DNA of 63,267 nucleotides, the filler included, from Dimargaris cristalligena (lineage: Eukaryota): NCBI GenBank assembly GCA_003614675.1. It is 8 parts of 8 records of this genome, joined end to end, with 100 filler letters (N's around TTAATTAATTAA, not from the genome) between each part and the next. Parts side by side here need not be neighbours in the genome. Positions count along the whole stretch, not along the records: positions 1 to 7,875 come from ML003381.1; 7 more parts are not named here. The stretch is one strand, 5' to 3'. Below are positions 1 to 63,267 of the stretch, piece after piece (within the stretch, counting starts at the first letter, position 1; each line of letters opens with the position of its first letter). The translations under genes and the position numbers were made by a program. Under the pieces are notes generated by a model. The model saw nothing but the letters and a program-made list of their open reading frames with translations, ran no database searches and had not been told where the DNA came from.

Positions 1-311
1 GGTAAAGGTCCCGAAACCACAAAATAGCACCCCTGTCGGTATATCTCGCAGACACCACATGAGAGATCCATATCTTCGTTAGCCTCATGGACAGTACCCG
101 CCAGTACTATGACTTAGTAATAAGGGTGACTATAATGAACGCCCTCTCGTCTATATATAAGGTCTGGTCCTCCCACCTTTCTTTCAACCATCAATTAGAC
201 CCATCAACACTCCATCCCACCGACCTTTCTTCGCCCTTCCTTCTTCACGGCCACCCCCCCCCCCTTTACTCCACCCTCTCCTCCCGTTCAGCTCAGATCA
301 TTTTGCCGACC

Positions 312-521
312 ATGAAGCTCCAGTCTGCCGCTGCCCTCACCCTTGTTTTCGTCCTGGCTATTGTCGCTCAGGCCCACTCTTCGGCCCCTGCCATGACCCA
401 CTCGCCCCAACTAGCCAAGCGTGGATTCCGCTCTGCTGCTGTAAAGGTGGGTGGTGCTTACCTCGGTTACAAAGCGGCCGGAGCTGGCATCAAGATGCTC
501 CGAGAGAATAAGAAGAACTAG
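312..521 (+). CDS. Small secreted prepropeptide (69 aa): signal peptide, pro-region, KR site, 32-aa cationic peptide
   Basis: ACCATG start at 312, TATATAA at ~152-160; MKLQSAAALTLVFVLAIVAQA signal-like, then ...QLAKR|GFRSAAVKVGGAYLGYKAAGAGIKMLRENKKN. Confidence 0.75.
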   Translation: MKLQSAAALTLVFVLAIVAQAHSSAPAMTHSPQLAKRGFRSAAVKVGGAYLGYKAAGAGIKMLRENKKN

Positions 522-1152
522 CCCAGCGACAATTGTTCGGCTGACCCTGCTCAGTCAATGATGATCGATTGCCGGCAGTATGCCAAGTTCGTTTGTATAT
601 GAAATATATATATAGTATCGCCATAACACCCGACACCCATTTTAGTCGATGGCCTCATTAGGGTATGTATCGTTCCATTATCCCCTCGCAATTTTATTAA
701 TTTTATTCATTTTTGTAAATTTGTATATCAAGTAACCGCCTCAGCTTGATTGCCCACAGCCTGACTTAGCACATGTAAATCGCCACCTCCATAGAAAATT
801 TGGTGTTGAGTCAGTCCACTCCTTGGAATTACAATAAAGCAAATGTTTTTTACTATTAGACAGCATTGGTATATCAGAAGGCAGAGTGTGACCACGATAA
901 TTGAATAAATCTTTCATGAGACCCAACACCTGTGAACATTATACTTGGTTTTAAAATATATAGGCTGTCCAGTTATCACTAACTATTCGAACTACGCAAG
1001 CCAGAAGGCTGAATATTTTTAACGACATTAAAATCAAATTTATTATAATCGGGTGGAATCTATGTAAACGGAATAGTGTGGCAGTAGAATAATCAATCGG
1101 GGTTTAGAATAATAAATCGATTGACAATGCAATAGTATAAACCTGTTACAGA

Positions 1153-1280
1153 GGTCTCAGAATATTTGAAAAGGAATTCACCATTAACTCAAAAGATTTT
1201 TATTCGATGTCGTTTATAGATGAGGTCTGACGGCTCTTCCATATTATATTTCCTTTCGGCCAATTAATTCATCACTATAG
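1153..1280 (-). ncRNA. SNORD49: Box C/D snoRNA, U49/SNORD49 homologue
   Basis: Box C GTGATGA 1269-1275, box D CTGA 1157-1160; GGAAGAGCCG-T-CAGA guide/D' (1226-1240) is complementary to LSU CGGCUCUUCC and resembles human U49 GGAAGTGCCGTCAGA (recalled). Confidence 0.8.
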
Positions 1281-1440
1281 AGGTTCACGGAGGGGAGTGC
1301 AGGAGTTGGATCCAGAGAGTTGAAGTGCTAGTAATTACCTAAAGGGTTGGTGATATTGATGTAGACAATAACAATGAATAATCAAATTAGTGATTGGTTC
1401 ATGTTTTGGAAACACCGGCAGCCGAATCCAAGAAGAATTA

Positions 1441-1699
1441 GGGTGATCAGACATCCAAGGAAGTTGTTTACCATCAGCAGGTGCTACACTCAACCAGCCA
1501 GGCAGGATCAGAGGGTCGACGCGGAACGGAAGAATTTACCAGGATCCAAACAAGTGGCTCAACTAGCAAACTCCCCCAGCCCCGAGGGTTATACTACCAC
1601 AAAGCTCAACTGCCCGGGGGCTATCCGAGGTAGACAAGGGCTCTTTGGCCCCCCTTTCGGTGGAAACTGCGGATTGGGAATCATCATCAGATCGAACCC
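1441..1699 (-). ncRNA. U14: U14 snoRNA (snR128) with long internal expansion
   Basis: Box C TGATGA 1681-1689; domain A ATCCGCAGTTTCCACC ~1659-1674; domain B CTTCCTTGGATGT 1451-1463 directly before box D CTGA 1447-1450; terminal pairing GGGT..GA/TC..ACCC. Confidence 0.9.
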
Positions 1700-1920
1700 G
1701 GGAATAACATAACGGTTATTATCGAGGACTAGAGCGGCAGCTTACCTTTTATGTTAGTCGTGAGACGAGCAGAAATGTCCGAGGAGGTAGTCCGCGAGCA
1801 CTTTTGGAAGGAATCTATCGGTACAATCGAAACAGGACATAAGAGTAGATGAACTAATGGGTTAGATACACAGCCTGATAATATATCGAAACAAACCCAA
1901 AGGCAGTTTTATGCTTGGGA

Positions 1921-2077
1921 GGTCAGATTTTCACTGGCTTGCACCGCCCGCCTCCGATTCACAATCCCCAACCAACGTAGAGAAGGATGGGGCAGTACCG
2001 AAGACGAACGATTACGTCGGGTATCCTCACGGTGGATCAGTAATGGAAAGAAGACTATAAAAAGGTTATCATCAGCC
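1921..2077 (-). ncRNA. snR190: Box C/D snoRNA, snR190 homologue
   Basis: Box C TGATGA 2069-2074, D' CTGA 2037-2040, C' GTGAGGA 2024-2030, box D 1923-1926; GTCTTCTTTCC (2045-2055) complements LSU GGAAAGAAGAC; lies upstream of U14 as in the yeast snR190-U14 unit. Confidence 0.8.
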
Positions 2078-2358
2078 ACAAGCGGAGGGAAGGAATATGA
2101 AGTAGACAGGCCGGATGAGTGAGACTTACCATTTGGAAATGATCCGGAATGCAGGGTGGAATACTAGACGAGACATCGCTCACTAGTATTGAAATGGTTA
2201 TAATAATATACAAGATAATAGATGAAGATGAAGAGAGCTGATGCTTCTAAAAATGTAGCAATGACCAGCGACTTATATATTGAAAAGGGTGAGGAAAAGA
2301 TAGCAGCAGCAAATAGGCAAATTGGGGCGAGAGGGGGCATTCTCGCTCTCTGGACGGG

Positions 2359-2519
2359 TGAAAAAAAATTGCCACATTCCACAGTGTACATTTATTTAGG
2401 CAAGGCGGAAAAAAAAATCGGGAGGTGGGACGCGTCTGGGACTGGGCGGGGCGACAAAATTGCTTCATCATCCCACCCAATAGGCCGCCGTGGGTGGCTA
2501 GCCTGCAGCAATCACGTGA
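2359..2519. promoter_or_regulatory. RRPE-like element and TCACGTGA E-box upstream of the snoRNA host gene
   Basis: TGAAAAAAAATT at 2359-2370; TCACGTGA at 2512-2519. Confidence 0.4.
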
Positions 2520-3670
2520 CTGCGCGGTCAGCTGTCCCCGTACCATTGGTTAGCCCGCCACCAATCAACTACCCATTTCCCCCGCCTGCACTGTTGCGTA
2601 ACAACAGCAGCAGCAGCGTAACGCCAGATTATTGTTGAATGGGATGGAGTATATAGGGCCTGTGTATATTCGATTTATTATTATTCACTCGGTGGATTCT
2701 TTTCGGATAGACAATGCCCAGAGTCCAATGAAACTGCCTGGTATGCCACTTGGTGGGAGGGAATATAGTTAGTTGCGAACTAACGATCGACGCACACCGC
2801 CATTGGTAGTACTAGTGTCAGCATTAGTAATTGGAATAGTAAAAGTAGTAGTAATTGGAATAGTAAAGGCAGTAGTCCATTATGGAACTCTATCGAACCA
2901 TGTGCGCGCGGTACGGCGGGGGAAGAGAGTGGGAGGGGGTGTTAACGAAGTAGTGCAGCGGCCATATCATACTCGGACTGGCTCTTGACGACTTTCGGGA
3001 TCTACTGTACCACTGATAAAACGACTCCGAAACGTGTGGTTCCTTTGGGTCTACCACGGTTGTTTCATTTATCACATTTCAGCCTGACGGAGGAGGAGGA
3101 AGGAATTAGGGTTAGTTGGTACGCATATATACACAAACACGCATACACTCTCTTTTCCCTTATGAAACAGCGGCTTATTAGTAGAGGGTAATATGTGGGT
3201 GAATCATGCAAAATGCATCATCTACCTTACTTACATACTTAGAGAGAGGACTAAGGTTAGCCACCGGTTCCCATTAAGAAGGGGATTTTGATGTGGTGGC
3301 CCTTTTAATACTTACTTACGTTTACCCAGTATAGTATTAGTAGTAGTAGTAGTGGTAGCCTAATAACTACTAACATCCTCCTCTCTCTCCGGCAAATAAC
3401 TGCTTCGATTTCCTCGGCCGAATTCTCTCCTCTTTCCCCTTTTCTTTCTTCTCCAACCCACTATTCTCAGTGCATTCCTTCCTCTCCTCCTTTCCTCCCC
3501 GCTTTACTCGGCCTCTATATATTCCAAACTATATTATCCTCCCCTCCGCCTACTTTGTTCTCTCTGCGTTAAGCCCATTCCCCCCCCCCTTTGGTGGTAC
3601 CCCCCTACGTACCCTTCGCAACCCCAATTCCATTGCCTCTCTCTACTCCCCCACTCTAGTATTTCACCTC

Positions 3671-4332
3671 ATGTCGACCCCTACTCGCCGTCGTCTTATG
3701 CGCGATTTCAAGCGACTCGAGCAGGACCCACCCACCGGTGTTTCGGGCTGTCCGAATCCCGATAATATCATGCTCTGGGAAGCCGTCATCTTCGGTCCCG
3801 GTAAGTCACACCACTTGCTTGTCTGTGTACGAGACTCCCTTCTATCGGCGGTCTCCCGTCTGACAGAGGGGGGAGGTTGGGCTCTTTCGCCCGAGTCCAC
3901 CCCAACCTACCTGCATTCCGATACCAACTGCTAACCTAACCCCGTTTTGGACCGCCTTTTCAATTGTCCGATACTTCACCTCCCACTTTCTCTCCTCCAT
4001 TATCCCCAGAGGATACGCCGTTCGAAGACGGTATCTTTAAACTCCGCCTGACCTTTGACGAGACCTACCCCAATAAACCCCCCAACGTGCGTTTCTCGTC
4101 CCGCATGTTCCATCCTAACGTGTATGCCAGCGGGGAACTATGTTTGGATATCCTCCAAAACCGCTGGAGTCCGACTTACGACGTGGCAAGCATACTCACT
4201 TCCATCCAAAGTCTTCTTCACGACCCTAATCCCAACAGTCCCGCCAATTCCGAGGCCGCTCAGCTCTATCGGGAAAACCGCAAGGAGTACTTGCGCCGAG
4301 TCGCCGAGACGGTGGAGGAATCCTGGGTGTGA
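3671..4332 (+). CDS. RAD6: Ubiquitin-conjugating enzyme E2 Rad6/Ubc2 (150 aa; exons 3671-3800, 4010-4332)
   Basis: [55 protein letters not shown] intron restores [11 protein letters not shown]. Confidence 0.97.
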
Positions 4333-6105
4333 TGAGGGGGTCGTCAAATTCCCTTTAAGCCTCACCCAAGGTGTTTGATTCAATGGCCACGTGTGCAATT
4401 CCCCTTCCACGCTTCCGACATCCCTCCCCGCCTTTCCCGCATACTCATATCCACTGTTCCTACTCTATTGATGGCAGAGAGAGAGTGTGTGTGTGTGTGA
4501 GTGAGAGAAAGATTAGCCCCACATTCCCGCCATCTCTCCAACATCATCCCTGTATTTTTTTCGAGCTTCGTTTCCCGTGGAAAACACACATATATATATA
4601 TATCCGATCCGGCTTTTCTAGACACGTCGCAAATAGTGTGGCTAGCGACTATTATTGCGCTGTAGTGCGGTGGTTGGACAGGCCTTGGAACCACCCTTTG
4701 TTGTTGTTGTTTCTCCCTCCACCATATGTTAAACCTGCTCATACTATGCAGCCCATTATTACCACCACTCTCCCCTCCCCGTCTCCCATTTTTATTACCT
4801 GTTAGGTTAGCCCATACCATTAGTATTAGTTAATGTCCCTGTTAGTCATCATCACCCATTCGTTTCGTTTTGTTCTAGTATTTTTACCCCGATTCATTTT
4901 ATATTCTGAATTATACGTCTCCAGTCTACCCCCCCCTCTACACACACACCACCCACTTCATATGAATCCAAATCAAACCTCGTGATTGGGTGCTCCAAAA
5001 TGCCTGCCCAAGCGTATCCGCGTTCTGTTGCCACGGGCTTGTCCCCGAGTTTTATTCTCTAATGGATTAAAATAAAATAACCTTCATTGAATTTCTTAAG
5101 CGGATTTGACTATCGTGGCACCCGCTGTCTGATTTATGTAAATGTATATATTTTACTTGGAGACAGGTTAAATTACCCACTGGTCCAAATGAAGGGTAAT
5201 TTCACGGGACCCATGGGTCAGTTAGAAATCATTTACATATCCAACACCTTGCCATGCTGGCCTACCCCGGTCAGGGGATAGATGTGCCACTTGGGAGCAG
5301 GGCCAACCTTACCCTGGCCATTTCATATGGTATTTGTGTTTATCGCTGGCACTACTGTTGACGTACCTGCATAGTAGGGCAGCTAATGCGACCCTTTAGT
5401 GACAGTGGTACTATACGTTTTGGGCCGTTCACTGGTTCTGACCTGCTAATCCCAATATAGTATATAGTAAGGGGTCCTCCGAATCTTCTTCGTGGGTCAC
5501 TGTGTGAACCAGAGTGGGGTGGTGTGCTTGGAGAGTTGGTTAATGAGGGGGCGGATAAAGATGCTATACCAAGGATCCGCCCTTTGACCTTTGCGCTTCC
5601 TTTTCCTCTCCCCCACCTGGTCTGGTACATGGGCGGGGCTCTAGCCCGTGTGGATATTTAAAAATATCAATAAATGCAATATAAATTTCGACTGGTAAAG
5701 GTGGTGCGGGTGGTAACACACCAAGCCAGCTGAACCAATCTAAATATAGTGGGGTAGTAGTGGTCGCCGGTACTAAATTGGCTTGGGCCTGTAGGTCGGT
5801 TCCTTTTCGATTACGCGAAACATTCTGTACGAGGTGAGGACGGAGTTTGGATTGGTGATGGTCGTCATTCTAAACAAGGGGGCGGAAAAGGCGGGCAAAT
5901 AGCGATCAGGCTATGCAATTGGCCGACGACACGCACACACACATCGTAAAAGACCTTGTTTACGCTTTAGCCGTTTATGCTTGGAACAGAGAAAGAGAGA
6001 AAGAAAGAAATGGGAGAGAGATAGTTTTACAGGCGGTTTTTCCCCTGCATACACAGACGGTGTGTATGTGAATATTTATATATGGAGAGAGATGGTCATA
6101 GCCCT

Positions 6106-6129
6106 CACACACACACACACACACACACA
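6106..6129. repeat. (CA)n microsatellite
   Basis: 12 CA units read directly. Confidence 0.9.
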
Positions 6130-6857
6130 TAGGCGTCGGGTGGTGTAGTCACCGTCAAATTATCATCCATCTATGCGCATACACTCTCAAGTTCCTGGCT
6201 GGCTCTGTTTGTCTGCTGCATTTTTCTTCCCTTCCTCTCTTCCGTATTGCTTTGCGTCGCTTCTCCCTTTGCATCCTGCCTGTTGTGTTCTTGGTCTTCC
6301 ACCGGGGCTATTTTTTATATATATTTATTTTTTTAAAAAACCAATTCTTCTCTCTTTCTCCTTGGTGACAAGCTATTAAAATATTCCTTTCCATTCCATT
6401 TCCCCGCTGCTGGTGCATTGAGTTCCAGGCCCCTCGAAGCCGTGTTTGCTTTTACCAGCCTCATCTCCGCTTGGTGGACGGAGTGGCACTTCCTTCTCTT
6501 GTTCGCCGGTCTCCGTTGCATTGCCCTGATGTCTGCTGCTATTTTGTATATTATTAAATTCTCTCTACACACTCTTCCATTGACTATTGCCCCTCCTTTA
6601 CCCCCCGTGTGCGCCATTCATATTTACTAAACTCCAGTGCTCCGAGTACACCACCAACCAACCTTGTCTACTAGAAAGTTGACTGTTCCTACAAACTCCC
6701 TCCTTTCCCTTCCACATATACCCCCCTCCTCTTCTCTTTTTTATCCAGGCTCCACTCTTTTTCGTCTTCGTCCTCCCTTCTTTATCCCGGTCACTTTCTC
6801 CCACGTGCTCACTCCCGAGCAAGCGCAGGCCCCCCTCCCGCCACCACCACCACCGCC

Positions 6858-7875
6858 ATGAACGCCAAACTCTGCTGGCGTAATGTGCTGTTTCGACGGG
6901 ATCATGGGCCCAGTTCGTACTTCCGCGACACCATGTCCGCCTCGTCCAGCTCAGACATAGCCCACGGCTCCCACCCGGTTGATATCGCTGTGCCCAGCGG
7001 TACCACCAGTGCCGCCCTCCACTTTTTCTTCAGTGTTCGGGGCGCTGCTCCACCTGCGGCCCCCTCAGCGCCCCTCCATCTTTTCTACGTGGAACTGGAG
7101 CAGAACTGCGATACCGGTGGCGAAACCCGCCTCTCCATGGACTTGGGTTTTTATAGCCCTGGTGCTACCCCCGTCTCCCCAACAGCGAGCAGTCACAACT
7201 CCCAACCCACCTTCCCCCCCTCCGAGGCGGGGGCTGAAGTATCCTCTGTAGACTCCGACTGGGTACACGTTACTGACCTTCCTTCTGGGCCGCATTCCTC
7301 ATACCGTGAACGGGAATACAATTGTGAGATAGCCTGGTCCTTACCCGCCCCACCTCTACCTGCCCATTCCAGTCTAGCCAGTCGCTCACGGACGGGCTCG
7401 CGCTCCGGTACAGGACGCTCGGCGCCTCCCTCCCCTACCCTATCAGCTGCCCGCCTGACCTATCCCGTGGTTTACAAGCGCTGCCAGATTGTGAGCGGAG
7501 ATACGGGCGAGGTTTTATTCGACATGACCTATCATGTTCGATTTACGGATCCCGAGTCCTTCCAGCAACCCACCTCCTCCTCTGCGAAACCCGCCGAGCT
7601 CAAACTCCCCCTAGCTCCCATGGATACGTCCCCTTCAGCCCCCTGGGTTTCCCCGCAAACTCCCACTACCCGGGGTCCTACGGTACCGCCCTTAAGCCAA
7701 GGCCAGTGTCTCCCCTATTCGCCGCTAGAGAATAAGGGCCCCCATGAGGAATGCCCGCTCCCCCCACTATCGACATCATCGACCAATACCGGGAGTAATA
7801 GTCTCCTCAGTGATACCCCATCTCAAAATTCCAAATCCAAGAGCTGGCTACGAAAGACCAAGTCAGTGGTCATGA
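6858..7875 (+). CDS. Hypothetical Ser/Pro-rich protein, 3' truncated at contig end
   Basis: 339 open codons from GCCATG running into the linker; no recognised domain. Confidence 0.6.
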
Positions 7876-7975
7876 NNNNNNNNNNNNNNNNNNNNNNNNN
7901 NNNNNNNNNNNNNNNNNNNTTAATTAATTAANNNNNNNNNNNNNNNNNNNNNNNNNNNNNNNNNNNNNNNNNNNN
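7876..7975. other. Artificial contig linker
   Basis: N44-TTAATTAATTAA-N44 (stops in all six frames). Confidence 0.99.
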
Positions 7976-8706
7976 ATATTGGATTACTTTGGTTAAAAAC
8001 TTTATAAAGTTGGTTTTATTAATATTTTCATTTGAGTGACAAACCAGTTCACCTAGAGAAGCCACCCTGCCCTTTTGATATATTTTTGTTGTTCATTTTA
8101 GTGGCTTGATACCACCACACTGTGACAGTGGTCTGATGTCCATACACATTCCAGAAAAACCCACCCTGAGACAAAAAAATATTGCTGCGATATTTGTGAT
8201 AAGCCATTTGAGTCCTCTGCTGATGTAGCCATTCATTGGAATTCACACACTCGGGAGCTATTGTTCAAATGCTACTATTGTGATAAGACGTACACCACTA
8301 CTAGTGCTTGTAATAGGCATATTAAAAAAAACACCCTGATGTCTTGCTTAATAATCAATAGGACTACGGCTGACTGATACTTGAGGACTAGGTACAGGAA
8401 TTCTACCTTGCTGAAAGACCATCTTCCTTCAGCCATTTGTGTCACTTGATTCATATATTCTATATATGATGTCCATTATATCCTTCCATTATTAGCCACC
8501 CTTCTCTATATTTTCAAGTAGCATTTTCCAGCATGTTCTATATTGGCTCAATGCCTTTATTATTTGTCTACTTGGTTATATAAAGCCGAGCCAATTCCTA
8601 TAGTTGATCTCTCCTTAATTAGTGGTTATTATATATCCCCTTTTATTAGATAATTCAACCTATTGATATCTCCCTTATTTTCTATCAATAAAGTACCCTT
8701 TGCATC

Positions 8707-9269
8707 TGTCACCCGGGTTAACCACTCTTAGTCCATCAAGAGTCTTGGGGATAGGCTTCTAACGGTAGGTGGGGTGTGGGCACGGTCAAGTGGCTCTTAG
8801 CATTAGGTGGAGCTATACTAACCTAATAAAGTGAGTGTCAATGTGTATGCAGGGGATGTGCACTGATGCACACTTACTAGTCAATATAGGGGGGTGAGCA
8901 TATATAGAGTTTATTGGGGGTAAACTAAGGGGGGTAAGAATAAGCTGAGGTCCTAACTGGGCCCCCCATGGGGACCGGTTATATATACGTGGGGGACTAC
9001 TCCCAGGGAGGTCCCTAGGGGAAACTACATAACTAAGATAACAATAGGGAGGGCCGGGTGGTCCTCATAGGAGTGGAGGCTTCCATGGGAACTGGAAGAC
9101 ACTAAGATCACCTAGGAGTGAGTAGTGCAGACTCTGGGAGGGTCTGGCCTAGGAAAGGATATATATGATGTCCGTCCCATTAGGACCAGGGGTACAATAT
9201 GGCACTATACGGCCTGTTAGGATGGCAATCATAATGCAGATGGATTAGGTCAGATTAGGAGGGGCGACA
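8707..9269 (-). mobile_element. Solo LTR, copy 1 (563 bp)
   Basis: TGTC...GACA termini; 5-bp TSD GCATC (8702-8706 and 9270-9274); homologous to three copies at 41.7-44.3 kb. Strand inferred from TATA-then-AATAAA order. Confidence 0.9.
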
Positions 9270-12262
9270 GCATCAACTGCTTGTATGTTAATTCCTGTTA
9301 CTCATCCCAAGTATAGGCACTTTGGTCATTATTTGGGTTATTGCCTACGACACCTAAGAAGAAGCCTTAATTCTATGAAATTGGCCAATAGTTAGCTGTG
9401 TACTGCTCCTGTTTCAAGAAGTATCTTGTATTTAACCCCATTAAGTAAAGCCACTAGAGTAGCTATTTTAGAGGATGTACATCTAGTGCTTGTTTTAACA
9501 TATACTTTGACACCCATGCCTTCTAACAATACTATTCCGAATATATATTTGATGTTTATTACCTAGCCAAACATCCCCCCAAAACATATAATTTAAATAT
9601 GCAGTCATTTAGGACATGGTTATTACATATGAACACCGCCTCCTACACGAGGGGCATTTTTAATTATCGATGTTTGCTGGATCAGGCTTATTTATTTACT
9701 TTTACCAACAAATTTTTTCAATGTTCCCTTTAGTTTTTAGTATGAAATTGTTTAGGTATAGTGCGTGGTCAATGTGGTTTAGTTTATTAAAAGCAGGATG
9801 GAGTAAACTGACTCGTTAGTCAATACTAGACTTATACAACTTCAGAGCAGGTTCTAGAGGTTTCAAATACCGCCAAAAACATACATTTTTATCTCTAAAC
9901 TGTAATGCGTCTGTCTTAACTACTGTCATGTAAATGTCTATTAAGCCAAAAGGGAGTAGAGTGGTGAACTAATAGCTTGTCTACGACAATATTTAGGGGG
10001 GTCTAAACTGAATATTACCTATAATAAAAAATTGAGAAAGGGGTGCACTGCATGGCGGAGTAAATAGAGAACTACTGCTTACATTGAGTTTGAATAAGGG
10101 GGAAAACAGGAGATGAGGAGAGGCCAAATCAACTCGTTAATACTTACATGATAGGGTAATGATGGAGGTCGGGTATCGGCTAGTAGAGAGCACAATACAT
10201 GGTGTGGCCTAAACCCGGCCTGCTGGATTGGCATTCACACAAACCACTGCTAACCAACCACCTCTGTCTTTGTATCCCAACTTCCACTATTTTATTAAAA
10301 TATAGTTTACAAACGAATGATATTTACAAACAATTGTTCATTTGTCTACAAACTATTGAAATAGCATGGTGTTGTAAAAGGTTTTATGGCTCAAAGTCAC
10401 GAGTGCAACCAGGCCCATTTTTTCTCAAGTATTGCTCCCTTAGGAATGGCTATACCATAGCATATCTCCCATAGTATCTGCTGATACCTTGGGGACTACT
10501 TATCAGCCTTGCTAGTTGACAGCTAAGGGCCTGTTTTTCCAACCCTTGTTCATCAAAGAATCAGCAAGTTCCCATTCGAGTCCTCTGGATACCGGCAGCT
10601 ACCCCTAAGCACCACCATTACCATCCTTAGATGGCACTGATGCATATCCTCGTAAGTACACCTTCTGACAATGGGCAGATATTCCCTGGTGCATATTCAT
10701 ATGCGTATCCCGGCTTATACTAATGCTTGGGCACCCTAATATTGATATCCCCTCATGTGTATCACAATGACAGGTCATGATCAAGATGGCCATCACCGTT
10801 ATATTAAGTAAGAAGCCCACTATATGGTCTCTGGTATGAGGCTAGAGGCATTGGCCATGCCAGTATACCGTGTCAACTTCTTATCTTTACATGGCTGTGG
10901 TGACCCACGCCCAGTCCCAGGAGTGATCCTTATTACCGAAGAAAGGCACTTGTCTCTATAGCCCAGGTGAACAAATGGTTATCATATTAGCAAATCTCGA
11001 AAAGAATACTCTTATAGCTCCTTATTAAAACTGCTGTATTGATTATCAGTGTATTGCAGCGGCATAGGATGGGGTAAAATCGTACTAGTAATGATAAATG
11101 ATATGTGACAAAACATGAAATAGATCTAAGGAAGCAGTATAACAACGTATTTCTCTTGGACTATAAAAATGGCATTGATGATGTCAAATAATGGGTGGGT
11201 GGGGCTCTGGTGCCATCAATTCAAAACTGCTGAGCTGCAATGCCATTGACTAAACTGTAGTGGGCTATACTAGTGTTGCGTTCAGTAGTGCTGCAGAATT
11301 CAGCCTATGCATAAAGCCATCGTGGTTGGCCGCCACGAGTTCAAGCTGAATCACACCCGATTTTACAAGCATGTCATTCCTTTAATACCACATCCCTATC
11401 GCCATTACGTGTATCCTATCTCCTACTTGTTCGGAAAACAAGCCATTATTGGGCGATAACATATTCCTGCCAATAGTTCACTACTTTATTTACGTAGTCA
11501 GCCCCAGCGGTATACCCATATTCCGCCATGGGGATGTTTTCCCGCACCCCTTCTTTGCCCCTACGCCTCACTCGCCTTGCACTCTAACTATTCAGGTGTT
11601 TGCTGTCCATTCCCTTTCCGACCCGGTGTCGATTGACTGTTCGTACGACAAAGCCGGTTACTGGCGTGGTTTCATGTTTTCGTGTCTACCAAGGGTTGCT
11701 CCAACCAATGCTTCTAGTCAATTGCCGTTTGGTTTATTCCTGTAGGTAACCTTCTTCATTCCGCCACGTGCTTGGATTCTCTGGGCCCATTTCAAAACCT
11801 AACCGAGACAGTACAGCAGAGCAAATTACATTTGGCCGAGGGGCCCGATTTGGAACCCATTTTTAGACTAGCCTATCAGAAGAAACGCTCACCCATATCT
11901 TTACTTTCGACACTTACCCTTATGGACCATTTATCCCTGACTTAGGATTACAGTGGCTGTGAGTAGGTTGTAAATCCATAAAAGGCAAGTCCGACCTTTC
12001 CGTTGAACCGTATAATAAACAGGTAGTGGTAATATTGTTAATATACTGTCGTATATTCCCCTTATTTTTTCCCTCTTCACCCTAAAGTAGGTGAAGGGAC
12101 CACTCCGCTAAAAAGACCGATCCTGCAGTTGGTAAGTGGAGAGAGTATTTCTATATTCCTTTATATTCTTACTCTAAGGACGGTCTTGACCATCGAATTT
12201 GCTCCGGGCAACTACGGCGGGGCTCTATGACGTAGTTCACTTGATTTTTCCTTTCAGAAATT

Positions 12263-15200
12263 ATGAAGCCGGTAAGATTTGTGACTTTTCATCGCCCCAA
12301 GTATGAGCCGCCCAAAGCCCGCACGGCCGCCTGCGAGAATTGCCGCCAGAAGAAGGTCAAGTGCGACTGTGCTAAACCTCGGTGTGGCGGCTGTATAAGG
12401 CGGGCCGTGATATGTGTCTATAGGGAAATTCCCGGAGCGGGCATCCGGCCAATACATTCTCCGACAGCAAAAGCATCGGCAGGGAAGTCAAAGGACAAGG
12501 CTATTGCCATGCAGGCAACTGAACCGGTCCCGGTGTCGGGCAGATTCTTAGAGCCATGGTCTATATCGGCATCTCCCCAATCAGCGACGAATCCGCCAGC
12601 TGGGAAACCGCGCCTACCTGTACAACAGCACTCCCTGCTGAGTGGAATGCCTATACAACAGGAATTGCACGATTTACCAGCTTACTCGCTTGGCTCCTAC
12701 CTGGCGGACGACTCCCCAACGTCGTTGCACATGTCAGGTCGACACGGCACCGTCTTGAAGAGGTCTTTGAACCCTTTACGCCCACATGACCACGACTTCG
12801 ATCCCCTGCCTCCCCCCAGTGATGTGCATCATCCCGGTAGCGACTTCCCACAAATTTACGTTTCCCAGGAGTTACCTCAGCTCACCTACCAATTTAGTCC
12901 AGCACCCGGGCCGGTTGTTTTTCACTCGATGGCGAATTCGCCTCGGGTAGTAGGTTATGGCCATCCTGGCACTCATGAGTCATTGTACCTATCACCCAAC
13001 GCCCTCAATCAAATTGGACCTGGCTCTGCGTTTAGGACTCCAGCTATAGACCACATGTACCAGCACACTCCCTTAATAGGCCCAGAAGGACCTTCCCCGG
13101 GATATCGGCCCATCGCCATGCCGCGAAGCGCCCAGAGGTCCAATCCGGAGGCAATGCACCCCCAGCCCTCGTTCACCGTACCGGCCCAAAGTTTGTCTAC
13201 GCCGTCAGTCCCGCCAATGGCAACATCCACGATGGCGGTACCCATCGACGAGTTGGCCATGCCACCCCACTTACCCCCACCTCCGCCCAAACCGGTGGAA
13301 ATCGACCACCAACTGATTACCGATTTCTTCGAATTCGTGTACCCGCAGGCCCCCATGTTCCATCAACCCACCTTCTTCCTCGAGATTGCCCGAGGGCTTA
13401 TCCCCCAGTATTTATTGAATGCCATGTACGCCATCGCTTCGCGCTTTTCCCGCCGGCCGTCCACTATTTTACTGATGAAATTCGCCACATCGGAGAAATA
13501 TGCGAACCAAGTGCGCGAATACCTCAAGGACTACAAAGGGCCTCCGGTGATTAAGATTCTACAGACCACCATGATCATGTCGGTCTTTGAATTTGGAGTT
13601 GGTAATGTTCCGGAGGGTGCACGACTGGGAGGTAAGTTAGGGGGTAGCTATCTATGGAATGCAACTGCAATAGTAAAAAACTAAATTCCAGGGTGACGAC
13701 ATAGTGTTCTCTGAGGGGAGGACAAGGTGCCCTACTAGTCGTCAATCGAGACGCTTCATAACTAACTATAGCCTATTTTAGCCCCAAACCGCCTATCAAT
13801 TGGTTTTGTAATCGAACAGAGGTCGCCATGAAGTAAGTTACTGTTTGCCCTGTATTTTCTCGGTTTATAGTACCGTATTTTTCTCCATGATTTTGACAGC
13901 TCGTGGATCTACACTCCGGTTACCATTGTGACAGATATTTTTCCACGCCAATGACTCTATTTACAACCAGTTAAATCCACCCACTAAATAATATTTGACA
14001 CTGTGTTGTTGATCTCAACCGGGTACCCAGTATGTACAAAACATTGAACAAACACGACAGTGCTCCTATTACGGCCGGTGACCTAGCCGGGGCCGACTTT
14101 TCAGGCCAGTGGGCACGCTGGACAGAAGCCGAGATCTTGAAGCGGGCCATTGTATCCATATTAGTTATCCAAATCAGCGTCTGCCGGTATATTCGAACCC
14201 CGTTAATTGCCGATCTAGCCGATATTCCCACCGTATTCGCCTGTGAGGACTGGATCTGGTACCAGGACGCCGCTTCGTTACGCCAGTTATTCACCATGGC
14301 CAACCCTAACCAGAGACTGTGTAAGACTATGCCGCCCGAATGCCGACGTAACATCTCGTGGCTTTCTTCGCTATCGGCTTTACCAGACCGTAAGGAATAC
14401 TTCAATAACCCCGGTAGAAATGGAGCGGGGGATGGTGGCAGCTACATGTCTTGGCGGGATGAGCCAACTTTAAACGCCGCCTGCGTAGCAGCCGCTCAAC
14501 AAACCTGGTTACGGTCTCCTGCGACGGGGGCCATGACACCTTGTGTGGGATCAAGCACGGGCGGCCACCCGCGGCTAACCTGGGAAGACCCGTGGTCGCC
14601 TAGCACCATGTTTGGGCAAATGACCATGTGTTCCCCGCTGGGCACTGGCCTAATCATCGGGGCCTCCCCGTCTCCTATTCCGTTTTTACCACCACTCCCC
14701 ACCGGAATGCCTGTGGTAACGGAAGCTATGACCATGACGCAGTCCCCCTCGGGCTGGTCCGCCCCGCCCATGCTACCCCCTTCTTCCACCGTTGGCCATT
14801 TTGGCTTCCCCCTCCAAGCCATCCAACTGGAATTGTTCTCCTATTTACTGGAAATGATGGTCCTATTCAACAACATCACCGCCTTCCGCTACGAACTGCG
14901 CCAGGCGTTTTTTACCGAGGCCGGTGCTATTCTGCAACTCTACTACCATCTGATGGACCTGCTTGACGAATGGAAGACGCGTATCCAGCAGGATATTATA
15001 GAGCAACTGATCATTAAAGTGCCGCCTGTGTGGGCACCGGATATGGTTTTACTGGATCCCGATGGTAAAATGCGCTGGTACTTACCCCATTTGAATAAGA
15101 GGGATGAAGCGTCTTTGTTTTCGTTTGGTATTCTGTATATGATTAATGTACTAGAACTAGCCTTCGATGTGGCTCTGGCGCTGGGTCAAATTGCCCAGCC

Positions 15201-15702
15201 CGAAAACGGGGGACTTTTACTACCGCTATGTCGATCGGAGCCAGCCCTAGGGTCGTCGACGTCCATTAAGAGCACCTCCCCCTCTTCCACGGTACCCGCG
15301 AAAGCCACTCCCGCCGAACCCTTGTCAATTCCTTCCTCGGAGTCGCCTCTTATCGTCGCCATACGGTCCATCTGGTGGACCAGTGTGGAAGCCCTTAACG
15401 ACATTACCCGCCTTCTACTCGACAATACCGATGTCCAGCTGGAAAGTTCGTGGGGCTATATACCCCACTTTATGCTCTCGCTCGCCCATTTTGCGCGCAT
15501 TCTAGCCGATCGCCGTATCCCCACGACCCTCCTAGTCGATACCCGGGCCACGTCTATCATTGCGGAATACTTGGATCAATTGGATCGGTACTGGATGCTG
15601 CCTGAACGGGACTTGTATACCGATAGTCTTGCCTTACCGGATCCATGGACTCCTAACGACCCACCGTCGACAACGGATCGTTTATCATCATCACCCACAT
15701 AG
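12263..15702 (+). CDS. Zn(II)2Cys6 fungal transcription factor (~1017 aa; exons 12263-13631, 13820-13832, 14031-15702)
   Basis: CENCRQKKVKCDCAKPRCGGCIRRAVIC cluster; FFEFVYPQAPMFHQPTF middle-homology region; the 13-nt micro-exon joins both long ORFs in frame; probable 5'UTR intron 12132-12257. Confidence 0.88.
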
Positions 15703-15818
15703 TCTGATTGCTTCGTCGACTGCTCCTATAAGCGAATTTAGGAAGGAAAAAATGTAATGTGTGGCTATGCAACGCCAATTCTTTGTGAAGCAGGGATTGC
15801 TGGTTTAAAATAAATCTA

Positions 15819-15918
15819 NNNNNNNNNNNNNNNNNNNNNNNNNNNNNNNNNNNNNNNNNNNNTTAATTAATTAANNNNNNNNNNNNNNNNNNNNNNNNNN
15901 NNNNNNNNNNNNNNNNNN
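15819..15918. other. Artificial contig linker
   Basis: N44-TTAATTAATTAA-N44. Confidence 0.99.
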
Positions 15919-15973
15919 AGTATGACACAACCACCATTTAGGCCATCCATCCCCCCCAATGCCCCCGTTGGGG
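15919..15973 (-). repeat. 55-bp contig-terminal repeat (inverted copy)
   Basis: Exact reverse complement of 23686-23740 and 31766-31820. Confidence 0.95.
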
Positions 15974-18055
15974 TCAATGTAAACCACCAGTGCTTTAGTA
16001 TACATGCTCTATCCCGATTGTAAATTAAAAGACTAATAGTAATTCCTGGCTTGGCCATTGTTCTAATCAATCACCAAAGACAGGCAACTTCATCCTTATT
16101 AGAACCCTAACGTTTCACTGTGGCTATGTTATGCCTAGACAGCGATCATTTGATCGGTGGTTAAGCAGGGCCGGTAGGGTTTACCAGAACCATTGCCAGC
16201 CCATTAGAATGACCAAAAAGCGGATTTATCTCCTCGAATATCCCATATGGTGGGCAACAATGAAGGGTTTAGCCATTCTAGTAGGTCTGATCATCCTCGA
16301 AAAATAATAAAACAGACCTGGAAAATCATGAAGCTATTCTGCATTGCTATCACGAAATCTTTATTTTTCAGAAGCCAACAATCCAAAGCCTTGGCCATAA
16401 GACAATGTATATTGTAATACAGATACACTGATTGTATATGTTAATAAAGCCATTTGCAAAAGGCAACAAAGGGAAGAATGGGGTATGATAGCCATTCCTT
16501 GGCCAATTTTTAATATACACCACCGACAAGGGTATGGTTGACCCATTAAGGTATTGGAATTGACACCTGATTGCAGACCATATTGAAAAAGTGGTTAGGT
16601 ACCGATGTAGTATCTGTTTAATAAAATCACCCGAAGGTTATAAATAGGCAGCCAGCGGCTATTTTCAATATCCTACCATAAACAATAAATGGCGAGCACA
16701 CTCCCCAAATCAATTGCTCCATTCCTTCCTTTTTTCCACCATTTCCCTCCACCTTCTCCCTGCCACCCCTCTCTCTCTTTTTTCTCCTCCCCCCCTTTCA
16801 ATGGCCATTCTTTGGTCTATCCCTGCTATAATGCAGGGAACAATTAAGAATACCCACCCACAACATGGTGGTTTTGGGTATCCCTCATTTATTCTGAGGG
16901 ATTACCCCGCCTTTGACCCCCGCTCGGAACTTACCGAGGCTGACCAGGGTCAGGCCAACGTCCCAGCCTCCAGTTGAACAAACACTGGGAGGTGCCTGCA
17001 TAAGTGCGGGTTAAATGAAGCCCGATGCTTGCACTATTATTTCTTCTATATTGGTGTGTATATAAGAAACTGCAAGTATCAGGACATGGATTCCTTTTTA
17101 TATTAAGATGCCTATTTATTGAGTATACCGTATTAATAAACATATTTCTTTTATTCTGATATAATTAAGTCTATGAAAACGACTTGTAATAAGGAAATCA
17201 GACTGGATGATTCAATATGTATAATAATGCCACTGTGGCAATATGGATAATGATAGGGCTTTGGATGGATGGCTTTGTTTGTGTCGATGGAAATTATTTA
17301 ACAAGCTAACTGAAACGGCTACAGTAGCATTTGAAATACTGGGTTAAATTGTATGTTCCAGCCAGGGCGTGGAATCTCCAGGTTTTTCTTAGTCAGTGAT
17401 ACTTTTGATTAGTATTCTTAAAATAAGATGCCCGGAATGGCAAGCTCCCTATATACCAATATCTTCTTTCCAACTTTTTGATGTAGAATACCCTGTTATG
17501 TATATATCTCCGTTTAAGCCCCGGCAAAATACTTTAGCTAAATGTTTTGACCAATTAGTATGCTACATACCACGGCCCCAGGGGTGCACCTTTCTACTAT
17601 CTAGTATAATCGGATGAATTGACTGCCATGGCTACTCTACCGATAACTTCCACCATCAACCAGTGTATACCATTGAATGTACATTATACCGTCGATAGCC
17701 CAGCTCCAACCGGTGGTTATTATTTCCGAGTGTAGCCATCTAATTTTGTCAATGGAAAATTACTTGGTGGCGGCCCCTTGTCTTTCGATTCATACATAGA
17801 ATTGGTGTTCATAGTCCCAAGCCTTGACTTTTTTGCACCCAGTAAACGCTCATAAGAACTTCCCTTTTACCTGACGCGATTTATATGTAATAGGAATGTT
17901 GGCGTCAAACGGAATAAATGGTAGCAGATTGATGATTTTGTGGTCAAGTCCATTGTCCCAGTAGTTAGGGGATAATCTAAAGGATAAAGATTGGAGACCA
18001 TTTCAATGATTTAATAATGATACTAATTGTATAGAAAATAAAATAAGAATGTCAA

Positions 18056-18958
18056 TTACGAAAAGATACGCTTAAGTACCGTGTCCGAGCCCACATCTGG
18101 GGTGGAATTTACAATGGAATTCCGCGTCCGCATCTGGCCCCGCTGGTTGAACAACCGAACGGCGTTCGGCGTGGGTTTAACCAGGCGGGCATCTTTCGCT
18201 GCCTTGGCCCGGGTCAGCTGTTCAGCCTTACGCTTAGCCTTGCGGTTTCCTTCTTCGTCACTCTCGGCGTCGCCGCCATTACCACTCGCGTTGGCCTCGT
18301 CCGCATCGTTGTTACCGTTGTCGTTATCGCTGTCATTAGCATTGCGGCCTGGGCCACCACCACCACCATAGGGGGAATTGTCGAGGGTTTCCAAGGCCCG
18401 ACTATTGTATTCCTCTAGTTCGCGCTTAGCCTGCAATTCTTCGGTTAGAATCCGTTCCTGCATAGATTTACGTTCCAGCTGGACTTGTTCGGTCAAGTGT
18501 TCCCACTTGAACCGGGGCAAATAACGGATATTCCAAATATCGTCGTACCACGGATCGGAGCGCCGGCCGCCGACCTGGGAATTGTTGAGGCGGAGGGCGG
18601 CTTCCTTGGCGTGTTTTTTATCCAAAAATTCGACCCAGCCTTCCATGTACCGCTTGCGGGAGCGACTGCCCTTCTTGCGGGCCACCTTGCGCTTCGCTAC
18701 CCGGATACGGGAGCCAATGTCGTCGCCCTCGGACAAGAGAACGTTGCCGACGGGACCGATTTTGCTGAGCCACTGGCGAATGCGCCGCCGGGTCATGAAA
18801 TGGGGAAGTACGGAAAGGTAAACGACGCCACGCTTCTCCTGCCGGGCCTTGAACTTGGAGATGGCCTTGGCACTTAGCTCGGGCAACCCGGCGCTGAGTT
18901 TGGGCATAGGGGTGGCCTCGTCCTTGGGAATGTCCGAGTCGGAAACCTGGGGGTCCAT
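18056..18958 (-). CDS. ESF2: Pre-rRNA processing protein Esf2/ABT1 (300 aa)
   Basis: GVVYLS..P..M, YMEGWVEF, LNNSQVGG, DDIWNIRYLPRFKWEHLTEQ motifs of the Esf2 RRM. Confidence 0.93.
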   Translation of the reverse strand: MDPQVSDSDIPKDEATPMPKLSAGLPELSAKAISKFKARQEKRGVVYLSVLPHFMTRRRIRQWLSKIGPVGNVLLSEGDDIGSRIRVAKRKVARKKGSRSRKRYMEGWVEFLDKKHAKEAALRLNNSQVGGRRSDPWYDDIWNIRYLPRFKWEHLTEQVQLERKSMQERILTEELQAKRELEEYNSRALETLDNSPYGGGGGPGRNANDSDNDNGNNDADEANASGNGGDAESDEEGNRKAKRKAEQLTRAKAAKDARLVKPTPNAVRLFNQRGQMRTRNSIVNSTPDVGSDTVLKRIFS

Positions 18959-19785
18959 GGTGCCGGTAGTGTAGTTGTGCTGGGGGCTGTGGGGTAGGTA
19001 GCCAACGATGTATTGCTTTTTAAAGGTATATAGATCTATAACAAGCGTGGTTTATGAAGTGCCAATGAGAGGTGAGGGTATGGTTACTGGGAAAATGATT
19101 CGAAGAGAAAAAGGGCTAAAATGAAGCTACCGAAAGGTGGGGCATTGCTGGTGGAAAACGTCCGAAAAAGTAAATGGCGAATGAGCTGTTTATCATACTC
19201 CAGTCAAATTACACCCGAAGCGGAAAAAAAAGTGATTGGAATAAATAGAGAGAAAATCTCCCTATCCTCTATTTTTTTTCCAAAGGCATTGGTCATTTTC
19301 TTTATAAATCCCCCGCTTAAATTTTCGGTTACCTTTCCTAACCAACATCGGCCGCTCGTTGATCCACTACTGCCTTCGATCGAAAATGTACGAACGATCG
19401 AGCGGGTAACGATCAATTCCGCAATACGTTCTCCCCGAAGAAAACTATCTCGTCTATATATAGGCGTTAAACAAATAGAAATGTGATTTTACTAAATAGA
19501 CAACATATCAACTAAAATAATGATTTATATGATGACGGGCCCTCCTTTTCCTTCCCTTTATCCGCGCGGCCATCCCAAGAAGGCGCGACGATGTTACTGT
19601 TGAATAATAATAGTGTCTCTATAGTGGGGAAGCTCAGTCGAATGATTCAACCAACAACGATCAAATAATAATACCACTGGGGAAATAGGGACAGACGAGA
19701 GGATGCAAGCCCACGAAGGAGCGGGTGGTGGATAAAATGGCGGAACTGAAGAAACAAACAAACATACACATATATGGTAGAGACA

Positions 19786-21328
19786 TTAATCTTTGCTCTT
19801 CTTGTCTTTCTTTTCCTTCTTCTCCTTCTTCTTCTTGGCTGGTGTCTCGCCGGATTCAACAGCATCCTCACCGGCGTCGTCGGCCTTGCGCTTCTTATCT
19901 TTCTTGTCCTTCTTTTCCTTCTTCTCGGACTTGGGCTCGCTAGGGGACACCGATTCCTTGGCCGCTGGGGGAGTGATGGCCTCGACGGGAGCGGTAGTGC
20001 TCTTGGTGATGGTGGAATCCAACCGCGTATCATAGGTGGCCTGCGCCTTGGGTTCGTATTTGGAGGGCTTGGCCTGGACCTTGCTACGGCCCTTCCGGGA
20101 GGCAGACACGGCGTGCCGGCTCTCGAGCTGACGGATCCGGCCTTCGATCTTACTCCGGGCGGCGAGACCCATTTCAGCGGTGGTATCTTCGGACAGAGCG
20201 TCGACACGGATCGAAAGGGCGGCCTTGGCACCCAGGCTACGGGCAATCTTACCCTTCATGGTAGCACCCACCTGGCCCATCAGACTGGCGTGGTAGATGA
20301 GACCGAACTTGGGGGTATTGCTCTTGGTCTTGAGGGCCCGGAAGAGGGCCTTTTCGGCACCCATGATCTGGATGGTACTGGCGGGCATCTTGGCCAGGTT
20401 CATGGCGGAACCGGCGTGGGCGATCAGACGGGCACCGACCAGCTCGCCAACCAGGGTGGTCAGGTTAGGGGGCGATGGCCAGCATGCGATGGCGCAGGTA
20501 TTCGTAGAGCTGGGTCCGGTATTCGGTGATGCCGATGACCTGGTCGCACAGGTGGTGGATGTTGGTGATATCTTCGTCACTGATTTCGGTACCCATGGAC
20601 ACCTCAGCGGCGTGCTTGACCTCCTGCTCGAGCTCCTCGGGCAGGACACCGGACAGATCGGTGGTGGCGGCGTTGGTACGGACGCCCATGGTGCGGACGG
20701 TCTTGGCGTACATGAGGTTATCACCGACAATGCGGGTCATTTCGGGGAAGTGCCAGCCGTACCATTCCTTGGCGCGCATGGCATAAATATTGAGTTCCTT
20801 GTCGAGGTCGTCCAAGAGGCCAATGGCCTGGATGATCATGGTATCGACCTTATCGGGCGAGAACTTGAGGCGGTACCGCGACAGGGAGTGGGACAGGCCG
20901 AGGGACATGGCGCCCAAGTCCTGTTGGCTCAGGCCGGTCAGAACGGTATCGAGCTGGGAGCGGATCCCGCGGAACAGTTCCATCACGGACGAATCGGAAA
21001 CGACTTTAAGGTTCAAAGCGGCGTCCAGGGCACTGCCCAACTTGGGGTCGGCCACGGCCAGTTCTTGTTTCTTCCACTCGCTGGGGGTCAGGGCATTGGT
21101 CAGGAAAGTCTGCAGACTGGTGGGCACCTTGGCGTCCAGCACGGCCGTGTAAGCGGACAGGGCGTCGACGGTGCTCTCGAACTTCTGGAAACCGTGCAGC
21201 TGGACGGTGGCGCTGGCCAGCTCGGGAGTGGCGAAGGATTGCCACAGATCCTCGGGGTTGCTCAGCAGGTTCTTACCATCGGCTTTGAAGAGGGCGAAGC
21301 CCGCGGGAGTTTCGTAAAGTACGAGCAT
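19786..21328 (-). CDS. NOP58: Box C/D snoRNP protein Nop58 (~513 aa after removing one extra base at 20468-20472)
   Basis: [40 protein letters not shown]; Nop domain [23 protein letters not shown] tail; two ORFs meet at GCC CCC TAA CCTG. Confidence 0.95.
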
Positions 21329-21562
21329 AGTTATAGTTATAGTTATAGTAGTAGAATATAAATGAGGAAAATACCCTAGACGACCAGCTAAAAAAGAGAC
21401 GGATTGAGAAACTAACAAGTGTGGAATAGTGAACAGTCCGTGTAGACACCAAAGACATACACCAATACTGAGCTCCACGGCGGTAACAGAGGCCCTAGGA
21501 GGAAAAAAAAGAAGAAATTATCAACCGGAGCCTTGCCAGCCAGGCACACTTGGGAAACGGCC

Positions 21563-21741
21563 TGCAAAAAAATTTTCCCTTTCAAAGCGCAAAAAAAGAT
21601 GAGCTTAGATAGTATAGTAGTCAATCTTTACTATTAGCCAAAAGTTCTTTTTTTGGCCGTTTTGCCCTATTACTCTCCTCATACCTGCTTTAGCTTTAGT
21701 AGTTGAAGAGGGCTTTGTCACATAGCCATCCAGTCACGTGA
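21563..21741. promoter_or_regulatory. RRPE-like, PAC-like and E-box motifs upstream of NOP58
   Basis: TGCAAAAAAATTTT 21563-21576; GATGAGC 21598-21604; TCACGTGA 21734-21741. Confidence 0.5.
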
Positions 21742-22555
21742 TAGTCTGATCGAAGAAGCGAGGCCGATTAACAGCCGCCACATGGGGGAATATTATCCTC
21801 CGGCTCCATATTTAATTCCCCATGGATAGTATGCCATACTATATATATCCTAGGTTAAGTAATCGGGAATACTACAAGCCAAAGAACGGATCCAACTACT
21901 GTCAGGCAGTGATGTGGTCTACCGCAATTCACAATCAATGGGCCCTAACACCACCCGCTGCCAACCCGGTTATAGAGACCACAAGGCGCGATTTTGACAC
22001 TTCCCTTCTTTGCAACCAAGAAATAGAAGCCTGAATAGTAGTGGATCCAGACAATATATATATATATATATATCTCCCGGGAGACCGTGCCTTGGATTGG
22101 CATACAAATCAGCATCACATCTGGGCACTCCAATATGCCTGTTTGTACGACACCTTCCTCCCCTTCGCCTTATTAAATCGACAGTCCTAAGGCTCGAAAT
22201 TATTTAAGATCACATCGCCTAATAAACCCTTTAAAACAGCGAAGCCTCGACATCTAAAGACTGTTGTAGAGCTGACTAAGCTGGCTCCAGATATCCATAA
22301 CTATAGCTATAATCATAGCCATTACCATAATCGTAATTCTCTCACTCACTCCTCCACCACACTCACAAGCTGAGACCAAACCGCTTTACTGCATAACCCA
22401 GCACTGCAGTAGCCTTGGTATAAGCCCCGACCTCCTTCCATTCCCTTGACCCTCTTCTGTATTGCATTTCTCTTGCTTCGCCAATTTCCTTAACCTCCCA
22501 CTCCACCATCGTCCCCCTATTTCGCCCAACCCAACCCGCCCCGTCACAGTCCTTA

Positions 22556-23647
22556 ATGAATTGCTTCCAGCCCGACCGGGATGGTCCCGCCCCTCGCTTC
22601 CCAGGCAGCACCTTAATTGTGGTACGTAGCTCCCTCCCCCCTAGGCCCAAGTCCAGTCCGCCGTACTACTAGACCCTAGACCCTAGACCCTAGACTCGCA
22701 TACACCCACCACCTCCCGAATGACTAAACCATACGCTAATACCGCCGTACACATACATTTTTCTTATACCACCCACTCCATCGCCACCCCAGCCGGCCAT
22801 TTCAATAGGCAATGTGCCCCAGCTCTGCTGCGACTTGGTCATCTCCACCCTCCGTCTCGAGCGGGTGGGCTTCCTCAACGACCCCAATGTAACCCCGTTC
22901 GTCGGCCCCAAAGCCTACGACCATGCACGGAGCAACCTTTCCACCGCCTTGGAAGTGTTCCAGTGCTCCACCGGGAAATTCACAGTTATCCAGCAGCGCG
23001 CCCCCATTCTCCGCAAACAACAGCGCGCTTTTGTCGAAAATCTGGCCCAGTTTATTACGGATGGTTCATTCACGCGGGTCATGCTCCTCTCCACCATCGA
23101 CGCCACTCTTCGGGATGATCGCCAGCTGACCGAGGGCTCGAGTGCCCCCTTCCAGTACCTTCCCACCACCGCCGCCTCCGCCGGCTTCCTCGCCTTATTC
23201 GACCAGCTGCAAATCCCCCGCTTGGATGGAGATATCACCAAAGATTACTCGCCTTGGTTCCGGAGTCGGAGTCGGGGACAAGGTCGGAAGCCGCCGAGTC
23301 CGGAAACCACTCCCGGTTCGTCCAATCTAGCCCAGGACTATAGCCAACTCAGTCTCCACGATCAGGCGAAGCCGACCCACCGCATGTGGACCCCCCATAT
23401 CCCCGGCGGTGGCATTGCCCACCAACTTCACCAGGTGTGTGAGCGGCTTCAACTACCATTGGTCGTACTACTCGAATTTGTCGCCGAGGGTGACAATATC
23501 CCCGAAAGCATTCTTATGGCTAATGGCCTACATAGCCTGCTGGGCCTTCTGTCCCCAACTGGTGAATTAGGAAGTCAGGAGTGGGTTCCCCCCGGTAGCT
23601 GGCACTCCTTTTATTCCACCCGAGTGCCCCAAATGCTGTATTACTGA
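22556..23647 (+). CDS. PSMG2: Proteasome assembly chaperone 2, PAC2/Pba2 (306 aa; exons 22556-22621, 22793-23647)
   Basis: Spliced GSTLIV|PAISIGNVPQLCCDLVI; IPGGG, FVAEGDNIPE and WVPPGSW motifs; GTACGT..CAG intron. Confidence 0.9.
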
Positions 23648-23685
23648 TAACCTCTGCTTTTAATATTGAATCAGCTCCCCGATTT

Positions 23686-23740
23686 CCCCAACGGGGGCAT
23701 TGGGGGGGATGGATGGCCTAAATGGTGGTTGTGTCATACT
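23686..23740 (+). repeat. 55-bp contig-terminal repeat
   Basis: Identical to 31766-31820. Confidence 0.95.
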
Positions 23741-23840
23741 NNNNNNNNNNNNNNNNNNNNNNNNNNNNNNNNNNNNNNNNNNNNTTAATTAATTAANNNN
23801 NNNNNNNNNNNNNNNNNNNNNNNNNNNNNNNNNNNNNNNN
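23741..23840. other. Artificial contig linker
   Basis: N44-TTAATTAATTAA-N44. Confidence 0.99.
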
Positions 23841-23904
23841 CCAGTAACATTGGCCCCATCCAACGGATTTTTCATTATACAGCCTGAATGAACTTCTCCC
23901 ATAT
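23841..23904. mobile_element. MITE-like element, partial copy cut by contig start
   Basis: Aligns with 25241-25304, ending TTATACAGCCTGAATGAACTTCTCCCATAT. Confidence 0.75.
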
Positions 23905-24090
23905 AAACAATGGGCTATTGGTACATCTACGAATACCGCAGTAAATAAAAAAAGTAGAAAACTACACATACATGAAGGAGGACGGTTTGGTTTTTCCAAG
24001 TCGAGTCACACATCCCATTCTCAACTGGGATATCCATTCCAAATCTAGGAGGGGGTGAGGCAAGCTAATATCGGCTCAATTAACCTCGGT

Positions 24091-24531
24091 TTAAAACACC
24101 AAGGTATATCCGATACCACTAGCGGGGCTCCCAAATACTATATTGTTGAAATGTAACGCGAACTGGAAAGACCGATGTTGGCTGATTAATTCTGTGTTAG
24201 CAGCAAATCCCACCGAGGCAGTAGTAGGAGGAGGAGAGGTATCGGGACTGTCTTGAGGAACTAGTCTGGACTCCTTGCTACGGGATATAAGGTAATGGTG
24301 CTTAAGTTGAAATTGTTTTTGGTGGTGCCGGCGGTGGCGACTTAAAGTGCGCCCGTCGCGACGGACTTGCCAGGAGAAAACAGTAGACCAAGGTAGTAGT
24401 GGCGAGTCGCGTGGTTTCGGTAGATGAAATGGCCCGGCGTTAGTAGGACTGCCGGTGGCATTGGAAGAAAGAGTAAGTAAGACCATGGCGATGACCAGAA
24501 GAGTCAGATAATATTGAATAACAATGCTCAT
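24091..24531 (-). CDS. Hypothetical secreted protein (146 aa), possibly a truncated relic
   Basis: Hydrophobic N-terminus YYLTLLVIAMVLLTLSSNA; His/Arg-rich middle; no firm family. Confidence 0.4.
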   Translation of the reverse strand: MSIVIQYYLTLLVIAMVLLTLSSNATGSPTNAGPFHLPKPRDSPLLPWSTVFSWQVRRDGRTLSRHRRHHQKQFQLKHHYLISRSKESRLVPQDSPDTSPPPTTASVGFAANTELISQHRSFQFALHFNNIVFGSPASGIGYTLVF

Positions 24532-25160
24532 GATAAAAGAAAAATCCAATGGTAATAAAAGGGGTTAATATTTATATTATAATAGACGGGAGGGTGGACA
24601 GGTGAATGGAGTGGGAGAGTAGGTTAGTTAATTCTACCCTTTGTGGATAAACTATCTAGAAGGGGTGGGGTCTAATAGATGTGCCATAAGTTAAAGAAAC
24701 GGTAAAAAATAATAATATAGGACGATGACCAGGCAGGTTTCCAAGTTGGGGTGACGGGGGGGATGGCAATTTATAGGTTTTGCAGCAGGGCTATTAGTAT
24801 TTGCCAATCTTGGCACATTATCGCCTAGACTGTGGACTGTTGCCTGATTTACACTGTAATGGGCCAATCGGCCCATAGCGGGCTAAACAGCCAATAGGAT
24901 AGTTAGTGTAACATCTAGCAGAACGGGAGGATCTGCGCCCATCTGCGATGATCAAAACCAACAGCTCCCGCTCCCCCCATGGAACGAGGAGGTTCCTTTC
25001 TCTAGTATTTCCATAACAATAAATAAGTTAACACTACTCTACCATTCCCCCACGTTAGCACGTAACAACACCAATAGATAATCGAGTGAATTGTTCAAGT
25101 ACCGGATAATTCGATGTTCCCATATTGTTGGAAAGGGAGGAGTCTCCTATTTCTACATTC

Positions 25161-25304
25161 ATATGGGTGAAGTTCAGCTTGGTTGTATAAGGTTTTAACC
25201 GATATGTGTATGGGGAAATTGGTGGGATGTTTATTTTCAACCAGTAGTACTTGCCTCATCAAATGGATTTTTCGTTATACAGCTTGGATGAACTTCTCCC
25301 ATAT
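25161..25304. mobile_element. MITE-like element (144 bp, ~30-bp imperfect TIRs)
   Basis: ATATGGGTGAAGTTCAGCTTGGTTGTATAA...TTATACAGCTTGGATGAACTTCTCCCATAT; same-length copy at 54986-55129. Confidence 0.8.
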
Positions 25305-27465
25305 CCAATGTACTGGCCGATCACAGTTTAAACCGTGATCAGCCCGACCTGCCCTTACTTAGATAGAAATAAAAACCCTTCAGATTCTCCCCCACAGCCC
25401 CTTCTTTTACTTTCGCTACATCCTATTCAATAAGATGCACCAGGGTTAATTTTTTTACAGCTGATATCCGGAAAAAAGTATTCATACGGTGGGGGGGGGA
25501 GCGGGAAATACATAGTCACATACTGGAATTTGTCTGAGGCTTACGGCCGGAGTCAATGGATCGACGATACAAAATGTTGGTTGTCGCTTCTTTCGTGCTA
25601 ATCTGTCGCAGATATTGCTGGTTATCGTAGGTTGGCACTCAATACTATTCATGGGTCACTCATATGCACAGAGTGGTATGCATCTTGGTCATAGACCACA
25701 TGGGATTGATGCAGGCATATTGTAAACCCAATTATCCGTATGGTATGGAAGGCTTTGCTGGTTAGAAGCATGTTCTGCCTATTTCAGACTAACTCCTAAA
25801 TAACAGCAGTGAAATGTTGCTCATACTCCCTGACAAATTGGACTCATTAGGTTTAGGTCGAGTGGTGGTTAATCGATGAATTATTATTGATGTTATTTGG
25901 CTATTTTGTGTCCTATCATTATAGCCATTTCGAATACCCCATGTCGACTACACAATTCAATAAAACTAACCACCTAGAGCCACCTACCGTCTCTTCTAAC
26001 AGCCTTTTTTTGCCCTGGTTTATTGACATTCCTTTGGTATTTCCAGCCTATAGGATACTTGGCTCATATTCATAACAAAAATACTAGCCGAAGATCATCA
26101 GTTCTAGCAGCTATGCACTTTCAGGGATTAGGGACCATCCCGCGAGAGATAACAGGTCTAGTTGGTAACCAGCAGTTGAGCCCGTAAAATCAAATCACCC
26201 GGAAGCGGCTACACTAGTCAGAGCATCTACAACTTTCTGAGGACGGGCCCTGGCCAAAAATGGTCGAGTATTAACAGTGCTGGGCCCACTAACTTGGTTA
26301 GTTGGAGCACATCACTTCTAGGCATATATCTAGGGTTCACCATTCAGCTTGGATAAGCCGTGTCGATTCGATCCCCCAGATCACTAAACCGAATCCACCC
26401 CTTACCCTTGACTTATCAGACCCACCGCTGTTCACAGATAGGGATGTCAAGGAGGGGCAAGTGAAGCCAGTTGGTCAGAAGTAGGGTCACTGCTGAATAC
26501 CGCACACTCACTGTTAGACATTCCATACGGGGAGAAGTCCGCCGGTCCTTATAGGACAAATACTGGCTCAAAGACTCCATCTTTAGAGGCGGGGGCTATA
26601 ATCCAGCCCAAACAGTCCCAATTGGGTTCTAGTTTAATTATTCCACGATTTCACCGCGGTATGTTCTACATATGTCCTAGTGCGCCTGGCGAATATGTTC
26701 CAACCAGAAAACATCAGTCATAAGGCACCTAGTGCCCAGAAGTTGTTTTTTGGGGACCGACTAAGGGGGGCACCATATTATAATGACCAGTCTATTAGTG
26801 TCCAAGTACGATGGGGTCCAAGTAACTGTGCCCTACCATCCCCTCCCTTTCTGGCTTAACGACTAGATACAATTCTGGTAAAAATGTGGTAGGTCGTAGC
26901 AGTTGAGTTACCAAAAATATCGTGTTTAATTCGAAAAATAAATCGCACAAACTAAACAATGGCCTCGGTCGCTCACCAGTATCCACTGATTGCTTTTTAC
27001 ATGGACTTGGACGCAATCCAGAATCTAAGAAACCGCTCATTTATGAGCCAAAAGGGGATGTTTTATGGGCTGGGCGGACATGGAGTTACAAAACCCAATA
27101 GCCCACCTAGGCCGGGTCCCATTCCAGAGTCAACTGGTCTTTCTCAGCTGTTAATTAGCAACGTTACAGTTCTTATCCACTATAGGGTAGTAATCTCAAC
27201 CATAAACCTAACCGAATAAGTCAAGGCAGAGCCACCTGGTTTTTATTTCCGAACCGGCTAAAATATTATAATATAGGTAATATAAGATATAAAACATCCT
27301 TGAGATTAATAGGCTAGCCATACTGTTATTCAATATGAGAAGTGCGGCCCCATTCATTCTTGAGTTTAGGTTTTATACACCTTGCAACGCTAGGTATTTC
27401 TCCGTTGAGGCGTTAGTCTACTGTCGATGTATAGGCTACTTTACCGCTCTAACGCCATTGTTCTT

Positions 27466-28686
27466 CTAATTATCGTCACTGTATTCTAGAGAGATCCCCA
27501 AATCTAATTGGGGCTGATATATATTAGTGCTGGATAGTTGCCTGGTGAACATTGGCTTATTGGGTGCTTTCTCGACACTAGGGACTCCCAGGGCCTCACT
27601 CGGCGCCTGGAAACTCCTGGCCCTTGAAATAGACGACTCTACGGGCTTCTGGCCACTGCCGTTAGCCATTGGCGCGGACGTCACCGGTACACTCGGAGGA
27701 TTCGATTTAGGAGTACTAACCGCCGTCGCCGGTGACCGCCGTGGTGGTGGCGGCGGTGGTAGTAGTGGTGCCCCAGGCAAAGTTCCTGTCGAGTGGGAGG
27801 GTTCAACCCGAATGGGTTTGGTAGCAATCTGGTCCGATTTGTAAGCAGTTTGGGGACCAGATTGGGTGGGTTTGTTTTGGGAAGGTCTTTTTCTTGCATC
27901 GGCGTTCCTGAATGCCCGAGCCGAGTTTCCTGTCGACTTGGGGATTATAAATGGGGAGAGCTGGGAGGTAGTCTGATCCGATTTGTAAGGAATTTTGGGA
28001 CTGACCTGAGTAAACGTGTCTTGAGAAAGTGGTTGGCTCGTATCGATATTCTTGAATGTACTGGCCATGATTTCGACTCTCTTTTTGGAGAGCGGGGCTC
28101 TAGGAGGCAGGGGAGGGGGGATATTCCCTGGACCCTGAAGGCCTTTGGAGTCGGTAAGGGGGGTCTTAGGAGGTAAGGGAGGAGGCACATTTTCCCTCCT
28201 GCCGGGATATGGGGGTGGTATTCCATTTTGTTGGTATGTATTGGCGGTTGTTCTCTGCCGTTGCTGCTGTTGCTGCTGTTGCGACTGCGGTTGAATTGGG
28301 GCGACGAGGTAAAAGGGCTGGGTTTTTACGGGTTGGCGGAGTCCTGGTTCTTGTTGCAATTGGGGGATCTGTTGTTGGGCGTTGTAAGGGGCTGGATTGT
28401 AAGGAGCCGCTGGACTGTTGTGGGAAGTAAACCCCACTTGGCCGGGGTTGTAATAAACCGGGTTGGAGTATTGTGGGTAGGAGTAGTGTTGGTTATTCTG
28501 AGTGCTAGTACCCCAGCCTCCGGTTACTAGCCCCCTAATGTCTGGTATATTTTGGAACGCACTGTTGTAGTAGGAGTTGCCAACTGGAAGCTGTAGGTTG
28601 GGGTCTAGCACTGGTCGGTACATGGGTGAGGCATGGATGGACATGCCCGCCAGCAAGATGGAAAATATGGTCAGCGGAACCCGCAT
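27466..28686 (-). CDS. Secreted Pro/Gln-rich disordered protein (406 aa), effector-like orphan
   Basis: Intronless ORF; signal-like MRVPLTIFSILLAGMSIHA-SP; PPPY, PPPLPPK, PPPLPPR, P7RR motifs; no Cys. Confidence 0.75.
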   Translation of the reverse strand: MRVPLTIFSILLAGMSIHASPMYRPVLDPNLQLPVGNSYYNSAFQNIPDIRGLVTGGWGTSTQNNQHYSYPQYSNPVYYNPGQVGFTSHNSPAAPYNPAPYNAQQQIPQLQQEPGLRQPVKTQPFYLVAPIQPQSQQQQQQQRQRTTANTYQQNGIPPPYPGRRENVPPPLPPKTPLTDSKGLQGPGNIPPPLPPRAPLSKKRVEIMASTFKNIDTSQPLSQDTFTQVSPKIPYKSDQTTSQLSPFIIPKSTGNSARAFRNADARKRPSQNKPTQSGPQTAYKSDQIATKPIRVEPSHSTGTLPGAPLLPPPPPPRRSPATAVSTPKSNPPSVPVTSAPMANGSGQKPVESSISRARSFQAPSEALGVPSVEKAPNKPMFTRQLSSTNIYQPQLDLGISLEYSDDN

Positions 28687-30593
28687 TGTACTTTGATAAA
28701 ACCTGTTATCAAAAACAGCGGTAAAAATAGTTGGCCAAGATATACAAAAGGAGTTATCAGAAAGTAAAGAAAATGCAAATCGAATAATTACGCTCTTTAG
28801 GGTAAAATATGGGCATGAATAGTGATAAAATATATGTAATGCCCGCTAAAATGTCGAAAAAATAGATATTTGCCGATAGTGTATTAACATATTACATGGT
28901 GCGAAGACAGGTAGCTGGTATGCAATATTAATGGACGCGAAAATGGGGATATATATATACGCATGGGTCTCATCTCGCGCATAATATCTGGCAAGATGCG
29001 ACGTCGACAGCCAGTGGATAGGGAACTCAGCAAGGGCAACTAAGTTTCTTGAAATTGTAACCTAAACGACACGCGTCTGGTGCACTTCCCCGTGGGCCTT
29101 ACGTTGAGCCGGTCCGCCCTATAGTAAAAAATGACCATGCGGATATTGAAAGGCACCCATTCTACGAGTGAAAATATCAAGATCCCCTCCTTCTGGTCTT
29201 ATAGAGCCACCCTCACCAGACTGGTTCCGAATGAATAATCGGTGGCACCAAAAAGAGTCGAGCCAATCGGGATACTGGTTGCAGGATCCGGCATGCGAGA
29301 TTTACAGGGGGGGCGAGGGAGGGAGGGATTTTTGGAATAGTGAAAGCCACCCCCTGTGGTGCGACCATGAGATAAAATTGGTGCGATCTTGGCCTGGCTA
29401 GAACAGCGGCTTATTCCGCAAAATACGGAAAGGAATGAAACGGTAATGATTAATGTTGCAATCGCGATAATGCCATTCTTTTTCGAACAACTGTCCAACG
29501 AAGGGATATTGGCGGAGGTTCTGGGGCGGTTCTAAAAATGAAACGAAGAAAGCTTGCTAATGGTCACTTGGTTCCCCCTTCGCATCTTTTCCAGCCTAAC
29601 CTGTTGTCCTCCTAACAGACGACATAACCCCCCGTTGATAACAAGGCCGTTTGGTTGGAGTGTTCTTTAGCCTTGGTTGGGTGCACAATTCTCAAAGGCC
29701 TAGCCAATGCTATGATGAAATGGATGAGTCTTGTTTCAAAAGAAGATGAGTCTAAGGTTATACTCCTTGAATCCACGGTGGGCGCACTGAGTTCACAGTG
29801 TAGCCGTGGCTTTGCTGTAAGCTGCCATGGTATCGACATCTAATTGGTTTTAGCTCCGAACCGGGCTCTTTTATCGATACCGCTGACCAAGGCCCTCAAT
29901 ATAGACTCCAACATCCCCATTCTGCCTTCCTCCTTCGCTGTTATTTTCGTGGTCTCAAAAAACCCAGGTGCGTCATCGGCCTTTAGAGAGCTCACTTCAT
30001 CCCCAATTCCCCCATTTGCTCTTGATTTCCTCTGAACAATCTAATATTATGCCACAATTCAAACGAGTCTGACATTGAAATCTTTCCGGAACCACCCTAC
30101 CCAGTGAGACAAGAGTCTTGAAACAACCGGGCTGCCGCATCCCAACCATTGAAAACCACCTAGGGATCAAATCTGTATTCCATATCAGCTTGATCAACCT
30201 TTGTTAGCGACGAATCCTGAGCTGATTGGATTTTGAAAGTGTCTGGAGACTGGAAGTCTATGATTCAGACAGCAGGACTAATAGGGAACTTCCCTTTCTT
30301 TCCAGCAAAGCAATGCGAATCTCTAAATAGGGCCAGACGGCAGCCTGTATTACACATGTACAAAGTAATAAACCAGGAAATCCATACCAGTAATGGCGGC
30401 TGGCCCCTCTCAAATGGCTGGTATAAATACATGGGCTGTGGTCCATATCGATGCTCTACAACATCTCCGATTCTTCAACATCATTACCTATTTCCCCCAG
30501 ACTATCGAAGTTCTACTCACATTATTATAATCCCAAATCCCCTGACTCGCATCCCAAGTCCTTCCATCCCCTAACAAACCCACCACAGATACC

Positions 30594-30788
30594 ATGGCCG
30601 ACTTGTACAGTTATGTATCTGGACTGAAAACGGGTCAGTCTATCCGAGTCCGTGGGGTGGACACCCCGAGCCAGTATTTCGTTGCCGAATTCGTGGAGGT
30701 CCTCGCGAATACCGAACGCGACCCCAAGGTTAAAATCCTTGTCAATGGTGCAGAGCAGATTGTCAGCGCCAAACGAATTATATTCTAG
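30594..30788 (+). CDS. 64-aa small protein with SH3-like/Tudor-barrel pattern
   Basis: ACCATGG start, TATAAATA at ~30422; alternating beta-strand pattern LKTGQSIRVRG..FVAEFVEV..VKILV. Confidence 0.6.
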   Translation: MADLYSYVSGLKTGQSIRVRGVDTPSQYFVAEFVEVLANTERDPKVKILVNGAEQIVSAKRIIF

Positions 30789-31665
30789 CTTGTCTAATGC
30801 ACCACCGTTCACCATTGAATTCTCCCCTTAGCTCATTTTAATTGCTCGCTTGTTAATGTCCATTTACCCATTTGGCTCAGCTATTATGTAAACGTAGCCT
30901 TTGAAAAAAAAACACATATATATATTTATCGCACTATTCAAATTCACAATGCCCTAGGGGGGGAGAGTTCGTAGGCACTTACTGCTAATTAAAGCAATAA
31001 ATCAACCCTAGGCAGCTTCATATCTGAGTTATCCTAGTAACTTTAGTCTAGTTTATACAGACTAACATATAGCATTTGTGTATAGTGAGGTGTGTTATAA
31101 GGAGGGAGGGAGGCTGTTGGAGCTGACTGTAAAATATAATCATACAAATAGTCAATAGCCTGGAAAACAAAGAAGTTGCACTGTAAAGTCAAGTCTATCC
31201 ATTAGAAATATTAGTGCACTTAATGTCTCATATTATTAAAAGGGCCATTTTTTTAGGCTGCAGTTATGTAATGCCGAGACCCGGTGGACTGGTTAGGTCG
31301 GGGATTACGTCATGGGGGGAAAAAGCCGGGAAAATCGGCGGGAGGTTCGAACCACTATCAGGGATCTCGTTATTGGCAGATTGTAGTGGAGCCAATGGTG
31401 GGGTTGTAGAAGCGCTTTGCGGTGAGAAAGACATTGTGGTTTTTTTTACAAATTTATTTACTAAAAAGAAATAGAGCAATATGAAAATAATAGACTAAGT
31501 GAAAAATAAGAGAGTTGAAAATAATGTGTGAGGTAAATCGGCTAATTCGAGGTTTATAAGAAATAAGAAATATATATATAACTATGAATGGCTGGCTGGA
31601 GTATAACTTACTTCGTTACACTTTACTTGGACTTGGCTTCCTCCTTTCCCCAGTTCGGCGGAACT

Positions 31666-31765
31666 NNNNNNNNNNNNNNNNNNNNNNNNNNNNNNNNNNN
31701 NNNNNNNNNTTAATTAATTAANNNNNNNNNNNNNNNNNNNNNNNNNNNNNNNNNNNNNNNNNNNN
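31666..31765. other. Artificial contig linker
   Basis: N44-TTAATTAATTAA-N44. Confidence 0.99.
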
Positions 31766-31820
31766 CCCCAACGGGGGCATTGGGGGGGATGGATGGCCTA
31801 AATGGTGGTTGTGTCATACT
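31766..31820 (+). repeat. 55-bp contig-terminal repeat
   Basis: Identical to 23686-23740. Confidence 0.95.
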
Positions 31821-32693
31821 TTCATGATTTGGATAGTAAGCTGGCATCCCGTAGAAATCTTCACACTGTCGTGGTCATCAGGATTATTCATCTTATCCTC
31901 ACTACTTTTGGATCATAATTAAATATCGGTGGGTTCTGTTAGTTGAATAGAAGTCCTCCTGGCCTACTGTGTCACAACTCGATGACTACCTAGACTGCGG
32001 GGTACTTATGAAGCTGATGGTTCGGTGTTTGCTTTTTAATGGCGGAAACTTAATGGTGGAAGAGTATATCATTATTATGAAGATATTCTAGATTTTTTAG
32101 AACAATTGGGCCTAAATTACCAGGATGGCTCGTTTGGCGTCTTTAATCCGAAAGGCCATTATAGATCGCATTACCATAGTATATGCTCATTATCGTTATC
32201 ATAGAACGTAAATCCAGCCAGTTCTATCTAAATTTCAAGTGACATTTGTATGGTTAAATTAATGAGATATGTATATATCACACAATAGGTGATACATATC
32301 CCTTATTGTGGCTGCAATCTGTCCACTGAGGAAAGAGAGAAAGATACATGGAGGGAGCTGGCTTTGTGCCTAGTATGGCATACGTTCCGCAGCGGTGGTA
32401 CGGCCACCATGCGAGGAATCCAAACCCCTGGATGTGTGGGTTGTTGTGCTTTTTTATTGTCCGCCTAATAGGGATTGTTACCTTTGGAAGGGGAATGTGG
32501 ACGACTTTATTTTATTGTAATTGTAGGCTAGACTTCATTATTTCGTTATCTTATTCTAGGCTATTTTCCCCCTCCTATACAACTCCGTTCGAATACCTTG
32601 CATTCATTATAGGACATGGTGATTCGCTTGCCTTTCCCCCACTTACTACCATCTCCGTTCTACCGTACTTCAGCCCCACCTAACTAGTCCGCC

Positions 32694-34678
32694 ATGTACG
32701 ACTCCACGCCCCGGGTCGTCCGCCCAACCCGCCCAGCGAAAACCCTCCTCCAGTCTGTGGGTCCCAAACCCCGACAGACGCTGTTCCAAACGCCCTACCG
32801 CGACAGAGCCCCAGCTCCGACCACGACCACAGCCACGACTGCCCCAGTGGCAGCCCCCTCTAGACCAGCCCGGGAAGCCGCTCCCAGCTGGCTCTCCGAC
32901 TGGCAGTTTCCACCGGCCTCGGGGTTCCAAACCACCCTGTCCTCCAAAACGTGGACCCTCTTCGCGTGCTCGCCCTGGCACCAGTTTAGGCCCTCCCGGG
33001 CGAAGGCTTATATCGTGGAACTGACCAAACGGCTGAATGCTGAACTGGCCAGTGGGTCGGGTGGTGGTGGTGGAACGGCCCCTTTTCCCGCTCGGTCCGG
33101 CGGCGGGCCAGCCCTTACGGTGGAACAGGTCACCCTCAACTACGTCGACGGACTGGACGAATTGCTGGGCTCCTTCCTTTATTTTGAAATACGCTATACT
33201 TTCCTCACCCCTACGGGATTGCCGCGCACTACTCAAGCCCTGGCCATCTTTACAGCCACGGACGACTACCGGTCCCCCACGGGAATGGACTTGTTTGGCG
33301 GCGCCACATCTCCTAGCACTATCGCCTATCCGAAACCTTTGGCATTCCCCCTCATGCTGTTCAAAGGACCCGCTGAAATCCGGGCGGCCTTCACCCAGTG
33401 GATTCAGAACCGCTTTGATTGTCGAATAAGTGCCCTGACCCTGAATCGTATCCAAATGACCGAGATGGTGCTGTGGTGGACCCATGCCCTATTGGACCAT
33501 CTAGCTGGGCTCGACGAGGAAGGTAAGGTGTTATATTGGGATATAGCGTGGATGCGAGAGATCTCCCCGCCCCCACACACTAGGCTTATCCCAAATCGAC
33601 CTTGTTGGACTTGGGGTTATTGACAGTGACGCCTATTGAACTGGTTATGTTTTGAAATCGCCATTACACTACCCCGTATTTAGAATTAATTCGACGGAAA
33701 TGATACCAAACTAGGCTAACTAAATACTGCTTCAATTCATCCCTGTGTGTTCGTCTTTCCCTTCTGCTTGCTTATCGGCCACCTTACACAGATTTCCGAT
33801 TCATGTTTAGGGAGGACGTCAAACCATTCGAGTTACACTATACCTTCCCAGGCTCTCTAGAGAGCGATCTACGAAAACTACAAGTATCACTCCCTCTTCT
33901 TCAGGTGGTAGATATGTGGAAAAAGTAAGTACGATCATATATCGGATGACCTCCTCCCATTGATTACCCGGTTGCAGCTTAGGATCGACCGATTCCACCT
34001 CGATGTATTTATATAGGGCTACTGAATCTTATTATGTTCTGGTACACAATGTTAAAACGCCTCGTTTATCGTAGATTTACCCAAACTCGCGATAGTTTCT
34101 CAGATAAAGGTAAGGCCTAATATTGGTATCAGGAATAGGACACGTCTATTTATGAATGTTGTCTGCAATCCCCTTCAACTTGATTATCAAGTCCCCAGCC
34201 TAGAGATATTTAACCAAATATACTGCGGGCATTTATCTTTTTGTTTGACGGTATCCATGGCTGATACAGTTAATTTAGGGACGGCACACGACTCCAAGAC
34301 AAGTGTGCTGGACCTTATCGAGGCCCATTTCGAAACCCACATGCAAATCAAAGTTCATCGCCTCACTCTGGAGCTCTTCGGGACCGGCATGTCGTGCCTA
34401 ACGGCCAGCGGGAAACTTAAGGTAGGTCTTGCCCATCCGTGACCGACGTTTGCTATATTTGGTGTCCAAATGGGATACTGACTAGTATTCCGGCACCGTG
34501 CTTATGGGGATCATACTGCCCTCTCCCCCCTCCACCCCTGCCTCGGATACTAACTCTGTACTGTACTTATGGTATATTGTAAACCCACTGCTCCCGATAG
34601 TTCATCCACACAGCTTTTCGTGAGCTCATCCCCTTTTGGCTGGCCCAGATCTGTGCGTTAGTCCCTGGTAGATTATAG
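32694..34678 (+). CDS. CENPL: Centromere protein L / Fta1-like kinetochore subunit (exons 32694-33522, 33792-33924, 34075-34109, 34279-34421, 34601-34678)
   Basis: WTLFACSPWHQF; FPLMLFKGP..FTQWIQNRFDCRISAL; C-terminal LTASGKLK; four GT-AG introns keep the frame. Confidence 0.75.
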
Positions 34679-35447
34679 CCATATTGGACCGGTCTATCAG
34701 CACCTAGCCATCCCTGTTAAATAAGCCTAATATAAGATCGATTAATTATAAATAACATTACAATGTTGATACGAATCGGAGTCTGGTTGGTTATAAAAAA
34801 CCGAAATGAATGCAAGCTCCCGATCAAAGAGAGATGTCGGACGTTGTTTATCTAACATGAAAAACCTTCAAACCAGGCCCCCAACAAACCATTATCCGTA
34901 CGACTATTTTTGAAGGCGAAACGGCCGTTACACGAATGATCAATAGCTGGATGGCTCCTACTATAACGATCGGTATTACGGACCCCATTACTTATCCGCG
35001 GTTGTTAATTCACCGCTATAAGTGGGCTGAGCTGAGTGGGGAGGGATCGGTTCGCCAGCTTGGCTGGGTGGGGAGGGCAATCATACTGAATTGCGGATAC
35101 ATCAGCTGAGGTCTGTAGATGGATGTAGCTGGCTGGTCGATTATGTGGTGCCGTTGCTATAATTATTACTACTGATACAGGCGGGGCGGGGCCACATATA
35201 CTGGGGAACCGACGTGGAAACTGGCTGACGAACATTACCCCTACCTACCCATCCCACCTATGATCATCATCCCTCCCCCTCTTCCCCAGATATAGGGAAT
35301 ACTGCCTGATACGTCTAGGACACTTCTTACTTTTTTTCCTATTCCGTTACTATTTTATTCGGACTTTTCTTGTTACGGCCGTAAGCAACCTTCTCCCTTC
35401 GTTGACTGAATCCCTCCTACCCTCTCTCCTTTGCATACTCTCCCACC

Positions 35448-36019
35448 ATGTCCGACGTCAAGATCTACACTGCCGACCAAGTCGCTGCCCACAACACCAA
35501 GAACGACTTGTGGTGCGTCGTCGAGGGCAAAGTCTACGATGTGACCAAATTCGTCGATGAGGTACGTCTCACAGAAACACATCCTATCCCCGAGGGTTTC
35601 CACCCCCCTCACTTCAATAATAATACCCGTATTATTAAGCCCACCTTCCAGCTGCTTTTACTAACTTTTCCTTACTCCCCTGGTCATCTGGGTTGTCCTC
35701 TCTGCAACATGTCCTGAATCACTCACCCTCTCTCTCTTTCTAGCACCCCGGTGGTGAAGAAGTTCTCCTGGAACACGCCGGTCTCGACTGTACCGATGCC
35801 TTCGAGGATGTCGGCCACTCCGAAGATGCTCGCGATCTGCTGGCCCAATACTACATGGGCGACCTCTCCGGTGCGACTGAGCCCGCCGGTCCCCCTAAGC
35901 CCACGGTCAAGAAGAGCGAGATCGCCCCCTCCGCTAAATCCGAGGGCTCAAGCATCCTGCAGATCGCCCTTCCCGTAGCCGTATTTGTGGCCTACCTGGC
36001 CTATAAGCTGTACGCTTAA
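35448..36019 (+). CDS. CYB5: Cytochrome b5, tail-anchored (129 aa; exons 35448-35561, 35744-36019)
   Basis: [26 protein letters not shown] heme ligands; C-terminal TM helix. Confidence 0.95.
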
Positions 36020-37052
36020 AATCCCCCTTTCCCGCCCCCAGAAGGACTATTATCATCTCCCTTGGTACACCATCTTTTACATATATATTCATATTGGTAC
36101 CCTCTTCCCCATCCTCCCACTTCTATATTCTCCACTATATAATAAATACATTGGTTATTTTGCTGTCCATCCGCTTTAGAGTCTTTGGTGATGGGGTTCT
36201 TAGTCTTTCCGAATTAGATCGACGGGTAAAAAGAGCTATATAGTTACTGAGTCGTAAAGGTGTATGGGAAATATCAATAATGCAATTAAATGGCCCTTTG
36301 GCCAATACAATTGGATCAGTTGAATGACGGGGCTATCCCAGCCCAGCTGTATAACGAAATATCCTGTTCGCTGGGTCATGGGCCTAGGGGTTAAAACCGG
36401 TTATCCTAGATTGGTTCTGGCGTATATTGTATTCGACATGTCACTTTTATGCACCGTTATCTTTGCGCATAGGTTAGGGGTTGTTCGGTGTAATTGACCG
36501 GTGGATTATTCTGTCCTACTACTTATTATGGGCGGTAAACCCTCAGATTAGCACATGCTTGCCTATTCTCATGTGGGCCACCGTCATCGGTTACACCTTT
36601 TCTGTGGCCTGTACCATTAAACCACCATTAACCCCAAGGGCTACGCTATACTATTGGTAATTGACCTGACTACATTTATTTTAAGTTGAGCTATACTCCA
36701 GGACGACGCTATATAGAATTACCACGTCCATAGTGTTTTTACTTGGTAGAGACTGCACAAGGACAGAACTGGCCTCATCCTGTATCACGACGGGCTCCAT
36801 CTGACGTTTTTGGTTGGCAGGTTGGCTCGACAATAAGCCCTATATTGGTGGTGTTGGGGCTTTCCATTACAATCAAATGCCCTACCGACCCCCCCGCCCT
36901 ACCCTATTCTCAGTTCAAATAGTGGATAAGCACACCAAACTTCGCCCATATCCCGGTATATGGTTTGGTTTGCGGTTATGATTATGGTTTGAAACTATTT
37001 ATTAATACCCATCGACTTGATAAGGATGCATTTCTAGAGACGGACTAGAACC

Positions 37053-37677
37053 CTAGGCCTTTCGCAGGATCAAGTGCACGCCACTGTCGGTGAATACGGG
37101 CCCACTCATCTGACCGACCTGGAGGGCAAACGCCGCATCTTCGAAGGGCTTCTGCATCTGGCCGCGCGCGAAAAAGCCCAGATCGCCCTGGCGCTTAGCA
37201 CTGGAGCAGTCCGAGTGCAGACTGGCCAAATGATCAAAGGTTTCTTCTTTACTTTCGATTTGGCGCTGGTACTTGCGGATGAGGTTGAAGGCCTCTTCCT
37301 TAGTCCGGGTGATGTTGTCCTCCTTCCACGAACTGGGACGGCGGCTCTCGCGGTGTTTGACCAGCAGGTGCGAGGCGCGGACCTGTTCGGGCGCGTCGGC
37401 GGAAGTCGTTTGGTCGCTGGCGGAGGGGAAGTCCCAGCTACTTTCCCGGGTCACGGTATTGAAGTAGTAGCTGCGGTTTTGGGAACGCGACTGGCGGATT
37501 TCCCAGTGGGGCGGTAGCTCGTCGGACTGATCCGGAACATGGTTGGAGGTATATAATAGCCAAAATAATAATAATAATAATAAATAGCGTAGATGGTGAG
37601 GTTGGGAATGAGGGGAAGCGGCGGCTAGGTTAGAGTGCATATATAGGGCATTGGTACATGGGTAAGACGCCTACCAT
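37053..37677 (-). CDS. ESS1: Parvulin prolyl isomerase Ess1/Pin1 (158 aa; exons 37675-37677, 37053-37526)
   Basis: WW domain [46 protein letters not shown]-only first exon. Confidence 0.96.
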
Positions 37678-38420
37678 GCTGCTGTATGGAATCGAGGGGA
37701 TAAGTGTTGGGCGGGAGTTGAATGGGCGGAGTGAAGGAATGGACAAGTTCAAAATAATTTAGATGGCAAAAAGGACAACTTGTGTGGAGCCAGTAGCTGA
37801 AGTACGACTGTTTAATAACCAGTGCGCGGAACGAGCGGCAAGGTATGGCACACTCTATTTCCCACTTCTATTTGGCTCTATGCATTTGCTCCTAAGGTTG
37901 AGAGATTAATACAGAGCTCTGCGTACAGTCTCGTGCCACTTGCCCTTGCCTTGACAAGATAGCCAGACAACTAAGTATCATGTCCTATCAACTAGTCTAA
38001 GCTAATATTGGAACAGTACCAGTTTACCAGAGCGGTCTTCGTACAGTTGGCTAAATTCACCCTTCCTTTACAATAAGATTGTATTCGGCATTATAGTTAG
38101 CTGATAGAGCAGTCTAATCCCTCATAGAGAGGGGGGGGGCCACAAAGTTAGTTTCCTAGCGGAAGAAACCGCCTTCCCATTGGATAAAATACCCTGAGCT
38201 CAAAAGAGCAACTGTCACGGCTGCATACTGGCGCCCCCGACTTGGCGCCCAGTTGCCGTTGAACCGAGCTACACATCCACATCCTCCTTTTCCATGCCTA
38301 TAGCGGACTTCATGGCTTCATTTTCGTACACTATACTTTCATCTCCAGCGGTTCCTCTCTTTTACCTATCTAGTACCCAGTTTGCCTCACTCGTCTTCCC
38401 ATTTGCACCCTTCTAACACC

Positions 38421-39284
38421 ATGGCCAATAACCGGGATTACAATGTTGTCTTGGAGGTGGACCCAGACGAAACCGAGCTGGAATTCCGGGACTTCGCCAC
38501 CACGTCGTCCACCGCCGTTCCACCGAAAACCACCAAAGGTGGTCAAAACCAAACCAGCAGCAATTCCTTCTTCGGCGGGTCCAACTCCACCCTGTTTGCG
38601 GGTCCGAACCACAACAACGACAATGGGGCCTCGCAAGCGCCTCCGGCCAACTACGCTCTCTGGCAGGTGGAGTACTACGCCCAGTACTTCAATGTGGACT
38701 CCACCAACGTCCTCGAACGCATGTGGCAGAGCGTCGTACCCACCCGGAATTTCCTCGACATCATCGGTCCGAACCCCGACCTGTACGGCCCTTTTTGGAT
38801 CGCCACCACCGTCATCTTCGCCATGTTCGTGACTTCATCCCTGTCCCAGTCCATCGTGGCCTACCTCCACGGCGGCAACCGCGTGTACGACTTCACCACC
38901 CTGTCTTTTGCTGTCTTCACCGTGTACCCCTACCTCCTCCTCACCTCGCTGGGCGTCTGGGCCACCACCAAATATTTCGGCTGCCAACCCAGTCTCCTGG
39001 AGGTTTTATCCATCTACGGCTACGCGTTCACCGTGTGGATCCCCATCGCCATTGCCTGTGTCGTGCCCAATGACCTCGTTCGCTGGATTCTGACCATCGT
39101 AGCCTTTGTGAGCTCCGCCCTATTCATTTGCAAAAATATATTTCTCATTATCTCGCGCTCAGGGGCTACCGTGCATCGGGCGCTGATTTTGGTGGTGCTC
39201 CTCGCCCATGCCGCCCTAGCCCTGGTCTTTAAAATCAAATTCTTCTCCTATAGTGTGGTAGTGCCCATCGAACCCAAGGATTAG
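38421..39284 (+). CDS. Yip1-domain Golgi protein, YIPF1/2 (Yip5)-like (287 aa)
   Basis: YYAQYFNVD, PDLYGPFWIATT, IYGYAFTVWIP; five hydrophobic segments. Confidence 0.9.
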   Translation: MANNRDYNVVLEVDPDETELEFRDFATTSSTAVPPKTTKGGQNQTSSNSFFGGSNSTLFAGPNHNNDNGASQAPPANYALWQVEYYAQYFNVDSTNVLERMWQSVVPTRNFLDIIGPNPDLYGPFWIATTVIFAMFVTSSLSQSIVAYLHGGNRVYDFTTLSFAVFTVYPYLLLTSLGVWATTKYFGCQPSLLEVLSIYGYAFTVWIPIAIACVVPNDLVRWILTIVAFVSSALFICKNIFLIISRSGATVHRALILVVLLAHAALALVFKIKFFSYSVVVPIEPKD

Positions 39285-39585
39285 AGAGAAGACTGAGAGG
39301 GGAAACATTCCCTTACGCGATGGTTGACAATGGTCTTAGCCAGTAACAGCACTTCATTAAATTAAAAGTAAATAATGGCCATTATTGAATTGGCGAACTA
39401 TATTGCCCTGTGTCCCAATAGTGGGAGCGGAAGGTTCAACCTAACCGGTGTCAAAATTCAGCTGTTGATGATTCGATTCTCCACAACCATATTGGCCCTT
39501 TTGGGCATAACAGGAAAAATTAAGCAAGAGGAAACACTCGAATAATTAGCCATTAGTAGTGACATGGCCTCTTTGTCCTGTTGAC

Positions 39586-39685
39586 NNNNNNNNNNNNNNN
39601 NNNNNNNNNNNNNNNNNNNNNNNNNNNNNTTAATTAATTAANNNNNNNNNNNNNNNNNNNNNNNNNNNNNNNNNNNNNNNNNNNN
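39586..39685. other. Artificial contig linker
   Basis: N44-TTAATTAATTAA-N44. Confidence 0.99.
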
Positions 39686-40000
39686 TCACTTTTGAGGATA
39701 GTGATGCTATGGAGGAGTAGATGCGGTATACTAAATGGGGATTCCATAGCGTGCCTTAATGCCATTAGTTCCGTTTATTATATCATCTCATATATTTTCT
39801 TAGTCATTGTCATTTCCATTCATTTGTTCTTTTTTTTTCTTTCTCCCCCAACTGTTTACATGCATGCACATGGTAAAGCATTAAATAAATCAACTTTCCG
39901 ATCCAATTATGGTTATTTAGTAAGCCGATTTTAATGTTGTATTATTTGGCTTGTCAAGACCCCATTGGAGATACACGGTCGCGGACTTATTATGGAGTCT

Positions 40001-40145
40001 ACATGGGTGAAATTCGACCCAACTATATACGGCCATCGATGGTATGTGTAGGGGGTAAATACGGGAGGGAATCGTTTGTAACTGGGAGTATTGGCTACAA
40101 CCGACGGATAATAGGCTATACATACTAATTGAATCTCTCCCATAT
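40001..40145. mobile_element. MITE-like element, divergent copy (145 bp)
   Basis: ACATGGGTGAAATTC...GAATCTCTCCCATAT; same length and layout as 25161-25304. Confidence 0.6.
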
Positions 40146-40376
40146 CTAGTACCATCTAAAACTCTAGAGGCTGATGACTCCGAAGTTATTCAAGGTACAC
40201 TAACTAACTAGAAGTGCCCACCAAACCCTAGCGACATTATACGCATTTATACGGGCCTATTAATCTAGGTATTCAGCATTTATAATACTATACTAATAGT
40301 TTGCTGTCCATAGTCAAAAGGCCAGTTTTAGTATCTTTTTATTTTTAAACATGTTGATTATGATAACCGTGCGTTG

Positions 40377-41508
40377 CTAATGAGCTGTCGCCAACGTCAA
40401 GTAATGGGAGATTTCCTGCAAATAAATGATTCCACACGGCAGTGTAAATCGCCAAGTTTCGCAATTGGCAATTATTTGGTGTGTTTTTGCATGTGCCGTG
40501 AGATGATTAGATTGGGGAAATGATTTAGGGCAAAGCGTGCAGGCAAAAGGTTTCTCCCCGGTGTGTGTTCGCATATGTACAAAGAGATGACTAGATTGTG
40601 AAAATAGTTTAAGGCAAGTTTTACAGGCATAAGATATCTGTTCCCCAACGTGCATCTTCATATGGATCCTGAAGTTTGTGGCATTTAAAAGTCGCTTCTA
40701 TACAAATCCCGCAAGTAAAGGGCGACTCCCTGGTGTGTATTTGCATATGCCTTTTAAGATTGTGATACCTTGAAAACGATTTCTTGCAAACACCACATAT
40801 GCCGGACTTTGCTTTTCTTTGGGATTTGGAATCGGTTTGGAGTCGCGTTTGGTCCGTGTTTGCGTGTGCATCTTGATTACAGGCGGACCGCTTCCTCTTG
40901 TTGGGGAATACTAAGTTATGGTCATGATGATCGGTCCCTACAGTTGTAGGTTGTTTGTGATGGTGGTTGCCAGGACTTAGCTCCGCCGGTTCCTTTTCCA
41001 ACCCCAGGAGCGGGCTGGGGTTGGATGCTAATGTACTTGCAATAGCTGAATCCAAAACCTTACCGGGAGGATTGTGTAGTAGCCCTGTGTCTACAGTGGA
41101 GCTGTCTCTCTCGTTATCAACGTCGATTGCATCATACATGCCGACCTCAAGGCGATGAAGGAATCCATTGGGAGTGGGTTGATTGCCAAGGTAATCTGCA
41201 TTGAGGGTGTTTTCTATTCGGAGGGGTTCCCTGATGTCACTGTCACTCATGGTCAGCGTGAGTTGGTCAATGAGTGATTCTAACCCATCACTGTCCAGTT
41301 GACTAATACGGTGGATGGTCTCCGATAATGGTGGGTCTCTGGTGTGGGGTCATGGGGTTGCCCTAGTAGCTGCATGGTTTAAAGTAAAATGAGGGCCATG
41401 GGTATAAAATGTGGTGTTTACATGGTCAAACTGGGGGTTGTGTTCACTAGAGGCACAGACTAGAGAGAGATAGGCTAGAGCAAGGTTGACCATTTTGTAC
41501 ACAAGCAT
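40377..41508 (-). pseudogene. Disrupted four-finger C2H2 zinc-finger gene with signal-peptide-like N-terminus (~376 aa reconstructed)
   Basis: Frame runs from ATG 41508/41493 through one TGA (41350-41352); an extra base at 40698-40701 breaks finger 2; fingers CGVC, CGIC, CKTC, CTLC with a TGEKPF linker; KRKR motif. Confidence 0.7.
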
Positions 41509-41739
41509 TTTAGGACTGCTGCTTGAGATTAGATGATTAAAGCAAAGGGTGAAGGGGTATCAGCTAATACAGAAATGGTAAAAATGATTAACAAACCACT
41601 AAAATACGCAATAATACTATAAAGTTGTCTATATGTACATGTTATCAATTTGGTATAATAAAAATAAAAACATGATAGCAATCAACAGTATGCATGTTAG
41701 GGGGGGCATGCTATGGTAAAAAAAGAGGGGATTGATGTC

Positions 41740-42188
41740 TGTCACCCAGGTTTACTACTCTTAGACTATCAAGGATCCCAAGGATAGGCTTCTAACAGTA
41801 GGCAGGGCTTAGACTTGGCCAAGTGGGCTACTAATATTAGGGTGGGCATAGTACTAATCAATAAAGGATAAGTGCAGGTGAATGCAAGGGACAGCTCCAG
41901 AGGGAGGTCCCAAGGGGAATGCTACTAAGACTAAGGTATAGGTAGATAAAGAGTCTGACTGGATAGCTTTATATCTGGAAGACTCTCATAGGAACTGGAA
42001 GAGTCATTTAGATCAGCTGGTTGAGTATTATGTGCAAAGCATTGGAGCTGGAAGGAGAAGGGTTATATAATAGATGACAATCCCATAGTACCGGGGGGTG
42101 ACTATGGGAGGGTTAATATGGTGTTATAAGGCTAAACAAGGACAGACAATTGTTAAGTCCAGATTAAGTCAGATTAGGAGGGCTGACA
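41740..42188 (-). mobile_element. Solo LTR, copy 2 (449 bp, internal deletion)
   Basis: TGTC...GACA; TSD ATGTC (41735-41739 and 42189-42193). Confidence 0.9.
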
Positions 42189-42791
42189 ATGTCTATATAT
42201 ATATGATATATCTGGAAATATGCATAAGGTTAACCTTACCTATATTAGAAATATGAATTCAATAGTAAATGCAAGTGCCTTCAGATGCAACTAAAAAGGA
42301 TTTAAAGAAGAGAGAAAGAACCACAAGGGGCAAGGCTAGATGCCCGCAGTTGGTTTTATTGAATTGGATAATAGCAGTAATAATGATTAGAATGAAGTCT
42401 AAGGTGTAGAATGATATAGTAATGGCTAGAATATAGTCCCGAGTATAGGATGGGCCAATCACAGAGATGGAATCAGTGGGACAGGGGAAATGAATTTCCA
42501 ACAACCTAGGCTTTAATACTTGAAGGTTTCACAGTGTTACATCATGTACCAATAAATACCCCAATACATTAACACATTAGTCTACATCAGGGCTACATTG
42601 TTTAATAATACTGGTACAAGCATCCATTAACTGATAAATAAATGGGAGCATACTCTGCTGATATAACCAAAAGGTTATCTCCAAAGTCCAGTTTGACCAT
42701 GGCCAACATTGGAGGGGGGGGATTCTGCCCAAGTGGTACATGTATTTCACATGAGGAATACCTGGCTACTAGGCAGTTGAATATAAATTCA

Positions 42792-42888
42792 AGGTGAGAG
42801 AAGTTTAATCTAGCTGTCTAGTGAAAGGTCCTGTTGGCAAGTTGTGTTATTTAAAATAGTATACAGCTATGTTGAATTTCTCCCATAC
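42792..42888. mobile_element. Possible short degenerate MITE copy
   Basis: GTGAGAGAAGTTTAATCTAGCTGT...ATACAGCTATGTTGAATTTCTCCCATAC resembles both TIRs. Confidence 0.4.
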
Positions 42889-42948
42889 AGATTTTTGAAG
42901 GTGGATAGAAGATAAATTTAGTATTATAATTTATTCAGTTATTGTAAA

Positions 42949-43532
42949 TATTACCCAGGTTAACTACTCTTAGTCCATCAAGAGTCCTGAGGATAGGCTT
43001 CCAACAGTAGGTGGGGCTTAGGCTCAGCCAAGCTGGCTACTAGTATTAAGTACAGGCACAGTCCTAACTAATAAAGGCTAAGTGTAAGTACAGGTAAAGG
43101 ATATATAGTGGGCACACTTACAAGTTAGTACAAGGGTGGGGTGAGTGTATATAGAGTTTATTGGGGTAAACTAGGGGGTAATAACAAGCTAAGGAATTGA
43201 ACTGGTCCCAGTGGGGCCTAGTTATATATACATAGGGACAGCTCCAGAGGGAGGTCCTAAGGGGAGCATACTACTAAGGCTACAGTATAAGTAAATGGGC
43301 TAACTGGATAGCCATAAGTATCCAAAAGACTCTAAGGGTAACTGGAAGAGTCCTTGGATCAGTACTTGAGTGATTAGTGCAAAGAGGCAGAGTCTAGAAG
43401 GGAAAGGGTTATATGATATAGGATGATCCCACAGTACTGGGGGTGACCATAGGAAGGTTAATATGGTACTATAAGTCCTAATGGGGATAGACCCTAGGGT
43501 ATCTAGATTAAGGAGGATTAGATGGTCTAATA
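42949..43532 (-). mobile_element. Solo LTR, copy 3 (degenerate termini)
   Basis: Starts TATTACCCAGG (from TGTCACCCGGG); collinear with other copies; no intact TSD. Confidence 0.8.
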
Positions 43533-43763
43533 ATGATTTAGAGGTTTAGATAGTGTAAGAAAATTGGTTAATTTAAAGAGGGTAATTGTTCTCAAAAAGG
43601 GGAGCTCAGAACAGTTGTTCCTATATTGAAATTTTATTTGGCAATCAAAATAGGTGGTATTTAGTTGTCCTTCTACATACCTTACAAAATAGTTAATTAA
43701 ATAATTAGGCAGGGCAGATATCTCATTAATATTGTAACTTATATACCATTCAGCCTTCCACAG

Positions 43764-44345
43764 TGTCAGCCCTCCTAATCTAACTTAATCCAGATTTAAA
43801 GATTGTCCATCCTTATTAGGCCTTATAATGCCATATTAACCCTCCCATAGTCACCCCCAGTACTATGGGGCCATCATTTATTATATAACCCTTCTCCTTC
43901 TCAACCTCAATGCTTTGCACCAAAACACTCAACCTGCTGATCCAAGACTCTTCTGGTTCCCATGAGAGTCTTCCAGATACAAAGCTGTCCAGTCGGATTC
44001 CTTATCCACCTATACCTTAGTCTTAGTAGCATTTCCCTTGGGACCTCCCTCTGGAGTCATCCCCGCATATATATAACTGGGCCCCACTGGGACCAATTCG
44101 ATTCCTTAGCTTATATTTACCCCCCTAGTTTATCCCAATAAACTCTATATACACATCCCTTTGTACTAAACTTGTAAGTGTGCTGCTGCACATCCCTTGC
44201 ATATACTGGCACTTATCCTTTATTAGTTAGTACTGTGCCCCATCCTAATGCTAGTAGCCTGCTTGGCCAAGTCTAAGCCCTGCCTACTATTAGAAGCCTA
44301 TCCTTGGGACTCTTAATGGACTAAGAGTGGTTAACCCAGGTGACA
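43764..44345 (+). mobile_element. Solo LTR, copy 4 (582 bp, opposite orientation)
   Basis: TGTC...GACA; TSD CACAG (43759-43763 and 44346-44350); TATATAA ~44070 then AATAAA 44137. Confidence 0.9.
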
Positions 44346-45945
44346 CACAGCATGGGCATGGCTAGAGACCTTTGAATATATCATATTTATTGACTATTTG
44401 ATAGCCTGCCACTGGGGCTTAATTATAGACTGTTTAATGGCATCACACATATACATTCTCCTATTCACCTCAAATGGTGCAGGATACAGTATAGGTCACC
44501 CGTTTGACTACTGCAGATCCCACAGCTGAAAACTGTCTGTAGCAAACTATCCTCAAACCTCTATTATTACGTTTACTATATACAACAAAGGCTCCCTTTG
44601 CAGCGTGTCATACAATGGTTCCCCTGGCAGGCAATATGTGCAGGAAATAACAGGTGGGCCACAAAGTCTCGGCCTGCGTAATCTTTATGTGCTTGACTTA
44701 GTTTACCGATATCTGCTTCAAATTAAATGGCCGAATACAGCTATGAAGGGAGTGGGTCCGAATACTAATGCACATCAGTTAGGGCTAAACCCGGCCAAAA
44801 TTAACACATTTCCCATTATTTTCGTCTAAAGGGTTTATATTTTATTTTGTACTTTCCCTGTCATTTAAAGTCTGGTCAATAGCTACTGCATTCATCTAAG
44901 CATAGTATAATTTAGTCGGCCTTTCACAGATTTTCTCCCTAAATTAAATGCAACTGATTTATACATTTTATACACATTGTTTTTAGAATATATGAATCCC
45001 TTGATTCAGCCCTTCGAATCTTCATGGTGAAGTCATTATATTCATAGAATACATATACTGACCTTCAAAGTACAATTAACTAACCGAGTTTGTAAGCATA
45101 AATAGATATGATAGAATACAACTTAGCTACCTGTGTATTTATAATGATGTTTATATCCCGACCTGCGAAGTGAGCAGCGGAAGATTTATATATCCATAGT
45201 AACACCTGAAGCCTTCATGTATATTAGACCTCCATATGCATAATTTACACTACTGGGCTTCATATCCATATAGATTTTCTGTTTCCAGTAGTCTGTAGTA
45301 TGGGAATTCCGCAACCTGAGTCATCTAATTAATACCAAGTGTACGCTGCCTTGCCCACTCCAGACAATATAAAAAGGTTAGCCTAGCGCAGACTTCACTC
45401 CAACAGGGCATTAAAATACTGCCAATTTATATTCTAGTCGTAATGTTTACAGTGCTGTAGCACATAGGTTTATATATTTAAAAATATCAAACATAGAAAT
45501 GAATGCACCATTATTGGGATGCCAAGGGTGCATTTATTTCCAAGGGTTGGGCTTCACTGGGATTGCCTAATCCAATGACTAGACAAATGAATAGCAAAAA
45601 AAGCCAATGGTATTTCGGGATGCACCTCGACGAATGGTGCTACTTGACCTAAATAAATCTAAAAAAATATTCAAAAATGGGTACAAGTAGTCAGGAAGGT
45701 ACAGGTCCCAGCCAAATTGCGGAATATAGGATTTGTGCGAACCATCAGGGGAGTAATTGGAACTACCACAATGTCCTGGTTTGGCTACACCGGGAATAGT
45801 GAGCAATCTATGATTGAATATAACTGGCAGAGAATGTGTGGATAATTACAGTTATGTTCATCTCCGCTGTGTGTGTAGGAGGGAGGGTGACCTAAAGGAT
45901 ACCCTAGTGCAAAAATTGTATCTCCAGAATAAAATGAGGGTGCTA

Positions 45946-46311
45946 CTAATTCCTTGTGGGTCTGTGTCTGGGATAATACCGTCGGTGACCCGGGTTTTCA
46001 CATAACCCAGGACATAGAGGACAGCGATTAGCTTTAGAACAAGTAGCTTCATGTATGTGCTGTCCTTGCACAGTGCCAAATGCACCGTTACAGCCTCTGC
46101 ACTTATACTGTAACTTGAACACCTCGCAGTCCCTTTGGTGTTCAATGAGAAGATTAGGACGAAGGAATTCACGATTACAAATGGGACACTTGGATTTACG
46201 TCTTTCTTTCTTCTTTTGACTGGGATTGTCACAAGATTCAGCGCCGTTGCTGGCATTTTCTATCGAATTGGGTAAATAATTGTTACCATGTCTAATGTCC
46301 TGATCGTCCAT
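45946..46311 (-). CDS. Small zinc-finger protein (C2HC-type fingers), possibly truncated
   Basis: KKKERRK basic patch; CPIC..HQRDC and CRGC..HEATC; incomplete third finger CPLC. Confidence 0.55.
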   Translation of the reverse strand: MDDQDIRHGNNYLPNSIENASNGAESCDNPSQKKKERRKSKCPICNREFLRPNLLIEHQRDCEVFKLQYKCRGCNGAFGTVQGQHIHEATCSKANRCPLCPGLCENPGHRRYYPRHRPTRN

Positions 46312-47497
46312 GGTTGTGTTGAGTGTACAGAGTTAATTGTGGGGTTGGGTATACAATGACTAAAATGAGGATGGAGGTACAGAGTTAAAAGTGTGATGAC
46401 TTAGCAGTTGGTGGCCAGCACTTGGGTCTAAATACTCGGGCGATTCTAGCAGAGTGACGAAAAATAGTTAATTAGCCTGTGAAAGTGGTTAAAGAATGTT
46501 GTAAAAGAAGAGGCACTTAAGGCTGGTGGCTTGATTTTCGATTAAATATCGCTGTCTGCATTTCCGTTATAAAAATTATGTGCTGGAATTTAGGAATATA
46601 CCAATGATTGGCGTGAAAGATGACTGCAGACTAGCAATGGAGTGGGGTGCTTTTTTAAAGAAGTATAATCAATCATCATCGGTGGTGTGCTTGATGTACT
46701 GACATGGGTCGGGATGGATTATCCTCTCCATAAGACAAACTAGTCGTGACCTTCGTCATGTGATCCCTGCGCATTCTACAGTTACACCCTTGCATGAGTA
46801 TTCGGAAGACCTATGTTGGTTAATCCTCGTCCGAAAACGAGTTCCTTTCCGCTTCCTGGACGGTAAAAGTGAATACCTCCACTTCCATGGATTGAGCACT
46901 CCGAGACCTATGAGTGGAACTCAAGGCTTCCACGTACATATATATATATACTGTTCACACGAGAACGTTGGATGATCCGAAGACATTTTTTATCTTCCAA
47001 TTTCCATTATTTTTCTTTCCTTCCTTTTCCGCTATTCGTTGAACTCGAAGACCCCGCCAGTTTTCCCCTTCACGGTTTTATGGCAGTTAGTCCATCTGCG
47101 GACGATGTCCGAAAGTCTTAGTATGAGTTTATGTCCACATCTACACGTTGCTATAAATATGTAGCACCAAGTCGGCCTTTAAAACAGCAAGTTATCACCG
47201 AGATAAGTTTTTATTAATCAGAATAAATATCTACCTTTAACTTCACCAGTGTTTTACACAGTTTACCCACCGAAGGACTTCAACCAGAAGTCACAATTTT
47301 GTTTTCTTATATCTTTTATTTTATTTCCCCTTACCCAGTTTACCAGCATGCAGCTACCGTGGCTCATCCAACTCCAAACTCCAGTGATGGGAGCATAGGA
47401 TCCATCAACCTGGAGTTGATTCCACCACACCCCAGCACCGCCTCCGAGTACAGTTCCGATCCCATCCGTATCGCCGAAGGACCGCTGCCTGAATTCT

Positions 47498-47597
47498 NNN
47501 NNNNNNNNNNNNNNNNNNNNNNNNNNNNNNNNNNNNNNNNNTTAATTAATTAANNNNNNNNNNNNNNNNNNNNNNNNNNNNNNNNNNNNNNNNNNNN
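47498..47597. other. Artificial contig linker
   Basis: N44-TTAATTAATTAA-N44. Confidence 0.99.
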
Positions 47598-48853
47598 GGT
47601 CAAGGGCAGGGGTGCATCACAGTCAAGGGTACATAATTTACTAATAGAAAAAATACTATATTAATAAAAATGGAGGAAAAATGACTATACTCATCAGGGG
47701 CAGGGGCTCATTCACTCACCAGGGGCATACTTCCAATAAGTGCAAAAAATAGATAAAAAAATAATGGTAAGTAAAAATATGGTAAGTTTACCACAGTAGA
47801 TATAAAAAGTCCATAGTATGGATTTAAAGGTGAGGAGGTGTATGATAATGAAGGTACTAACATCAGCTGAGAGCAATTGGTTCTACATTCCCTAGATAGC
47901 TAGTTTAACATCCTTAGTTGGGAAGTACATTATTACAGGCTGCTTAATATTCAATATTTTCATTACCATACAGTTAGAACTCAGCCCAATGACAGAGTCT
48001 TTTGTTAAAAGTGAGTGAAAATGAGCGCTGTTTTATTATTAAGTAGATATAGTAATGGTATCTGAGAATAAAGAATGGTAGCAGTGTTGGGGTTGCTAAT
48101 AAACTGAGGAGGTAATGGCATGCTGGCCAAACATCCTTTATATAATCGGATTATCAGCTGCCGTGGGTCTGTTAATAATGCATGGCACATATGAGGTAGT
48201 TCCCACTGGATATGGATCATTAGGGTATCCCATAGAGTAGAAATTAGCGGCGCTCGGGTCTACTATAATTCGTGGGCTGGGCCATCCTCATCAGTGACCG
48301 GGGTATCTCATTGGCCAGGTCCCCGGTTATCTAGGTCTCTGCACATCGTCCTCTGGTTGAGGCATTGTCGCAGCATTATTGGTAGCATTGGTCTTGTCCA
48401 CCGGCGTAGACGTAGCAGTTTTAAAGGACATGTGTATAGTTAAATGGGGGAGATGCTTATTTTACCATCAACGACGCCTAACATCTACATGGGATTTTTC
48501 GCTACAATGCCGGGATGAATCCCTCCAATATTCGGTTAAGTTGAACATCGCTTGTTCGGATAGTTAAATTAATAAAACCCGAGAAGTTTATTAACATTAT
48601 ATATTCAATTTACTTGGACTGGGTTAGCCAAGACCCTAAACCAACATCGAAGAATGGACCTGTACTGTTTAACCAATGCGCAGAGAGGGAGCAGGGCGCG
48701 CCAAAATAGTGGTGAAGCGCTTGGAAGTAGGGGGTGTAAAGTAAGAATAAACTAGAGAAAAAACAATGATTGAGAGCTAGGGAGTTATGTAAAGAGCAAA
48801 AACCAGGACAGGCGCAAAAGAAGTGGTAGTCCCATGCCGCCGAATAGCCCAAT

Positions 48854-50487
48854 CTAGAACAGAATTTGGGCCCGGAAATGACGTTGCAGTTTGTTGGCCT
48901 TGATACCCACACGGGTATCGAAGTGGTGCTTGGTCCGGGTTTCCAAGTAGGAGTGATTGTTCTTGAGGGCCCACCGTCCCTTGGGCTGCTGCAGAATGAG
49001 GGCCTTCTCCATCTTCTTGCGCTCGGCCTTGGTCATCGGGCGATCGCCGTCGGCGTGTTCGGTTAGCATACGGCTAATGAGGGCGGGGTTATCAGTATCC
49101 GAGGGCTGCAGGCGCTGGCGGTAGTACCGCAGGTAGTCCCGGTGGCCGATACGGGCGCCGGAGGGCAGAATCAGTTCGGATTCGTCGGTGGTCAAGGTCA
49201 GGCCACCGCCGTGGGTGTTGGAGGCCAAGTCACCACGGTGACGAGACAGGACAATTTGCCCATTGGTATCCAATTCCATTTCATCATCCGCATTGGCGGC
49301 CGTGGCGTCGGCGTAGGTGCTGGAGAAATCGTAGAATTCACTGAGTTCGAGGATATCAATCTCGTCGTCGTAGGCGATCTTGCAGTGGCCCTTGTGGCGC
49401 ATGTGATCGCGCACAGACTCTAGACTCCGCAGGCCGCGTCCGCGACCGTTGCAGTACAGGCATACGTTGGCTACACTGACTTTCTCACCGAGATATTTGA
49501 TCATACCGGGCAGGTCCTTCATGAACTCAATGTCAGGGATGAAGAAACTATGGACCTGGGTCATATGTTCAATGTTGCTGGAAGAGGGTGGAGTAGTTGT
49601 ATTGATGGGGATAGAGAGGCGGAAATGGAGTGGGTTAGTTAGGGTGCTTTGAAGTTGGGCTAAATAACACAGTGACAATGTGAGCATATAGTTAGGTAAA
49701 TCGGCCGATAAAGAACCGAGTATACCCAGAAATAGGGCGGATCCACACGCAGGGGATATGCTTACCTTTCGAAACTGTCGCTGGTGTGCACGCAGAATAG
49801 GCAACTTTCGGGCGCTAGGCGGGCGGAGAGCTTGATCTTCTTCTGGATAAGACGCTCCATTTCCTCCTCGGTTTCGACTTCATCCAGAGCCCGGTTAAGT
49901 TCGCGGATTTTGAGTTGGCGCTCGGTCGGGGTGAGGGTTTCGGCACCCGCACTGGCCATAGGCACATCATCGGAGCCGGCATTCACAGTGGGGCTAGACT
50001 CGCCGAGACTGGCCTTAGCCTTCTCGCCCTCACCAGCGACCTCGGTTTCATCATCGCTAATGGGGAAGTCGCTCTCTACCTTATCTTCGGGACCGAATGC
50101 CGACGCCTTGCTCTCGGTTGACTCGACCAGGGATTGAGCGGCAGCAGCGGTGGCGCGGGCTTCAACTTCCCGGTGCTTCTTGGAGGCCATGTGGCTTAGA
50201 TAGGCATTCTTGGAGCCGTAGGATTTTCGGCAGACCTCGCACCGGAGGGCAACGTTAGCCTCGGCGGCCTCCTCCTTGGACTTGGCCTGCTGGGTTAGCA
50301 CCCGCTGGGCGAAATTCTCGGCTTCCACGGGGGGAAGATTGGCCATTTTGCGCTTGAGATTGTACCGGTGCCAGTCACTACGGTAGTGGCTGCGCTGGAG
50401 CTCGGCCGAGTGGAAGGCGACTTGGCAGGCCAGGCAGGTGAAGATAGGAGCCGCCTGACTCATAGGGGTATCGGTGGTGGTGGCCAT
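48854..50487 (-). CDS. REI1: Pre-60S factor Rei1/ZNF622 (481 aa; exons 49766-50487, 48854-49577)
   Basis: FTCLACQVAF..HYRSDWHRYNLKRK; HSFFIPDIEF; LPSGARIGHR..RYYRQ; C-terminal HFRAQILF. Confidence 0.95.
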
Positions 50488-51941
50488 TGGGAAGAATATA
50501 TGTGTATGTAGAGGGGACTGATCGGCGAGAGGTAAGATAAACGTACAAACTCGGAAAAGGGGATGTTAAAACTACAAGTACTGTGGGTCTATCCTAAAGT
50601 AATGCAAAAAATAAACGAGAAATTTTACACTGAGAAAGAGGTAAGAATTGAAATAGGAGGCTTGTATGCGTAAGAAACTTGGGTAAAGAATATAAGGTAT
50701 GGTTGTCAAGTGAAAAAAAGTGGGTGGGTGGCACTTCTTGCCTTGATATAGTATGCTCACCACCAGTGGGTTAATAATTCAATGCCCCGTCCCTATGAAA
50801 AACCGCAGCTGTGGATTAAAATTGATTACAAATCCATAGAATCGCACCGGCCAGCAAGGGCATCCAGGCTCCCTTATCAAGAAGCCCGCTAGGAGACCGT
50901 AATAGTTGACGCATGGGGCTGATTGCCTTATATATATATATATGCACTGGCACAGCGCACTGAGACAATAGTAAATTAGCGCATTCGATGACACGCCTCT
51001 GCTAACCATATTATATTCGCCGTCGAGAGAAGGCATTTAATGCCTTGAGGCGGAGTGATTCGCCAAAGGAGCCCAGGTGGAATTATCGGTCGAGAGTAGG
51101 AATTGATGGCTTCGGTATAGTAGATTCTTCCTCAGAGATATCCGATGAGTTGGTTCATTGCAGCATCTTTATTCTGGGCCAATTTTCTCCTTGCAGAGCG
51201 AGGAATGGGGAGGCCTTAGAAAGTCATTTGTACGGCTTTTCAGTGCCCAAACGAAGTTGTCGAGGTTGAGGCTATGAAGGGCCATATATCTATCCGAAAT
51301 TGGCTTGCAATGCCCGTCTAACGTGTTATTTCATGCTGCCCTTAAACTTGCCACATAATTGTATTGCCCTTGAACTAGGGGCAAGCAATAATGGTATTCA
51401 TTACTCTCTCCCTTGCTGTTTCACTTTAATTGTATTTTCTCGGCCAATTTTCATTTTTCCAACCACGGAATGAACAATAATCACGTGATGTACCTCACTA
51501 TGGATTGTTCCAATGAATATTGCCCATATGCTCACCATCACTCAACCATACTCGATTTGGGTTGTAAAGATTGCTTTGTGCCTTCGAAAATTATCAAATT
51601 GATTCACGGCCAGGAAAAAAAAAGACTAACTCTACCTCACCTTATAGAGTAATAGTGTTGAAGAAAGGCAATGCGACATTAGCAACTCTGGTAATAAGGC
51701 CTTGGACCTCCTATATCGACCACTAAATCCGCACTAGGTCTTCTTTGGCATTTTGCTGTACGCATTGGTAACGAAACACTCCCTTTTACTTCTAACTGCC
51801 CCATTCCCCCAACAAGGCACACCTTTGCCCTTAATCTAATTAGACTTGTCGCATTATACCACCCCCCTTCTACAGCGAAGCCACCCTGCTCTCTACAGTC
51901 AACCCGTAATTCGGCTATACTTCGCTACTACAGAATACACC

Positions 51942-54684
51942 ATGACCCATTTTGACATTTTCAATTTTCTGGGCTTGGGCAATTCCGACCCTGTCAAGGC
52001 GGTCGGCCACAACGCGCCCGCAAAAGCTGGAGCCGCCACGAACAAGATCTCCAAGCTCGCCAAAAAGTCGCTATTGGCCGCAACCCCGGCTAAGGCCCCG
52101 AAATCGCCTGGTATGGAGAGCGGTCGCCCAACTAACGACAGCGGTAGCTCCGCCCCAGTGTCCAAATCGCTGTACCACCCCATGCCGTATGTTCATACCA
52201 AAGAAGGTACTATCGACTCGGTCCCCGTGTCTCATAATGCCCAATCCCTTGCTAAAGCTATTATGGGTCGACACACCAACCATGCATCGGCCCCCGTTTC
52301 CTCGGATATCCCACCATTGTGTAGCCGCTCTTCCGGATTTACTTTTGGCTTGTGCGTTGATGGCGAACTCGCCACCACCACCGAGACCAACTCGCGCGAA
52401 TCCCACTCGAAGAAAAGACGGCTGGATGATGATGTTGACGAGCATGCCAAGTCTTCTGACCCACCCAGCAAGCGGCGGGTTGCTGTCACGTCTGGCCCTA
52501 AATCCAGTTACACCTCTTCCACGGTAAGTAGAACATCTGATTATATGAATAGGAGTTGTTCTATTATCCAATACAGAGACATTGCATTGACTGAATGCCT
52601 TTAATGTCTAGTTAAATCTTATCGTTGAGTAATAATTTTATACATGGACCCCACTCCCCACCATCCCTATGATTGTGTTTTCTAACGCAATATCTGGCTA
52701 TACGTCTATGTTCTTCTTCGATTCACCCTTAATGGTGATTCCAGATGAGTCCTGCATTTGTTGGCCCATTCCCCGGCAAGAATTTACTTTCCGTCAAGGA
52801 CTTGTCCGACATTGTCAGTGAGTGTATTGGCGCCGGTAACCCCAATACCTACATCGATATCAAGGTAAGTTGATTATATTCCAGGATTAGTTATTGATCG
52901 TCCCTATTTCCGTCATAAATCATGTCCTCTGCTCAGGTACATTACAGTTGCTCCATTTCCATCGTTTCCCACTTATTTGCTAATCCACTCGCAAATATTA
53001 TTCGCCCCTCTTTGCTATAATATATATTCAACAGCATAAGGAAAACCTGAATCAGATTGTTGTATTGTATGTCCCGTACCTTGATGTGGCACTTGGACTT
53101 CACGATCATCTGGATCACCAATTTTTCACTACCCCTGACGGCGACCCAGCCGCCCTCAAGTCTTCGTATACCCTCGAGGATATCCAGGCCATCTCGAGCA
53201 CCCAGAGTCTGCTCCGGCATATGCCAAACCTAACAGCCATTTTCGAGCGGGTATACCCAACCTTGGCGACGGTGGTTTCCCGTAGATTCCCTGCCCCCTA
53301 CGACACAATCTTTGAAACGACAGTCCGTAAGAATATTATGGACCAGCGTACCGGTGAATACCTCCAATTGTTCGAAGGCCTCGATCCGTCCAAGCCCCAA
53401 ACCTATCTCATGAGCAACAGCCAGCTGGAAAATAACAGCTACCCACCCCCACTTATCCACCTCTCCTACTCCGATGACCCACACAACGAGTGGACCGATA
53501 CCGAGGCGGTGGACGCCGACATTGAACAAGCCCGGTTCGATGACGAGCAAGAATACGAAGTGCTGTCCGTCGATTGTGAAATGTGCATGACCCGCGTGGG
53601 CAATGAATTAACTCGAGTCTCGGTAGTCAACTTTGAAGGCCGGGTCCTTATGGACGAGTTAGTGAAACCCTTCAACCCCATTACTAACTATGTAACCCAG
53701 TACAGTGGTATCACGCCCAGCATGCTCAAGAATGTGACCACCTCCCTGGCCGATGCCCAGGGCATGCTCAAAAAACTCATCGGGCCCCGCACGATCCTCG
53801 TGGGCCAGTCCCTGAACAGCGATCTCAACGCCCTTAAAATGACGCACCCGTTGGTCGTGGATACGTCCGTCATTTTCACGACGCCCCGGGGTAACGTGAT
53901 GGCGGACCGGACCCGGCAGAAGCCTAGCCTACGGTGGCTGACCCAAAAGTACCTGCACCGGTCGATCCAGGACCGTACCATCCGGCACGGGCACGACAGT
54001 ATCGAAGACGCCCTCGCCTGTATCGATTTACTCAAACTGAAACTGGCCCAAGGTCCCCTCTTCGGTGTACATTTCGGTGAGACCATCTCTTTGGTCGACG
54101 GGGTGGCCAACACGCCCTGTCCCCCACGGTTCGCCGAACGGGCTGTGACGGACCGGTTTTACCAGCGGGCCGCCCTCGTCGGCCCCACCCGGCGATTCAC
54201 GGCCTACAATACCCCCAACTCCCTGCTCGTGGCCACCGACCATCTCCCGGAAGGCACCGATCCGGTCCGGTTAATCCTTGACTACGCCCCCCTCCATGCC
54301 CTAACGGTTACCCAACTCACCACCCTCGCGGACTTGTACGCTACCCGGTACCACCAGGCCCTCACCCCGAGTGCCCCGGACCTGGTCCGCGCCCTCCGTA
54401 CCCTCGATGACCAGCTCAACGCTATTTGGGAGGGCCTGGGGGAACACACCGGGTTGCTGGTGACTTCCGGGCATGGCGATATGCGGCTTTCTCTGCCGTC
54501 GATGAAGAAATATACCAGTCTGGACGCGGGCTACCGGCGGCGGATCTCCAACGAAGGACCCGAGAAACCCCTGCGTGAATCCGATGCTACGTGGTCCGAG
54601 TTGGACCAGGCCGCCATGGATAAAGCCCTGCAGTGGTCTCGTCTGGGAATTTCGCTGATGGCTATTCGGCCATCGCAATCTTAA
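51942..54684 (+). CDS. REX1: DEDDh RNA exonuclease Rex1/Rnh70-like (exons 51942-52523, 52745-52864, 53035-54684)
   Basis: ExoI SVDCEMC, ExoII LVGQSLNSDL, ExoIII GHDSIEDA; two phase-0 GT-AG introns. Confidence 0.88.
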
Positions 54685-54985
54685 CTGTCTGCATCTTTTT
54701 AAAAAAAATAATTATTACTCTTTTTTTTCTCTCTCGCAATGTAGCATTCCTTTGTTATTTTCCATTAACTCCCCATTAAACTGATGATATTTTCACATAC
54801 GAATCCTTTATTGCCCAGGCATGTATATTATTAATGATCAATTTTCCCTGTTTGGCTAACCTGTTATATGGCCATAGAATTATCCAAATGGGGTTTATTT
54901 TACTGGACAAAATCTCCCGTGCGACCGTCGTAACATAGTAGAGAAATCCTGATCAGCTGTAAAGGGCGAATGACTCGCACTTATA

Positions 54986-55129
54986 ATATAGAAGAAGTTC
55001 ATCCAGGCTGTATAACGATAAATCCATTAGATGGGGCCAAAAATTCTGGTTAAAATAATTTATCTCACATATTCTCCCATACACATATTGTGTAAGGCTT
55101 TATACAGCTAGCCTGAATTTCACCCATAT
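54986..55129. mobile_element. MITE-like element (144 bp), opposite orientation to 25161-25304
   Basis: ATATAGAAGAAGTTCATCCAGGCTGTATAA...TTATACAGCTAGCCTGAATTTCACCCATAT. Confidence 0.8.
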
Positions 55130-55389
55130 GCATCACCAGGTGGATATCGATGGCAACGGAGGTGCGGGGATACCCAGAATAGTCATAGACGAAGGGAAAA
55201 CAAAGACAGGTGCCAAGCAAGGGGCGATTACACCACCACGGAATCGGGTGGGCAAATCATTCGCTTGTAATCCTTGATACCTTCGCCTCGGAACTTGCTG
55301 AGGGTACCGTCTTGGCACACCCACAATTCCTCCGTGACTTTCAACAAATCTGTATTTAGCTTGTTTTTATCCTGATATAGTAATTACAT

Positions 55390-55489
55390 NNNNNNNNNNN
55401 NNNNNNNNNNNNNNNNNNNNNNNNNNNNNNNNNTTAATTAATTAANNNNNNNNNNNNNNNNNNNNNNNNNNNNNNNNNNNNNNNNNNNN
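55390..55489. other. Artificial contig linker
   Basis: N44-TTAATTAATTAA-N44. Confidence 0.99.
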
Positions 55490-55934
55490 GCAAAGTCGCC
55501 TGGGCGATTTTCGCTTGGGCGATCAATTCCTGACTCCGTTCGGGCACAACCGCGGCGGGGGTCGCTAGTTCAGCGGAAAAGGGTGCGGATATGGATAAGG
55601 GTGAAGAAGGGTCTGGCTCGAGGTCGAGTGAGAAAGCAAGTGCATTAGAAGGAGGTAAACTATCGGACGTTGGGGGGTCTTGGACTACCATGGGAATGGG
55701 ATTAGGTACATTGAATAGATTGTCCGAGGATTGGGCGGCACCCCTCGAGGTGGTCGTGGGCTCACAAAATATGGAATCGGGGTCGAATGGCTCAACGAGG
55801 ATAACCCGGGCAGACTCGGTAGGGGGCAATTGGACTATGCCGCTCGTGGTATTGGACTGGAGCCGCCGTATTGGATTGAAGTGGGGGCAGCCTCGCCACC
55901 GTTGTGGGGGATACAAGCGAAAAGCATTATGCAT
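55490..55934 (-). CDS. Hypothetical protein, N-terminal part only (truncated at contig end)
   Basis: Open frame from ATG 55934 into the linker; Arg-rich N-terminus could be a mitochondrial presequence. Confidence 0.45.
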
Positions 55935-56925
55935 GGTATGGTTCTGGGGCACATGAATGAGAGCGGAATGATTCAATAACGGACGGACATTGTTCTAGAA
56001 TGAATAAAATACAGAATTGAAAAGAAGAGCAAGCTAAGCTGAGGGATCTGATCGCCAAAGCAGCAGGACAGACCCGATATACTCTATTGGCCATAGAGTC
56101 GAAGCATGTGCAACGGAATCCTCTGCAACTTTCCATTGCATACTCTCCGGCATAGCGCCCTTTGATTGAGTCGTATTAAAATACCACACACCCCTCTCTA
56201 CCAAGATGGCATCGTTATTAATCCCCATATTTATTATACTGTATTTATACAGCCACGCAATAGCCCAGAGGTGGTAGGTTTGCTTTATTGGAATTGATCA
56301 ATGAATGAGCATCAAAAAGTTATGGTCACGTGATATATTTCTATCGCTAATCGGTTTATTTAGAATCCAAGCGGAATATAAATAGATGGAGGCTTTTATG
56401 ATACGTAAAGGGAAAAGGGCCCAAATTCAACCCTATTGTGAGAACGTGCCGACGAAGTGTAATTATAAGCCCTTCTACATTCAAGTTATCGTAATAGCCA
56501 TCGCCATTGTGCCTTCTCGCAGATAGAGTGGAGTCATCCCGATTTGCTCGATACAGAATACATGAATGCAAAGGGTCATGTTAATCATAGAAACTGGCCT
56601 TAAAACCCGATGGCCAAATGCACCGGGGTAAAATATGGGGCCATATGGGTTTCATATCTGGACTGAGTCCAAAGGACTGTGATGTAATAACAGAAGGTGT
56701 AGAAACACCACAGTTATATGTAGGGGGATGTAAAAATAGCAAGCGTGCGTGATTTAATAGCATAGTTTTCTTACTAAGTGGTATTGGGGGCAGGTAAACG
56801 AAGGATTAGTTAGAACACATCGTCCTCGCCAACCAAAGAAATAAAAAAGGATGGGTTAGAAGTCCCATCATTAATTAAATAGCGAAAGCATGTCATCGCA
56901 TGTGGGGTCGCCGTAGAGTAGGATA

Positions 56926-58391
56926 TTAACCATCAGTCAGAACCTCGCCCTCATCGCCGCCAGTGACCAAGGGGAAGAGGGGATGGATTTCGGATAGGAT
57001 ATACTCCAGGGTGCATTTTTGGTAGTAGTCCGGGGCAATATGGGCAATGTTATCGATGATGGTATGCAGCAGATGAGCCTGGCCCACGAAAACACCCGCA
57101 GCTTCGTAACGAACATGAGCCACATGGACGTGGAAATGGTAATACGAGGGGTGGTAATGGACAAAGAAGCGCAGCTCCTGGGGCTTGATCTGGGGGAAAT
57201 GCTGGGCAACAGTCCGAACAACCCCTTGCTCAATCTGGCGGAGCAAGGGTAGATGACTGGAGTCCAGGTCACGTAGACTAAGGATGTCCCGGCGCTGGAC
57301 CAATACTAGGAGGTACAGGTTTTCCAAAGTAGAGCCGTCCCATTTGCTGAGGGTTGGGTAGAGTGGTCAATATATACACATGGATGTGTTTTTCAGGGTT
57401 AATTATCCTATATGGTTTAGATGATTTTAAGTGAGGGGCCTCGGAAAGATGACGCGTTCCCCCATAAGCTAGCTGATTTCCCGTTAGTGTTTTTTTTTTC
57501 GCTACGATTTAAAGATGCAATTATGTTCCGTATCCGATGGGCCCGTCATCAAGAATAGGAATGTATTAAGCAATTAATACCGTGCCAGACTTGGACTTAC
57601 CTATCGGGGAGAACTATGAACCCCGAGTCATCACCGGGTTCGCGGTAAAGAATCTTGGACTGCTCACTGCGGCCCTCCAGGATGTTATACACCCATTGGA
57701 TCCGGGAGGAGGGTAGGCTACGAATGTAAGGTAACACCCGATCTAAATAAAGCCGGGGGCTCTCCCGGACCATTTGGCGTGAATGCGAAGAGTATTTGGC
57801 GATATGCAACTCGGTACAGGGCCAGACTAGTTCAATTTTGACGTTGGGATCGGTACTAGGCTGGCTTCCTGTGGCAGGTGGCGGAACCGATCGGAGCCAC
57901 CCGGTTAGCCAGTGGTAGACATCATTATGACTCAGTAGATCGGCCTGCTGGAGTTGGTGGTCCACCAGGTGGGTCAAGGCGGCTTTAGCGAAGTGAGTTT
58001 TCTCGATCTTGAGAATGGCCCGTGAGTCGGAGGTAGTGGTCTCGGGGCACTCCTGGGTAGACAGCTGGGTGGCATCAATGGTCCCTAGTAGATAGATAAC
58101 CTTGGCGCGTGGGTCTGTGGTAGAGAAAGAAAGTTAAGGGATATAAAGACAATTTAAGGCTTGGCCTAAGTTATATATAAGATACCCTGCCTTCATCTAA
58201 AGGGGAGGAGGAGGAGGTCCAAACTGGGGGGACCCGTATAGTTCGTCTAATGAGCCGCTGGGAGCCAAGGACTGTCTTTGCGTGAGCCATACCCCCAGGA
58301 ATAGTATACGCCGCGGCCTACCTTCGTTGAGTAGTTTTTCGAAGCGAAATGCGCGGAGCAGGCCACGGGGATCGGGTGTAGGGAATGACAT
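56926..58391 (-). CDS. DCS1: Scavenger mRNA decapping enzyme DcpS (334 aa; exons 58322-58391, 57601-58114, 56926-57346)
   Basis: NDVYHW, HIAKYS, WVYNILEG, KWDG, SLRDL, HYHPSYYHFHVH HIT motif; both introns in frame. Confidence 0.95.
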
Positions 58392-60092
58392 GGTCAAAGG
58401 TAAATAACCGAGAACAAAAGAGGGTCGAATGGCGAAGGACCTCTGGCTGCACCACCTTAAGTAGGGGAAAGTTACACTGGACCCCCCCCCCCCTCGGATT
58501 TCCCACGGAAAACCCACCTGGGAAGTGAGTAAGGGGGGATTGATAAAGTAAGCAAGGCGGGGGCCATTAACGGGGTCGGGAAGGAACCTCACACAAACCC
58601 CCTCTGCAATCAGATGATATCCCCGCCCCCGCTACATTAGAGGGCGATACCGTTGCCCCGGCTCCATGTTAGTCCGAGGGTCTTTTTACCAGGGCGCATT
58701 TGGCGGCCCACTCCACACTACCACCTAATAATTTCCCTTCCCCTAAACTGTATTCTCGCTATTAACAGCTCCTTCTGGCTTTAGCTGACACCCCTTTGCC
58801 AACAAGGTCTGCCCTACCGTGGTCTGACTGCTGGTCCAAAGCAATCAAATCAGGCTACCCGACTGTCCCGAGGCAGAGTACGGTTTTTGAATTGGGAAGG
58901 AAGATGGTTAAAATGATACTGCGAGGTTTCGGAGGATAAATGAAGGGACAGGCCTATTGCACATACTGCTGTGAGTCATGCTCGTCAATTAGTAAGCGGA
59001 CGTAACAAAATCCCTCTATTTTACTTACCTCTTTCCCTCACTCCCATTTAGTCTTATTGGCAGGCCCCCCCCCACGTTGTGCACACGTACTACACCGGAA
59101 GGAGTCTCTTCTCTCCCCTAGCACCTTCCTTCTCCCACTATCTTGCTTATGCATTAATAAGGCGGGTTTCTTCAACATAAAGACCACCAATGCAAGTCCG
59201 AGAAGCTTCTTGAAGAACCAAGTCCCACGATGGGACAGATGCCATTGGACCAACCTGTGTATGCCCTGGCTTGGGGTGTCGTCATCTCCAAGAACGCCAA
59301 ACCCTGGCCCATTTCTATTCGGCACTTTCCGGGGCAGCTGACACCCTGTTCCAGACATGATGCGCATTCAAGGCGAGGCCTGCTCTCTGCATTATATAAA
59401 TAACTAACCCCCCGCGCTAGGCCAAGCGGAAAAGTCATTCATTCACCTATATTATATTCCCTTTACCGTAAACTTACTTTGCACTTTGCCATTGCTCCCT
59501 TGTAGTATAAATATAAGGATTATTATTACCTGCTGCTATTCCGCCCGGTCCTTATTTATTGTATAATAACAGCTCCCCCGCCGCCGGTGCTGCCCTTTCA
59601 TTCACCGTCGTCACCCATAAAAGCCGATATCAGCAACTCACAAACCCTTCCTCACTAGCGAGCATAGAATCAATCGCCAGCTTCTAGACAAGTACAGTAC
59701 GTACATACATACTTCCCATTCGTCCTAACCCTCAATAGTTCTGGTCGTGGGGTGTACGCTGGTGCATATTGCGAAGTGTGGTGGGGGTGTAGCACCTCCC
59801 CCCGAATTGCCTTAAAAAGTGTGCTGTGCCCATCGTCTACTCGGACCTGCATGTATCATCCATTATCCCTTAATGATTCATTGCGCGCCCATCGGACAAA
59901 TCTTTATAAAAGGAGCCCCCGTCACTCTCTTTCTCACACCACCTCTTCCGCTGTTATAAATAACTAACTCCTCGCCCCATTGTTCCTTCTGCCTTGTTTC
60001 ACATACATTCATCGAATTTTCCTTTTTATTTTACGTTGTATCCTCTGACTCAACAGCCCATACTTCCTCCCCCTTAATAGCATCCATTCAAC

Positions 60093-61832
60093 ATGGCTGA
60101 CTCCGACCCAAACCATACCACTCCAAGCGGGGGTCATCACCACCAATCGAACGGTGGTCGCCCTGCCAATGGTACCTCCGGTAACCGCCAGTCGTCCATA
60201 CCCTCCTCGTGGGCGCCCTTTCGCGAACTTCTAAACCAATTGCCCTTCTTCAACACAACCTCGCGCCTAGAAACGGCCACCACCACCACCCCTTCTAATA
60301 CCAACCCCGGCCCCACTCCCGCTGGCTCGAGTGACCCTCCGCCAACCTCTGCCTTAGACCAACGTCCTACTGACGAGACTCCCGGGTCCTCCGCCAGTCC
60401 GTCCACGGACCCTCCTGAACCCCAGCAGCGGCGACCTGTTATATATTCCATCAGCTTGCCACTCCACCCGCGCCTGTTTTCCGACTGGAACGATCATCAT
60501 CATCACGGCGACGGTCCCGACAATGACTCTAGGCAACCTTCCTCCGAAGCCGCAGATTCCCAAGAATCGCGCTCCAGCGATGAATATTTCGACGGCTTCG
60601 ACTCCACTAACCCTGACCTCGAAGGCCCTGACCGCATGATCACCTTCTTCTTCCAAGACCCCTCCGAGTATCTACCCTTTCTACCCATTATTTTGGGTCT
60701 TCCGGCCCAGTTTGCGTTCCGTGGGGGTTGGCCCAACGGTGGCGACCCATCCCTGCAGGGCCAACCACCCGCTGCCAAGTCAGCTATGCACGCCCTCCCA
60801 GCCTTAACCGCCGCCGACATCCACTGGCTGCAGTGGCAGCGGTGGAAGCAACAGGAGCCCGACCCGAAAGAGGAGTACCACTCCCTGGATTGTGCAATTT
60901 GCCAAGATCACCTGGTGGACAATGATGACAGCAGTACCACTGCTGATCCCCCAAGCCCTCATAATAGGGGGGCTGGCCTCGGTAGCGAGAATTCTTCCAA
61001 GACGGCGGCGCCCATTGCTCGGCAGATGCCTTGTCAGCACATATTCCACGAGGAGTGCCTGTTCCCCTGGTTGGAGGTCTCCAATACTTGCCCAACCTGT
61101 CGATACGAGCTCCTGACGGATAACCCCGAGTATAACGAGTCGGTTAAGCGGCGCATGGCGGAGCGCGACGAAGCCATCCGCAATACGCCCGAGCCTGAGT
61201 GGAAACATAACCCGGCTAGAAATAATCCAGCAGCATCGGCTGGTCAAGGGTGTGCCCTGGCTGCCAGCGGCCTTTGCGAGTTTGCCCATCAGAACCAGCC
61301 CGATTCCCTTGACCATCGCGTTTTATCATCATCCCCTTTATCAGATGTTTCGCAGAGCTGGTCCGATGGTGGAGACCGTCCGGCTGCGGGGAGTCCAATG
61401 TTCCTCTTTACTCTGCCCCAATGCCGACACACATTCCACATGGCCTGCTTGCGTACCAGCTTCATTGTACAGGGCTATCATTTGCATGCCACCAGCGAAA
61501 GTACCCATCCCGCGACTGCCGGGGTGCGTTGCCCCACTTGTCGCGTCGCCAATACCCTGTGGAACCATGATCTGGATACTATCCTCGCTGGCGGCAATGA
61601 TAATAGGGCTGCCAGGGATTATGGTCGACATAGGCCTTCCGATATCTACCACCAGGACCAACAGCCACATTCTGCCCACACCCGCGGTCCGGCCTGGCCT
61701 GTTCACTCCAATGGCCATATCTCTACTAGTGATGGCGGGTCCCATTACACCGGTGTCAATGGTCAGCAGGCATCGCCCCATCCACACGACCGCCCCAACA
61801 CCATTATATTTGATCCCATGGATCTTGATTAA
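60093..61832 (+). CDS. RING-H2 E3 ubiquitin ligase with a second RING-like domain (579 aa)
   Basis: PPAAKSAM..LP; CAIC..MPCQHIFHEECLFPWL..TCPTCRYEL; second C..C..CRHTFHMAC..CPTC. Confidence 0.85.
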   Translation: MADSDPNHTTPSGGHHHQSNGGRPANGTSGNRQSSIPSSWAPFRELLNQLPFFNTTSRLETATTTTPSNTNPGPTPAGSSDPPPTSALDQRPTDETPGSSASPSTDPPEPQQRRPVIYSISLPLHPRLFSDWNDHHHHGDGPDNDSRQPSSEAADSQESRSSDEYFDGFDSTNPDLEGPDRMITFFFQDPSEYLPFLPIILGLPAQFAFRGGWPNGGDPSLQGQPPAAKSAMHALPALTAADIHWLQWQRWKQQEPDPKEEYHSLDCAICQDHLVDNDDSSTTADPPSPHNRGAGLGSENSSKTAAPIARQMPCQHIFHEECLFPWLEVSNTCPTCRYELLTDNPEYNESVKRRMAERDEAIRNTPEPEWKHNPARNNPAASAGQGCALAASGLCEFAHQNQPDSLDHRVLSSSPLSDVSQSWSDGGDRPAAGSPMFLFTLPQCRHTFHMACLRTSFIVQGYHLHATSESTHPATAGVRCPTCRVANTLWNHDLDTILAGGNDNRAARDYGRHRPSDIYHQDQQPHSAHTRGPAWPVHSNGHISTSDGGSHYTGVNGQQASPHPHDRPNTIIFDPMDLD

Positions 61833-63267
61833 ACAATGCTCTCCTGCTTTCCAGAAGCCTCGATTTCGATGCACAACTGGTGTAGTTCTAAGGAAGGGGT
61901 CGCTCCTAATATGGGCATAATGATACCTACACCATCGGCGTCCGTAGCACAACCTCGGCACAAATGAACCCCCTGTTTCAAAGAACATATATTCCTTACC
62001 AAGTCCTCGCCCACTTAATATTCGCTAGTATACCTAATACCACTTGTTCCCGCGTTCCTTATAATGCTGGTCCACCCGCGGTTCAACCGCACTTTACTCA
62101 GCTACGTATGTATCATTATATGTACTTTATTATATTCACCTGACAGGCCCTGCCTTGATTTCCCTTCTTTCAATATGTTTTATTATACCCCACCCGGTGC
62201 ATTTCTTGTATTTTATCGTTACCCATGTATACTGTATTATGGGCAAACCACCCCCCCCTCTCTTCCACCACCCATCAGCATCTCGAATTTGCACCTCTTT
62301 AATTATTTTGAATCGCCCGTAATATGTCACCCATGTCACTCGAAATGTATCACTACTTAATTACCCATCTCACTTTATGATTTCCTTTCGCCACGATAAA
62401 TTATTGGAATGTATTATTTGTACATCACTATTTTTCCTCTCATACAACTCCATCATTTTATTTTCTCGAATAATATCAATTTTAAACCCCTATTGGATGA
62501 AATAATGTACTGGTATAATTTAGAATGTCAACTTGGTCTGGGTATTTATTGGCACCGATCTATACAATCTACCTGATTATTTCTCAGCCATGAGAGGCCG
62601 CCCCAGCATCTGAAGTTAACAATTTTCACATTTGCGAATTATTTATTTGGCTTCCCTATGTTTATTAATTTGCTTAATTCCTACTTTTTTTCTATAGTAT
62701 ACCTCATGTGTTGCCAACAATTTGAGGGGCTCTGCTGGGATGCCTTTGGGAGAGTCAGCAGGAGGGGGAACCTCCAGTTTCTTTCTACTAGATGGCTTAC
62801 CATATTTTATCATATAATGCGGAGTGTTGGACTTTGCTGGGTTTGAGGGGGTTGAGACCAAGGTAGCCTTGGGGAAGTCACCACTGAGTTCCTGGTCGCC
62901 CATTGTGTCATACATCATCATCTCACATCACTGGTTGTTAAGGGAAATAAAATAAAAACGTTATAATCGAACAGTATAATGAATTTAGTACTTGGTTATA
63001 CCAAAACTTTAAACTGAATGGATGAAAATAATAAAGTAAAATAGAATTAGCAGTAATAATAATCAAAGTAAAACTGTGTAAAGGGTAATTGTCGATATCA
63101 TCAGGTGAAGTTAAAACAGATATTTATTCATTTATCTTGAAACTAACCTGTCCCTTCAACTGAGGGGATGCTACTAAGGTATATATAAGAAATCAACCAA
63201 ACTAAATAACTATAGCTAAGAGCAACACTGCATTAATTGTAGGTCATAAAAAACCTAAAAATAGGGG

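Follow-up and report, generated by a model that had tools for sequence, protein, structure and literature searches.

In S. cerevisiae, snR190 and U14 are released from an unspliced precursor by endonucleolytic cleavage, as the earlier note on this DNA had correctly stated (PMC11971394). In N. crassa, CD16 (the snR190 homologue) and CD37 (U14) make up cluster V, both intronic in a UHG-like non-coding host, with co-transcription shown by RT-PCR (PMC2780460), and in S. pombe an intron of the lncRNA mamRNA carries, upstream of U14, snR107, an RNA bound also by Mmi1 and Mei2 (PMC11971394). An intronic form of the snR190-U14 cluster, which the earlier note had suggested may be ancestral, was thus already published for N. 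crassa (cluster V) and S. pombe (mamRNA/snR107). Among mammalian hosts, ZFAS1 carries SNORD12/B/C (PMC11971394). U49 is known from animals and plants, another point on which the note was right; a table in PMC3511168 lists it for Arabidopsis and human and gives no yeast homologue. What is apparently unreported at the locus described here is a third, U49-type member and the abutting splice sites at 1339/1338. The main texts of the fungal snoRNA papers searched yielded no three-member arrangement, and snoRNAs went unmentioned, among the matches listed, in the literature on Dimargaris, Zoopagomycota and Kickxellomycotina.

The window analysed is the whole 63,267-nucleotide stretch from Dimargaris cristalligena, an early-diverging fungus of the Kickxellomycota; one of its ORFs shows 99% identity to a D. 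cristalligena protein. On the minus strand of positions 2279-1020 we found a TATA box followed by three GT..AG introns with one box C/D snoRNA each, and we put the probability at about 0.7 that this locus is a short non-coding, UHG-like snoRNA host gene, each of whose introns would carry a guide RNA for ribosome maturation. The minus-strand TATA, the three introns, the snoRNA in each of them and the exons with just 22 codons all lie where the earlier note had placed them, except that the intron 3 branch site reads CTAAAC rather than the CTAAC given before. The features, in the direction of transcription, are as follows.

2279-2272, minus strand: TATA box (TATATAAG) of the host gene, read from the sequence
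2240-2130, minus strand: exon 1, with a putative 5' end and an ATG that abuts the 5' splice site
2129-1815, minus strand: intron 1, 315 nt, with GTAAGT, CTAAC at 1865-1861 and AG at 1816-1815
2083-1913, minus strand: snoRNA 1 (snR107/snR190/SNORD12 type), with a 5-bp terminal stem of 2083-2079 with 1917-1913
2074-2069, 2040-2037, 2029-2024 and 1926-1923, minus strand: snoRNA 1 boxes C (UGAUGA), D' (CUGA), C' (UGAGGA) and D (CUGA)
2055-2045, minus strand: antisense element ASE1 of snoRNA 1, an 11-nt guide
1814-1746, minus strand: exon 2, 69 nt, with 21 of the 22 codons and the stop
1745-1339, minus strand: intron 2, 407 nt, with AAAAG before GTAAGC (1746/1745), CTAAT at 1390-1386 and AG at 1340-1339
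1699-1441, minus strand: U14, unusually long, with a terminal stem of 1699-1690 with 1446-1441
1689-1684, 1476-1471 and 1450-1447, minus strand: U14 boxes C (UGAUGA), C' (UGAUGG) and D (CUGA)
1672-1659 and 1463-1451, minus strand: U14 antisense domains A and B (B, 13 nt)
1340-1337, minus strand: abutting 3' and 5' splice sites (AG/GT), a candidate zero-length exon and recursive splice point, from sequence
1338-1060, minus strand: intron 3, 279 nt, with GTAATT, an imperfect branch site CTAAAC at 1107-1102 and AG at 1061-1060
1285-1140, minus strand: snoRNA 3 (U49 type), with a 10-bp terminal stem of 1285-1275 with 1151-1140
1274-1269, 1229-1226, 1183-1178 and 1160-1157, minus strand: snoRNA 3 boxes C (UGAUGA), D' (CAGA), C' (UGGUGA) and D (CUGA)
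1240-1231 and 1212-1203, minus strand: snoRNA 3 D' guide (10 nt) and extra pairing element (10 nt)
1059-1020, minus strand: last exon, with a putative 3' end
1044-1039, minus strand: poly(A) signal AATAAA, inside the last exon

Transcription presumably starts near 2240. Exon 1 ends in an ATG (2132-2130), directly followed by the GTAAGT at 2129, and exon 2 translates as IPSKSARGLPPRTFLLVSRLT up to a stop, so that the two together hold 22 codons, the only ORF of the exons; a further ATG upstream in exon 1, at 2176, opens an even shorter frame. By its sequence the locus combines the traits of a UHG-like gene, namely several introns with one snoRNA in each and no sizeable exonic ORF.

The earlier note had called for a covariance search, and this returned the families it had named, in each case below the curated gathering score; at gathering scores, the search of the whole window (63 kb) gave no match. 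Its assignments of a U14 to the middle intron, of an snR190-type RNA upstream and of a U49-type RNA downstream are nonetheless supported by the sequence. For U14, SNORD14 (RF00016) scored 18.8 bits against a gathering score of 64 and ceN33 scored 15.1 bits. The SNORD14 match is split because of a roughly 190-nt insertion between domains A and B: its alignment covers box C and domain A (window AUCCGCAGUUUCCACC, consensus CAUUCGCAGUUuCCaCC), and that of ceN33 covers domain B and the D box, with 18 of 19 letters matching. A terminal stem of GGGU..GAUC with GAUC..ACCC, as expected of a C/D RNA, is present in both the minimum-energy and the centroid fold; a candidate structure in the insertion was rejected, its fold being no better than those of shuffled sequences. 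Domain B (CUUCCUUGGAUGU) pairs over 13 nt with SSU ACAUCCAAGGAAG in all three rDNAs examined and, as expected of this domain, sets its position-5 G opposite the first C of CC, the C414 equivalent. It is the sole match in the window, on either strand, to a strict rule (CTGA, a gap of 1-2, at least 10 nt and a target in at least two of the three rDNAs). In domain A, which fits the Rfam consensus, nine contiguous pairs can form between CGCAGUUUC and GAAACUGCG (the latter in 24 of 94 rDNA loci), and a C in place of the consensus U would leave a C-A mismatch with 18S unless the D. cristalligena 18S differs. We expect this U14 to direct 2'-O-methylation to the C414-equivalent cytosine and to take part in the processing of 18S.

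The best Rfam family for snoRNA 1 is snR107 (RF04328; fungal snR190/SNORD12), at 15.9 bits against a gathering score of 44, with an alignment that spans box C, GUCUUCUUU, D' and C'. As expected of an snR107-family RNA, it directly precedes U14 on the same strand, with 234 nt from its D box (1923) to the U14 C box (1689). Its 11-nt guide GUCUUCUUUCC pairs with GGAAAGAAGAC in LSU helix 73, inside the LSU of the rDNAs examined. The duplex ends where nucleotide five, counted from D', pairs with the first G, and it leaves the four nucleotides nearest D' unpaired. We regard snoRNA 1 as most likely the counterpart of S. pombe snR107, S. cerevisiae snR190 and human SNORD12, directed at the G2395-equivalent site. 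Since the duplex comes no closer to D' than this fifth nucleotide, methylation is no more likely than a placeholder or chaperone role like that of the yeast RNA; the S. cerevisiae guide for this site may itself act without methylation (PMC8536666). A search for a second antisense element (box B/ASE2) found no 12-mer of snoRNA 1 pairing with the first 700 nt of the LSU in three non-fungal rDNAs, and one for extra pairing near helix 73 was likewise negative. Strong RNAduplex energies in the GC-rich 3' half of snoRNA 1 were discarded as a pointer to further pairing, as they lie in variable expansion segments without a conserved target; 11- and 13-nt pieces of this half had a complement in 0 of 94 rDNA loci.

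For snoRNA 3, the scores were 13.6 bits with SNORD49 (RF00277, clan CL00062; gathering score 37) and 15.4 bits with plasmodium_snoR28, both families having the consensus GGAAGUGCCGUC(A/c)GA, to which its GGAAGAGCCGUCAGA aligns. The guide GGAAGAGCCG, followed by U and CAGA, pairs with LSU CGGCUCUUCC so that its fifth nucleotide faces the fourth letter, a C; in the rDNAs examined, this target follows the helix 73 site on the 3' side at a distance of 491-494 nt. The context of yeast C2879 (E. coli C2510), which lies in helix 90 and is preceded by G2878 (PMC4718063), agrees with the C in CGG[C]UC of this target. Mutation C2879U impairs translation in yeast (PMC4718063). From the match between guide and consensus, the 491-494-nt spacing, PMC3511168 and PMC4718063, we infer that the target is the equivalent of human Cm4426, and snoRNA 3, as a U49-type guide, should methylate this peptidyl-transferase-centre cytosine (yeast C2879/E. 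coli C2510/human Cm4426). Moreover, a second 10-nt element, CGACAUCGAA, pairs with LSU UUCGAUGUCG directly upstream of the guide target, with a 2-nt overlap, and should help the guide; the LSU stretch concerned occurs in the eight commonest rDNA contexts (78 of 99 matches). U49 is among the human snoRNAs for which van Nues et al. described conserved extra pairing, with overlaps of 1-2 nt (PMC3116282). For the stretch upstream of box D (UUCCUUUUCAAAUAUU), no conserved rRNA target was found, one 10-mer matching in one of three rDNAs, so the second U49 site (human Cm2409/Arabidopsis Cm1510) is left uncovered. In the literature searched we found no paper with both SNORD49 and C4426, none naming Cm2879, Cm2967 or Cm2876, and no guide for the C2879-equivalent site in S. 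cerevisiae or N. crassa.

The target rDNAs were retrieved with a pattern made of the reverse complements of the two D' guides only, separated by a 455-485-nt gap. It found at least 94 metagenome contigs, and all three that were checked proved to be complete eukaryotic rDNA units with the match inside the LSU. As these three were fetched with the guide complements of snoRNA 1 and snoRNA 3, the presence of both targets in three of three is by construction; that the pattern finds LSU rRNA at all, and that other matches are lacking in the window, are independent of the retrieval. None of the 94 loci looked fungal and none had an exact ITS1F site; 21 with an LR0R site were considered as fungal and rejected, their domain I not being fungal-looking. 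Two relaxed guide-plus-box rules (at least 11 nt, 0-4 nt from CTGA; or at least 10 nt, 1-2 nt from CNGA), each with a target identical in all three eukaryotic rDNAs, gave 2 + 2 matches in the window (both strands, 126 kb), all within the three snoRNAs. Bare rRNA complementarities are common there (358 ten-mers and 99 eleven-mers), and many chance matches reach the length of the guides of snoRNA 1 (11 nt) and snoRNA 3 (10 nt). Loose pairs of complementarities (two stretches of 9 nt or more, separated by no more than 80 nt, with targets within 25 nt) number 37-55 per rDNA, about the chance level, so that only the stricter features of snoRNA 3 count. Folding against shuffled sequence gave z = 0.03, -0.68 and +1.52 for the three RNAs, none better than the shuffles, and adds no support; guide RNAs usually fold no better than shuffled sequence. 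Three further candidates in the window were rejected: a HomolD-like CAGTCACG at 2515-2522 (3 window matches against 2.1 expected), a weak snoZ266 match at 2440-2482 (a hairpin with GAUGAUGA and no D box, upstream of the TATA box) and a weak SNORD126 match at 29704-29790, which lies between 3' and 5' splice-like sites and is therefore probably exonic.

The splice signals follow a common geometry. There are 55, 56 and 64 nt from 5' splice site to C box in introns 1, 2 and 3, 108, 108 and 97 nt from D box to 3' splice site, and 47, 48 and about 44 nt from branch site to AG; in N. crassa, intronic snoRNAs mostly lie 41-60 nt from the 5' splice site (PMC2780460). Between the U14 D box and the 3' splice site of intron 2 run about 108-109 nt without any other AG, and in intron 1 a closer AG, at 1855, is just 7-8 nt past the branch site. 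The signals match those of three reference introns of the same genome (n = 3, in UBC2 and a REX1-like gene), which have GTAAGT, CTAAC or CTAAT, and ~50-75 nt from branch site to AG. GTAAGT, GTAAGC or GTAATT stands 50-70 nt upstream of TGATGA three times in the window, always at the host gene, a count for which the hexamers were picked post hoc with the locus already seen. Duplication was rejected as the source of the intron units, the repeats between units never exceeding 12-19 nt. A search of sequencing runs for positions 900-2400 gave no RNA run, and the four runs compared with the window were DNA contigs identical to it (0 differences, 0 joints).

The junctions given in the earlier note imply a zero-length exon between introns 2 and 3, on which that note was silent. 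The adjoining sites each have partner signals of their own (CTAAT, 48 nt, then AG/GTAATT at 1340-1333), and removal of intron 2 would create the junction AAAAG/GTAATT, a usable 5' site; introns 2 and 3 are probably taken out successively through this zero-length exon, for which there is a documented precedent in the S. pombe snoRNA host gene SPNCRNA.445 (bioRxiv 10.1101/226894). The strongest competing explanation, to which we give about one chance in three, is that the host gene is spliced but has no zero-length exon. Either 1338 opens a genuine short exon 3, which would end near 1289 before a weak 5' site, the GTGAAC present at 1288-1283, or a single 686-nt intron (1745-1060) holds both U14 and the U49-type RNA and its internal CTAAT...AG/GTAATT goes unused, intronic clusters with several snoRNAs per intron being known from rice and Drosophila (PMC2780460). 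Nor is the abutting AG/GT unique, since AGGTAAG[TC] or AGGTAATT occurs eight times in the window (both strands). Against a small exon, GTAATT at 1338 stands 64 nt from the C box, like the sites of introns 1 and 2, whereas GTGAAC stands 14 nt from it; against a shared intron, the CTAAT lies 60 nt past the U14 D box and copies, with its distance to the AG, the arrangement in intron 1 (61 and 47 nt), and both the AAAAG/GTAATT junction and the S. pombe precedent favour the zero-length exon.

An unlikely alternative is that the snoRNAs are real but not released by splicing, being expressed from their own promoters or, as in S. cerevisiae, cut from an unspliced polycistron by an RNase III of the Rnt1/Pac1 type, with the splice-like signals unused or only partly used. 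The N. crassa authors point to a putative promoter upstream of each cluster V gene (PMC2780460), an independent U14 promoter is considered by the S. pombe authors (PMC11971394), and here U14 is preceded, at a distance of about 60 nt, by an A/T-rich CATAAAAG. This explanation would nonetheless leave unaccounted for three canonical 5' splice sites 55-64 nt upstream of three C boxes (the sole such combination in the window), branch sites and AGs at repeated distances, an AG-free tract before the intron 2 3' site and signals like those of genuine introns elsewhere in this genome. We regard chance resemblance, that is, ordinary intergenic DNA with functionless boxes, guides and splice signals, as very improbable: every Rfam match is below threshold and short rRNA complementarities are frequent, but U14, snR107 and SNORD49 are three independent family-specific matches in the order and on the strand predicted by known synteny, each snoRNA is closed by a terminal stem, carries boxes C and D and has its guide in register with a box, the guide-plus-box rules match nowhere else in 126 kb (both strands), and the splice geometry is repeated three times.

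The sequence itself shows the motifs, the rRNA complementarities and how specific these are in the window; transcription, splicing, processing and methylation are inferred, for a spliced host gene with a zero-length exon, to run as follows. RNA polymerase II would start downstream of the TATA box at 2279-2272 and yield a roughly 1.2-kb precursor, which would be spliced, introns 2 and 3 probably leaving sequentially through the zero-length exon. After debranching of each excised intron, exonucleases would pare it back as far as the box C/D core particle, giving three snoRNAs and, as a by-product, a roughly 220-nt spliced exon RNA with the 22-codon ORF only.

Tentatively, and with rather more doubt than confidence, we suggest that a third, U49-type snoRNA, absent from model Dikarya, has been kept in an snR190-type/U14 host in which the exon between introns 2 and 3 has shrunk to nothing and the transcript is spliced recursively; the loss of that exon would then serve to put every snoRNA into a lariat of its own. 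Should the three-member gene be shared by related Kickxellomycota and Mucoromycota, the cluster and U49-guided methylation of the peptidyl-transferase-centre cytosine would date to the fungal ancestor, with later loss, and zero-length exons would recur across fungal snoRNA hosts and not be peculiar to S. pombe. The linkage of an snR190-type RNA with U14, known from three ascomycetes, is extended to Kickxellomycota, which supports an old origin of both the linkage and the intronic expression mode. The locus also reveals an annotation blind spot, all three snoRNAs, the essential U14 included, being invisible to Rfam at curated thresholds. A fungal snoRNA survey lists U14 and snR190 as undetected in Basidiomycota (PMC5824354), and divergent, insertion-bearing genes such as these suggest that such absences may be detection failures. 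A fungal U49-type guide predicts an unreported 2'-O-methyl group on the C2879-equivalent cytosine, and the abutting splice sites would allow recursive splicing of a snoRNA host to be studied in a second fungal lineage. The understanding of snoRNA genes in general is unchanged by this host gene.

Compared with the S. cerevisiae SNR190-U14 dicistron, the Dimargaris locus has the same two families in the same order, but the yeast precursor is unspliced and cut by Rnt1, and in yeast snR190 a further element, the 15-nt box B, is complementary to domain I of 25S. Cluster V of N. crassa likewise has an snR190-type RNA (D' guide to 26S G2357, yeast G2395) and U14 each in an intron; it has two members rather than three, its U14 and CD16 are shorter (97 and 122 nt; in Dimargaris about 245-260 and 150-170 nt), its snR190-type guide has 13 nt against 11, and its splicing and co-transcription were established by RT-PCR, whereas the Dimargaris gene is known from sequence alone. 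S. pombe mamRNA/snR107-U14 (RF04328) likewise has an intronic snR190/SNORD12 orthologue upstream of U14 in an lncRNA, but snR107 is 107 nt long, no third snoRNA is described at its locus, and its ASE2, which pairs with 25S 333-343 and is needed for 60S biogenesis, was not found in snoRNA 1. With U49/SNORD49 (human RF00277), AtU49 (RF00337) and snoR28 (RF01604), snoRNA 3 shares the D' guide core and the unusual D' box (GCCGU CAGA), with human and Arabidopsis U49 the predicted target (human Cm4426/4456, Arabidopsis Cm2869), and with human U49 the extra pairing adjoining the target (van Nues et al.). It differs in an A where the SNORD49/snoR28 consensus has U, which gives a perfect 10-bp duplex rather than one with a mismatch, in its length (about 118 nt box to box against a 71-position model), in being hosted in a U14 gene and in the guide for the human Cm2409 site, which was not found; its likeness to U49 fits common descent and convergence on a conserved target alike. 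Mammalian UHG, GAS5 and ZFAS1 are also spliced and non-coding, and each of their introns carries a single box C/D snoRNA, but they have other snoRNA content and are much larger, with regulated host RNAs. Finally, S. pombe SPNCRNA.445 is, as here, a non-coding snoRNA host of a fungus in whose transcript a 3' splice site directly meets a 5' splice site; spliceosome profiling and RT-PCR stand behind that case and the reading of the genome behind this one, and the Dimargaris zero-length exon, unlike that of SPNCRNA.445, would place two snoRNAs in two separate lariats.

The window is fungal, encoding a Zn2Cys6 transcription factor and a UBC2/RAD6-like gene, and its REX1-like ORF (53065–54681) is 99% identical over its full length to a Dimargaris cristalligena protein, the runner-up match being at 32–36%. 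This species belongs to Kickxellomycota, order Dimargaritales, which bears out the earlier note's guess of an early-diverging fungus. Runs of N occur at about 7880–7930 and about 31765–31771, and a 357-aa ORF (6858–7931) loses its end to one of them.

We read the minus strand from 2600 to 800, placing each motif by script, which gave the following layout for the putative non-coding host gene (2279–1020) with one box C/D snoRNA in each intron:

2279–2272, minus strand: TATA box TATATAAG
2129–1815, minus strand: intron 1, GTAAGT ... CTAAC ... AG
1814–1746, minus strand: exon 2, translating as IPSKSARGLPPRTFLLVSRLT*
1745–1339, minus strand: intron 2, GTAAGC ... CTAAT ... AG
1338–1060, minus strand: intron 3, GTAATT ... 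CTAAAC ... AG
1044–1039, minus strand: poly(A) signal AATAAA

The coordinates of the earlier note hold exactly, and the 22 codons attributed to the exons correspond to an ATG (2132–2130) plus the exon 2 translation, with no longer ORF in the exons. The intron 3 branch site has one additional A (CTAAAC); a tandem 15-nt repeat within this intron (1085–1119, 93% identical, spacing 20 nt) runs across the presumed branch site and may be the source of this imperfection. Some 160 nt ahead of the TATA box is a GGGUGGG...CCCGCCC hairpin (2440–2482, minus strand) whose loop carries GAUGAUGA. It gave the top raw Rfam score of the region, to snoZ266 (22.5 bits versus a gathering score of 43), but was rejected as it has no D box. 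Further upstream, in the region common to the host gene and UBC2, CAGTCACG (2515–2522, minus strand) overlaps a CACGTG and resembles the fission-yeast HomolD box; such matches are not enriched in the window (three versus 2.1 expected).

Three introns of the same genome, one in UBC2 (3801–4010) and two in the REX1-like gene (52525–52744 and 52866–53034, placed using the annotated protein), all on the plus strand, served as reference. These have GTAAGT, CTAAC or CTAAT, and an unusually long, AG-free branch-to-AG distance of about 50–75 nt. The proposed snoRNA introns obey the same rules, including the long branch-to-AG distance, and repeat one design three times over. Distances from 5′ splice site to C box, D box to branch A and branch to AG are 55, 61 and 47 nt in intron 1, 56, 60 and 48 nt in intron 2, and 64, about 53 and about 44 nt in intron 3; most intronic snoRNAs of N. 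crassa lie 41–60 nt from the 5′ splice site (PMC2780460). Canonical 5′ splice hexamers 50–70 nt upstream of TGATGA number three in the window, all at the host gene, against a background on both strands of 42 TGATGA and 75 hexamers, the hexamer set having been picked after the locus was seen. All three RNAs have terminal stems: 5 bp in snoRNA 1, 8 bp with a bulge in the middle RNA (U14) and, in snoRNA 3, 10 bp interrupted by an internal loop. The structural reading as a three-intron snoRNA host gene is well supported by these sequence features, and splicing of the three introns is predicted.

Assignment of the RNAs to the snR190 type, U14 and the U49 type, as proposed in the earlier note, is supported by sequence. 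An Rfam search of the whole window at gathering thresholds returned zero matches, but at permissive thresholds the predicted families were found in the predicted order and strand. For snoRNA 1 the top family was snR107 (RF04328, 15.9 bits), a fungal family that includes the S. pombe orthologue of snR190 and human SNORD12, the alignment spanning box C, GUCUUCUUU, D′ and C′. In U14, box C and domain A matched SNORD14 (18.8 bits), and domain B with the D box matched the C. elegans family ceN33 at 18 of 19 letters. For snoRNA 3, SNORD49 scored 13.6 bits (E = 0.35 in a search restricted to this RNA), and the Plasmodium family snoR28 has the same guide. All scores are far under the curated cut-offs, so that none of the three RNAs is a member by Rfam's own standard; the families had, however, been named beforehand, and scaling the reported E-values down by 4227, the number of families searched, leaves roughly 1e-3 to 1e-4 for one named family. 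The U14 model match is disrupted because of a ~190-nt insertion between domains A and B, whose predicted fold is no more stable than that of shuffles and which makes U14 (1441–1699, minus strand) ~243 nt box to box, compared to 97 nt in N. crassa.

The window itself contains no rRNA, and each RNA is predicted to pair with rRNA of eukaryotic rDNA units taken from metagenome contigs. U14 domain B forms a 13-nt pairing with SSU ACAUCCAAGGAAG, placing the fifth nucleotide from box D opposite the leading C of CC. This corresponds to C414, the site listed for U14 of yeast, Arabidopsis and human (PMC3511168). An 11-nt pairing of snoRNA 1 with GGAAAGAAGAC, the helix 73 site recognised by snR190 box A and snR107 ASE1 (PMC8536666, PMC11971394), puts the fifth nucleotide from D′ opposite the first G. 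Because the four nucleotides beside D′ are unpaired, this target pair closes the duplex, a geometry that would be poor for methylation and that agrees with yeast snR190 serving as a placeholder and not as a guide (PMC8536666); unlike in yeast, this G is methylated in S. pombe. In snoRNA 3, a 10-nt guide for CGGCUCUUCC is followed by U and then the D′ box CAGA, so that the fifth nucleotide faces the bracketed C in CGG[C]UC. Another element, CGACAUCGAA, 18 nt downstream, pairs with UUCGAUGUCG, the rRNA immediately 5′ of the target, with which it overlaps by two nucleotides. Human U49 is among the snoRNAs with conserved extra pairing, and such pairings often share one or two nucleotides with the guide duplex (van Nues et al., PMC3116282). 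The U49 target is Cm4426 in human (Cm4456 in newer numbering; PMC9941101) and Cm2869 in Arabidopsis, the available list giving no yeast homologue (PMC3511168). We infer that snoRNA 3 targets this same site, since its guide and D′ box are as in the Rfam consensus, its target follows the helix 73 site by 491–494 nt and the surrounding nucleotides agree. Yeast C2879, preceded by G2878, corresponds to C2510 of E. coli (helix 90), and mutating it is detrimental to subunit joining and to elongation (PMC4718063).

Complementarity to rRNA alone is weak evidence: both strands of the window against one rDNA yielded 358 ten-mers, 99 eleven-mers, 33 twelve-mers and six thirteen-mers, and loosely defined complementarity pairs occur as often as chance predicts. 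What sets these sites apart is that guide and box are in register. With three eukaryotic rDNA units from metagenome contigs as stand-in targets, a strict rule applied to both strands (CTGA, gap 1–2, at least 10 nt, at least two of three rDNAs) matched U14 only; CTGA with gap 0–4 and at least 11 nt in all three rDNAs matched snoRNA 1 and U14, and CNGA with gap 1–2 and at least 10 nt in all three matched U14 and snoRNA 3. The snoRNA 1 and snoRNA 3 matches arise by construction, because the rDNAs were fetched with their guide complements. That search ran the reverse complements of both guides, separated by 455–485 nt, over metagenome contigs and matched at least 94, and each of the three examined proved to be a complete rDNA unit of a eukaryote, matched within the LSU gene. 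The independent information is that no other site in the window conforms to the rules and that the pattern falls in LSU rRNA.

Other snoRNA-like elements were also seen. A 127-nt element (803–929), ~110 nt past the host gene poly(A) signal, has an 11-bp closing stem (GGUGUUGGGUC with GACUCAACACC; fold z = −2.1, 8 of 200 shuffles equal or better). On its minus strand, CUGA directly precedes the 3′ arm and a degenerate C-like UCAUGA follows the 5′ arm; its plus strand has two neighbouring SSU rRNA complementarities (11 nt, and 9–11 nt according to the rDNA used). It fits no Rfam family and may be either a divergent fourth snoRNA or a product of chance. At 30267–30289 (minus strand), 13-nt and 12-nt complements of two different LSU sites abut and run into CUGA (GTTCCCTATTAGT, then CCTGCTGTCTGA), with no convincing C box in the 100 nt upstream. 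A weak SNORD126-like match (29704–29790, plus strand; 16 bits) with AUGAUGA and terminal CUGA was discarded as probably an exonic chance match, since it lies between 3′ splice-like and 5′ splice-like sites.

The AG ending intron 2 (1339) directly adjoins the GT starting intron 3 (1338), so that the exon between them would have zero length, as the junctions given in the earlier note already imply. Both excision orders are workable, since removal of intron 2 regenerates AAAAG|GTAATT and removal of intron 3 first keeps the 3′ site of intron 2 whole. The two snoRNAs could instead share a single 686-nt intron, which departs from the repeated intron geometry. So does use of a weak 5′ site, GTGAAC, in place of the abutting one, which would moreover lie just 14 nt ahead of the C box. 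The zero-length exon at 1339/1338 is, on the basis of these motifs, a candidate.

The earlier proposal of a new ancestral arrangement was overstated, since the core layout of an intronic snR190-type RNA with U14 is published for two fungi. Cluster V of N. crassa comprises CD16, its snR190 homologue, and U14 (CD37), one per intron of a UHG-like non-coding host, with co-transcription demonstrated by RT-PCR and the cluster described as conserved with yeast (PMC2780460). In S. pombe, snR107 lies in a mamRNA intron upstream of U14, for which the authors point to synteny with snR190–U14 and a parallel with SNORD12 in ZFAS1 introns (PMC11971394). We found in print no third member of such a host gene, no U49-type guide in a fungus and no account of snoRNAs from Kickxellomycota or Zoopagomycota. 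In the table for N. crassa, no Cm28xx site of 26S appears; Um2840, three nucleotides off, is guided by CD3, and the other U49 site is assigned to CD41 (PMC2780460). The main text of a fungal snoRNA survey, whose supplements may hold more, names neither U49 nor SNORD49, and in Basidiomycota the survey records no detection of U14 or snR190 (PMC5824354). Two features merit a bench test: the third member of U49 type and the candidate zero-length exon. For the latter, a zero-length exon of exactly this kind was described by Chen et al. within the intron of SPNCRNA.445, a snoRNA host of S. pombe, and termed the first recursive splicing documented for a yeast (bioRxiv 10.1101/226894); the putative Dimargaris host gene has the same abutting 3′ and 5′ sites, as read from sequence.

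Follow-up and report, generated by a model that had tools for sequence, protein, structure and literature searches.

A broken gene on the minus strand of the Dimargaris cristalligena DNA analyzed here, a window of 63,267 nt made up of eight contigs (~7.9 kb each) joined by N spacers, belongs to a family of C2H2 zinc finger proteins with a signal-peptide-like start. The family, its architecture, the birth and death of its copies, and selection on the signal and on the structural residues of the zinc fingers are established. Judged from these sequences and by analogy with effectors of plant pathogens, the locus is probably a pseudogene whose family, lineage-specific and with fast turnover, encodes secreted DNA-binding effectors that would act in the host nucleus. 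The effector idea, put forward in the earlier note, fits the label of the organism, a mycoparasite that attacks moulds by means of haustoria.

The focal gene is located on contig G000:C1179 (window positions 39686 to 47497) of a 30.65-Mb assembly of 2220 contigs. The whole single-exon pseudogene extends on the minus strand from the start codon to a stop aligned with those of its paralogues (40472 to 41508) and shares 66% DNA identity with the intact copy G000:C127 (query 11 to 1223). From the ATG at 41508, the minus strand reads MLVYKMVNLALAYLSLVCASSE. Reading through a single TGA yields the signal-like start predicted in the earlier note. This segment (aa 1 to 19; 41452 to 41508), recognized by a hydropathy rule and not by SignalP, aligns with the paralogue starts and has a 9-residue hydropathy of 2.32, no acidic residues and small residues at -3 and -1; cleavage is probable after V-C-A. 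It is followed by the family N-terminal domain (aa 20 to 112; 41173 to 41451), which by composition is acidic and rich in aromatic residues and Leu. The KRKR basic patch noted earlier is present at aa 204 to 207 (40888 to 40899), and several long-array paralogues have a similar patch. The four fingers expected after removal of one extra base were all recovered: fingers 1 (40735 to 40797; C1179:1050-1112), 3 (40563 to 40631; C1179:878-946) and 4 (40479 to 40547; C1179:794-862) by Pfam and finger 2 (40650 to 40719) by DNA alignment with paralogues. Pfam zf-C2H2 matched one stretch in the open reading frame (ORF) that starts at 41250 and two in the downstream piece.

Three lesions interrupt the gene, two of which had been recognized before. 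Translation and paralogue alignment place an in-frame TGA at codon 53 (41350 to 41352), and an alignment of the DNA with that of three paralogues shows one inserted base near 40698 to 40701. This frameshift splits finger 2, so that the frame of the ATG at 41508 covers finger 1 and only the beginning of finger 2, and everything from there through finger 4 lies in another. The same alignment revealed a third lesion that had been missed, a gap of 2 nt where finger 4 ends (40483 to 40484). The original end had also been missed: the stops of the paralogues align with the TAA at 40472 to 40474, and the read-through tail of 33 codons down to 40377 (40377 to 40471) matches their 3' untranslated DNA. 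The tail was therefore rejected as original coding sequence. A gene start at 41250, which would have spoken against the signal, was likewise rejected, since the intact paralogues start at the position matching 41508. Over the 20 signal codons, the focal copy had a dN of 0.38 to 0.44 and a dS of 0.26 to 0.48 against three intact copies; values of dN equal to or near dS suggest, for these few codons, that constraint has been lost. Based on the three lesions and these values, the copy has decayed, and by the sequence of the assembly the locus is read as a true pseudogene. Its architecture is beyond chance because the same architecture is intact in 14 paralogues, whose existence the earlier note had only supposed.

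Two other ORFs were observed on the minus strand of the window. One, of 121 aa (45946 to 46311), has a KKKERRK patch and C2H2/C2HC-like fingers with weak Pfam matches and lacks a signal peptide. The other, of 406 aa (27466 to 28686), has a signal-like start and polyproline runs and is another possible effector.

Four single-protein genome searches with N-terminal regions gave 26, 16, 16 and 15 matches, which yielded 37 loci as a lower bound. Fourteen of these are intact single ORFs and one runs off the end of its contig; the other 22 are broken, having stops or frameshifts or lacking the ATG or other parts. Intactness was judged by six-frame translation with introns not modeled, and assembly errors may inflate the number of broken loci. 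The identical inverted copies C1426a and C1426b were counted as two; these family 5' fragments (L056 and L057; C1426:131-466 and 4973-5308) lie at both contig ends and are either a terminal inverted repeat or an assembly artifact. The family proteins have 223 to 456 aa and 2 to 9 fingers in a C-terminal C2H2 DNA-binding domain (Pfam PF00096/PF13465). Three subgroups were joined by BLAST of the pre-finger regions. The long-array subgroup (4 to 9 fingers) includes the intact copies C127, C1481 and C1735 and the focal copy, which is 44% identical to C127; C1266 has nine fingers in an open frame ended by the contig edge. The dispersed-finger subgroup consists of C14 and C474, and the two-finger subgroup has nine members (C1239, C332, C7, C253a, C253b, C259a, C259b, C546 and C588). 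The first ~300 coding bases of C14 (L102) and C474 (L103) are 98 to 100% identical, with upstream DNA at 52 to 78% and a finger-region dS of 0.40, a pattern that points to a recent gene conversion affecting the 5' module or to mis-assembly.

Among the best candidates of a C2H2 census were three further intact copies, divergent and only weakly or marginally similar (C291, C1133 and C880). Four more intact signal-bearing C2H2 ORFs (C883, C378, C670 and C13) show no clear N-region likeness to the family. The totals were 21 intact signal-bearing C2H2 ORFs and 22 ordinary ones, with seven internal-Met fragments belonging to broken copies, the broken C642 and a short signal-less array (C18:68200) excluded from both sets. 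A second family, which combines C2H2/C2HC arrays with a long acidic region and a different signal-like start, comprises one intact copy (L143:432-1808, on C13) and two broken paralogues (L184 on C32 and L186 on C642). Single signal-bearing C2H2 ORFs were found on C378 (L133:604-2373), C883 (L137:702-2411) and C670 (L145:855-1793), and C378 retains a full three-finger set like that of C78 and C155. An ordinary four-finger regulator, L032 (C73:14158-15589), is present twice in tandem with identical fingers.

The signal rule combined the highest hydropathy of any 9-residue stretch within the first 35 residues with the absence of acidic residues; its threshold was chosen post hoc, after the data had been seen. 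By this rule, which is not SignalP, a signal-like N-terminus was found in all 14 intact copies (2.19 to 3.09) and in 16 of the 18 starts of the genome's subtilases, but in none of the 22 ordinary C2H2 ORFs. The possibility, raised in the earlier note, that no paralogue carries a signal was thus not borne out. The hydropathy of the family differed from that of ordinary C2H2 ORFs (P = 6e-7) and not from that of the subtilases (P = 0.16). No later hydrophobic 19-mer in the intact copies exceeded 1.07, and none of these copies ends in HDEL or KDEL.

The start of the intact copies looks genuine. A purine occupies position -3 in 13 of the 14 copies, the DNA upstream of the start contains non-triplet indels in all six pairs compared, in-frame stops occur 30 to 132 nt 5' of the start in family copies, TATA-like boxes lie upstream in 12 of 14, and five intact copies correspond to full-length public models with the same start Met. 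No donor site is shared in the upstream DNA of the 14 intact copies. On the other side, the public models P0006 and P0009 carry a 21-aa extension spliced on ahead of the signal, and family genes might have a short upstream exon. On this sequence evidence, the intact family proteins are likely secreted. Public models mostly end before the fingers or retain the fingers only, which is an annotation blind spot. L046 (C1481) differs from P0005 of the same species at five amino acids in 192 residues, one being a Gln in the hydrophobic core; among the other copies compared with public models, four were identical and one differed at one site.

Residues 21 to 112 have a net charge of -8 to -18 and 14 to 23 F/W/Y/L residues in all 14 intact copies. 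By the same thresholds, set post hoc, only 5 of the 22 ordinary C2H2 ORFs had at least one 92-residue window of such a composition (32 windows out of 800), and 3 of 18 subtilase N-regions had it. The composition resembles that of acidic activation domains. The N-domain had no Pfam match, and AlphaFold models of paralogues were helical with low confidence (mean pLDDT, 49.9 and 57.5). The best fold search result, with a Z of 5.0 among helical repeats, amounts to no match, and the N-domain tree had no starred branches.

The fingers of the subgroups differ in their best-scoring matches. In all nine two-finger copies, as well as in C291, C1133, C880, C883 and C378, the finger pair scores highest against the genome's own regulators C78, C1 or C155. 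The two-finger copies retain 3 to 5 of the 5 signature residues of the C78-type regulator class, although 4 of 5 also occur in five other ordinary regulators, so the signature alone is not specific. The nearest last ligand is Cys in eight of the nine, as in C78, C1 and C369. The regulators C78, C1, C155 and C369, which the family finger pair matches, form a class that may be Crz1-type by its motif (contact residues R..D..R / R.D with a terminal C2HC finger), a name that further checks did not confirm. The fingers of C14 and C474 score highest against C18 and C634 by small margins; all these statements of finger origin rest on similarity scores. The long arrays are duplicated internally, with two identical recognition helices in C127, for example, and their top PDB matches are metazoan KRAB zinc finger and other long C2H2 arrays.

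The nuclear localization signal (NLS) is the weak part of the architecture proposed in the earlier note, whose signal-like start and fingers recur throughout the family. A regex for K-[KR]-x-[KR] upstream of the fingers matched the focal copy and 2 of 14 intact copies, with KKR in one more, and no classical NLS motif was matched in the nine two-finger copies. Three intact long-array copies searched with Pfam (E <= 0.1) had no KRAB, BTB or SCAN domain and matched zinc finger families only.

Selection was assessed as dN/dS by kappa-weighted counting pooled over six disjoint pairs. The signal (120 codons) gave 0.52 (0.34 to 0.84) and 0.57 (0.36 to 0.95), with confidence intervals (CI) that exclude 1, indicating purifying selection. 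The finger structural residues (102 codons) gave 0.08 to 0.11, a value that is partly circular, as these residues were labeled by pattern. Values were 0.90 to 1.04 for the N-domain, 0.97 to 1.10 for the linker and 0.89 to 1.04 for other finger residues. Base-contact residues (68 codons) gave 0.63 to 0.74 with a wide CI spanning 1, and no positive selection on them was shown with 68 codons in six disjoint pairs. Across 13 pairs, whole-gene dN/dS was 0.45 to 1.14, and the signal segment was the most constrained non-finger region, with the lowest or near lowest value in most pairs. In simulations, the neutral survival of five such ORFs at their own divergence was 0 to 0.027. This low survival and the low dN/dS of signal and zinc ligands show that selection maintains the intact copies: the signal and the zinc ligands are conserved, and the remainder changes fast. 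Values near 1 in the N-domain, the linker and the nonstructural finger residues fit relaxed constraint as well as an arms race.

A degenerate repeat block with direct and inverted nested copies (41733 to 44352; CpG observed/expected, 0.06) begins ~225 nt upstream of the focal start codon, and no tandem repeats were found on contig C1179. Related CpG-depleted repeat DNA was found near 10 of 34 other family loci and 3 of 27 subtilase loci but near none of the 22 ordinary C2H2 loci. With the repeat near only 10 of 34 loci, it was rejected as a systematic carrier of the family. DNA like this block also adjoins finger-only fragments on C255, C831 and C859. The median GC content was 0.43 for family loci versus 0.52 for ordinary C2H2 loci. 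Family loci share contigs with housekeeping genes and subtilases (27 matches), as on C644 and C291; a subtilase expansion is reported for D. cristalligena (PMC6784888).

Public proteins identical or nearly identical to family ORFs carry the label D. cristalligena. A profile search of 1.84 billion representatives gave 11 matches, of which 9 carry this label; the other two, P0011 and P0014, were dropped as repeat-driven chance matches, and no Mucorales protein was matched. Two more searches returned N-domain relatives under the D. cristalligena name only. A word-index search with C127 residues 1 to 200 gave no match among 549 candidates, the ESM Atlas gave no usable match for the N-region and only generic C2H2 clusters for the full protein, and none of the 170 pattern matches from a metagenome scan for one N-domain was confirmed as a relative. 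Exact look-ups found 0 of 8 sequences in one set and 4 of 10 in another. Animal matches in protein and PDB searches cover the fingers only. Public protein searches found no relatives in other Dimargaritales species, which may be due to fast evolution or poor gene models. One protein filed under Syncephalis pseudoplumigaleata, RKP25848.1, is identical to a Dimargaris family member (L090, C933). Since the strains of the two species were grown on different hosts (PMC6784888), this labeling is likely a cross-contamination.

The literature search, with most subscription papers outside it, found no description of the family and no effector described for Dimargaritales. The main texts of PMC9866270 and PMC6784888 do not mention zinc fingers; their supplements might list C2H2 counts. 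The family is thus apparently undescribed, and its public relatives are unnamed or truncated.

Other explanations of the family were weighed against the effector reading. If an upstream exon or a downstream start bypassed the hydrophobic N-terminus, or if it targeted poorly, the proteins could act in the parasite's own nucleus as fast-evolving zinc finger arrays, either KRAB-ZFP-like repeat watchers or ordinary regulators. Arrays of up to nine fingers with internal duplications, the AT-rich, repeat-associated DNA around the genes and the spliced extension in two public models would agree with such a role, but the constraint on the signal segment, the frameshifting indels and in-frame stops (-30 to -132) upstream, and the absence of such starts from ordinary C2H2 ORFs (0/22) make it unlikely. 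The single hydrophobic segment might also stay uncleaved and act as an anchor, tethering a transcription factor to the membrane of the parasite's endoplasmic reticulum (ER) until proteolysis frees it. DNA-binding fingers need a reducing compartment, which counts in favor of such an anchor. The segment is short, however (19-residue hydropathy, 0.66 to 1.85), a small-x-small motif recurs before S-E, and basic residues precede the segment and acidic ones follow it, a charge pattern that favors C-terminus-out topology. Anchoring is also unlikely, slightly more so than action in the parasite's own nucleus.

The proteins could also be secreted yet leave host genes unregulated, with extracellular nucleic acid, zinc or host proteins as their ligands, either at the interface or inside the host cytoplasm. 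Most copies lack a classical NLS, and their base-contact residues are not clearly constrained overall. Against this stand the retention of regulator signature residues (3 to 5 of 5) and a mostly terminal Cys ligand in the two-finger copies and their TGEKP-type linkers, which are typical of DNA-binding arrays; this role is about as improbable as the own-nucleus one. Host or laboratory contamination, or functionless duplicated repeat cargo, could account for the identical protein under S. pseudoplumigaleata, the 22 broken loci of 37 and the overall dN/dS of 0.45 to 1.14. Such an origin is very improbable and largely refuted by the contigs shared with housekeeping genes and expanded subtilases (C644 and C291), the occurrence of copies in two public accession series, the neutral ORF survival of <= 0.027, the limited association with the repeat, and the different hosts of the two named parasites (PMC6784888). 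Host contamination in particular was rejected, given the housekeeping-gene contigs and the lack of any Mucorales match among the 1.84 billion representatives. The effector reading itself has points against it: a classical NLS is present in only 2 to 3 of 14 intact copies, 22 of 37 loci are broken, and the Cys-rich fingers would have to survive the ER and enter the fungal host.

The nearest precedent is in Magnaporthe oryzae, for which 20 secreted proteins with DNA-binding domains are described, half of them C2H2; its secreted C2H2 effectors enter host nuclei and bind promoters, and MoHTR1 and MoHTR2 are repressors (PMC7672089). In MoHTR3, a signal and an NLS are combined with a C-terminal finger (PMC10189765). 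The Dimargaris family resembles MoHTR1-3 (PMC7672089, PMC10189765) in the order of signal peptide, basic region and C-terminal C2H2, although the basic patch is present only in some copies, and in being restricted to the lineage of a fungus with a biotrophic interface. MoHTR1 and MoHTR2 are small repressors of a plant target, modeled on single-finger GAGA binding (PMC7672089). The Dimargaris proteins, at 223 to 456 aa and with 2 to 9 tandem fingers, do not fit the small single-finger type (under ~300 aa). They also share an acidic domain of ~90 aa, are encoded at 37 or more loci, and face a host that is a fungus. The N-domain searches matched no Magnaporthe protein and gave no sign of a sequence link. 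By analogy, the family would work like MoHTR1-3, but with its several fingers, its separate N-domain and no visible sequence link it is not a member of the MoHTR family.

Transcription activator-like (TAL) effectors offer a second comparison, and TALE-like Btl/MTAL proteins of Mycetohabitans act in a fungal host (PMC12886408). The family shares with TAL effectors modular DNA-binding repeats, a predicted delivery signal and a diversifying set of proteins that, as proposed, would be aimed at host promoters. TAL effectors are bacterial, use type III secretion and have TALE repeats, whereas the family is eukaryotic, would use the ER pathway and has C2H2 fingers and an acidic region at the N-terminus; no TALE repeat was matched by Pfam. 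Metazoan KRAB zinc finger arrays combine one N-terminal module with tandem TGEKP-linked fingers and evolve by finger duplication and birth and death of copies. The family has all of these features, but also a signal-like start and an N-domain common to copies with fungal-looking fingers. With the own regulators C78, C1, C155 and C369, it shares the finger pair R-x-x-D-L-x-R-H / R-x-D-x-L-x-R-H and the mostly terminal Cys ligand. These regulators lie in GC-richer DNA and lack the hydrophobic N-terminus and the family N-domain.

In the proposed mechanism of secreted effectors, a cleavable signal peptide of ~20 aa would direct the protein into the secretory pathway, a step for which the sequence evidence is strong. 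As parasites of other fungi, Dimargaritales use an appressorium and a biotrophic haustorium (PMC9866270, PMC10386755), and on the basis of this lifestyle and the MoHTR precedent, the protein may be released at the haustorium and cross into the host cytoplasm. Basic patches, the fingers or its small size could then bring it into the host nucleus, where the fingers would bind host promoters. The two-finger subgroup keeps the base-contact residues of the parasite's own regulators and should recognize the same sites in the fungal host. By its composition, the acidic-aromatic N-domain would most likely activate transcription or else serve delivery.

A broader and speculative extension, which we consider possible but doubtful, is that about half of the detectable C2H2 genes form a modular TALE-like toolkit, in which an interchangeable module, made of signal and acidic domain, is joined either to finger sets taken from the parasite's own stress regulators or to expanded 4-to-9-finger arrays. 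Because the host is also a fungus, borrowed fingers would already fit its conserved promoter sites, so that host regulons would be switched directly; secretion signals would have been recruited onto C2H2 proteins several times independently within this one genome.

The focal gene is dead, but it led to a mycoparasite family of signal-peptide C2H2 proteins, and this family is real, under selection and apparently undescribed. The family bears on the open question of how biotrophic mycoparasites control a living fungal host via the haustorium, and it provides 14 intact single-exon candidates that are predicted to be secreted, host-nuclear and sequence-specific. If this is true, transcription-factor-like effectors would extend from plant pathogens to fungus-fungus parasitism, with multi-finger arrays in place of single fingers.
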